DNA of 64,000 nucleotides from the human T2T-CHM13v2.0 reference genome, Homo sapiens (GCF_009914755.1 NC_060926.1); one strand, 5' to 3'. Counted from the stretch's first letter, positions 1 to 64,000 are shown. Made by a program: numbers and translations. The notes: generated from the letters alone by a model not told the origin.

Positions 1-1080
1 CCCTGCTAGATCAGCTGGAACTCTGAGTCCACTTTCTCTTCAAGAGGGAAAGAATGAATGAAAGGGACAGATGAAGGAGGAAGGTGGAAGGAGGTGAAGC
101 ACAGAACTGGCCTCCCAAGTCCATCCACAATAGAGGGGCAGGGACGGTCAGCAGAAGGTGCTGGAGAGGGGTGAGCACCTCACCTGAGAGGAGGTGGCCT
201 GAGTATTGGGGCAGAACCCTGGAGCCCAGCAGCCCACGGCAGCCCAGAGGAAGAGCTGCATCTGCAGGTACCCGGGGACAGGCTTCCTTTCCTAGGGCCC
301 ACATTCCAGAGGGCAGCAGCAGGGCCAGCAGAGGGGACAGTTGCAGCTGTGGGGAAGATGCCCATGCAGGGACTGTAAACGAGTTGGGGCTCAGGATCCC
401 CTGGCTGGGGCTGGGCTGTGAGCTGAAGACTTAAACCAAGCCAGCCCCCTGGCCGCATATCCCACCCCTCCCCGTCCCAGAGAGGCAAGCGGGCGCAGCA
501 CTGGGAAGGAGGAGGCGGTTCTAGCTCACCCCTTTCCACAGGCCCCAAGGGCACAGCTGGGTCAGGGCTGAGGTGGAGAGGGGACAAGCATGGTATGTAG
601 CTTGTCTCAAAGGCACGCTTCCCCATGGGCAGGAAGAACTGCCGGGAGGGGCATCTCCCAAGCTACCTAGATATCCTGGCATCCGCCTTCCCAGCCAGGA
701 GCAGCACCTTATCCGGATGCATTTGCTCCCCAGCATCAGCCTCCCCGCAGCCACATGGGACGGTGGCACAGTCTTTGGAGCTGACGGACCTGGGTCAGAA
801 GCCTGACTTTGCCCCCTGACTAGCTGTGTGTCCCTGAAGAAGCTGCCCAGATTCTCTGAGCCTCAGTCTCCTCACAGGCAAAGCAGAGACTTTAACAACT
901 GCCTGAAAAGGTGCTGTGAGTGCAGATGAGATAATAGGGAGGAAAAACTTTTCCTGTGTCCTCTTATGTTCAGTGACTAGGGGCCTGCGAATTAAACTGA
1001 CAAAAGATAGATTCGCTAGAGAAAAAAGATGGATTTTTATTCTCATACCTATGAGGGAGTTTCACAGAAAAATGTGACTC

Positions 1081-1285
1081 AGTTCAAGGCTGCAGCGAGC
1101 TATGATCCACCGCACTACAGCCTGGGTGACAAAGTGAGAAACTGTCTCAAAAAAAAAAAAAAGAAAAAGAAGAAGAAGATAAAGGAAAAAGAAAAAAAAG
1201 AAAGAAATGTTAAAAATAAAAAATAAAAAAAAAGAAAAGAGAAAAAAGGAGAAAAGGATAAAACAAGTATAAATAAAAAGAAAAA
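1081..1285 (+). mobile_element. 5'-truncated Alu 3' end with a very long degenerate A-rich tail
   Basis: ggctgcagcgagctatgat...cagcctgggtgacaaagtgaga followed by ~135 nt of A/G-rich tail. Confidence 0.85.
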
Positions 1286-1288
1286 TGT

Positions 1289-1585
1289 GGCCAGGCGTGG
1301 TGGCTCACACCTGTAATCCCAGCACTTTGAGAGGCCGAGGTGGATAGATCACCTGAGGCCAGGCGTTCACAACCATCCTGGCCAATATGACGAAAGCCCA
1401 TCTCTACTAAAAATACAAAAATTAGCTGGACGCAGTGGCGGGTGCCTGTAATCCCAGCTACTTGGGAGGCTGAGGCAGGAGAATTGCTTGAGATGGAGGT
1501 TGCAGTGAGCCGAGATGGTGCCACTGCACTCCAGCCTGGGTGACAGAGTGAGACTCTGTCTCAAAAAAGAAAAGAAAAGAAAAAT
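1289..1585 (+). mobile_element. Alu (AluS-like)
   Basis: Full dimeric Alu with A tail. Confidence 0.95.
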
Positions 1586-2632
1586 GCAACTCAAGGAGGT
1601 GGTTATAATTTGGGACTTATATACCATGTTAATAGGGGAAGAGGGAAGAGAAGGACCATTTTACTTTTAGGAAAGATAAATGGCCCCTAGGAGAACAGAT
1701 GGCAGCTAGGACAGTTTTGCAACTATGTCTGTTCTGGTGATTTCTTATCTTGGTGCCAGTGCTGACTTCTTGAATTCTTGTATTTGGTGATAGGAGTCCA
1801 TCTCTCTGGTTTTGAAAGTTCCAGGGAAAGGATTTCTGGCAGCTGAATTCTTTTGGGAGCCTCTGCTTTTAGGCAGATTAAGGGGAATAAAAAAATAAAA
1901 AAATAAAAAAATAAACCAGAAAACCCTCTTCAGTGTGGTACATCCTGGATCCCTTCAGACAAGGCACGGGCAATACCTGGCTGGGGGAGCCCCTCACAGG
2001 CCTCCTCCTGCCGGCCCACACCACATCCCTGTGCCCATGTTTGTCCTCTTCCCAATCCCTACTGCCCCATCCGAACTCACTGTCCTCTGTCCCCATTCTC
2101 TCTGTGCTAAGGTGACACGTCACCATATAGCAGCTTGCCCCCTGCCGGCACAGGCTCCCTTCACCGCTGCTTTCAGGTCCCAGTCCCTCGTTTGCCCAGC
2201 ACCTCTTGCTATCTCTTACTCATTCAACAAACACTCCTAGCAGGCTTCTCCCTGCCAGGCCCTGGGCTGGATTCCAGAGTGGCAGCGATCAGGCAGACCA
2301 AACTCTGTCTCTAGGAGCTCCTCCCAGTGGGAGAGGCGGACAGAAAGATGGACAGTTACAGCCTAGGCACAGGAGCCCATGGGAGCTCAGAGGAAGAGCC
2401 CAGAGGAAGAGTAAGGCCCAGCAAGTTCTGTGAGCTGTTGGTGCCAGGAAAGAGCTGGGCCTGCCCCTGATACTCAAAAAGCATATGTGAACAAAGGGAA
2501 TGGAGGGAGAGGAGGAGAAAGAAGGGATGACAGGAGGAAGGGAGGGAAGTTGGTCGATTTTCCTCATCCACCTTTCTCCTCTCTGGACTAGTGTTTGGGG
2601 CCAGCTCCTCCCCCACTCCAATGTCAACCTCT

Positions 2633-2751
2633 GGGCTTATCAGATATTTCAATAGCTGCTCTGGCCTGATAAGCCCTCTCCAGATAACCCCTTTCTCTTG
2701 TAATTGAGTTTAAATATTGTTCCACCCAATCAAGGCAGGTTAATATTCAAC
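2633..2751. promoter_or_regulatory. Candidate downstream enhancer (GATA cluster plus HNF1-like site)
   Basis: cttatc, ctgataag and cagataac within 55 bp; ggttaatattcaac at 2738-2751; apparently non-repetitive DNA. Confidence 0.35.
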
Positions 2752-3699
2752 CCAACCTAGCTCTGGAAGCCTCCTGGCCACCAGATTCTTCCCTGGGCGA
2801 GGCAACCTGGGGCTGAGCAGGGCTGGAGCAAGCAGGGCGTGCAGTCTTCCCCCAAAGCATGTTTATCAGAGGGTTTGGGAATGGGGGGCGGGAGGGGACT
2901 GTCTAGACCTGGGTCCGCCCCTGGTGGGTCCAAGGAACAGTGTCCAAGCCAAGCCTAAGGGCCTGCGCTTCCTGGCTGGAGGACCAGGGGAAAGCCAGCT
3001 TTGTTCCAGCAGAGGCTCAGCTGGGAGAACCTGCCCAGACACCCTTCCCTTGAGGATTCTGCTTTGCACCTTAGAGTGTCCTCAGGCTGCCAGGATCCTC
3101 CAGAGCCATATGGCTGATTTCCTCCTCTCACCCACAGGAGTGATTCCCTCAGGCTCCTCAGGGTTTGGTCCTCGTGAGTCAGCCTCCCAGGGCCTATCCT
3201 GTCTGACACACTCCAGGTGGAATCTTCAGCCTACCCGGTAGAGGCCCAAACAGTGCATGCACCTGCTTCCCACTGGTGACTTTCACGGGTCTTCCATGTG
3301 GACAGCCCCAGTCAGCGATGTGGGAGCCGCCACAGCCCAGGACTTCCAGAAGCAGAAGCGCTGAGTGTGGCTACTCACCTGACCCAGGGCAGAGAGTGGG
3401 GTCGAGAGCCAGTGGCATCCACACCTGTACCCGGGAGGCCCCTCTGGTTCCGTGTGTGTGTGTGTGTCTGTGTGCATGTGTGTGTGTGTGTCTGTTGGGG
3501 GGTGGGAGGGTCATCAACAGGTTTCACTACTCAAATCATCTTCCCCTACAGGGAGGCGCAGAGGATCCCATAGCTACCAGCCAGCTGTCAGGCTCTGGGT
3601 CACCTTTGTGTCATTGGACCCTAACATTCTCTAGTCCCCCTCTGTCCCACCCCACCCGAGTGAGTCACTATCCCTCTTGGAGGTTCCTCCCCAGAAAGA

Positions 3700-4275
3700 G
3701 AGGGCAGGTGCCTCCAGGCCAGCAGCAACAGCCCCCGGGGGAACCTGTTAGGAATGCACATTCTCAGACCCGCACCCCACCACTGAATGGGAGACTGCGG
3801 GCGGGGAACCCCCGCAGTGCAGTGCAGGTGGCTTTCCGGCCCTCCTGAAGATTCCGATGCACTGGGACACCACCCAGCCACTACAAGCCATGAATAAAAG
3901 CCTCCTGCCTCTCACCGCTTTAATATGTGCCGGGGCCATTCCAAGCTCTTGAAGTAAATTCAGCTCATTTACTCGTTATAATCGTCCTGCGAGGCAGGCA
4001 CGAGTATTAGTCCTCGTGGACTAATTTTACGGATGAGGCAAGCAAAACAGAAAAGTTAGGCGACCTTGGGCAAGGTCACACAGCCGGAGGCTGAATGAGA
4101 AGCTAGGCAGTTCTCCGCTACATCAGGGGCTCCCGAAGTGTGGTCCCTGGACAAACGGTGTTAGCATCACCTGGGGACTTCTTAGAAATACAAATTCCCA
4201 GGCCCCCGATCAGACCCACCGAGCCGAGGGCCCAGCCATCTTTAGAACAAGCCCTCCAGTTTCAGAACCACAGTG
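3700..4275. mobile_element. Two MER5A-like hAT fragments flanking a MIR
   Basis: agcatcacctgggg..ttagaaatacaaattc and aacaagccctccag (MER5A); gggcaaggtcacacagc (MIR). Confidence 0.6.
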
Positions 4276-4729
4276 CTGCACCCCGCTGCCTGAAGAGACA
4301 TCCTGGGAAATAGCCGGAAAGCCTCACGCCCGCATCATGGCTGGGGGGGAGGGGGGTGGTTTGCTGGAAATAGACCACGTTGCAGGGCGGCTGCCGGCTC
4401 CTGCCCACCGGGAGGCCGAGGACAGCGACCCGAGCCGCACCTGCGCTGGGGCCTGCCGAGCTCTCGCAGTTTGAATGGAAAGGAAGAAGCCTTTGCTGTG
4501 GGCCCATGCTGCTCTGGGCCTCGGCTGCTGCGAGGTGCTGCCGAGTTCACACCATCCCACTCTTGTGTCCTAGCTCACCTCTAGTTTCTCTGTTGGGGCA
4601 GAGGCTGTGCAGGCGGATGGGGCAGCCAGCAGCCATACCAGAAGGAAAGACGGTGGTACAGGGGAACTCTTGGGCCCTGAGCTTGCCAGGCTCCCTAGTT
4701 CCACTCTGAGCTCTTGAACCCAATCCCGT

Positions 4730-5059
4730 TGCTATTGACTGAATGCTTGTGTTCCCTCCCCCGCTTCCGATGTTGAAGCCTAACCTCCAAGGTGATGGTA
4801 CATGCAGGTGGGGCCTTTGGGAGGTATGAGGCCATGAGGGTGGAGCCCGCATGAATGGGGTTAATGCCCTTGTAAAAGAGGCCCTAGGGAGCTTGTTTGC
4901 CCCTTCCTAGGAGGCAGGCCCTCTCCAGCCTCTGGATCTGCCAGCGCCTTGACCTTGGACACCTCACCTTCAGAACGGACAGAAATACCTTTCTGTTGTT
5001 TATAAGCCACCTAGTTTACTTATGGCATTCTGTTACAGCAGCTCGCATGGGCTAAGACA
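4730..5059 (+). mobile_element. MLT1A-like ERVL-MaLR solo LTR
   Basis: ggtggggcctttgggaggt...tttataagccacctagttt...gctaagaca termini. Confidence 0.8.
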
Positions 5060-6443
5060 GCCATCACGTACCCTCTCAGCCTAAGGACCTGCCACGCTGT
5101 TTCCCACTGCACTTAGAACACAGACCGGACCCTCCTGCTCCCATATGGTCTGCAACGCCCTGTGTCAGGAGAGTCAAAGCATAGGGCACAGCCCACCAGC
5201 AGGCCAGAAGGTCAGCTCCACAGGTCAAGATCTGCATTCCTCAAGAAAAAATGACATGGACTAGTCCAAGTATTGTTTTGTGAAACTCATTAATATGCGC
5301 GTGTGTACTGGGAACACTGAAAACTCTGAGGATCATTCCGTTATCTGGCCCGATCCCCTCCTCCTCTGACCTCCCCTGGCATCATCCTCCTTCAGCAACA
5401 ATGCCCTTCTTCAGGATCCTGGAACACCCAGCCGTTTCCCAGCTCAGAGGCCCTGCCAGTGCTGTTCCACATTTCCCCAGGAGCCTCGTCCTGTGCCCGG
5501 CCTTTTGCTCCCTGTCTCGTGTACATGGTCTCATTTCAGCCCCACAAACTTGCAAGGCAGGTGGTATTTCTATTTCACAGATGAGAATAGGAATCGGGGA
5601 GGTTAAGTAGCCTGCTCAAAATCATACGGACCCAGGATTCCAACCCAAGGCCTTGAAGGCCCTCCCACTGTGCACACCCTCTGCTCCTCTCACAGGGACG
5701 TGCAGGCAACTTGAGAGGAGAGGGGGGCTTTACCAGTGCGGGGTGGGAGGAGCGCCATCCGTGGGGCTTGGAAGTCTGGGGAGATCACGGGCAGCAGGCA
5801 TGGCGGAGCCACAGCTCTGGGCGCCATGGGCACACATGATCAGAATGGACGCTGGAGACAGAAGAGCTTGGGAAAGTTGTGGTCAGGGTAGGAAGGTTTC
5901 AGAGCAGGGTAGGGGGCTGGTAGGGAGGCCTGTGGGTGGCTCATGGGCTACAGCCCTGGTCCTGGTAAGAGATAAGAGACTGGGGTGGCAGCGCTGCAAA
6001 CGTGCTGACCAGCATTCAGCCAGCCCACCCACTGATCAAACTTCAAACACCTGAAGCCTCCAGTTACAATGGCTATTATTAAAAAACAAAGACAAAAAAA
6101 AAAAAACCCAGGAAAATAATAGGTGTTGGCAAGGAGTAATTGGAACCGTTGTGCACTGTTGGAGGGAATGTAAAATGGTGCAGCCCCTGTGGAAAATAGG
6201 ATGGTAGTTCCTCAAAAAATTAAACATGGAATTGACCCAGCAATCCCACTTTTGAGCATTACCCAAAAGAACTGAAAGCAGGGACATGAAGAGCTGTTTG
6301 GTCACACCTATGTGCATAGCAGCATCATTCACAATAGCTAAACATGGAAGCAACCAAAATGTCCACTGAAGGATGAGTGGATAAACAAAATGTGGGCTAT
6401 CCATACAACAGTATTATTCATCCTTAAAAAGGAAGGAGAGTCT

Positions 6444-6824
<381 letters not shown>

Positions 6825-6949
6825 CTACAATATGGATGAACCTTGAGGACACCCCGGTCACAGGCCAAATACTATATGATTCCACTTTTATGATGTCCCT
6901 CATAGAGTCAGAAATGAGAAAAGCCGTTGCTAGGGGCTGGGACTAGGGT

Positions 6950-7336
6950 TGATACGGTTTGGACGTGTCCCTTCCAAATCTCAAGTTGAAATGTGACCTC
7001 CAACGTAGTAGGTGGGCCTCATAGGAGGTGTTTGGGTCACGGGGGCAAATCCCTCATGAATGGCTTAATGCTGTCCTCATAATGAGTGAGTCCTCTCTGA
7101 GTTCACACGAGATCTGATTAAAAGAGCCTAGCGCCTTCTCCCTCTTTCTTGTTCCCTCTCTCACCCTGTGACATGCTGGCTCTCTCCTTCACCTTCCGCC
7201 ACGACTGTAAGCTTCCTGAGGCCCTTACCAGAAGCAGATGCTGAGGCCATGTACAGCCTGCAGAAGCATGAGCCAAATCTCTTTATAAATTACCCAGTAT
7301 CAGGTATTCCTTGTAGCAATGCAAATGGACTAACAC
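6950..7336 (+). mobile_element. MST (ERVL-MaLR) solo LTR
   Basis: tgatacggtttgg...aaatctc...ctttataaattacccagt...ggactaacac. Confidence 0.85.
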
Positions 7337-7402
7337 TGGGGGACGGGAAGTTAGTGTTTAATGGGTAAAAAGGTTCGGTTTTGCAAGATGAAAAGAATTC
7401 TG

Positions 7403-7707
7403 GGCTGGGCGTGGTGGCTCACACCTGTAATCTCAGCATTTATAGGCATCAGCCACTGTGCTTGAGGTGGGCAGATTGCTTGAGGCCAAGAGTTCAATAT
7501 CAGCCTGGGCAACATGGTGAAACCCCGTCTCTACAAAATACAAACAAATTAGCTGGGCATGGTGGCACGCGCCTGTAGTCCCAGCTACTTGGGAGGTTGA
7601 GTTAGGAGAATCACCTGAGCCTGGGGAGGTCGAGGCTGCAGTGAGCAGTGATCATGCGACTGCACTCCAGCCTGGGTGACAGAGCAAGACCCTGTCTCAA
7701 CAAAAAA
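7403..7707 (+). mobile_element. AluJ-like
   Basis: Alu consensus; TSD aagaattctg. Confidence 0.93.
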
Positions 7708-7896
7708 TTAAGAATTCTGGAGAGGGATGGTGTGATGGTTGCACAACAATGTGAGTGTACTTAATACCGCTGACATGTACAATTCAAATAGTGAAGACGG
7801 TAAATTTTATGTTTTGTATATTTTACCAGAATCTAACAAACAAAAAAGCAAAACAACTCAAGGCCTGAGCCACAGAGGTTTCTTACAAATGTGAGT

Positions 7897-7902
7897 TTTA
7901 TT
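7897..7902 (-). terminator. Distal polyadenylation signal AATAAA
   Basis: tttatt on +; downstream GU/U-rich tract (+ strand aacaaacaaaaaagcaaaacaac, ~7835-7857); UGUA motifs upstream. Confidence 0.8.
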
Positions 7903-7980
7903 TGCATTCTAACCCAAGCACAGATCCCACATACAGACTTCTCGTCCGCACTATGGTACAGTAACAAGTGCAAAATATGC

Positions 7981-7986
7981 TTTATT
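7981..7986 (-). terminator. Second, tandem polyadenylation signal AATAAA
   Basis: tttatt on +, 84 nt upstream of the distal signal, with a UGUA just upstream. Confidence 0.55.
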
Positions 7987-10924
7987 TCAGGTACAAAAAC
8001 ATGGCAGTAGGACAACTTTGAGCTCAACGCCCACCTCCCCAGGACCTCTCACACCCACCTGACCCATCCAAGGGCCACACCACCCCGACAGATACTCCCA
8101 CCACCTTTAGAAAAGAGTCACCCAATCTGGAGAAAGGTGTGGAGGTTACATCTTTAGAAAGAAATCATTTTAAATACATGAACATTAGAGAACACAGTAA
8201 CCGTGCTTCCACCCAGCACGGGGAGGCTGCAGAGAGGCACCCCAAACAGTCCCCTTCTCTTCTGTGGTTAACCAAGCAAGCCCCGCAAAGCTTTTCCCAG
8301 CAGAGCACACCCAGCCAGCAATGAGGCCTCAGGACAGAGCCAGCACTGTGACAAAAGAACTTGTCCCACCTATCTGAGAGCATGAGATCTGCAAGTGGGA
8401 TCCGGACTGGACACCAGGAAGCTCAACCTGGCTCGGGCCATCAGTAGCTGTGGGACCCTGGCCCCCATCTAACCTCCCAGTTGACTTCCTGAAAACTGGG
8501 CTAGTGGGGGCCTCCCCATTGCTTTAGGGAGGATCGAGTGAGAAGCTGACCAAATGCGCAGAACACAAAGCCTAGCCTGTTAGCCCCAGCTGCTATCACT
8601 ACTGTTACTCACGAAGAAAGGAACTGCAGTGGCTGCTGTCTGCCCCTGGAGTGAAGACACCAGGGGTGCACAGAGGCTGGACAAGCCACAGGGGGCTGGA
8701 TGGCCACAGCCGGACCTCGGACCCATCTCCCGTGGGACTCCTTCCATTTGAGGCTGTCCATCCTCCAATGGCAGATGCAGAATTCTCAGGCCCAGGATAC
8801 CCTTATGGAGGGCCGGGGGGCGGCCCCTCAAAACCACCAAGCTGAGGCCACTGTGAGCAGTCCCCTTTGTAGCAGGAAGAGCAGCTGGACACATGGGAAG
8901 AGGCTTGCAGGCTCCAGAGAAGCCAAAAGGTCCTCAGTCCCCAAGGTACTAGGTGGAGGTGAGATCAGGCTGCCCCTCCCAGGACAAGAGTGTGAGCTGG
9001 CCAGGAGGCCACTGCTGCCCACCACTGCTCAAAGTCCTTCTCCACGCATCAACCCTGAGGGACCTGGCCAGGGGATGCAGACCAAAGGCCCAGCGGGTCC
9101 CCAGGAACAGGAAGCAGGCGGCAAGAAGGAAAGCAAAGGGCTCTGCATTCCCACCACGAGGCGGGGTGGACTCTGCAGGAGCCAGCTGAAGCACCAGAAC
9201 CTTCCAAGGGGGGCTCGCCAGCCACACAGGACACGAGATGCGTGATAGGCAGGGTTAATGCAGAAACCGCTCATCTGAATGCTTCCCCTGCTTCCAAGCG
9301 CAAACCAAGTCATTTTATTCTTTTAAAAAAGCCCTTACTGTCTGAGGCTTTCTTTAAATAATCCAACAGGGATGGAGGTAATGGAGGTCTGGCTCAGTAG
9401 TCAGCAGACTTTTTCTGTAACGGGCTAGACGGTAAATATTTTGGGCTTTCAGAGCCAAGAGGCAAAATCAATATTATGTTGGCGTAAGAGCAAACAAATT
9501 TCCACAATTTTTAAATTGATAAAATCCAAAATACAATAATTGAGTACATATTTTTGGTAAATACATGTCTACTAAAAATAAGAATTTTTTTTTTTGTGAT
9601 GGGGGAGAAAACACTTCATTGGGTTCAAAGATAATATTCCCTATCATAAATCAGTGGCATAAACAGCCAGTGGGCCAGGTGGGCCCACCGTATGCTAGCT
9701 GACAAGGGCAGTCACACACCGGTAAGTGCTGATACAGGATGAGGGGTGCGGAGCTGAGGATGTTGTTCTCTTTGATGAAGGCCTGAAAACTTCCCCTGGC
9801 CCCTGCTGCCCACCTCAGGGCTCCTCAGGACGAAGGGCATGAGGACAGGTTCCCACTCTGGCCCTTCGCTGGGGGACATGGTTTGGTTTCCCCATCGCCA
9901 GGCTGGCCAGCTGGGGCCCAAGCACTGACCGTCCTTCCCCACCTTATCCCATCAGCTGCCCTGCACAGGAGCAGAAAACCCATGCCTCAGAGCTACTTCC
10001 TAAGGACACTGCCTCTAGAAGGCCCTAAAGTGGCAGAGCCGGGGATGGCAGGTGCAGCCCTGGCCACTAGCACAGCAGTTGCCCTCAGATCTGTTAGCTG
10101 TGACCCATAGATTGGGGGAGGGAGGAAAGCCAGGAGGAGCTTTTGCAGAAAGGTCTGGAAGCTAAGTGGGGGTTTCAGGAGCTCTCAGGGTGCCCCTGGG
10201 CAGGTCCCAAGGAGGCCTGGGGTGCCTGACCAGCACCTCACTGGCCCTCAAGCCCTGTCCCTAAGGGGCGATGGGAAGGAGGTGGCAATCAGAAGAGGGT
10301 ACAAACATTTCCTACCTGCAACCCTGGACCGGTAAGATGACACAGAGCATGCAACCCGAGCGGAAGTGCCTGTGTGAAGCCAGTCATGTGGGAGACCCGC
10401 TCTAGAGACCTTGCCCTGCTCTGGGGGCCTCGCCCAGTGCCACTTACACTGTCTAGAAAAGCTAAGGCCACCAGCTTCATCCACTCTCCAGGAGGTCACA
10501 CAAGATCAAAAGAGGATCATCGAGCTACCGAGGGAGCCTGTTTTCCCCAAATGCGAAGGGAACAGCAGTCATCTCCACACCTTGCCAAGCTGAGGCTGCT
10601 TCTGGCTGTGCTCATGGCAAATTCATGGGCAAGGGAAGGAACCCAGGTACACATGTAAACACGCACATGTGCACCAATGACACAGACTGTGCCTGCACTG
10701 TGTCTGGCCCCTGGCTGGCAAGGAATATCTGGGAGCCCCCATAAGTTTGCGGAGGAAGTAGTCAGCCCAGTTAGGAGCTAGGGCTGATTCCCAAAGACAC
10801 GATGGACACAATCTGACCCATGTCAAGAAGCATGCCGCCTTGCACTGCAGGAGCACTGGTGGCACTGTGTACAACCAGGATGGGCACACGTAAAGGTCTC
10901 CTGCCTGTTGTGCAATTTTCAAAG

Positions 10925-11062
10925 ATTTTTTATTTTCAAAAAGACAGAGATGGAGTCTCACTACGATGCCCAGGCTGGTCTCGAACTCTTGGCGTCAAGT
11001 GATTCTCCCACCTCGGCCTCCCAAAATGCTAGGATTAGAGGCATGGGCCACCACGTCCAGCT
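10925..11062 (-). mobile_element. Alu monomer (FLAM-like) in the 3' UTR
   Basis: cccaggctggtctcgaactc...cctcggcctcccaaaatgctaggatta. Confidence 0.88.
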
Positions 11063-12744
11063 TTTTGTACGATTTTGATGGAGGGAAAAATGGGAAAACC
11101 CCTCAGATTCATTTCATGGCAGGTTGGTGCCATCTTCAGAGATCACCAAGCCTATATTTGTAAGAGGAGGAGATAGAGACCCAGAGAGGCAAAGAGACTC
11201 ATACTGAGCGAGGGTCTGGGATCTAGGACCCTGACTCTGGGTTCTCTGTTCCTCTTCCTACACCCCAGGCAGTGTCAACATCTAATCCCCCACCCCCGCC
11301 CAATCATCCACTGCTTTCTCACCCCCTCTGAGCGCCTAGGGACTTTCTCCCTCTGCTCCACTGACAACAGCCTAAGAGGCTTTTCCGTTTATTTCATCGA
11401 CTTGTTAATGATTTTCAGATCTTCAGTTACTCAGGCCAGCCCCTGAAGCAATGCTGGACTTGGAAACTTGTGACCCTGGCTGGCTCCAGTCCACTGCTGG
11501 TAAAGCCTTCCCTAGGTTAATAGCTCTGTGTAAGGGGCTCTGGGCTGTCTGGGCAAGAGGTCACTAGGGCAACACCTGACCTTTGTTTAGGACCCCAAGT
11601 CAAAGCCTCGACCTCCCCACCCCATCCTGTCCTTTCCACAGGCATACCATGCCCCTCCTCCAGCAAACCTATTATTCCTCCATTCAACAGCCTCTGTCCC
11701 TTCATCCAGAAAGGACAACCTGGTAAACAGGAAAGGGTTTATCTCAACCTTGCAGATACCCCGCAAAAACCGTGACGACCTAAGAGTAAGGAACTCAGCT
11801 TTGGGCTTCCAGTTCAAGATGGTGGCCTGAGCACATGTGTCTGTCTTATTTCCCTCTGGGGTTCACTGTAAAAAGAAGCTACAGTTCAGAAGCCACAGGT
11901 TGGTGGGAATGCCCTGGGAAGAGCTGTCCTGCTCAATAGGCCAGCACCTCCGGACTCACAGGAAAGACCCTGGACAGCTGTGGGAAGGGCTATGGCTTTT
12001 CTGTATGTCAATCAAATGAAAAATAAAACCTGGAGCTTTAGCTCATCTGACCCCTGTGGAAGGGATGAGCTGCTAAATTAGGCAGCTGAGATATTTTGGT
12101 ACCAAATTACCATGTGTACTTTTTTTTGGTATTTATTATTTTCTATTCTTTCATAAGCTATAAGCTTTAACTACAACCACGAGAAGGTAAGAAGAGCAGA
12201 TGCCAGGGGCATGCCAGAAAAATGGAAGACTCTACTAATAGCACACTTAAGGTAACAGACTTTTATTACATCTTCTTTTGGAACTTAGAAGACAATATTA
12301 GCCTCCTACACTTTTGAGAATTAAAATTTAGCCCACCATCATTTGGCCTTGGTAGTGACATCACTTGGGTACAGTGATGACAGACAGCCTAAGGGGCTGG
12401 ACCTCAGAAGACTAAAGGTCTAGTCCTGGTCCTTCCACTAATGGGCTATGGTGACCCTGAGCACATTATTCCACTTCTAGGTGATTCAGTTTCCTCATGA
12501 CTCATAACAGGAAATCATTGGTCTCAACCTTCCTCCAAGGACTAGTGTGTGGAGCTAGAACATGCACCAAGGAAGACTGGGGAACATCAGAGAGAGATAG
12601 GACTCAGTACCGTTGACTCAGGTAAAGAGGGAGACAGCAAGAACAGAGTAGAAAGGCAGCATAAAACTGGTGGAACCAAACACAGACTAAGTAAAAAAAA
12701 AAAAAGGTAAGCTTCCCAACGACACCATGTCCCAGGAAAGAAGA

Positions 12745-14102
12745 TCCAGTAAGAAGCAGAGGCCTTTAGCAAGGATGCCAAGACAATTCCGTGGAGAAAG
12801 GATATTTTTCTCAATAATCAGCAGTGGGACAAGTGGAGATCCACAAGCAAAAGAATGAAGCTGGACCCCTACATCACATCATATATAAAAATATACTCGA
12901 AATGGATCAAAGACCATTGTGAGAACTAAAACTATACAAGTTCTTAGAAGAAAACACAGGCATTAATCTTCTTGACCTTGGATTAGGCAATGGTTTTCTA
13001 GATATGGCACCAAAAGCACAAGTGACAATAGAAAAAAAATACGTATCTTGGAAATCATCAAAGTTAAAAAGTTTTGTGTCTCAAAGGACACCAACAAGAA
13101 ACTGAAAACAATCCACAGAAGGGGAGAACATTTTTACCAGTCATATACCTGATAAAAGACTGGCGTCTAGAATATACAAATAGCTCACCCAACTCAATAA
13201 TAAAAAGAAGGCTCATCCCTGGTAGTCTAGTGGTTAGGAAAACAGAAAACTTAAAAAAAAAAGACAACTCAATTAAAAATAGGCAAAGGACCTGGATAGA
13301 CCTTTCTCCAAAGAAATACGCATGGCCCGTAAGCACAGGAAAAGACACTCAGCATCAGTTGCCATCAGGGGAATGCAAATCAAAACCACAAGATAGCATT
13401 TCATACTCATTAGGATGCTAAAAGCAAAAAGACAGATAATAGCAAGTGTTGATGAGGATGTAGACAAATTGAAACCTGGATACATTGCTGGTGGGAATGT
13501 AAAATGGTACAGCTGCTATAGAAAACAGTCTGGCAGTTTCTCAAAAAGTTAAAACACGGAGTTACTGTAAGACCTAGCAATTCCACTCCTATGTATATTG
13601 CTAAAAGAAATGAAAACATATGTCCACACAAAATCTTGTAGAAATATGTTCATAGCAGCATCATTCAGAGTAGCCAAAAAGTAAAAACACACAAATGTCC
13701 ATCAACTGATGAATCAATAAACAAATGTGGTCTATCTATACAATGAAGTATTATTCAGCAATACAAAAGAATGAAGTACTGATACATCCTCAACTTGGAC
13801 GGCCCTAGAAAACATTCAGTGGAAGAAGCCAGTCACAAAAGAGATATCACATGATTCCAGATATATGAAATGTCCAGAGTAGGTTAATCTTACATAGAAA
13901 GTAGATTCATGGCTGCCTTGGACTGCAGGAGTTAGGAAAGCAGGAGTGACAGACCAAGGGTACGGGGTTTTACTGGGGGTGATGAAAATGTACCAACGTT
14001 GACTGTAATTCTGTGAATTGATGGTGGTTCTGTGAATACAATTGGACACTAGCAATGGGTAAACTGAATGGCATGTGAATGACATCTCAATAAAGCTGTT
14101 AG
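12745..14102 (+). mobile_element. L1M (L1MB-like) ORF2 end and 3' UTR, antisense within the TFCP2L1 3' UTR
   Basis: aaaagaatgaagctggaccc, gaccttggattaggcaatggt, gaatgcaaatcaaaaccaca, terminal ctcaataaagctgtt. Confidence 0.9.
13216..13262 (+). pseudogene. Retroposed 5' fragment (nt 1-24) of tRNA-Glu(CTC) with A-rich tail
   Basis: tccctggtagtctagtggttagga is a 23/24 match to the tRNA-Glu-CTC 5' end; A-rich tail; imperfect TSD aaaaagaaggctca / aaaaagacaactca; interrupts an L1. Confidence 0.85.
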
Positions 14103-15632
14103 TTAACCCACTCCCCGCTTCTCTCTAAAGAAGGAAGAGGAATCAGGAGCCTGTCCTCACTCTGTTCTGTAGGAATGCCATGGCTATTACCCAACATAAT
14201 GACTAACAGAGCCCCTTTTATTCCGAGATGTCCTGGTTTATATGATAAATTTATATCGCTACCCTATCACTATGTGCTACCATGCAGGTGACTTTGCCCC
14301 TCTGAGCCTTGGTTTCCTCATCTATAAAACAAGTTCTCCCCATTGTAGACCCTGTTTTATTCTGGTAGTCCTTCAGTCTAGCACTTCATTCCACAGAAGC
14401 TCCATTTAGAAGCTATGACATCCCATTCAGGTGGTCAGAGGGTTCCCCATGAACCTAAATTAACCAAGAGCTGAAGCCCTGGGCCAGTAGAGATCACTGG
14501 ATCCCAGGAACCAGAGGCAAGACAAAGACGAATTTCTGAGTCTACCACAGTTACTGACACTCAAATTTCCCGATAGTTAGGCCATTAAGAAAGATGATGC
14601 ACCCATTCTGATGCAGGCAAAATATCCTAAACATAGCCTCTACAAACAAAGATAAACATGTAAGTGAGGGGCACTCAGAGAAAACACATCGCTCCTGTGG
14701 CAAGTTTAGCAGCGGTTCAACAAGGTCTTCTCTAACTTTCTATAAGTCCATCCAAGAGGGCCTGGTATTGTGGTGGTCAAGGTCATCTGATGACACCTAG
14801 GAATGGAATACTCATTCCTAATCCTCCTTACCCGTGATTGCCAGGAAATAAAATAGTCTTTTTCTATTACCATCCCCCTAACCTCCCCACAAAGGGCCTC
14901 AGAACTAATGTCTCTGAGAAAGGCCATGCACATACATTGTGGCATCTACCATGCCAATGCGCCAGTGCAGAGACAGGAGCACATCTTTGGGTTCCGCAGC
15001 AGCAGATCCTTAGAAACAACGTAGAGAAGAAAGAGGTAGAAGGCACAGAATAGCCCCACTCCCATCAATTCATCCAAGAACAGGAAAGGCGGATGCTCAC
15101 CAGGGTCACTGAGAAGGGAAGCAAACCTGAAACAGGAGAATGAGGGCAAACTGCTCCCATCAAGTCGGCAGTGCTGGCCATGCAGCCAACTCCCAGAGGA
15201 GGAGGTAAAGGTACCAGCTTCCAGGGTGAAGCAGAGCTTTCTCTGGAGGCAGGAGAGTGGTCAGAAGGGACCAATACAGGCAGCACCAAGATACCCAATC
15301 AGCTTCCAACTAAGGGATGAGGGGTTTCAGAGCAGACGTCTCCACTGTTTGCCCTTTTAGAACGTCAGGGTTGGACCAATAGAAAAGAACAAGGAACCAT
15401 TCAAAATCTGGAGGCCAAGAGGAAGGGAGAAAGGAGCCACTGGCTTTCTGTACACCGTACTTGGTGTCCACAGGCTTCTGCTGGTTGGTGCTCTGTAGCT
15501 TTCACAGACTGGGCAGGGTCCCTCCTGGCCTCAGCTTGCCTGGTGAGGCCACAGCTTACAGTGGGGCAATGTCTACATCCACGGGGATCCACAGGGCTGG
15601 GAGCTGGAGACAGGTATGAGGTCCACTGCTGC

Positions 15633-15679
15633 TCAGAGTCCACATTTCAGGATGATGTGGTAGCCGTCATTGCTCTCAG
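15633..15679 (-). CDS. TFCP2L1: TFCP2L1 last exon, coding part: (A)ESNDGYHIILKCGL-stop
   Basis: Acceptor ttgcag|CT GAG; TGA stop at 15635-15633; CP2-family C-terminus YHIILK. Confidence 0.96.
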
Positions 15680-15992
15680 CTGCAAGAGAGAAACACTGGG
15701 TGTATTTCACAGGAAAAAAGGTGCAGTGCCACAGTATTGGGGAGTCCCAAAAGGCACGCTGTTAGGGTATCAGCAAAGACCACCAAAATAGGGCTGCATA
15801 CAGCAAAGCGTGCTGGCAGAAGCAGGGATCTCACATGCCCTGACATCTGCCTCGTTTAGTGTCTTTTTAACAATAGGTCTTTCTACCATAGCCCCAGGCC
15901 CAAGGATGAAAACCTACGTTCCAAGGAGGATTTGGACAACTGTGGTTCTCAGGGATATTATGGCCCCCAAGGCCCCAAAGACACTTGGTGGC

Positions 15993-16303
<311 letters not shown>

Positions 16304-16853
16304 CTAGATCCACGGGACAAGGTGGGAAGTGGCCTCATCATGGTCCAGGGTCTATGAGTCGGTCAGAGGGCTTTTGTTCTGACATATCCTATACATGCAC
16401 CCCAACCCTTAGGAAGGCCACAGCAGATCTTTCTCTACCTTTTATGAATAAATACATGTTCTTGGCCCACAGGCTCTTCCTCGGCAGAGCACAGGCACAC
16501 TGTCAGGTGGGCCCCCTCATCCCCCATCCCGACCCACGCTGCCTGCAGACTCAGTGGCTGTATTCCAGGCTTGATCTTCCCGGAGGACCCCAGGAAACCC
16601 ACAATGCTTCTACTCAACACTGAGTTCATAGAAAACAAGTTGCCTGGCCCAGGATTTCCCTTTCAGAAGTGACCCTGGGGGCCAATCTCACTAGTTCTGC
16701 CATTTCTAGGGCTAGCTTTCACGGAGAGTTTGTGCTTTCTTTTTCTCAAAGGCTTTTCCCAGGTCAGCACTCTCTGGAAGGGCCCATCCTGCAGGCAGGC
16801 CCCACCCTCTCACCTGCCCCCACAACTACCCTAGGGGGAGGGGGAGGCTTCAC

Positions 16854-16905
16854 CTTTAATTGTGCTGAGGACAAAACAGGATTCATCTTGGAAGTTCTGC
16901 ACCAT
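16854..16905 (-). CDS. TFCP2L1: TFCP2L1 exon 14 (52 nt): MVQNFQDESCFVLSTIK(A)
   Basis: Acceptor ctcag|ATG, donor AAG|gtgaag; frame continuous with exons 13 and 15. Confidence 0.95.
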
Positions 16906-16996
16906 CTGAGAGACAAAAGAGAGAACATGTTCCTTCAACCACGAGTTCATCATTTGGAAAGCCTCGGTGGCAGAGCCTAGCCATGCGCAGCTGCAG

Positions 16997-17482
16997 AAAC
17001 ACCACTGCCAAGCCACTGCCACGGTGCCCACACACACAGGAACGCGGTAAACACCACTGCCACGGTGCCCACACACACGGGAACACGGTAAACACCACTG
17101 CCACGGTGCCCACACACACGGGAACACGGTAAACACCACTGCCACGGTGCCCACACACAAGGGAACACGGTAAACACCACTGCCACGGTGTCCACACACA
17201 CGGGAACGTGGTAAACACCACTGCCACGGTGTCTACACACACGGGAACACGGTAAACACCACTGCCACGGTGCCCACACACACGGGAACACGGTAAACAC
17301 CACTGCCACGGTGTCCACACACACGGGAACGTGGTAAACACCACTGCCACGGTGTCTACACACACGGGAACACGGTAAACACCACTGCCACGGTGTCTAC
17401 ACACACGGGAACACGGTAAACACCACTGCCACGGTGTCTACACACACGGGAATGCGGTAAACACCACTGCCACAGTGTCTAC
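16997..17482. repeat. 41-bp VNTR, ~11.5 copies, in intron 13
   Basis: Unit aaacaccactgccacggtgyyyacacacacgggaacacggt starts at 17049, 17090, 17131 ... 17459 (period 41). Confidence 0.97.
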
Positions 17483-18691
17483 GAATGCAGCAGGAACATG
17501 GTTCTGCTACAACATTCACTGAAAAATAAGGACACAGAATCAAGGTGTGACATGATTGCAATTTAAGTAACAGAAACCTGAACATAACCCCAACCATCTA
17601 GTATGAATATGAAGGATGGAAAGAGGCCCAAACGGGAATCAAGATGTTACCATTTAATACTGGACCACTGATTTATGTTTGTTTGCACTATTTTTGCTTT
17701 TTCCTAGTTACTGATTCTTCCAGTCTCTATAACGGACGCATTACAGGAATGTGTATGTGACTAATGGCAACAGAGAAAAACAACTAAATAAAATGTTTTT
17801 AAAAATAGAAACCTTGGTACTTAGTAGGATCTGCACATCAGCGTCCTACAAAGACAAAATATAAAGGAGGGTTCCACTACCTGTGTCTATAAATGTGGCA
17901 GGAAACTAACAACTCTGCTCAGGAGCCTCCTCTCTGGAGTTCTAATTTCGATGAACTACCCAGTGACCTTGGACAAGCCAACCTTTTTAACTTCCTGTCT
18001 CCATGGCCCTATCTGTAAAACAGGGCTGATTTAATGATAAAAATATAACCAGAATGTAGAGCAACAGGAACTGGTGTCCACTACTGATGGGGATGTAAAT
18101 CTTCCTAACACTGTTCATGGGACCCAGTAAGAATGACCATGCATTTCCAACAAGGAAATTTTCCTACATTCTCCTACAAGTCATGAACCCTGGACAAAGT
18201 TCTACATCACAAAGACGGGCATGAGGCTGGTTAGCGCAGCACCGTCTGCAGTAACACCAAACTCCTACCAGCCCCGTCAGTCAACAGCAGAAGCATGAAC
18301 CAGATGTGATGGAATCATGCTCCTCGGCAGTGCCAATGAGCGCCAGCTGTATACTTCAACATGCATGACCTTCCAAACAAAATGTGAAATGAAAGAAATC
18401 ACAGAAGAATACACTATGATTTCACTCATGGAAAGTTTTTAAATAGCAAAATTAAACAATATATTGAGGAGGAACAAGGGAATGTTTAATAGAAAATTCA
18501 TACTAGCCAGTTGGCTGTTATGAAATCAGTCCACAAAGGGGCTTCTAATGTAACATTCTGGTAACCTGAGTGCAGGTACATGGGTACTTCAATGGTTCTT
18601 TAACTGTATAAGTAAGTTTTACAAATTTTTTCCATATTTATACTGCATTTCACAATTTACATTTAAAGAATATTTTTAAAATATATAAACA

Positions 18692-18995
18692 GGCCGGGCG
18701 CGGTGGCTCACGCCTGTAATCCCAGGACTGTGGGAGGCCAAGGCAGGTGGATCACCTGAGGTCAGGAGTTCCAGAACAACCTGGCCAACATGGTGAAACC
18801 CCATCTCTACTAAAAATACAAAATTAGCCGGGCACGGTGGCAGGTGCCTGTAATCCCAGCTACTCAGAAGGCTAAGGCAGGAGAATCGCTTGAATGCAGG
18901 AGGCGGAGGTTGCAGTGAGCTGAGATCACATCACTGCACTTCAGCCTGGGTGACAGAGTGAGACTCTGTCTCCAAATAAAATAAAATAAAATAAA
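18692..18995 (+). mobile_element. AluS
   Basis: Full Alu; TSD taaaatatataaaca. Confidence 0.95.
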
Positions 18996-19010
18996 ATATA
19001 TAAACATACA

Positions 19011-19012
<2 letters not shown>

Positions 19013-19050
<38 letters not shown>
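19013..19050. repeat. (CA)n microsatellite, ~19 units
   Basis: Uninterrupted ac run. Confidence 0.97.
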
Positions 19051-19053
<3 letters not shown>

Positions 19054-19774
19054 CTAACACAATAGCAAAACCCCTTTTCAAATTGAAAAAATGCCATCCA
19101 CATTTTATGGCCTGCTCTGGATTACTGCCTCGAATCTTGCAAATCCATCCACCTGTCGCCCCCGCCCCTCCCACAGGGCCTAATGATGCGTGAAGTACAT
19201 TTACTCTATTCTGCTGGCCTGCTCCATCTAGCACTCTTGGCAGCCCAGCCACTTGGGCATGCGAAGCCCTACGCAGAGCCCACATGGGCTTAATCAGTAA
19301 CTCTCTTGTTTAATGAAGTGCCCTTGCACCCCAGGGGCCGGCTCCGCGGCTGGCCAGGCTGCCTCCAGCACTCTGGGCAATTAAGAACCAAAGGTTTCCA
19401 ATAGATTCGGGGTTAAGAGGCAAGGAGACTTTGGGGAATGAGAATCGCCTACTTAGGCGAGGTGGCATTTGGGTTCTGCTCTCTGCTTCACTTGCTTCAC
19501 TGCCTACTCTTGAGCACACAGGACAAGCTGAGGAAGGAACTGCCTTCAGGGACCCGTGATATTGCAAGCGTTCCCCACATTTTTGGCTTTTGTCTTCACA
19601 AAAGGAAATTCATTTTGGAATGCAAAGTGACAAGCCTTCGGTGACACTACAGCTGTCCACTGCTCACAGCATGTCCACCTTCCTGGCTATTCTAAAGTCA
19701 GCTCTCAGGTTAGGAACCTCAGGCTTCATTTTCCTCCTCCGTAAAATAGGAGTTAAAAAAAAAAAAAATAGCTA

Positions 19775-20093
19775 GGCCGAGCACAGTGGCTCACACCTGT
19801 AATCCCAGCACCTTGAGAGGCCAAGGCAGGTGAACTGCTTGAGCCCAGGAGTTCAAGACCAGCCTGGGCAACATGGCGAAATGTTGTCTCTACAAAAAAT
19901 TAAAAAAAAAAAAATTAGCCAGGCATGGTGGAACATGCCTGTGGTCCCAGCTACTCAGAAGGCTGAGGTAGGAGGATCCCCTGAGCCCAGGAGGTCGAGG
20001 CTGCAATAAGTCTAGCTGTGACTGGGCCACTGCACTCCAGCCTGGGTTACAGAGTGAAACCGTGACTCACAAAAAAAAAAAAAAAAAAAAAAA
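19775..20093 (+). mobile_element. AluJ-like
   Basis: Full Alu with A tail. Confidence 0.93.
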
Positions 20094-20174
20094 GCTCGCT
20101 TAGATTTGAATGTAATAATATAAACGTAATTCTTAACTGGTGAACTGGTGACAAAAATAGCAAGTTGCAGATAA

Positions 20175-20512
<338 letters not shown>

Positions 20513-21405
20513 CTGCATGTTTTAAAAACCCACACCTACATACACTAGGGCACACACAGAGACAAGAGCACAAAAAATTGCCTTGCAGAATCACATCAAA
20601 CTTAACAGAAACTATTCCAGGAGAAAAGAAGGGGGAGGTAAGCTTTTTTCACATCTACCTTCTGCTGTTCTATGTTGCTTAACTTCTTATACTAATTACA
20701 AATTACTTTTTTAATGTGAAAGACAGGGAACATCCATCTTGCTGGCCTCCAGGACTGAGAGGAAGTGCTCGTGAACATTCAAGGGCTCTGGCAGTTTAAT
20801 GACAAGTGGCAAGAGGATTATTACTAGTAATGTCAACCTGTGAAATACACAAACCCTGAAAAGCCTGACATTTTTATACATCCCCAAAACTAAAAAGATC
20901 TCTCCACCACTAGCTCCCCCAAATAACAAGTGCCCTGCAGAATCACAGTCAATGACACCACCCACGACTTGTTTAGTGTCTCCTGGCACCTGCCACTGTT
21001 CTCCCACCTTATCTGTACTACAGTCTGACAGGTATATGCATCCCTGTTTTGCAGATGTGGAAACTGTGGCACAGAGAGGTTCAGTAAATTTCCCCCAAAG
21101 TCATTCAGCAACTAGGAGGTAGTTTCAGGTGGGGACACCAGTCCAATTCCAAACCCTGCATTTTCTCTACTTCTCCCAGCCACTGTTTCTGTACTCAGTA
21201 TCACCAGGTCAGGAACACTCTTGGCAGCATCACCAGCAAAGGCAAGGACCAGGGATGGGAAGAAACAAATCGGAGTCTTAATCCACAAATACTGGCCTTG
21301 TGTCCTACCACTCCTTTGCTAGTCCAGGGTCAGGTGGGGCTCTATAATCCTCTATACAGAGGCCTTCAGAATTCCCAGAAGGGCTCGGGGTCTGCTGGGG
21401 GCTGA

Positions 21406-21767
<362 letters not shown>

Positions 21768-21797
21768 CACAGCTCTATGTTTAAAGGCTTCACTTCA

Positions 21798-22362
<565 letters not shown>

Positions 22363-23122
22363 TTACTCAGCCTCTGTGCCTCAGGCCCGCATCTGTGAAA
22401 TGGGATAATAATAACACCCACATCATATAGAGGCAGACAGGATTAAATAAGTCGCTATGCATACACTTAAAACAAGTACACACTCCTGTTATTAGGTGGA
22501 AGGGGTCCAGGATAGAACAAACTTAAAAGCCTCTGTTCTACATCATGCAAGGAATGCCTAACCCTTTGGCAGGCATATTCAACACCCGCTTCTTAGCCAT
22601 GAGCGGGTCAGATCCCTGGAGACCACAGTACCTGAGCCCTCTGCCAGTAGCTGCTTGTGCTCTACACTGCCCTGTGCCACCTGGGAAGGCTGTGGCACCT
22701 TCACCACTTGGCAGAGGCCTCTGCTCTCCTCTCCCACAAGCCACAGCCTCGCCAACACCTGCCCCGGAGTCCACTTCACCTCTCCCTGGGGACTGTCGCC
22801 CACCCTGGGGGAACGCCCCTCTCCTGACCTCCACAGCCCTGACTATAAGCACCTTGGGCCAGAGTGGAGTCTGTCCTCCTGGCTCCCACCGGGCACCCAG
22901 CCCAGGAGGGGTAAGGAGTGCCTACTTGGCATGGCAGCCATTTGGACCCAGACGGGGCCTCAGCACTCTCCATCGCAGCCCCGGACAGCCACAGCTGCAG
23001 GTGGTGTGCAGATGAACCTGTCTGTCACTCCCAAACCCAAGTGTGTTTCTGGGGCAGGGGTTCTGACACTCCTCCCGTGGCCCAGAGCCCGTTGTCGGGG
23101 CAGGCCAGGCAGCAGCCCTCAC

Positions 23123-23265
23123 CTCGTTGCTCACCACCACATGGATGCCCGTGGGGCCCTGCCGGTAGACTCGGTGGATGTGCTGGGGGGAGATGCTGTA
23201 CAGGTTGGCGATCTTCTCAATCAGCTCCAAGGTGGTCAGCTCTTCCAGGAAGATGGCGTGGTACA
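23123..23265 (-). CDS. TFCP2L1: TFCP2L1 exon 13 (143 nt): (V)YHAIFLEELTTLELIEKIANLYSISPQHIHRVYRQGPTGIHVVVSNE
   Basis: Inside ORF 22922..23284; acceptor cccag|TG, donor GAG|gtgagg. Confidence 0.97.
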
Positions 23266-23402
23266 CTGGGGGAAGGAGGAGCAAGTGCTGCTTTCCAAGT
23301 GGCCATTCTGTCAGTGTGAGCCTCCCACCCGCCCTGAGAAAGCAGTAAGTCCTTTGTCAAAATGCCACACCCAGGGCGGCGGGGCAGGACCACACTGCCA
23401 CT

Positions 23403-23748
<346 letters not shown>

Positions 23749-24292
23749 TGATTCCTCTCGGTCTCTCTTGGGGTGCTTATGTGAAATGCAGAGATCCCTA
23801 GACCCATCCCCAGCCCAGTGACACCCAGATGGGCTGAAGGGAGTATCAGGCAATTCTGACATGCAGCCAGATGTGAACCCACATCAGAAGGAAGCAACAA
23901 ATTCTGTCCCTTTTCAGCTCTTTTTGCTGTTTAAAGGGTTCTTGGATAGCTGGAGGGCAATGAGTGAAAGTTAAAAGGAACTATTACTTGACAACAGAAA
24001 GGAGAAGGCCTGGTCTTTCCCCTGCCCGCAACACAAACCATACTCAGCCTCAACACAGTAACCCTAAGGAGAGAAGAGAGCACCAGGAGGGCACCATGGT
24101 GTCAGCAAGTGGGAAGAAAACAGTGACACTGACACAGAGACGGCCTGCACCAGCCAGGCAGGAGCAAATGCCACCGGCAACCCAGGGTGGGTTACTCAAC
24201 TTCAAGGGACCTCAAGTTCCTCAAAAGCAAATGCAATTGGATTAAATTCAAGATTCTTAAGCCTTTCCCTCACCTGAGAAACCCTTGGTTCA

Positions 24293-24890
<598 letters not shown>

Positions 24891-25387
24891 AATTTTGCTC
24901 CTAAAACAAACCAAGCTGCCAGCAAAAAGAATTAGCAGGATCCCAGGCTGACGCCTTTCACCATGGCCACTGGGAGTGCTCGGTGGGAGCAGGAAGGCTG
25001 ACAGCCACGCCTCTGAGGTCCTCGAGAGTCTCCTCTCATCAGGAGCTGCATCAGGAGCAGTTTGAGGAAACAAAAAGCTCCAGGGTGGGCATTCCTGCCT
25101 CCAATCCTGACTGCCACTGACTGGAAGCAAGATCTGGGACAATCCCAACACCTTCCCAAGCCTCGGGGTGTGCACTAAGGCAGCACCCACACTGCGGGGC
25201 CGCCACGAGGTCAGACCATGCACCATGCAAGGAGCATGCACTAGGCTGCCCTTTCCACGTGTGGGCATGTGGGAGCCCAGGACTGTCCTGCACATTCACT
25301 GGAAATGAACAGAGGCCAGACTGCGGGCTTGAAAGCCAGGCTGCGGGACCCAATGTGTGGGTCCCAGCTCTGCTCCCCACAACTCAC

Positions 25388-25491
25388 CAGACAGGTTGCT
25401 GTCTCCACTGCCGTCCCGCTTCTGCTGCAGGGGCACTCGATTCTGCTCCAGCTCCTGACAGACATAAATGGTCATCTTTGGCCTCACATTC
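25388..25491 (-). CDS. TFCP2L1: TFCP2L1 exon 12 (104 nt): NVRPKMTIYVCQELEQNRVPLQQKRDGSGDSNLS
   Basis: Overlaps ORF 25296..25487; acceptor ccag|G AAT, donor G|gtgagt. Confidence 0.96.
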
Positions 25492-26517
25492 CTGGCAGGA
25501 GAAGAGAAAATAAATAATAGGTGTGGTGGACCAGGCGCAGTTGTTTCAGAATATTCCAGGATGGAAACAATAGTGGGCAGAACTCAGGGAGGAAGAAAGA
25601 CAGCGGTGGTGACGTGGAGTGCCTGTCATGGGGTGGTGGATGACCCTCCCAGGTCCCGCAGCCTGCCAAGGGGCACTCTGCCCCAGACCATGAAGCTCAA
25701 CATACAAGACGTTTTCAGGCAACAATTAGAGCAAACACTGTCTGTGGCTTGCTGTGTATCAGGTATTGTTCTCAGAACATGCGTAACTCATTTCATCCTC
25801 ACAAAACTTGCAAGGGAGCTAGGACTATCGCTCTCATTCCACAGTTGAGCAAACTGAGGCTCGGAGGGCAAAGGGCTTTCCCTTCACTGCACAGCACCTA
25901 AGAGGCAGATCTGGGACTCAAACCCAGGCTCTCACTCTAAAACCATGCTGTCCATGTGTGGCTATTAAAACTTAAATTCACTAAAGTTAAATAAAAATTT
26001 CGTCCATCACATCAGCCTCGGTCCAAGTGCTCCACAGCCACATGTGGCCAGCACGGCTGCAGAACGTCTCTGCCATGGCAGGAAGGTGTGCAGGACGGCG
26101 CTGCTCTGGAGTCTCCCCTGAAACTGCTGCATGATACCATCTGACCAGCCCCAAGTCCACAGCTCCCCTCAGCGGGGGAGCAGCTCCGAGCCCAGGACCA
26201 CACAAGCATCTGAGAACATGGGCAAGTGGCTCAGAGGCCGAGATCCAGAGGCCAAGGCTCTCGTCCAACCAAGAAGAGGGAGGGGCCTCCAGGCAGGGTC
26301 TGCGGCAGCTGGCCACATCTCCCACTGCAGTGTCTCACTCCCCTGCTGTGGCCCGTGCCCCTCTTGCCACATTTCCTCCTACACTTGACCCCACACTGCA
26401 GGAGTCCTGTCCCCCCAGCCAGACCACCCACCATCCAAAAGGCTGAGGTAGGGGTTTCCCACCACATGCCACGGGACATGAGCCTCTGGCTGGCTTCACA
26501 GAGAAACCAACACCTAC

Positions 26518-26608
26518 CGGCCTTTGATGGCGTTGAAGAGCCGGATCCCATCTGCGGGACCACAGATCTGGACCAAATCATCTCGGGACATCTTCAGCAA
26601 GTCAGCAC
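26518..26608 (-). CDS. TFCP2L1: TFCP2L1 exon 11 (91 nt), SAM-like domain: [29 protein letters not shown](R)
   Basis: Manual minus-strand translation; acceptor cctag|GT, donor CG|gtaggt. Confidence 0.96.
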
Positions 26609-26865
26609 CTAGGCAGGAAAAAAACGGGGATGCCTGTTACATGGAACCCAGAGAAAGGGCTCGGTCCCCAACCAGCTGCAGACCCCATAGCACTGGGGGT
26701 GGGGGGTGGGGAAGAGCCAGCTGCACTATCTCACAGAGAGAAAATGGCAAAATGCTCAACAACATCAAAAGATTGCAGCCCAGGAAGTGCCAGTGCTCAC
26801 AACAGTGAGTACAACAGAAGCCAATAGGTCCCCACTGCCTCATTGCCTGCCCTGCTTGCTTTCTT

Positions 26866-27016
26866 TCTTTCTTTTTTTTTTTTTTTTTTTTTTTAAGAGA
26901 CAAGGTCTCAATATATTGCCTAGCCTGGCTGGTCTTGAACTCCTGGGCTCAAGCAATCCACCTACCTCAGCCTCTCAAAGTACTGGGATTACAGACATGA
27001 GTCACTGCATCTGGCC
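26866..27016 (-). mobile_element. Alu monomer (FLAM-like)
   Basis: T-rich tail followed by a reverse left arm. Confidence 0.88.
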
Positions 27017-28919
27017 TCTTCTCTTTTTTTTTTGACATATAATCTGTATGCATAGATGTCATCAGCACAGGGCACTGGCCATGTGTGCATCTGTCTGTAT
27101 GTGGAAGTATACAGCTCGCTGGATGCTGACAATCTGAATACACCCCAGGACCCAGCACTCAGAGCCAGCAGTGAAACATTGCCAGCCTCCTGTAGGCCCC
27201 TCGTACCAGCCACCACCCCTACTCCCACCCAGGGGAGCCACTATCCTGACTTGCTACAGTGCAGACACGTTTTGCATGTTCTCTGAAGTTTCTGTACATG
27301 GAATTGAACGGTAGGCACTCTTCCTGGTCTGGCTTCCCTCCCCGCAAGTCATGTTTCACGGTGCATTTGTGTGGAATGTAGTCAGAGTGTTCATGCCCGT
27401 TATTACCTATCATTGTGTGACTACACCACAATTCACATACCCACTTTATGTGGATGGGCGCTGGGGGGGCTTCAGGTCTGGGCTGTTATGAATAGGCTCT
27501 CTGAACGTTCTCATACATGTCTTTGTTCATTACACAAGGTGCGTGTCTGCCGGGTCTAGCCCCGGAGAGGGCTGCGGGATCACAGGGTGTGTTTGGCTCT
27601 AGCAGATACTGCCAGCAGTTTCCCAGAGTGTTGCATCTATGTATGGTCCCACCAGCAGCATGTGAGGACGGGCCCACAGTTAAAGGAACATAGGAAGGTG
27701 ACCGTCTCATGGGGACAGAAGTGAGCACAGCGTGAGGGCTGCCCCTTCCTCAAAGCCCAAGGGGTCCCCGAGAGCCTGGTCCCACACACTCTCCAAGGTA
27801 CTAGTATATCAGCCTCAGGTGAAAGCCTGCCCAAGGCCACAATTCCCACTCCTCTCCTCTCATCACAATAAGATACGGTTTTAGGTACAATTCTATAGAC
27901 ACAATGGCTTCCTTTCCACTGGGAGTAAAAGCCGAAGTCCTTCCACTGTTCTTCCAGGGCCCCCATCCTGTCCGTGTCCCTTGGTGCCTCTCTGACCTCT
28001 CCTCCCCGGGCCACTCCACTCCACTCCACCTGGGTCCCCTGCTCTGTGACCACATAAGGCAGGTGCCCACATGGTGGCTGACTGCCCTACTTAAGACACA
28101 GCCGGCACTCCTCCCCCACCTCCACCCAGTCCAGTGCAGGGTCCTCTCTGAACCCCCACTCCAATCACACAAGTCACGCTGCACCGAAATGAGTGGTTTA
28201 TGCATCTGTACTGACTTACAGCTACAAGCTCCCAAGGACAGGGACCCTCCCCCAACAGGCTCTCAGCAATGCCGAGCTGAGGATGTGCGGGCGTCGTTTC
28301 TCTTCCACTGCCACAGGTGTCTGTGGCATCCGCTCCTCTAGTTGTGGCCAAGCCTTTACTCTGTCACTGTGGATGAACTCTACTTGGTGACAAGGCTCAC
28401 TGCTCAGTTCACCTTTGCACTCCACAATACCTAGCTTGGGACTTCTGTCTGAGGGCCCATCAGGAAGGGCTCTGACACTTTCTAAAGAAGGAAGAGCCCC
28501 CTTTCTGTCTCACCTGTGGCCTCACCTCCAGCTCCCAGGTCGTGGCTCTGGAGCCAATGTGAGGAGCAGTATTTGGGTAGGAAAAGCATAAGGGGCCCTG
28601 CATCACCCTGCCGGGCTAAGGGGACTCTTCCTGGACAGACCAGAGCCCACCAACCCCCCGCAGGTGAGGAGATCTTGACCAAGTCACCCAGATGGTCCCC
28701 CTCAAGTCACACTCACTTGGGACCTTCTGGGGGCAGCATCACCTATGTCCAGCACTTGGCCCAGGGTTGGGGCACGTGAGCGAGCGAACCCACACTATCT
28801 CGGGTCTCCCAGCTGAAACGACAGCGCTGCCAGTGTTGACAGCAAGGCCTGGAAGGTGGCCAGCCTTGAAGTGTCTCCAAGATACTCATGGGCTTTAAAC
28901 ACAGTTCGGAGATGCTCAC

Positions 28920-29013
28920 CTGAGAAGCTGGCAAAGAGCCGGCAGAACTGCGAGAACCTGTTGCGGTGAAGCCACTGCTGGGCATCCTGGATCGAAGCTG
29001 ATGGGAGCAGGTG
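28920..29013 (-). CDS. TFCP2L1: TFCP2L1 exon 10 (94 nt), start of SAM-like domain: HLLPSASIQDAQQWLHRNRFSQFCRLFASFS(G)
   Basis: Inside ORF 28795..29094; acceptor cacag|CAC, donor G|gtgagc. Confidence 0.96.
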
Positions 29014-29098
29014 CTGTGAGCAGAGGGGAGAGGCCTTGAGATGGTGGCTCAGGGCCCACGAGGGACCACCAGCCAGAAAGCCCTGCTCAGACACTTAC

Positions 29099-29147
29099 GT
29101 CACTGCCCACGGGCAGGGCCTCCACCGGGTGGGTCGGAGAGGCGTTG
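29099..29147 (-). CDS. TFCP2L1: TFCP2L1 exon 9 (49 nt): NASPTHPVEALPVGSD
   Basis: Acceptor ttgcag|C AAC, donor GAC|gtaagt; restores frame between exons 8 and 10. Confidence 0.94.
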
Positions 29148-30854
29148 CTGCAAGGAAAAGGAACCAGTGATGAGGACAGAGGGGGCTCCCAGGGCAATGG
29201 CCACGGTCCCGGCACCCAGCCTGGCACTTTTACTTCCTATCAGATGCAGGATTTGTTCTAAGTGAAATGAGTCCTCAAGAATTTCCTGAGTCACAGAAAC
29301 ACAGCAGGAGCCAATGTCCAATCCCTCAAAATCCCTAACTGAGCCTTCATTGTAGACAGCAAGTTCTGATAGGCTACACTGCCCCAGTCAATGACACTCC
29401 TCTACCCTGAGTCACCGGCAACACATCCCAGGCCCCTGCTGGCTGACCCCTGCTGGTCTTGAACTTGGAGATTCAAAGCCCCAGCCCCAGGGAAAGGCAC
29501 GCTGACCAAGGGCACCCAGAGCCTTGGCACCTGAAGGCTACCACCAAACTCAAGGGTCCTCCACCAAACCCTTTGTCAGGTGGTGAGGGGAGAGGGCATA
29601 AGAATCCCACGGGGAGTTATTTTGCAGTGAACAAGCACCCGCAGCTTGACATCCATCCACGAGGAAAAGCACTGTTCTGTTCTCTCCCGAGAGGGGGTGC
29701 ACAAGCTTCCTCGGGGGCCAGGTTGGGGATGAGGCACAGACCTGAGCGCTCTCCAGGTGGACGGCGGTGAACGCTGCACAACAGTGTGAATGTACTTAAT
29801 GCCACCAGACTGCACACTTAAAAATGGTAAATTTTGTGTTATGTATATTTCTCCATAATGGGAAAAAGAGACCCTCGCAGGGCTGATCCCCAGACCGGTC
29901 ATCAGTGAAGACAGCCGCCACTTCTCGCCAAGTGTCTACAGGGTGCAAGCATCGTACACTTGTTCCTCCCGACCCTGTGTAGAATTCTTAACCCCCTTTT
30001 GTAGTAGAGAAACTGAGTCTCAGGGAGGTTAAGGGAGTTACCCCCAAAAAGGTACAGATTGAAGACTAGGTCTGCCTGAATCTAAACATGACACCATTTC
30101 TGTGTCTACCCCCGCTTCCCTGGGGACTCCTTGGTAAAATCAAGTTCACAGACAATCTCGCTTTCTTATTAGAAAAGTTCTGTCTGCCAAGCATGGGCTC
30201 TGACGAACCTGCAAGCAGAAAACAGGCAGCCTCCCACCCACTCTCCTGCCTCCACCCCTGCTGCCAGCACAGGGCATGCAGAGCCATCACGGTGACCCAT
30301 GGCCCCGTGCTGTGCAGCCCACAACACTCAGGAGAGTGACTGTCCTGTCACAGCATCCTCAGGGTCCATGTGGCCTGTGTGTCTGCAGAGCTGTGTGGGA
30401 CAGCAATGAAGCCAGTTTCTGTGTTGTAAGGCCTGAAACCCAAGGCAGAGAGGACCCTAGCCAGACCCTCTCACCCCCACACTCAGTGACCATGCTGGAC
30501 AAAGAACCAGGAAAGGCCCCCCAGACAGCTGCTCCCTAAGGCACCACTGTCAGGAGGGCCATTCTGCCCCAGAGGGCACCAGAGGCTGTCTTGGGTGGCT
30601 GACCGCATGCACCCTCAAGCCAGTCCTGGTTTCACCAGGTAAGTTCTGGGCCGCTGTCCCACCCGACAACGTTTACAGGGGTGTTTCTGAGCACTAAAAG
30701 TTGTGTAAATGCTGAAGACAGTTGTGACTGCAACACGAGTTAGCTACCCTGAAACCCAAACAGAAAGGAGAGGAGACCCAGAAAGGAAGACTAAGAAAGG
30801 AAAGTACACCTGCCTTCATTTCAGGGAACCCGAAGAAAGAGAGGTGGGACGTAC

Positions 30855-30946
30855 CCTTCGCCGAGGCCAAAGCTGTTTGGAGAACCATTGTAGCTTGGGG
30901 ACGGGGCGCTGTTCACCTGGTAGGCCACGTCGGGCCATGGAGAGCA
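30855..30946 (-). CDS. TFCP2L1: TFCP2L1 exon 8 (92 nt): CSPWPDVAYQVNSAPSPSYNGSPNSFGLGE(G)
   Basis: Inside ORF 30821..31042; acceptor gcag|TGC, donor GG|gtacgt. Confidence 0.96.
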
Positions 30947-32511
30947 CTGCAGGAGAGAGCACAGGGCGAGCTGGGATCTGGAGAGGCGCTGAGCCGTGCT
31001 CCCCAGGTCCTCCCAAGCAGGCATGCACTGACACCAATGCATGAGACCCCCACCTGTGAAACGCAGCCTGCGTTTACCCAGTGCCCACAGTGAGCCACGG
31101 CAAGGCAGGTTACGAGGGCCACATGAAGGAAACCAGCAGAAATGTTCAGTAAGTCACCCCTGGAGCAAGTGAAGTACCCAAGGGGTCTCTCTGGGCTTCC
31201 TAGCAGTAAAACCAGAGGGGAAACATCACAGTCATGTGATTCTTGGGTCCACGAGAGAGAAAAAACGAAACCAGCCAGTTGTTCACAAACAGCTTTTCCT
31301 GGGAGAGACAAATTCGTGTAAATGTCTGTTATAGGGAGTACTGGACCACAGGCAACTTCCAAACAAAAAAATAAGCAGTAAGAGTCAGTATTAAAACCTG
31401 TGCTATTTGAAAAAAGAATCTGCTGACAGGGGCGGAGGCTCTTGCACAATCACCAAAAGCAGCTCCTCTCGGTGAAATTTGATGGTGTTCATTCCATTTC
31501 AGGCATTCTGCTGGGGGCTAAGGGAGATCCACAAACATGAAAGATGTGATCCTTGCCCTCGAAAACATTCTACTATGGAAGCCAAACACAAATGCATGTG
31601 GAGTCTCCCAAAGGAAGCAAGGGTTTACAGGTTTTGTCTGCTGGAGAAAGTCTATCCAGCTGAAAAAGTTCATCTCTTCCCTTCCCTGCGATGATGCCTC
31701 TTCAGAGAGGGCCAATTTGAAGCATTCCCGAAGATTTACTATCACCCACCAAACTATAGTGTTGGTAAATATTTAAGTATTGTGAGTGTGGGCTCGAATT
31801 TGTTGGTGCTAAATCCTACAGCCCAAGGAGGAAAGCTGAACAGCTGATAGAAGTGGCAGCCGGTGCCTCCCAGGGTGGGCTTTCAACTACGCTGCACTGT
31901 GGCAAGGGCTTGGACAGACCTGGCATGTGGCTCACCAGGACCTCTCTTCCCAGGGGCAGTCAGCAGAGGAGCAGAGAGGTTGAGGCTGTTAGGGAGAGAA
32001 TGGTATCAGGAGGTGGGGAACACTCTGGGCAGTGGCACCAGCACAGGCATGAACCAGGTACGGGAAGAAACTGGTCTGGCCTCTAATCCATAAATGCAGT
32101 GCTTGCATCCTGCCACTCCTTTGCGGGCCGTGGGGGAGGCAGGTGACTGACCTTCAGTCAGATAAAATGCCAGTGCACATCTATCTGACCACAAAATTAG
32201 CTTTTACACTGTCTTCTTGCAAATACCCTCCTGCATGTCCACACACATACACACATACAGCTGCTCGTCAGCCAAGACCGGGCCACTGTTCTCTTAGACG
32301 CCTCAAGCCTCACCCCTAACAGCCTTAATCCCACCACGGCCGGCAGGGGCCTTACCACATGGAGGGCCTTCTGAGGAAGTCCAATTATTCAATGAACAAA
32401 CACCACCACCAATCAGTCAGCCTGACTGCAGAACACAGTGGGAAAGAGTTGCACAAAAATTCCCTGTAAAAAAGGAGGCACTAGCTGCAACTCGTAAAGG
32501 GAAGAGGAGGT

Positions 32512-32815
32512 TAGGTGCAGTGGCTCACGCCTGTAATCCCAGCACTTTGGGAGGCCGAGGTGGGCAGATCACTTGAGGTCAGGAGTTCAAGACCAGCCTG
32601 GCCAACATGGTGAAACCCCGTCTCTACTAAAAATACAAAAAAATGTGCTGGGCATGATGGCACATGCCTGTAATCCCAGGTACTGGGGGAGGCCGAGGCA
32701 GGAGAATCCCTTGAACCCAGGAGATGAAGGTTGCAGTGAGCCAAGACTGCACCACTGCACTCCAGCCTAGGCAACAGAGCGAGACTCAGTCTCAAAAAAC
32801 AAACAAAAAAAAAAG
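32512..32815 (+). mobile_element. AluS
   Basis: Full Alu; TSD aaagggaagagga. Confidence 0.94.
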
Positions 32816-33653
32816 GGAAGAGGAAGAGTGAGCTCCTCAGGAGTTCCCATGGACATATGGAGGGTTGGAGCAGGCTGGCATTGCTGTCAGGGTTAACAGA
32901 AAATGCAACCAGACAGCAAAATAACAAGTGCTGACACCCTCCAACCCCAGAGATCCCACTGAGAATGGAAACCTGCCAATTGCTTCCCATGTGCAGACCT
33001 TCACATGCACAGTTATTCACTGCACCACTGTCTGAAACTCCAAGAGCCCAGAAACAACCCCGCATCCACCAACAGGCCATCACACATGATGCCATGCAGC
33101 TGGGTAAGGAACTAGAAAGCTGTAGGCATCAGGCACCAAGATAAGCTAATAATGGAAAAAAGCAAGTTGTGTCTATGTACACTGTTGGTATATAAATGCA
33201 GGCATGGGGCAAACGTGTCTACACTGGCTTCACCTGCAGACAAAGTTGGGCCAGATACAGAAGGTTTCTGCCCTGGAGGGGAGAAACCATGAAGCTGGGA
33301 TGGCACTGGGAGGGATATTTTCTGTTGTACACTCTCTTGTACCTTTTGAATTCAAAACCATGTGAATACATTACCTACTCAAAAAAAAAAAAAAAAAAAA
33401 AAAGGGAACCTAATTTGGGAAAGCACAAATGCATTCAAAGGGAGCAGAGCTGGAAGTTATTTCTGAAATACCTCCCGGGCCACTGGGTCTTATCAGATGA
33501 ACACGAGCTCCAGACACTGGAACCCACCACAACAGAATAAGCACTCTCAGAAGTAGTCACCCGAGATGGGCGATTTTCCAAGAATCTAAACCAGCAGCCC
33601 TGCTCCTGGTGGAAGACCCTTGGAGGCTCTGTCCCCGCACCCAGCCGGCTCAC

Positions 33654-33764
33654 CTCTGTGAGGATGGTGGTTTCATAGGACGGCTGGTATTTCTCCTTCT
33701 CTTGGGCAGTTCTTTTCTCCATCTTCTCCCGGTCAGTCTTCTGTTTCCGATCGGCTCCCTTCGG
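33654..33764 (-). CDS. TFCP2L1: TFCP2L1 exon 7 (111 nt): [37 protein letters not shown]
   Basis: Inside ORF 33435..33788; acceptor cgcag|CCG, donor GAG|gtgagc. Confidence 0.97.
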
Positions 33765-34703
33765 CTGCGAGCAGAGTACAGAGTCCAATCAGCCCAAAAC
33801 CAACACAGGCAGCAGCCCCCAAGCCCTCTCCTGCTTCCCACCTCACCCAGGGCCCCAGGGCGCAGGGAGGAACTCAGGGGCAGGACAGCACCTATCTCCC
33901 CTCCCATTCTGCCTGAATGCTTCCCCACCTGAGGAACTCGGAACCTGCCACGGGTCATGCACTCTGCTGCTCAAGGGGAAAAGATTGTTTCCCATGGCCA
34001 CTCGCTTATGAAAAGGAAGCTTGGGGACCCACAAGGAATCCCAGTGCATTCCTTGGGTTACCCAGGGAGAGCAGAGGAAAGTGGAAGAAGTACAGGCTGC
34101 TGGTCTGGATTTAGTCTGTGCTTGCAACCTGAGAAATCCTGGCCATAAGCTGAAGGCCTCCTTACCCCCAACTCTCAGGACTCCCGCTAAGCCCCAGCTT
34201 ACACTCTGTCTGCAGGGGAACGTCTCCATCCAGAGAGAGAGCCTGACAATCATGGGTGCTTTGCAAACCGGGGCAACTTTCAAAGGGTGTACAGGCTTCA
34301 CAGCTATTATTATTCCCTTCATTTACAGAGTGGGAAACTGAGGCTCAAGGGGTTCATCAGGATGGGAGAGGATCCAAGTGAGAGTGGCCAAGTGTGCTGC
34401 ATCGCAGGCTGGCCCTGCAGGTACCACCATGGGGCGCCTTCTCGACCTTGCTATGTAGTCTCCTGAGCATGTGCATCTTATGACCTCATGCCTACTTGGC
34501 GAAGTCAGATGTAAAGACTCCGAGCAGCGCTAGAACCGAGCAGTTTTACTACCCACACAGCAGGCTACATGTGGTGGGCAGGTAATGAAAACAGTAGTTC
34601 AAGCTCAACGGCACCTTGAGGGATTTTCATTCCAGGGGGCACCTTTCTCAGGCTACAGCTTTCGGCTCCCAGATCAAGGGTTTTTAGGGAGCATCTCTTA
34701 CAG

Positions 34704-35263
34704 CAGTGGTCCTCAACCTCTGGGCCACAGACCGGTACCGGTCCCATGCCCTGTTAGGAACTGGGCCCCACAACAGAAGGTGAGCAGCAGGTGAGTGAGC
34801 GAAGCTTCATCTTCATCTTACTGTGAAGTAAATACTTCACAGTATTTACAGCTGCTCCCTACTGCTCACATTACCGTCTAAGCTCTGCCTCCCGTGTCAG
34901 ACCAGTGGCGGATTTAGATCCTCATAAGAGGGCAAAACCTTTTGTGAATTGCACATGCAAGGGATCCAGGCTGCGTGCTCCTTATGAGAATCTAATGCCT
35001 GATGATGGGTGACTGTCCTCCCCCCGCCACCTCTATATGAGACCATCTAGTTGCAGGAAAACAAGCTCAGGGCTCCCATTGACTCTGCATTATGATGAGT
35101 TGTATAATTATTTCATTATATATTACGATATAATAATAACAGAAATAAAGTGCACAACAAATGTAATGCACTGAATCATCCCGAAACCATCCCCCTCTCT
35201 TCCGTGGAAAAACGGTCTTCCACAGAACCAGTCCCTGGTGCCAAAAAGGTTGGGGCCCCGCTG
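34704..35263 (+). mobile_element. MER1A-like hAT-Charlie DNA transposon
   Basis: Terminal inverted repeats cagtggtcctcaacc ... ggttggggccccgctg; internal MER1 sequence. Confidence 0.88.
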
Positions 35264-36256
35264 CCTTGGAGTGATGCCTGCCCTGGATGAAGCAGGGTGG
35301 CAGAGGTCACACAGGGATGTGCGCAACAGATCCAGCGTCCCGGGTAAGAGTGTGGTGTGTGGCAGCCATACCCCCACGACCTGGCTTCCCTGCTCCACCT
35401 CCAGCTCCTGTCTCTCAGGAGACTCCTCCTCCCTGCACAGAGGGTACAAGCAAGGTGGGGTTACAGCCAGACCATGGCCGAGCCTGCATGCAGGGCACGC
35501 ACTGGGCCTTGATGAGGCCTGGAGGGAGCTGGTTGCTCAGACAGGAGCCCTGCCTTTCCCTTCAGAGACCCTGACACCCCACACACAGTCCCAGGGAGCG
35601 GCTCCAACAAGCCAGGCTTCCCAGTAACTGGGGTGACCGGCGAACGGAGGGGTGACAGGCAGCTTGGCTCGGCTCAGCCTGGCTTCTGCACATCAGCTGC
35701 ATCTCTTCTGTGAGTGGGGGCAGGCAGGTGGAAGGACACACCTCAGGCATTCTGAGGAGCCAGTTTTGGGTGACTAGGGGCCCTGCCACCCCTACTCCCT
35801 GCAGGAGATGCCAAGGCCTTCCTCAGGGCACTGAGACCACGCAGCTTCCAGCCCAACTCCCCAAGCAACGCCTGGCATGGGTTGAGGAGCCTGGTAGACA
35901 GAGCCCCCACTCCTAAGCTTCTGACCCAAGGTGTAGAAGCTCCCACCCATGGGGGTGGAGATGCCTACCTCAATTCTCTCCTACTGCCCAGCACAGCGTC
36001 TCCCCCAGGGCACACACCTTGAGAGCAGCAGAACTAACATGACATCCCTGGTGAGGGAGTGAACCACTGCCTGACGGGGGCCAAGGCTGGCAGAGCAGAG
36101 ACGCGGTCTGTACATGAGGGGAGGTGGTGGCCAGAGCGACAGTGAACCACAGACTAGGAGAAGACCACAGCACACAGCCATGCAGGTGTCCAGGACCGGC
36201 AGATCCCAGAGCAGGCAGAAATACCACAGGGCCGCCACGCCCACTGCTTGGTGGAC

Positions 36257-36740
36257 GTGGTCGGCAGAATAATGGTTCCCAAAGATGGCTGTTTGCTAAT
36301 CCCCAGAACCTGTGAATATGTCACCTAACATGGCAAATGGGGAATGGAGGTTTCAGATGGAATTAAGATTGCTACGCAACTGATGCAATAGGAAGACTAT
36401 CTGGGATTAACTGCTTGGCCCCGTGTAATCACAGCATCCTTACAAAAGGAAGAGGGAGGTAGACGAGGAGGTTGGGGCCGCCATGTGAGAAGGACTCAGC
36501 CTGCTCCTGCTGGCTTTGAAGACAAAGGAAGAACCATGAACCTAGGAATGGCTTTGGAAGCTGGAATAGGCAAGAGCCCCGCCCAGAGCCTCGGGAAAGG
36601 AACACAGGCCCGCTGACACCTTTAGCCCAGTGAGGACCATTTCAGACTTCTGACTGCCAGCACTGGAAGATAATAAATGCACAGAGTTTTTAGTCATAAA
36701 ATTTGTGGCCATTTGTGACAGCAGCAATAGGAAGCAAGCA
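36257..36740 (+). mobile_element. MLT1D/E-like solo LTR
   Basis: ggcagaataatgg..ccccagaacctgtgaatatgt..cagacttctgac..agcagcaatagg. Confidence 0.8.
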
Positions 36741-38113
36741 GAGTAGAGGAGCACAGCTCCCCTTGGAGGCCACTGCTCTGCCAGGAAAGACGAACACACA
36801 TCCCTCCAGCCACTTCTCCCTCCCACTTGGGGCCCACATCACTGACTAACCAAGGCGTCCCAAACCACGGAGCTGGGCCAGGGCCTCAGAACCCTGTGCC
36901 CACAACGGTCAGGCAGCCCGGCTGTGTGGTCTCCTGAGTGCAGACTCCATCAGCTCATCCTCGGCTTCCTCTACTGCAGCTGTGATGGTGCGTCCCCAGA
37001 TCACTGCCCAGTGCTCACTGTGGGCCAGGCTCTGTGAGAAATGGCACCATCCCTGTCTCCCAGGGTTGCCACCAAGTTTATGGTTCTACCTGTGGGCATT
37101 TATTCCCACATCCGTTCCAAGCATGGGTCTTCCACAGGCCCGTGCCTTCGGTCTGGGGGAAGATCAGCACACACCCAGCTTTCTAAAGGGCCCTGTCTAA
37201 AGCAACTCCCTCTTGGGTCTCCAGCCCCAGAAGATGGAACTTTCTCAGCAGGCTCCAAATTCACTTGAATGTGAAACAAGAGGAAGATGGAATGAGCACC
37301 AGGGCTGGTTACTCAAGGCAATTCCTGCCCAGGAGGTGGGTCCACTCCTTCTCTGCAAACACCTGCTAGAGCGGCCCCGGCAGACAGGGCCTACAGGGGC
37401 TGGGGACTGTGGGGCTGGGGCCTGCTTGGACATGGATTGCCCTCATGCCCTGAGAATGATGCAAGCTCATGCAACCCTCCACATCTCCCTGAGGCCACAC
37501 AGGACACTGAGCTCTATCGTTGGCTACTATCTTCAGGAAATAATCAGTCCAGATTGAAGAGATGGAAAATAGTGACAGGCGACTGTAGGGAATGAAGCAG
37601 GGGAAGAAAAGGGAGGTGAAATGAAAATGTTTCTCTAACAGGAAGCCATTGCAAAGAGAAAAATGGCTTCAAGCCCTCAACAGGAAGATCCGAGGCCAGG
37701 CCTCCAGCAGGGAGAGACTCTTGCTTTGATTTTTAAGGAGAATCCAGACGTGAGCACCTGTGGGCAACTGTAATGTGCTTGGGAGGAAAAAAAAGCTAAA
37801 ATGTGCAAATCCCAATCATTCTTATAGAGTAGCGCCGAGGACCGACAGCCAGGACAGACATCCATGCCGATGCTTCTGCCAGAAGCTGAGCGGGTGCCGC
37901 AGGTGAAAAGATGCCCCCAGCAGGGCAGCAGCAGCCTGTGGTGCCTGGACTTGAAGCTCGTGTGCATTAGAAGCCCAGGTAGAAGCCATGTGCTAAAGGG
38001 ATGCTGCGTTCCTCGCTGGGCCTGTAAGAGGAAACTCCAGGGTCTCTGTGGGCGAATGTGACCACAGGCCAGGCCAGCAGCAGGGCACGGCAGAGCCTGC
38101 GAAGCCATCCTAC

Positions 38114-38266
38114 CTTGAACACCTTGATCTGGCAGCTGGCTGAGTGCAGGTGCTCCGTGTACTCCCCATTCTCGTTCTGCTTAAACGTGTCAATCTGGAC
38201 TCGAAAGGGCACTCCCTTCTCGCCCCCGTGCTTCCTGGGGGTGAATTCTGTGCTGATGCAGTGTAC
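38114..38266 (-). CDS. TFCP2L1: TFCP2L1 exon 6 (153 nt): [51 protein letters not shown]
   Basis: Hallmark CP2/Grainyhead motifs ([26 protein letters not shown]); acceptor ccag|GTA, donor AAG|gtagga. Confidence 0.98.
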
Positions 38267-39459
38267 CTGGGAGGAGAAACGTTGGGCAGGTGGCAAGGAG
38301 GCACCAAGCAGGGTGGCCCTGGATCCCCCAAGCGCCCCCTCTATTGGAGGTGTCCTTCCCTGCTTGGTCAGTGCAGGCCTGCCTCGACCTCCCTGCTTTC
38401 CCTGACACTCTGTCCACTCCATCAGGCCGGTGGCCTCCCTGTTCCCCTGCCTGCAAAAGACATACACACCCCCACCTTTGTCTCTTTACTGTGGAGGCCC
38501 TGCCTGACCAGCTAAGTCCCCACCACTCCCCAGGCCACTGACCCCAATAACCTCAACCTAACTCCTCACCCAGATTCCTCTCCCTTGGCAAATCCTAGAC
38601 TGAGGGCAGGGACCACAGCACAGCCCTAACCCCTCTCTAATGTCCTGGTGTCCAGGCTACTCAGGCCAGGCTTAAAGGACAACCAGAAGGCTGGAACCAT
38701 TTCTGTACTTCTGGTAGGTTCCTACTACATAAATGGCACTCGATATCAATGTATTGTTATAATACTGCAATATTATAAGAATCCATACATAACTGTAATA
38801 ATAACAATGTAATAATTTTTAAACATATTAAGAGTATTGTAATTGTAAAAAAAAAAAAAGAGAAAGAAAAGATCGCTTTTATTGAGTGATTCCTAGGGAC
38901 CAGACAGTGCTAATGGCTCTGTATTCATTATCTGATTTGTAAGATGGGAGGTTAGAAAACTAAGAGGCTCAGAAAGGGGAGGAGACTTGCTCAAGGACAC
39001 ACAGCAAGCGAGAGAGCCAGGATCAAGCCAGAACCGCAACCACAATGCCACAGTCACATCCTTCACCACCTTGATCTCACATGGCATATAACACAAGGCT
39101 GGATCCACACCAGTGCTTGATAACAAAATAATTCATTCAACAATAGAAACTATAATAGAAAAAATGTTTACTTTCAAATGATTTCTGTTGGGAAATACTC
39201 ATTTATAAAAAGCTTATATATTCTACGGGCAAAACCCAGATAGAATTCTAAAACCCTCCCCACTCCTTTCCCTAAATATGGACCAATGAGCTCTGTGACT
39301 CTTTGCAACACTCATTCTCTCTCTCCTGCAGTTTCCTTCCCAGTGACAGGGAGCAGAAGCTCATCCAGACCCTCCCAGATGGGTTAGTTTTGAGAAACTG
39401 CACGCAGGCCACCCCAAAGACTAGGTCTTCCCCTGGAGGGCAAGCTCCCTGTGGCCCAC

Positions 39460-39566
39460 CTGAATGAATGCAGAAGCTCTCTTCGCAGGGTCCCACAAAA
39501 ACTCGACTGCATTCAGCTGGGTCGGGCTGGCCCTGGGGTCCAAGATACCAACAGACAGTGGAATAT
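39460..39566 (-). CDS. TFCP2L1: TFCP2L1 exon 5 (107 nt): (D)[35 protein letters not shown]
   Basis: Inside ORF 39421..39699; acceptor tgcag|AT, donor CAG|gtgggc. Confidence 0.97.
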
Positions 39567-40277
39567 CTGCATACACACACACACATACAGAAAGTGCAAT
39601 TGTCAGCCTCTCCCAAATATTTAGGGAAAGACCCCTGTTACAGGTCCTAATTCCTTCGCCCCAATTTGCAATGCCAAAAGCTCTGAAAAAGTTTTGCATA
39701 ACTTACTGGACGGAAAGCCTGACCTGAACCACAAGCGCTGTGTTGTCTTCACCCCGTTTTGTATGAACCGTCATTTTATTTTGCTACAGAAATATGACCG
39801 TGCTTGGCTGCCTGTTGGAGATGTTCCCTGATGCTCTGGGTACACACATCGTATTGTCATTCTAGCTTCTGAATTCCAAAACCCACCTGGCCACAAGGAT
39901 TATGGGTAAAGGACTGTGGGCCAGTCCCTGAGGCCCCAGAATTCCATTTCCATTGCCCATCTATCTCTGTGATGCTCACGGTTGTCTTCAACACTTATCA
40001 AAATCCTTTAAGGCACCATCCTTCCGCAAAGCCTTCCCTGAACTCCCTGTGAGCAGGTCTCTCAATTCCACAGACCTTTCTTTTCCACTGAAAAAGGGGA
40101 CTCCTCGAGGGCAGGACCCAGTGTATGGTCAGCTCTGCAAGCTCCCGCGGGGTTTTACACAGAGCAGGTGCAAGCTAAAACGCCTTCTCGGCATAGGTCC
40201 GGGTGGCATCCAGGAAGAACCCAATGTGGCCTGGGTGCCTCGAGCCTTGCCTGGCCTCTCCTGGCCAGGAGACTCAC

Positions 40278-40383
40278 CGATGTCCAGGATCCGGTCCCCT
40301 GGCCGACTCCACCGCCAGCCCTCCAGCTGCTGGTGCTCCGTATACTGCAGCCGGCGGTCATGGAAGACCACACGGATGATGCT
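40278..40383 (-). CDS. TFCP2L1: TFCP2L1 exon 4 (106 nt): [35 protein letters not shown]
   Basis: Inside ORF 40129..40473; acceptor cccag|AGC, donor G|gtgagt; frame continuous with exons 3 and 5. Confidence 0.97.
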
Positions 40384-40866
40384 CTGGGGAGGGAGGCCAG
40401 CAGGGAAACAAGTGACCGCGGGGGGCCAAGAGGAACCCACCTCTTTTCCCTGAGCCACAGTAAACCCTCCCACCTTTGAGGCCCCTCCCCCTGGGGCTTC
40501 CTTTCCCAGTTCTCAAGCTTTGCCCACTGTCCCCTCCTCAGATTCCAGTAACACTAACAACAGCAACAACCGTGATGACTACCATTTGTCCCAGTATTAC
40601 TAAGTGCTTTACGTTATTAACCCTTTTGTGCAGATGAGCAAACTGCAGCTCAGAAAAGTTCAACGCTGCCAGCCCATCTAATCCCCACCTGGGCAACAGG
40701 CTCCAGAGAAGCCAAACAGGGGCTGCGTCTCACCGTTGAGGGCTGAGCTGAACCCGGCCTCTCCCTAACCTTCCAGCTACCCGTGCCCAACCCCAGCAAG
40801 CCCAGGTGCCCAGACCCTAATCAAGCCCCTCTCCCCGAGGCAATGAGAACAGCCTGTGAGGCTTAC

Positions 40867-40943
40867 CTTGACATATTTTGTGTTCAGATCTTGAAAGTCT
40901 CCCAGCTTCCGATTCTCCAGTAGTCGGATTTCATAAGACTGAC
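40867..40943 (-). CDS. TFCP2L1: TFCP2L1 coding exon 3 (77 nt), CP2 DNA-binding domain: (G)QSYEIRLLENRKLGDFQDLNTKYVK
   Basis: Minus-strand translation matches the CP2/LSF-family sequence; acceptor ccag|GT CAG TCT, donor AAG|gtaagc. Confidence 0.96.
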
Positions 40944-41642
40944 CTGGATGGGGGTTAAAAGGACATTTTCCATTTCTGAGTATTTCTAAATTTGGGGTTC
41001 ATTCAGCTAGCAGCCTTCTCAACACCCTCAGTGCCCATCCAGGCCTCAAGGCCCTGGGGAGCAAAGCAGAGAAGAAAACCCACGACCAGCTCAGCTCACT
41101 CTCTGGACTGACATCAGTCTGTCCACCCCGCCAGGTCGGGCCTAGGATACCCCAGACAACACACCGTGTGACCCTACTAGAGATAGCACCTCTACAATGT
41201 TCAAATAAACAGAATCCAGGAAAATACAGTTAGCATTAAAATCACTGAACACAAACTCATACATCTTTACAAACCCCCCAATACAACGGGATGGAGAACA
41301 CAGCTACTTAAGTTCACATTACAGGGTAAATAACCAACCACACCCTTCCTGAGAGCAGGTTTGAAGGAACGAAGAAGCCTGTTAAACATTGTCTCTAATG
41401 GCAGAATGCAAAGCATGTTCCCCAGTTAAAAGAATTCCATGTATTTGAAAGGGTATGGAAATTATATTCAGGGACATATAACTAGCACAGGCTGGTCAAA
41501 GAATATAAATGGAAAAAACATCCATCCATAACAACAGAACATTTAAAAGCATCTATGAAACCTGAAGGAAATGACACGCATTTTATTGAAATATAAAATA
41601 TACCATGAATAAATAGGATACACCATGTTCCCAGAAGACTGT

Positions 41643-41683
<41 letters not shown>

Positions 41684-41702
41684 GTATGTGTATATATATA
41701 TA
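41643..41702. repeat. Compound (TA)n/(CA)n microsatellite
   Basis: Read directly from the sequence. Confidence 0.9.
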
Positions 41703-41905
41703 ATCTCAAATGATGATATCTCAAATGATGCCAATTTTCCCAAAATGTATCTCAAAAAATATATATATATAACTCAAATGATGCCAATTTTCCCAAAATT
41801 AAATACTGAACTACAATTTTACAAGACTGTAGCATATATCGCAATTTAATAAAGGGTGTTTTACAAATAATAAAATAAATCATTTAATAATTGGTATTGG
41901 CATAT

Positions 41906-42201
41906 CTTTTTTTTTTTTTTTGAGACGGAGTCTCACTCTGTTGCCCAGGCTGGAGTGCAGTGGCACGATCTTGGCTCACTGCAACCTCCGCCTTGTGGGT
42001 TCAAGTGATTCTCCTGCCTCAGCCTCCTGAGTAGCTGAGATTACAGGCGCCTGCCACCACGCCCAGCTAATTTTTGTATTTTTAGTAGAGACAGGGTTTC
42101 ACCATGTTAGCCAGGCTGGTCTCAAACTCCTGACCTCGTGATTCATCCACCTTGGCCTCCCAAAGTGCTGGGATTACAGGCGTGAGCCACCATGCCTGGC
42201 C
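41906..42201 (-). mobile_element. AluS
   Basis: Reverse Alu; TSD gtattggyatatct. Confidence 0.94.
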
Positions 42202-42278
42202 AGTATTGGTATATCTAATTAGCTTTTTAATTTTTTTATTTTTAATAATTATAGACTCTTAAGAAGTTACAAAAATAT

Positions 42279-42575
<297 letters not shown>

Positions 42576-43303
42576 TTAAAGTCCTGTGTACCTTGTGCCA
42601 GCATCCCCCACGGTGGCATCTGATGGAACCATGGTACATTATCAAAACTACAGACCTTACTTCGATTTCTCTGGGTTTTGCATGTTCCCTCTCTCTTTTT
42701 CTGTAGGCTTGTATGTGTATAATCTATGAAATATAATCACATTTGGAGACTAGCTATTTATTTCAGAGTGCAGATCCTCACAGCAAATATCAAAACAAGT
42801 TATCATTGGATTAAAAAGTCAATTTCTTGTGGAGGAACAGGGAAGATGTTGATCAAAGGATACAAATTTCCATTAGACAGGAGGAATAACTTCAAGAGAT
42901 CTATTGTACAACATGGTGACTATTGTTAGTAACAATTCATTGTATTCTAGAAAATTGCTGACAGGCTATTTCAAGTGCTCCCTCTACAAAAAAATAATAA
43001 ATGAGGTAATGCCTATGTTACTTAGCTAGATTCAACCAATGTACAATGGATACGTATATCAAAACATCATGTTGCACATGATAAATACAATTCTCATTAG
43101 TCAATGTTTTTAAAAGTCACTTTCTTAAGGTTTTATTTTAACATGAATGACTATCAGATACTCAATAAGGAAGAACTTTCTGAACCTAAAACCAATGGAA
43201 AGGACATCTGGCTATATAAAATTTAAAATTACTTCTATGTATGAATGTAAAAACACTTAATACAAACTGCAGACTAGGAAGAGCAAACCCAGTGGCTACG
43301 GGC

Positions 43304-43656
<353 letters not shown>

Positions 43657-43693
43657 TAGCTCAAAAAGCAATTGATTAGTACCAAGACACTCC

Positions 43694-44133
43694 TGTAGTG
43701 GGTTGAATGGTGGTCCCCAAAAAGATATGTCACATCCTAATCCCCGGAACCTGGAAATGTGACCTTATATTTGGAATAGTAGTCTTAGCAGACACAATTA
43801 AGATTCTGAGACAAGGAAGTCACCCTGTATTATCTGGGTTGGCCCTCAATCCAAGTGTGCTTATGAGAAACACAAGAGACAGAAAAGAGAGGAGGCACCA
43901 TGTGACCACAGAGGCAGAGACTGCTGTGACAGGGTCACGAGTCAAGGAAGCCTGGGGCCACCAAAGCTCAAAGGTGTGAAGTCTCCCCAAGATCCCCCAG
44001 GAGCATAACCCTGCCGAATTTCCGACTGCTAATCTCCAGAACCGTGAGAGAATCATTTTTTGTTTTAAGTTAATGCATCTATAATTAACACGTTTGTAGC
44101 AACTTGTTACAGCAGCCACAGAAAACAAATACA
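43694..44133 (+). mobile_element. MLT1B/C-like solo LTR
   Basis: tgtagtgggttgaatggtggtcccc...gtgaccttatatttggaa...cagccacagaaaacaaataca. Confidence 0.85.
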
Positions 44134-45697
44134 CTCCCACCCTCACCAAAGAATAATGGAATGGACAAAGAATATGAAATTAAATCATTCATTCCAAATG
44201 TTTGTTCACACCTATCATCCCCGTGCTTTGGGAGGCTGAGGAAGGCTGGTCTCCAACTCCAACCTGGGCAACACAGCGAGCTGCTGTCTCTATAAAAATA
44301 ACAATAAAAAGTTTGCTGAGCAACAATTTGATGCCAAATGCGGTGGGTGGGAATCCTAGGAACAGAGAGGCCAGCAGAGCCACACGGCACCATGTTCCTG
44401 GAGTTGTCACCACAGCTCCCCACCGGCCATGACACTGGCCGAGCACAGCCATGCCCACTGGGTCAGACTCCGTCTCAGCCATTAGGAAGGTCTCTGGTCA
44501 CATGCCAGTGAACACTTCTTGACCATGCCAAACCCCAGTGCTGCTCATGGTGACGCGCTGGACGCCTTTCCCATCAGAGGGAAGAGGAGCAAACCCCAAA
44601 CTCTCATCCTGCCCACTTGCCTGTTCAGGAGATGTGACGCCTAAAAAGGTCTTGCTTCCCTATTCAACATGGCTGACTTTCTGAAAAAGCCAGATTGCAT
44701 ACATTTCCAGGCTCCTGAACCAAGAGTCCAACACTCCCTTGATATCAACATAAAACATGCCTCACACACCCTAACTGGTTTTTCCAATGTCCTCTGCCTT
44801 CACAGATAAAGAATGCTGACAGCGGCCCTAGCATGAGGCCCAATGTCCAGGTGGTCATTAAGTGAGTTTACGGGTGCCACAGGGCCCAGTTATAGCACTG
44901 ACCCCAGGCTCTGCAGGGCAACCTCAGCTCACGCCAAACAGCAAGCACCTCCTGTCCTGTAGAGAGCAACTTCCAGGCCTGAACATAAGGGGCAGCCCTT
45001 GAACAAAGGGTAAAGCCATTGAGTGAGGCGTTAGGCCCAGGATCACAGCTTCTCCTGGGCCAGGGATCACGGCTGCAGGAGCCTTCTCCATCAGCAGCAG
45101 GGTCCTGATCCACACACTTCACCACCAAATCCTCCTTTCTAGCCATGCAGATGGACATCCAGCCACCCTCTGCATGCCTACCCCCGTGCCAACACAGTGG
45201 GCCCAAGGTGACCTCCCACCCAACTCACACAGCAGCACAACAGCACCATCCCAAAAGCCACGCAGAAGGCCACCACCCACAGTCACATACAGGCTGACGA
45301 GCGAGGTCACACAGGCTGAACTGACCTAGGGCACAAGGGCATTTCTCTGCCTGGCCGACATCACTGCTGGGCGTGGGTGGAAGCCAGGACAGCGGGCTAT
45401 GAGAAGGCGCGGGTCGTGTCTGTTCTGCTCATCACTGCGCTGTCTGCACACAGTAGGTACTCAGCAAATGCATCCATGGGATTTCACCTTCTTTACAGTG
45501 CTATAGTGCTGTTCTCTGTTAGAATTACAGGGTTTGCCAAAGTTAAGACACATTCTTGCCCTCAAAGGGTTGACAATCCTCTGGAGTACATCAAACAGTC
45601 CTGGAAGAGCCGTACTATAATGTTTAAAATTTCTGTAAGAGACAAAGGAGGCCCAAAAGTGAGCAATAGGTATCCAGGACGAGGCGGGGAGTGTGAG

Positions 45698-45713
45698 ACA
45701 GGTTCGAACCAGG
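45698..45713. promoter_or_regulatory. Candidate CP2-family (TFCP2L1/TFCP2) binding site
   Basis: aCAGG-ttcgaa-CCAGg fits CNRG-N6-CNRG, with a palindromic ggttcgaacc core. Confidence 0.45.
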
Positions 45714-45797
45714 GGATGAGAAAACATGTGACATGGGCTTTGAAGAGTGGGCAGGATTTCTGTAATTCAGGGGAAGAATGATAAAGAAATCCCAAAG

Positions 45798-46112
45798 CCA
45801 GCCAGGTGTGGTGGCTTACACCTGTAATCCCAGCAAGGGATTTTTGGCCTTTGGGAGGCCAAGGCAGATGGATTGCCTGAGGTCAGGAGTTCGAGACCAG
45901 CATGGCCAACATGGCGAAACCCTGTCTCTACTAAAAACACAAAAATTAGCCGGGCGTGGTGGCGCATGCTTGTAATCGCAGCTATTCTACTCAGGAGGCT
46001 GGGGCAAGAGAGTTGCTTGTATCTGCAAGGCAGAGGTTGAAGTGAGCCAAGATCATGCCACTGCGCTCCAGCCTGGGGGAGAGAGCGAGACTCCGTTTCA
46101 AAAAAAAAAAAA
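45798..46112 (+). mobile_element. AluS
   Basis: Full Alu with a small insertion; TSD aagaaatccc..aaagc. Confidence 0.92.
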
Positions 46113-46904
46113 AGGAAGAAATCCCCCAAAGCAAAGCACAGCCAGGCAGAGGGGGAGGAGTGCCTCTAGGGAACAGCTGCAAACAGCTCCATTCACAGGG
46201 TGCTTATCTGTGGCAAAGCCCACTCAAGTAGTCACTCACCTGGCTCTCCAGATGAGTGGCACTAGCAGTTAGGATCACCTGCCCTCCTGGATGGGGGAAG
46301 CAGAGGCTCAGAGAGGTTACCTGACAGGGGCAAGCTCACATAGCTCATAAGTGGCAGAGCCCATGGCAGAATCTCAGTCAGTTTCCAGAACCCACCACAC
46401 TTGCCACATCCCACCCAGTGGGTGTCACGTGCTGGGCACAAGACAGCTGTAGTTGTCCATGATCCTCTCTCAACCTCTCCTTTCTGGAAGGCATCTGCTT
46501 CCATTCTGCACACAGATTAAAGTGTGCCGAATGTTGTACAGCGTAACTCCCCAAGTTAAGGCTTCTGTTTGTTTCCTACGTTCTTAACAATGATCCAGGA
46601 GGGAAAACAAATCATTATAGAAGGTGGTGGTAAAGCCTGTTCTAATTTAGGAATTGTAAAATGTGGGGGGGAGGGGGTGAGAGGGAGCTGGTCTTAGAAT
46701 CAAGGAAATAGGCTAAAAATAACCAAAACTGAATTGTCACGTAGCCATGTGCCAGTACACTGCAAGCCCTGTATGTACGTCATTTCACTTAGTCCACTCG
46801 ATAATCCTGTAAGAAAAGTCTATTGTTTCCCTATGTTATAAACGAGGAAATTAAGTTCCAGAGAGGTGAAGTGTCCTGTTAAAGATCAAACCTGGTCTGT
46901 CTGA

Positions 46905-47341
<437 letters not shown>

Positions 47342-47792
47342 TGAACTTCTTGATACTCATTTTATTTCAGGACCTTCTTCTACACATCTAAACCCTCCCG
47401 CTTCTCCTAAGGTTCAAATCCCTACTGCCCCATGCCCTCAGCTCTCTGAACCAAGATGGACCTAGAACTCTCATGAATGTGTAACCATGCCGTGGCATAA
47501 AATTTGATATTCGTTTCCTTGCGATACACTAGTCCCCCTGAAACACATGTTGCCATACTCTGAACATACTGTAAAGTCATGGCACACTAAAGCCATGTGG
47601 TTTTGGCACGGGGAGAAACAGAACAATAGGAAAGAACGAGGAGCCCAGACGAGACTTTTATTTGGAAACTTGATACACGACACTATAAATGACGATGGGT
47701 CCATCTTTTCTCAATAGTGTGGGATAACTGGTTATCCATATGGAAAAATTAATCCTGACCACTTAATAAATATAATCAATTCTAGGTGGGCA

Positions 47793-48188
47793 GGCCGGGC
47801 ACAGTGGTTCACACCTATAATCCCAGCACTTTGGGAGGCCGAGGTGGGAGATCACCTGAAGCCAGGAGTTCGAAACCATCCTGGCCAACATGGTGACACC
47901 CCGTCTCTACTAAAAATACAAAAATTAGCCGGGCATGGTGGTGGGCGCCTGTAGTCCCAGGTACTCGGGAAGCTGAGGCAGGAGAATTGCTTGAACCAGG
48001 AGGCGGAGGTTGCAGTGAGGCAAGATGGCGTCATTGCACTCCAGCTGGGGCGACAAGAGCGAAACTCCATCTCAAAAACAAAAACAAACAAAAATACAAA
48101 AAATTACCCGGGCGTGGTGGTGGGTGCCTGTAATCCCAGCTACTCAGGAGGCCGAGGCAGGAGAACCGCTTGAACCCGGGAGGCAGAG
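47793..48188 (+). mobile_element. AluS followed by a truncated extra right arm
   Basis: Full Alu to ~48090, then linker and partial right arm ending abruptly at ~48188. Confidence 0.9.
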
Positions 48189-50246
48189 CATAGGTTGTTG
48201 GAGGGTTGAAGGTGCACCCAGCAGAGACTGGCATACAGGAGGTCCTGCAACGGCCCCAGGAAACCTCTGGGTCCAGTAAGAGCTTCAGCAGGAGGTAGAA
48301 CCATACCGGGCAGGAGTGCCTGGAAAGGCTTCAAGGCAACTCCCTCCAAAGTCCTGGCCCAACCCTACACTGTCAGGCTGTTAAAGGCCATTTAAAAGCT
48401 AGCAGGGAAGGAGCCCAGATTACTTTGTGATGAAAACTTGTGAGCAAGTAGCTGCCAGCCCAGCCCAGAGGAGCCAAGGTGACCTTGGGAGTGGCAGGGG
48501 CTGGGGAGGCACAGTGACAGGCTCCACTCACCACCCACCCCCACCTCAGGCTGAGCTGAGGCCCCCTCCTGCCTCCCCTACAGCTATAGCCCGAGGGTAT
48601 CCAGGCAGTACTGTCCCTCCCGGGGGAGGGGTGGGGCTCCTCAGCTGGATTTAGGCTGCCACACCCCACCACCCTACAAGAAGGATGGCCTGGTTCCTGC
48701 CCAAGGGCCCTGAGCCACACAAACGGGTGTGGAAACTTCTTACCCCAATCTTAACAGCTGTGCTTAGGCTCTGCCCCCTTGCCCCTCCTGCCCTCCACCC
48801 ACCTGAAGAGCAGCAGGGGGCAGGGGGGAGGCCAGATAAAATACACAAGTGCTCAACTAAACTTTGTGCTCTCCCTCTTCCCACCTGCACCCCACATGTC
48901 CAACACCTCCAGCCCAAGCATCAGCAAACCTTCCCTGTGAAGGGCTGCATAGCAAGTATCTTCAGCTTTGTAGGACATAAGACCGCCCACACTATTCAAC
49001 TCTGCCACTGCAGCCAGGAAGCGGTCACACACCACACAGGAATGAATGGGCAGCGCTGTAATTCATTCAAACACTGAACTTGGAATTTTCATATAATTTT
49101 TCTTCTTCCTGTGGACTTCCTTCCTTCCTCCCAACTGCTTTCGGCGCTTTGCAACTTTGCCCACCCCTCCCTCCTTGAATGAGGGGCTAAGTCACAGCCC
49201 CTCAATGGACAACGGAAAGCTCTGAGAACCGGCCCGCCACCAGTTCACCCGAACCAGGTCACCCCTACCCCCAGCACCATGGACAATACTGGTATGTCGT
49301 CGGTTTTTAATTAACAGTGGCAGAATTTGGTGTTAAATTCTTTACAGCAAATAACAGAGCTGGAACTTGTCAGCCAAACCCTGAAGAACACGAAAAGATG
49401 CTCCACCTCACTCATGTAAAGAAATGCCAAATGAAAACAATGCAGCCACTGCCTGATCACCTGTCAGATGGCAAAAAACTAACAGATTGCTGGCATCCCA
49501 CAAGGACAGCGATGTGGGGAAATGGGCCCTCGCCTCACACATGCTGGAGCTGGGAGATAACAAGCCACAGCCTATGGGGCACTTTGGTAATACCCATCAA
49601 TATTAATAAGCGCCCAGCCACCCCATCACCAGGACTCCAGTCTATAGAGCTGCCAGCTTAGGCGCTAAAAAATCTGCCCAAGGCTGGCTATTCAAAGCAG
49701 CAGTACTGCTACAGCCCCAAACTGGAAATGAACAAAATGGTCAGCAATCACGTTACTACTAAACCTTGGGGCCACCACAGAGGAAGAGGCGCACAGCTTC
49801 ACCCAGTGGTGCTGTTAGCATGTCCACCTCCTGCGTGGACCACTGAGGACGCTGCATCACCTACTTCTTGTCCCTGCCCAAAAGGCACCACCTGAATCTC
49901 AACATGAGGAAACACAAGCAAACCCAAACAGAGAGACCATCTACAACCTCCTGGCCTGCACCTTCAGAAGCATCGACATCATGAAAAATGAGGGGAGACT
50001 GAAGATCTGTCCAGATTCAAGCGGGGTCAGGAGTGGGACAACTGAACACAACATCCAGTCCTGAACTGGGTCTGGATCAAGGCAAAAACCTGCTACGGGA
50101 CATCAGAACAATTGGCCCTATTTTAATAGGAATAGATGATAGGTGAGGGTATTATATTGATGTTAAATTCCCCAATTTGATAATGTACTTGTGGTTATAT
50201 AAAAGAATGTCCTTGTTCTTAGGAAATACATGCTAAAGTATGACTA

Positions 50247-50592
<346 letters not shown>

Positions 50593-53328
50593 AGATCATG
50601 TTGTCTGCAACTAACTCTCAAAATATTCAGCGAGGAAAAAATATATATAATAGAGATATCCATATCAATAGCTATCCCTATCTATACATCCCTTTATAGA
50701 GCTATAGATATATATACATCTATAGATAGTTACACATAAATGCACATAGGTGCATCTATATAGATAAAGCAAGTGTGGCAAAACATTTAAAAACTGGTGA
50801 ATCTGATGGAGGATATACATACTAACCATAATAACTTTTTAATTCTTCCATAGTTTGAAATTGAAAATTACTTTGAATTAGAAGTTAAAAAATAATTTTA
50901 AAATTAAGATTACAAAAAGGCTTAGGCAGACCTAGATCTGTTATAGATGTAAAAAGCCATCCACCATACACACACATGAAAAAGCAAGTTGCTGAGTATG
51001 TACACAGTGTGACTGCACTTTTGTTTTAAAATAAGTTATACTCAAACCCACATATTTGTAAGTCTAATATATACATCTAACAATGGGCAGAGAAGGACTT
51101 TTCCCTGTTAAATTAGATATATCTTCAGTATTGGCCTGAAAAAAAACAACTAGGGATATATTGCATCTGAATTTGAAAAATACAAAACAAAGAAAAGAGG
51201 GGAAAGTCCTCCACACTGTTCCAAGTACATAATGGATGCTCACAATACAGCGATTGGTATTTATTTTCCCAGTGTCAGGCTGGTACCCAAAGGCCAATCA
51301 GACAGGTGGTATTTGGGGAAGGGAGTCCAGTTCATAGAGCAGGAAACACATGCAGACCATGTAAGACAGGCAGAAGCCCCATCAACCCAGGGTCTCATTG
51401 AGAGATCACCCTGAAGAACCCACAGTACACTAGGACCGTGCCCATTTCAGAGATGAAGAAACTAAGGCCCAGAGAGGTGCTGACCTGCCCAAGGTCACAG
51501 TGCAAGTTAATGGCAAAGACTAAGTAGCCTACAGCCTGGCCCAGGAGAAGAGGGGAAAGGGAGCTGGGGTCAGGTCAGATACACCACCGGGGTTGACTCA
51601 GACCCTTGACACTCCAGGACCACAGCTGAGTTCTTAAATCTCTCAGCATTTCACTCTCAACATCTGCAAAATGTTCTTTGCAGAAGTCTTGTGAGGATTA
51701 AATGAGATAATGTACTTCCCGCCCACACGTATTAATAGTAAGTACTCAGCAAGGGCCAGCCAAATAACAGGTATCGTATGCGCCCTCCTACGGAGCCCTA
51801 CCCATGCACAGGTCACTGTATTCCGTGCTGCACACAGAAACTGTCCTCCAGCCCTCACACAGCTCCACACACCAAGTGACCTAACTGCCAAGGTCACAGA
51901 GCCAGGAGAAAGCCCAGCTGGGATACACCCCCAGGCAGGGATAACTCCACCAGGCCATCCACTGTCTTCCAGGATCTGCTGCTGCAACCACAGCACTGCC
52001 CAGAGCAGGCTGCCCCTCTCCCAGTGGGCCTCCCCTGGGTCGTGCCCACCAGGTGCTCCTGCAGAGCAGCATGGAAAGCCAGAGTGGCTGTGCCCCAGTG
52101 AGCAGAACCCAGCACAGGGCCTCCTGCCTGGATCACAGTGTTCCCAAGAGCAGGAGGCAATTGCCCGAGCTAGCCAAGATTTACAGGTTGTTTACTTTCC
52201 TACAGTTACTGGTTTGGGTAATTAATGCCACATAAAACATAATGGAGGCCATCATTACCAGTGAGAAAGGAGGGCTGGATGCCAACTGTCTGGTAATAAC
52301 GGTAGATGCAGAAAGCACAATCCTGAACTCATCGTGCCCAGCACACACGGCTGACCTTGTCTCTTGCACATGTGCAATACTAGGCAAGTGTCTGTTGACA
52401 CAGAGCGCTCACACAGAAGAAGATGGTATGCTTCAGGGAAAAGGCTTTGCCAGCAACACACCCTAATCCTGAGCCTGATGGACTATCACCTGCATGACCT
52501 TGGGCAGGGCATTTGACCTTCTTTTTGCAGCTGCTTATGAATGCCACAGGCTAGGCATCATGTCTGGCGTAAGATGAATCCAAGTAAACACTTGGAAGAT
52601 AGTTACTGGGGGCTTCTTAGAGAAAGGACTGTTTACAGAGCTGGGGCAGGCAGAATACAAGATGAGACTTAAGCATCTGTAGTGCCAAAAGGTGAGGAAA
52701 TGCTCAAAAAAGAATGAAGCCATGTCAGAGCAACACAAGCACCAACCCAAAGGAGCTCTCGATGGCCACAGCTGAACAATGTAAACAACACAATAAACAG
52801 CAAAATGATTTCAGTTTTACCCACAGAATAAAATAACTATCCATGAGTCTATACTGATATAGTAAGTGAATAAATAAGTTAATGGTAGAGAAGGAAAAAC
52901 TCTTTTATAGTAGCATTCCAATTACAGAAGAAAATCAACAGAAAATCACCATTAGGCAACCATTACAATAATAACTGGTGTGGACACAGTCCAACAACGG
53001 ATGCTAAAATAAGTGGGCAAAGATTGAGAGGGAAAAAGCAAACGGTAAACAGTCTCCAAGTCATATCCTCCACCCCAAGATTATTTATCAATTACAAAGG
53101 AGGAGAGGTAATTTTACAGTGGAGAAACCTGGCAGACACTACCCTAACTAAATCAGCAAGGTGAACAGCACCAGCAAAAGACGTATCAGCACCATGATCC
53201 CCAATGCACTGCTGGGGATACGATGTCACTTCAGTAGTAGTCTTGCCAAAAATGTATAAGCCCAATCTCATCATTTAAAAAACATCAAGCAGACTCAAAT
53301 TGAGGAGCATTCTACAAAATCAAGCTTT

Positions 53329-53788
53329 TGGCCAGGCATGGTGGCTCATGCCTGCAATCCCAACACTTTGGAAGGCCAAGGCAGGAGGACTGTTTGAGCT
53401 CTGGAATTGAGAGCAGCCTGAGCAACACAGAGAGACCTCGTCTCTTATTTATTAAAAATGATAATAACAAAATAATAATAGGCCAGCCACAGTGGCTCTT
53501 GCCTGTAATCCCAGCACTTTGGGAGGCCGAAGCAGGTGGATCACGAGGTCAGGAGTTTGAGACCAACCTGCCCAACATGGTGAAACCCTGTCTCTACTAA
53601 AAATACTAAAATTAGCCGGGCGTGGTGGCGGGCGCCTGTAACCCTAGCTACTCGGGAGGCTGAGGCAGGAGAATGGCTTGAACCCGGGAGGCGAGGCTGC
53701 AGTGAGCCAAGATTGCACCACTGCACTCCAGCCTGGGTGACAGAGTGAGACTCCGTCTCAAAAAAATAAAACAAAATAAAATAATAAT
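53329..53788 (+). mobile_element. Alu monomer plus AluS, inside an L1MC-like sequence
   Basis: Alu consensus at 53329-~53480 and 53481-53788. Confidence 0.9.
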
Positions 53789-54184
53789 AAAGCTCTTTAA
53801 GTCTGAGGGTCCCGGAAGACAAGGAAAGACAAAAGGACTGTCACAGATCGATGAAGACTCAGGAGACATGGCAACTCCCCTGCAGCGTGGGATCCGGGAA
53901 CAACGGACAGTAGTGGGAGAACTGGTAAAATGCACACAAAGACTGTAGCAGACAACAGAATTCTATCAGTGTCAGTTCCTGGTTTCAGTAATTGTACCAC
54001 TGTTATGTAATAGGTTAACATTATGGGAAACTGAGGACAGGGTACCCAGAAGTCTCACTACTATCTTTGACACCTTTATGTCTAAATTTATTTCCTCCTC
54101 CACAAAATACACTGGGTCTCCATATGAACATCGACATGCTCATAAGTACCTGGACACTTAATAACCATTTTTTAAATTGTTTGA

Positions 54185-54531
<347 letters not shown>

Positions 54532-56114
54532 CTTTTCTATTTTATTTTATACTTTGTTATTGCTGGTACATAGGAATTCACCAGTTTTGCTAGTTGAATT
54601 TGTATCCATAGTAGATGAACAATATGAAACTGTAGATAACTGACTGATTTTGATTTACAAAATGGCAAGTGCATATGGTTTAACCTAATATAACGGTTCT
54701 TGAAGACGCACAAGCAAAAAGCCGAAAGAAAAATGAGCAATGGATATCAACTGTCTGTTTTTGGCAAAAAAAAAAAAAAAAAAAAAAGGGCATACAAACA
54801 CATGAAGATGCTTAATTTCACTTGTAACAGTTACGAGAAATCAGACAAATACAAATCAAAATAAGGTGCTGCTATTCTCCATGCAAATTAGAAAGGATTC
54901 AAAATGTTGACAATGCCAAGTGTGGAGACAGGTGTCCTCTTGTACAAGAGGTAGGGATATAAACAGGTACTATCTCTTTGGAAGGTGATTTGACAAGGCC
55001 TACAGAAATCCTAAACACATATATCACTGCCATTTGTGTGTGTGTGTTTACGACAAGGCCAGATAAGCATCTTTGCTTGTTTATGCATGAAAATATACTG
55101 GAGCCAGGGATAACATCAGCTGCCTCTGAGGAGGGGCACTGGGTGCCTGGGGCAGAGGTGGGTGACTTACCATAATCCCTTTTACCACTTAAATTCTGAA
55201 CCAAGTAAATGCATTAACTTGCCAAAAAATAAATTTTGAAAACATGAAGAAAAAAGAAAAAAAGCCTGCCCTGTAAGTTAGTAGGATAAAGGACAGTAAA
55301 GAGTAGAAAAACCAAATCTCCAAAGATAAGGGCAGAATCATGACTCACTCAGGCACCTCTGCTCCAAGCCCTGCCACCTACATAGGCTTGGGGCTCAGGA
55401 GGGGGAACCCGTGTGCCGGGCTGAGAGTGGTCGCATGGCCACATCAATTGACCCCAGGTCTCGAAGGCAGGGCCCAGCCCACCCAGCCACTGGCTTTCCA
55501 CTTGCTCATATCCAACCCCCACCACCTACCTGCTCCAGGCAGTCCCATTTTGTGTCCCAGCCTCTGGTGAGAAGGCCTTTCTGGAGCAGTCTCTACTAAG
55601 GCAACACAGCCTGCTTCTCTCTCATACCCAGGGTATCTAAGGACCCTCTCTGAGACTGCTCCTCTATTCCCAGCCTCTGGCTGCAGAGTGGAAATGGGGA
55701 AGGCGGGGACAGCCAGGGTCAGTTACACCAGGCCCACCTCTTGGGCCACGGGCCACCTTGGTCCAAGTGAGCAGGTGACCAAGCCAGACTCGCAGTCCCC
55801 TCCTGGGAGTGCAGAATCAGGAGGGGAATGAGAGCACCTGTCTCTCTAGGCAGCTGAGGCCGTGTGCTCTCAGGAGGCTTTGGTGGCCTTGCTGTCTGCT
55901 ATCTGGCCACCAGGGCAGGGATGCTGGTGGGCAGAGCTTGCAGAAGGCAGATGCCCAGAGAGGAACCGACTGAAGAGTCAAAGAATGCTCCCCAACATTT
56001 GAGCCCCTGGTTCCCGTGCGCTTCGGGGGCCCAGCTTTGGGACACTCTGCTTTATGAGGCTGGCAGATGGCTGCCAGTCTGTTACCCATACCCTCTCCAT
56101 CATAAAGACAGACA

Positions 56115-57432
<1,318 letters not shown>

Positions 57433-58164
57433 TTAATCTTTTTTTTTTTTAATAGTTTTTTTTTCCCCCAAGTAGTAATTCTAACCATAGCACAGTGGCC
57501 CCTGAAACCCGACTCAGGATCCCATTTCACTAACAGCAAAGTGAGTCTTCCCATCTCTGACCTTCCTTCCTTCCCTCTCTCCTCCTCCAAATATCCACAA
57601 AAAATTGCCAAAGTTAGTGGCAGAAGGAAAGTAACACTTACTGAGACCCTATGATGTACCTGGCCCGTTAATGTGATTTTTCCATAATGTACCATATAAA
57701 TCATAACCCTATTTCTGCAGTTACCAGAGCAAGGTGAGAGTGTAAAGTTTATTAAACCAGGGTCCTCTCCTCCAGCCCCACTGATGGTCTGTCCTGACTG
57801 CCAGGCACCTGCTTGGTTTAGAGGCAGACAACAGCAGGGTTCCAGGCAGGCAGTTGCAGTCACCTGGGACTAGCAAGGTTTTGATGCTTCAGTGAGTGAC
57901 TGTGTGTCTGTTTTTCCAGATGGGTCATCAAGTCACGAAATGAAATTTTAGGGACTTGCTTTAATCCGTTCTCAATCGAGGAAGTCTATCACATCCCCAG
58001 TGAAAGGGTGACCTGCCCTGGTCTGTACTAAGTGCTGCTGAGTGACTCACCAGGGCTTCCAATGCTTCCGTGCTTTATGACACACTTCAACTTCAACAGA
58101 AAATCTTTTGGCTGGCTCTTTTTCCTTCAAAGTATTTCCAAAATACAGATGATTTTAATATAAT

Positions 58165-59074
<910 letters not shown>

Positions 59075-59179
59075 CCTAAAAATCATGTCTATGTGCTATA
59101 AGCTGTGATAAGCAATCTGTACAAGTAACCTCGTATTTATTTCAATACATTCTGATTGGTTTTCAAAACAACAAAGAAG

Positions 59180-59889
<710 letters not shown>

Positions 59890-60445
59890 TGAGGTAAGTG
59901 TTATGCCTATTTTACAGAAAATGCAGTTGACAGGTTCAGGGGAGAAGAGAAGAACCAGACTGGGAGCTGGGTACATCCAACTCCAACATTCACCACTTTC
60001 AATGTGCCACTCAGTTGTTAGGAAAGGCTAATTAATAGTGTCATTCAGGCTGGCATTTGAGGGAATGAGGGAAAGGTGTTTACTTTAATAACACATACTA
60101 GATACCTTTCACAGCCATACAGAAGGACCTGCTTCATTCTTGTCACAGCTGCATATTATTCCACTATATCAAGTTTCTACATTCAGTCAGTTATTGTGGG
60201 ACAATGTGATGATGGCCATATGGAAATTAACAGAGTTGGAGCCCTAATGTATTCCTTATGCACCATAATAAATGTCAAAGTATCAAAGATTAGGGAAAGG
60301 CTTTTTTTTTTATTAAAAAAAAGATGGATATCAATAAAATCTTAAAGTGAAGAAGGCATTTCCTAAATGGGACATGAAATACAAAAATAATTAAGGTGAA
60401 GTCCAATAAACCGGATAATAAAAATTTATCTTAAAAACTTTTATG

Positions 60446-61334
<889 letters not shown>

Positions 61335-62020
61335 TTACAAATAAATAAGGATGAAAATCTCACTAGAAAAATGGGTAATCACATGAAAGGCAAAAAGAGT
61401 AAAATGAAAAAATATTTCACATCATTGAGGAAAGGAGAATTAAAAGAAGACCCTATATTTTCCCCACCAGTTACCAAAGGGTAAACAGTGTTGGCAAAGG
61501 CAAAGAAAAACAGACCTTCTTCAGTCATTTAAAGAAGTGATGTATGCTAGACACTGGGCTAGGCCTCGCAGTGAACAAGATGACCAAGTCTCTGCCCTCA
61601 AGTTTATATTTCATGTGTGGCAGAGACTGGAAAAAGATAAGGGAGGAGAAAATAAACAAGTATTCAGATAGTTATTGTTCACAAAGTACAAACTGGCACA
61701 ACTTCACTGGAAGGCAATCCGGCAGTACCTACCAAAATGTCATGCTGGCAATTCTATTTCTAGGTGTGTATCCTACAGCTATTTTCACTCCCGCTTAAAC
61801 ACAAAGATATACATAGATGTTCACGGATTACTAGAGCACGAGGTTATAACTATGAAAACAATGGAAACAAGCCTAATGTTCCTCAACAGAACAAGCTATA
61901 CAACAGCCATACAATGATTGTAGTGTAACCAGTAAAGATCAGATTTTGCTTATTATATTTTTAAATGTACTCATGTGGAAAGACATTGAAGATATTTTGT
62001 TTGGGGGAAAAAAAAAAGCA

Positions 62021-62616
<596 letters not shown>

Positions 62617-64000
62617 CTATGGAAGCAGATATATATGGGTTAAAGTATGACTACGAAAAATCTGGAAGGTAGAACTATGGCACATTTTCTAGAGTATATA
62701 TGGTTTGGCTGTTCTATTTTATAAAAGAATGTACTACTTTATACTCAGGAAAAAACAAGGGGAAAACATTTTTTTAAGTAATACGTTTTAAAGTCATTTG
62801 GTTTATTCAGTTTATATTCCCAAACTTCAGGCTAAAAATTAATCTGGAAAGAAAACTTCAGCTATGGAAAAAAGACAATAAACAAAATAACTAATCCTTT
62901 GCCTCATTCCTTAAATTCAAAGTCACTGATATAATTGGTAAGAAGGAAAAATATAACTGGGTACTTATTGTTTGCCAGGTATTTGTTGTTCACGTAACCC
63001 ACAAAGTGAAACTGTCCTGGTTTCATAAATGAGGAAACTCGGGCTCCAAAGAATCAAGTGATTTCCCTGGAGCAGAAGCTGGTCAAAAAGACAGAACTGC
63101 AAATCTGTTTGGTTCTAGGAGCAGGGAAGACAGGACTTTCCCCTGAAGCTCTTATCTCCCTCCCTGAGGTTGCTGTGAGTGGAAAACAGGAGGGTTGGGG
63201 GTAGGGTAGGAGCAACTGATAATGGACGTTTTTTTCCTCTCCAAGGAGGCATTTTCTCCCCACTCCATTCCTTCCCCCCACAAAGCTTCATCCACCCTCC
63301 CTCAGAGCTGCATCAGGAGTACCAAGTGACAGAGCTCCTGCACCGAAGTGCCTGGCCTAGAATCCTGCCTTCAGGAACTCCAAGAAAAAGCAGCCAGAGA
63401 AAGAAAGGGTGCTTCCCCTTCCAGAACTCCCTTTATTATTGCACCCCACTTCAATCACTCTCCTGGCTTTCAAACTTACATGATATAAGAGGGAAGCCTG
63501 ATTTCACCCTCTCAGCTGGTCATCTGTAAGATGGGAACGACGCATCTTGGGAGAACAACCCAGAAGAGAGTATCAGAAAGTGCTTTCCAAATTTTCAAGT
63601 GCTAACAAAGAAGTACCACCCTAAAGGCTGAGGTTCTCGCCTACCAGGTAATACAAACCCTCCTTAACATGATAGTTTACGGCATTTAGGAGTTCAGTGC
63701 TTTTTGTGATCTTTATTTCTAAAATGCTATTTCAACACCTTGCATAGGAAATTCTCCGCAGGGTTATGTCCCTCGTGTGGTTGTACAGCGAGTGAAGAAT
63801 GAACGGAAAAGTGAAGCAAGCCTTCCCAAAGCTACCACCGTTTAACTCTAAGAGATGCAGTTCTTAGCTTTAGAGCCAACCCTGTGTTAATCTTTGAATT
63901 GGGAAAAGAGAGGATAAAAATCAGCAAAAGTTATCAAAGTCTCAACTCGATGACCTTGTTAACTTCCAAAACAGGATTGGCGAGATGCTTCCTCTTTATT

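What the first reader, a model, noticed from the sequence alone, without database searches (positions are those of the whole stretch)
13202..13271. Retroposed 5' tRNA-Glu(CTC) fragment gives the TFCP2L1 3' UTR a fully complementary site for 5' tRF-GluCTC
Seen: + strand 13216-13239 reads tccctggtagtctagtggttagga, followed by an A-rich tail, and is flanked by an imperfect 14-bp duplication (aaaaagaaggctca 13202-13215 / aaaaagacaactca 13258-13271) that interrupts an old L1. Known: human tRNA-Glu-CTC begins TCCCTGGTGGTCTAGTGGTTAGGA, and its 5' fragments are among the most abundant tRFs (sperm, stress, viral infection). A tail plus TSD is the L1 target-primed retrotransposition signature, so a tailed tRNA fragment rather than a whole tRNA seems to have been copied. 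Because TFCP2L1 is transcribed from the minus strand, the mRNA carries UCCUAACCACUAGACUACCAGGGA, which pairs with tRF nt 1-24; the single difference (pos 9) is a G:U wobble. Inference: a retroposition-derived tRF target or sponge site in a naive-pluripotency factor, possibly one case of a wider tRF-retrocopy regulatory layer. Short tRNA look-alikes are known as a class; function here is unproven.
Basis: partly seen in the sequence, partly recalled or inferred. Interest (0 to 1): 0.8.

Follow-up and report, generated by a model that had tools for sequence, protein, structure and literature searches.

The report
Fossil tRNA-Glu fragment in TFCP2L1 UTR
A 24-base copy of the start of a glutamate tRNA was pasted long ago by the LINE-1 copying machinery into what is now the untranslated tail of the TFCP2L1 gene; it is real, but it looks like one of dozens of similar neutral relics, and its match to a tRNA fragment was already noted in print without any test of function.

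Summary
Window 13216-13239 (+) equals nt 1-24 of genomic tRNA-Glu(CTC), differing only at nt 9 (G to A). It is unique in the window and absent from shuffled controls. It interrupts an old high-copy repeat (LINE-1 by recall), with an A-rich tail and a duplicated target site.

New points:
- A diverged paralogue on contig C10 (~57.33 Mb) carries the same insertion. It is a processed retrocopy of the TFCP2L1 3' UTR, with AATAAA, a tail remnant and its own target-site duplication. So the insertion is old, and germline TFCP2L1 mRNA ran through the site to an internal poly(A) site near 12247.
- With that copy and 28 L1 relatives as references, the 24-mer's intactness fits neutral drift (P about 0.15; 164 of 995 flanking 24-nt windows are equally unchanged).
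- It is one of at least 34 tRNA-Glu 5' copies ending at nt 22-27, mostly A-tailed, beside 26 tailless copies ending at nt 33-42. Changes at nt 9 recur, as expected if the template carried m1G9.
- Baglio et al. 2015 already listed this 24-nt antisense match in TFCP2L1 as a putative target, with near-neutral phyloP.

Verdict: a known kind of L1-mediated tRNA-fragment retrocopy. Its function as a tRF site is unsupported but not excluded.

The parts
13216..13239 (+). 24-nt retrocopy of tRNA-Glu(CTC) nt 1-24, with A instead of G at nt 9; antisense to TFCP2L1 mRNA
13240..13257 (+). A-rich tail (aaacagaaaacttaaaaa). Under the long-duplication reading only 13240-13247 (aaacagaa) is tail
   Evidence: The C10 paralogue shares aaa[c/t]agaaaactt, so the non-A bases predate the split
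13202..13215 (+). 5' copy of the target-site duplication (aaaaagaaggctca); may begin at 13191
   Evidence: The C10 paralogue keeps caattta here, closer to the L1 relatives, so the three mismatches arose on the window lineage
13258..13271 (+). 3' copy of the target-site duplication (aaaaagacaactca); may begin at 13248
12760..13950 (+). Host: old high-copy interspersed repeat (LINE-1 ORF2 3' part by recall), split by 56 extra bases at 13209-13264
   Evidence: coverage by 28 relatives; Pfam gave no hit
12247..14095 (-). Stretch of the TFCP2L1 3' UTR that was retrocopied to C10:57330369-57332774 (L108 407-2812)
12262..12267 (-). AATAAA hexamer of an internal poly(A) site; homology with the retrocopy ends 15-17 nt downstream of it
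14217..14222 (-). AATAAA hexamer between the stop codon and the site; candidate for a short UTR isoform lacking the site (usage unknown)
14356..14361 (-). AATAAA hexamer between the stop codon and the site; candidate for a short UTR isoform lacking the site (usage unknown)
7879..15632 (-). Annotated TFCP2L1 3' UTR (from the hub annotation); AATAAA at 7897, 18 nt before the annotated end
   Evidence: Hub annotation

Best explanation
The 24-mer is a molecular fossil. LINE-1 target-primed reverse transcription copied a short RNA made of nt 1-24 of tRNA-Glu(CTC) plus a short A-rich tail into an older L1 fragment on the + strand. That spot is now antisense within the long 3' UTR of TFCP2L1.

The template was most likely a 5' fragment of mature, modified tRNA. 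The A at nt 9 is best read as a reverse-transcriptase misreading of m1G9 (inferred).

The insertion predates a second L1-mediated event, in which a TFCP2L1 transcript ending at an internal poly(A) site near 12247 was retrocopied to C10. That places the insertion tens of millions of years back: 7.5% and 11.2% lineage divergence since the split, or roughly 35-90 Myr depending on the rate assumed.

Since then the site has drifted like its surroundings. Its near-perfect complementarity to 5' tRNA-Glu fragments follows automatically from its origin and orientation. Most likely it has no regulatory role, or a negligible one.
For: - Identity and non-randomness.
- Insertion into a repeat: 14 of the 15 L1 relatives aligned lack it. 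These 15 were chosen from 29 fetched because both flanks aligned.
- Retroposition hallmarks: the 5' duplication abuts tRNA nt 1, there is an A-rich tail, and the duplication matches 11/14. Its three mismatches are shown by the C10 copy to be later window-lineage changes. The top-strand target ...aat|aaaaag resembles the L1 endonuclease site (that consensus is recalled).
- Only one other locus in 3.1 Gb shares the fragment-tail junction.
- That locus is collinear with window 12247-14095 at 77.8% identity over 1,832 columns, including 494 bp that are otherwise unique in the genome. It ends in AATAAA plus 15-17 nt plus a tail remnant, flanked by ataggggtgg/ataggggagg. It is therefore a processed retrocopy of the UTR.
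- Neutrality: window-lineage divergence is 0.075 over 995 polarised L1 sites, giving P(0 changes in 24) = 0.154. 164 of 995 neighbouring 24-nt windows are equally unchanged. The C10 copy has 3 extra changes, as expected. Published phyloP for the hit is 0.146, or 1.067 relative to the UTR (PMC4529699).
- Class membership: among 74 distinct loci examined, 34 end at nt 22-27, and 25 of those 34 have at least 7 A in the next 10 nt. 16 of the 34 have a flank match of at least 8/10, against 12.6% in shuffled pairings.
- nt 9: it accounts for 13 of 67 mismatches in 56 truncated copies (p = 3.5e-6; 1.2e-3 in the worst case). tRNA-Gly(TCC), with the same TGGTGGT context, gives 2 of 64. m1G9 made by TRMT10A is reported for Glu-TTC and, at lower confidence, for Glu-CTC (PMC7293042 Table 2).
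Against: - Zero window-lineage changes in the 24-mer lean weakly towards constraint (P about 0.15). The test has little power on 24 sites.
- The whole UTR lineage is slower than the C10 copy (7.5% against 11.2%), which could reflect some constraint on the UTR.
- A luciferase reporter carrying a reverse complement of tRF5-GluCTC in its 3' UTR is silenced in an AGO1/AGO4-dependent way (PMC7699471, passages), so such a site can respond in principle.
- The retrocopy shows the site was present in germline mRNA.
- The tail is impure, and the duplication length is ambiguous (14 or about 25 bp).
- Internal priming on a whole tRNA, or template switching, cannot be excluded as the source of the 3' end at nt 24.
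- tRNA-Asp(GTC), which carries m1A9, shows no nt-9 excess: 3 of 42 non-identical copies.
- No cross-species alignment could be made here.
Confidence: 0.8

Rival explanations
1. One reading: the antisense 24-mer is a working target or sponge site. 5' tRNA-Glu(CTC) fragments, loaded in AGO (or PIWI) proteins, pair with it and lower TFCP2L1 mRNA or translation, or the abundant mRNA titrates the fragment.
For: - 24-nt pairing with a single G:U, -46.6 kcal/mol; site unpaired probability 0.50 against 0.46 for its context.
- It lies in the annotated 3' UTR and upstream of two poly(A) sites that were or are used (12262 and 7897).
- An artificial antisense-GluCTC reporter is silenced through AGO1/4 (PMC7699471).
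- No window-lineage substitution in the 24-mer since the split from the C10 copy.
- Proposed earlier as a putative target (PMC4529699).
Against: - Preservation is within neutral expectation: P = 0.154, and 164 of 995 control windows are equally unchanged.
- Published phyloP is about 0.15.
- The site is one of at least 60 truncated tRNA-Glu copies scattered by retroposition, so an antisense copy in some UTR is expected by chance.
- The studied tRF5-GluCTC is about 30 nt, and a review states that the 5' portion of such tRFs 'seems not so important' for silencing (PMC7150941, passage). This site pairs only with nt 1-24.
- m1G9 on the fragment would block pairing at nt 9 (established chemistry of N1-methylguanosine).
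- AGO2, the slicer, was not required for the reporter effect.
- AATAAA hexamers at 14217 and 14356 may give isoforms without the site.
- No experiment on this site was found.
Confidence: 0.06
2. Same fossil, different template: reverse transcription began inside a whole tRNA-Glu (internal priming, as proposed for tailless retropseudogenes), or the enzyme switched from the poly(A) end of another RNA onto the tRNA. No pre-formed, A-tailed 24-nt fragment was involved.
For: - Noll et al. 2015 argue for internal priming, because they found no oligoadenylated truncated 5S or U2 copies (PMC5322556, section 16, read).
- 26 tRNA-Glu copies ending at nt 33-42 are tailless (1 of 26 A-rich).
- The tail here is short and impure; under the long-duplication reading it is only aaacagaa.
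- tRNA halves fused to LINE-1 are reported (bioRxiv 10.1101/2025.02.02.635956, passages).
Against: - 25 of 34 copies ending at nt 22-27 carry A-rich tails of about 7-28 nt. Internal priming on tRNA sequence (...GGATTCGG...) does not supply these.
- The ends cluster tightly (nt 24: 15 loci; nt 22-25: 31 of 34), as expected for a defined RNA end.
- No second-template sequence other than A-rich sequence is seen.
Confidence: 0.25
3. The 24-mer is part of an L1 subfamily consensus and arrived in the UTR together with the L1.
For: A second locus (C10) has the same L1 plus insertion at about 77% identity, similar to unrelated L1 copies.
Against: - Only that one locus shares the junction in the genome.
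- Its homology extends into 494 bp of otherwise unique sequence.
- It ends with poly(A)-site, tail and duplication features of a retrocopied TFCP2L1 transcript.
- 14 of 15 aligned relatives lack the insertion.
Confidence: 0.01

Closest known systems
Tailless retropseudogenes of tRNAs and other small RNAs (Schmitz et al. 2004, not held here and cited from the reference list; Noll et al. 2015, PMC5322556, abstract and several sections read)
   Same: 5'-complete, 3'-truncated tRNA copy inserted by the L1 machinery and flanked by a target-site duplication. The 26 copies ending at nt 33-42 found here fit that class.
   Different: This copy and most of the nt 22-27 group carry an A-rich tail. At 24 nt it also falls below the 30-nt minimum of the 2015 screen, so it would not have been counted there.
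Classical L1-mediated processed retrocopies of polyadenylated RNAs
   Same: A-rich tail, target-site duplication, a target resembling the L1 endonuclease site, and a precise RNA 5' end.
   Different: The template is a 24-nt piece of a Pol III transcript that is not normally polyadenylated. The tail is short and impure.
tRNA-half/LINE-1 chimeric insertions (bioRxiv 10.1101/2025.02.02.635956; passages read)
   Same: Truncated 5' tRNA pieces mobilised by L1, with breakpoints that the authors relate to known tRNA cleavage.
   Different: Those are co-inserted with a new L1 segment, mostly antisense to it, and end near nt 37. Here the L1 is an older host, shown by duplication of L1 sequence on both sides, and the piece ends at nt 24.
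tRNA-lookalikes (Telonis et al. 2014, PMC4189335; passages read)
   Same: Non-tRNA genomic loci that resemble nuclear tRNAs; Glu is among the most represented.
   Different: That catalogue kept only hits within 2 nt of full tRNA length, so 24-nt pieces are outside it.
tRF5-GluCTC trans-silencing (antisense reporter, APOER2; PMC7699471 and PMC7150941, passages read) and the 2015 complementarity screen (PMC4529699, Table 2)
   Same: A 3' UTR sequence antisense to a 5' tRNA-Glu fragment. TFCP2L1 itself is listed as a 24-nt hit in the 2015 table.
   Different: The natural TFCP2L1 site has never been tested. It pairs with nt 1-24 only, whereas the studied fragment is about 30 nt and is said to depend less on its 5' part.

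Membership tests
L1-mediated (target-primed) retrocopy | Target-site duplication flanking the insert | tested here: met
   13202-13215 against 13258-13271, 11/14 identical. The C10 paralogue shows the 3 mismatches are later changes. L1 relatives overlap both flanks.
L1-mediated (target-primed) retrocopy | A-rich 3' tail | tested here: met
   18 nt with 13 A (or 8 nt with 6 A under the long-duplication reading). Impure already before the C10 split.
L1-mediated (target-primed) retrocopy | Insert begins at the RNA 5' end and carries no gene flanks | tested here: met
   The duplication abuts tRNA nt 1. The upstream 7 nt align to L1 sequence in the C10 copy, not to any tRNA-Glu leader seen in L005, L006 or L029.
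L1-mediated (target-primed) retrocopy | Empty site in related sequences | tested here: met
   14 of 15 aligned L1 relatives lack the 56 extra bases. An orthologous empty site in other species could not be examined.
Tailless retropseudogene (Schmitz 2004; Noll 2015) | No oligo(A) tail; the duplication starts at or overlaps the truncated RNA end | tested here: not met
   An A-rich stretch separates the fragment from the 3' duplication. 25 of 34 copies of the same end class are A-tailed.
Tailless retropseudogene (Schmitz 2004; Noll 2015) | Truncation in a single-stranded region; length at least 30 nt in the 2015 screen | tested here: inconclusive
   The end at nt 24 lies at the 3' edge of the D arm (placement by tRNA numbering, recalled). 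The length of 24 nt is below the screen's minimum (PMC5322556 methods).
tRNA gene | Cloverleaf and internal promoter (A and B boxes) | tested here: not met
   ARAGORN finds 0 genes in 12000-14500. Rfam has no tRNA hit. No B-box-like motif in 13216-13400.
Functional small-RNA (tRF) target site | Complementarity within a transcribed 3' UTR | tested here: met
   hub annotation. The retrocopy proves past inclusion in mRNA.
Functional small-RNA (tRF) target site | Sequence constraint above the local background | tested here: not met
   P = 0.154; 164 of 995 control windows equally unchanged; published phyloP 0.146. The test has low power.
Functional small-RNA (tRF) target site | Physical association (AGO/PIWI chimeras) and response to gain or loss of the small RNA | not testable with these tools
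   No such data were found for this site.
tRNA-lookalike (Telonis 2014) | Length within 2 nt of the full tRNA | tested here: not met
   24 nt against 72 nt.

The most novel reading that the evidence does not exclude
The site is a lineage-specific response element for tRNA-Glu 5' fragments. In germ cells or naive pluripotent cells, AGO1/4- or PIWI-bound 5' fragments pair with it and tune TFCP2L1. It would be one member of a dispersed set of at least 34 A-tailed nt 22-27 copies that jointly act as targets or sponges. A separate and better supported novelty: these copies form a genomic fossil record of germline, oligoadenylated 5' tRNA fragments that still carry an m1G9 misreading signature.
Probability: 0.05. 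Interest if true: 0.75.

Novelty: new member of a known kind. Interest (0 to 1): 0.3.

Why it matters
For TFCP2L1 itself it matters little at present. The complementarity was already in print as a computational hit, and nothing here points to selection on it.

Two by-products are more useful:
- The C10 retrocopy is a natural neutral control and a time stamp. It shows that germline TFCP2L1 mRNA used an internal poly(A) site near 12247 and contained the site.
- tRNA-Glu 5' copies fall into two sharply different end classes: nt 22-27 with A-tails, and nt 33-42 without. They also show recurrent changes at nt 9, but the same TGGTGGT context in tRNA-Gly(TCC) does not.

If confirmed across tRNAs, this second point would bear on the open question raised by Noll et al. 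2015, namely pre-cut RNA versus internal priming. It would also offer a way to read past germline tRNA fragments and modifications from genomes.

Tried and rejected
- ARAGORN found no tRNA; Rfam at E up to 10 gave only chance-level hits.
- Pfam on five stop-free pieces of the host repeat found nothing, so the LINE-1 name rests on recall plus copy number.
- I tested the idea that the 24-mer belongs to an L1 subfamily (raised) and rejected it.
- A simple scan of the 10 nt abutting the fragment scored the window's own duplication only 7/10. The 14-bp and roughly 25-bp readings cannot be separated.
- tRNA-Asp(GTC), reported to carry m1A9, gave no nt-9 excess (3 of 42 non-identical copies). The modification-footprint idea is therefore not general, or m1A blocks the enzyme so that such copies are never 5'-complete.
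- The Asp and Gly lists were counted by eye from the tables. Their flanks were not fetched, so genes and retrocopies are mixed in them.
- Schmitz et al. 2004 could not be read.
The C10 analysis rests on the 3.2 kb already held.
- 25 of the 125 places were not listed and were never examined. The 20 further tandem-cluster copies (L007-L026) were left out of the class counts as evident genes.
- Searches for papers on modification footprints in tRNA retrocopies or on A-tailed tRF retrocopies found none. Supplements of the 2015 and 2025 papers were not opened and may list such loci.

Full report
**Observation.** The + strand at 13216-13239 reads tccctggtagtctagtggttagga. Genes of the same genome that ARAGORN calls tRNA-Glu with anticodon CTC (L005, L006, L029) have the same first 24 nt except G at nt 9. 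The TTC-type genes also differ at nt 19. The string is unique in the window at up to 3 mismatches, and none of 100 shuffles gives a hit. The genome holds 42 places at up to 1 mismatch, against 0 for the reversed pattern. No tRNA gene is present, Rfam finds nothing relevant, and there is no B-box-like motif downstream. The minus-strand mRNA therefore carries the antisense 24-mer with one G:U opposite nt 9. The computed duplex is -46.6 kcal/mol, against -48.9 for a perfect complement. By the hub annotation the site lies in the last exon, 2,394 nt after the stop codon and 5,337 nt before the annotated end.

**Anatomy of the insertion.**
- The flanks belong to an old, very abundant interspersed repeat: 879 first-look candidates, and 39 scored relatives at 75-81% identity on many chromosomes. 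I recognise it as the 3' part of LINE-1 ORF2. No tool here names repeat families, and Pfam gave no hit on its decayed frames.
- I aligned the window with 15 of the 29 fetched relatives, namely those in which both flanks aligned. 14 of them run straight through where the window has 56 extra bases, 13209-13264.
It begins with an A-run preceded by T, like the LINE-1 endonuclease target (consensus recalled).
- Relatives overlap both flanks by about 18 nt. The duplication may therefore extend to about 25 bp (13191-13215 / 13248-13271), with the tail reduced to aaacagaa. I could not decide between the two readings.

**A second copy, and what it is.** One relative, on C10 (L108), carries the same insertion at the same place...caattta tccccagtaatctagtggttagga aaatagaaaactt....
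- A search with the insertion plus flanks and a search with the fragment-tail junction at up to 3 mismatches show that this is the only other such locus in the genome.
- It is collinear with window 12247-14095, at 77.8% identity over 1,832 aligned columns.
- Window 12247-12740, which lies outside the repeat, matches nothing else in the genome. This rules out an L1 subfamily.
- Read in mRNA sense, the C10 copy ends with AATAAA, then 15-17 nt, then aaattaaaaataaaa. The whole is flanked by ataggggtgg (L108 397-406) and ataggggagg (L108 2813-2822). In the parent, homology stops at the same point after the AATAAA at 12262-12267.
- The C10 locus is therefore a 5'-truncated processed retrocopy of a TFCP2L1 transcript that used an internal poly(A) site near 12247.
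- Three things follow. The L1 and the tRNA piece were already in the UTR at that time. Germline TFCP2L1 mRNA ran through the site. And the C10 copy serves as a neutral comparator.

**Age and constraint.** I used 28 other L1 copies as an outgroup over 995 sites.
- The window lineage has changed at 7.5% of sites since the split and the C10 lineage at 11.2%. Another 5.0% of sites are shared derived changes from before the split. At commonly used rates this puts the split roughly 35-90 Myr ago (the rates are assumptions).
- The A at nt 9 is shared by both copies, so it dates from the insertion or soon after. The C10 copy has three further changes in the 24-mer and the window copy has none.
- Under the window-lineage rate, the chance of no change in 24 sites is 0.154. 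164 of 995 neighbouring 24-nt windows are also unchanged.
- The intact 24-mer therefore needs no selection, although 24 sites give little power.
- Baglio et al. 2015 report a mean 100-way phyloP of 0.146 for their TFCP2L1 hit, or 1.067 relative to the UTR (PMC4529699, methods and Table 2 passages). Because the 24-mer is unique in the window, that hit must be this site.

**The class.** A search with nt 9 left free and up to 2 other mismatches found 125 places, with 0 in the control. 100 of them were listed. I examined 80: 70 newly fetched and 10 fetched earlier. The 20 further tandem-cluster genes were left out, and the 25 unlisted places were never seen.

After removing 6 identical duplicates, 74 loci fall into three groups.

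| Group (3' end) | Loci | At least 7 A in next 10 nt | nt 9 not G | Flank match at least 8/10 (shuffled control) |
|---|---|---|---|---|
| nt 22-27 | 34 (15 end exactly at nt 24) | 25 | 11 | 16 (12.6%) |
| nt 33-42 | 26 | 1 | 6 | 6 (3.2%) |
| Full length | 14 | 0 | 1 | 1 (0.7%) |

The nt 33-42 group is the published tailless class (PMC5322556). The nt 22-27, A-tailed group, to which the window copy belongs, falls below that paper's 30-nt cut-off. It is also the kind of oligoadenylated truncated copy the authors looked for in 5S and U2 and did not find (section 16). The tight ends and the tails favour a pre-formed, A-tailed 5' fragment as template. Internal priming or template switching remains possible.

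**Position 9.** Among the 56 truncated copies within Hamming distance 2 of the gene sequence, 13 of 67 mismatches fall at nt 9 (6 A, 6 T, 1 C).
- The only comparable column is nt 19, which marks the TTC isodecoder. The binomial p is 3.5e-6, or 1.2e-3 if the 25 unseen hits all add mismatches elsewhere.
- tRNA-Gly(TCC) has the same TGGTGGT context and does not appear in the published table of position-9-modified tRNAs. It shows 2 of 64 mismatches at nt 9 (counted by eye; Fisher p = 0.0047).
- TRMT10A-dependent m1G9 is reported for Glu-TTC and, at lower confidence, for Glu-CTC (PMC7293042 Table 2).
- I therefore read the A at nt 9 as a reverse-transcriptase misreading of m1G9, which would mean the template came from mature tRNA. 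This is an inference.
- tRNA-Asp(GTC), with m1A9, shows no such excess (3 of 42). That either limits the idea or reflects a block to full-length copying.
- Three searches found no paper describing this.

**Function.**
- For: a reporter with a reverse complement of tRF5-GluCTC is silenced in an AGO1/AGO4-dependent manner (PMC7699471), and the site has been part of the mRNA.
- Against: there is no excess conservation. The site is one of dozens of dispersed copies, so an antisense copy in some UTR is unsurprising.
- Against: the studied fragment is about 30 nt, and its 5' part is said to matter less (PMC7150941), whereas this site pairs only with nt 1-24.
- Against: m1G9 would break pairing at nt 9. 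Two AATAAA hexamers (14217, 14356) lie between the stop codon and the site.
- No experimental work on this site turned up.
- I put the functional reading at about 5-6%.

**Verdict.** The regulatory inference is unsupported, and the complementarity itself was already published as a prediction. The element is a new member of a known kind.

**Limits.**
- No other species could be aligned.
- Repeat-family names, the endonuclease consensus and the substitution rates are recalled.
- The Asp and Gly controls lack flanks.
- Supplements of the cited papers were not opened.

Noticed in passing
L108 407-2812 (G000:C10:57330369-57332774) against window 12247-14095: A 5'-truncated processed retrocopy of the TFCP2L1 3' UTR, with AATAAA, a tail remnant and a 10-bp target-site duplication. 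It shows past germline use of an internal poly(A) site near window 12247.
   Followed up: yes
L108, about 2215-2295 and about 680-955 (aligned opposite window about 13593 and about 12499-12534): The C10 retrocopy later gained an ~80-bp palindromic element (aagttggtgcaaaagtaattg...caattgcttttgcaccaac; it looks like a mariner-derived MITE by recall), a long (GAAA)n expansion and a (TA)n run. These could help bracket its age.
   Followed up: no
Genome-wide; loci L001-L100: tRNA-Glu 5' retrocopies fall into two end classes: nt 22-27 with A-rich tails (34 loci) and nt 33-42 without tails (26 loci). The first class is below the length cut-off of the published tailless screen.
   Followed up: partly
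nt 9 of the tRNA-Glu copies (window 13224): Recurrent G to A/T at nt 9 in truncated copies (17 of 60), but in only 1 of 14 full-length copies and rarely in tRNA-Gly(TCC) copies with the same local context. This fits misreading of m1G9 during retroposition. tRNA-Asp(GTC) shows no such signal.
   Followed up: partly
L004, L027, L028, L077/L078: Several anticodon-loop-truncated copies carry the same extra 5-6 nt (gacgc / gatgc) directly before tRNA nt 1. This may be a 5' leader of one source gene, which would point to pre-tRNA templates.
   Followed up: no
window 13068-13421 (+): A 117-codon stop-free frame runs through the host repeat and the inserted 24-mer. There is no Pfam hit, and it is most likely accidental.
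   Followed up: partly
G000:C1:160.58-160.73 Mb (L006-L026): At least 21 tandem units about 7.4 kb apart, each with tRNA-Glu(CTC), Gly(TCC) and Asp(GTC). A few units carry single changes in the Glu gene body (L009, L010, L020, L021, L025).
   Followed up: no
window 12760-13950 against L108: The UTR-resident lineage has changed less than its retrocopy since the split (7.5% against 11.2% over 995 polarised sites). This could reflect weak constraint on the UTR as a whole or regional differences in mutation rate.
   Followed up: no
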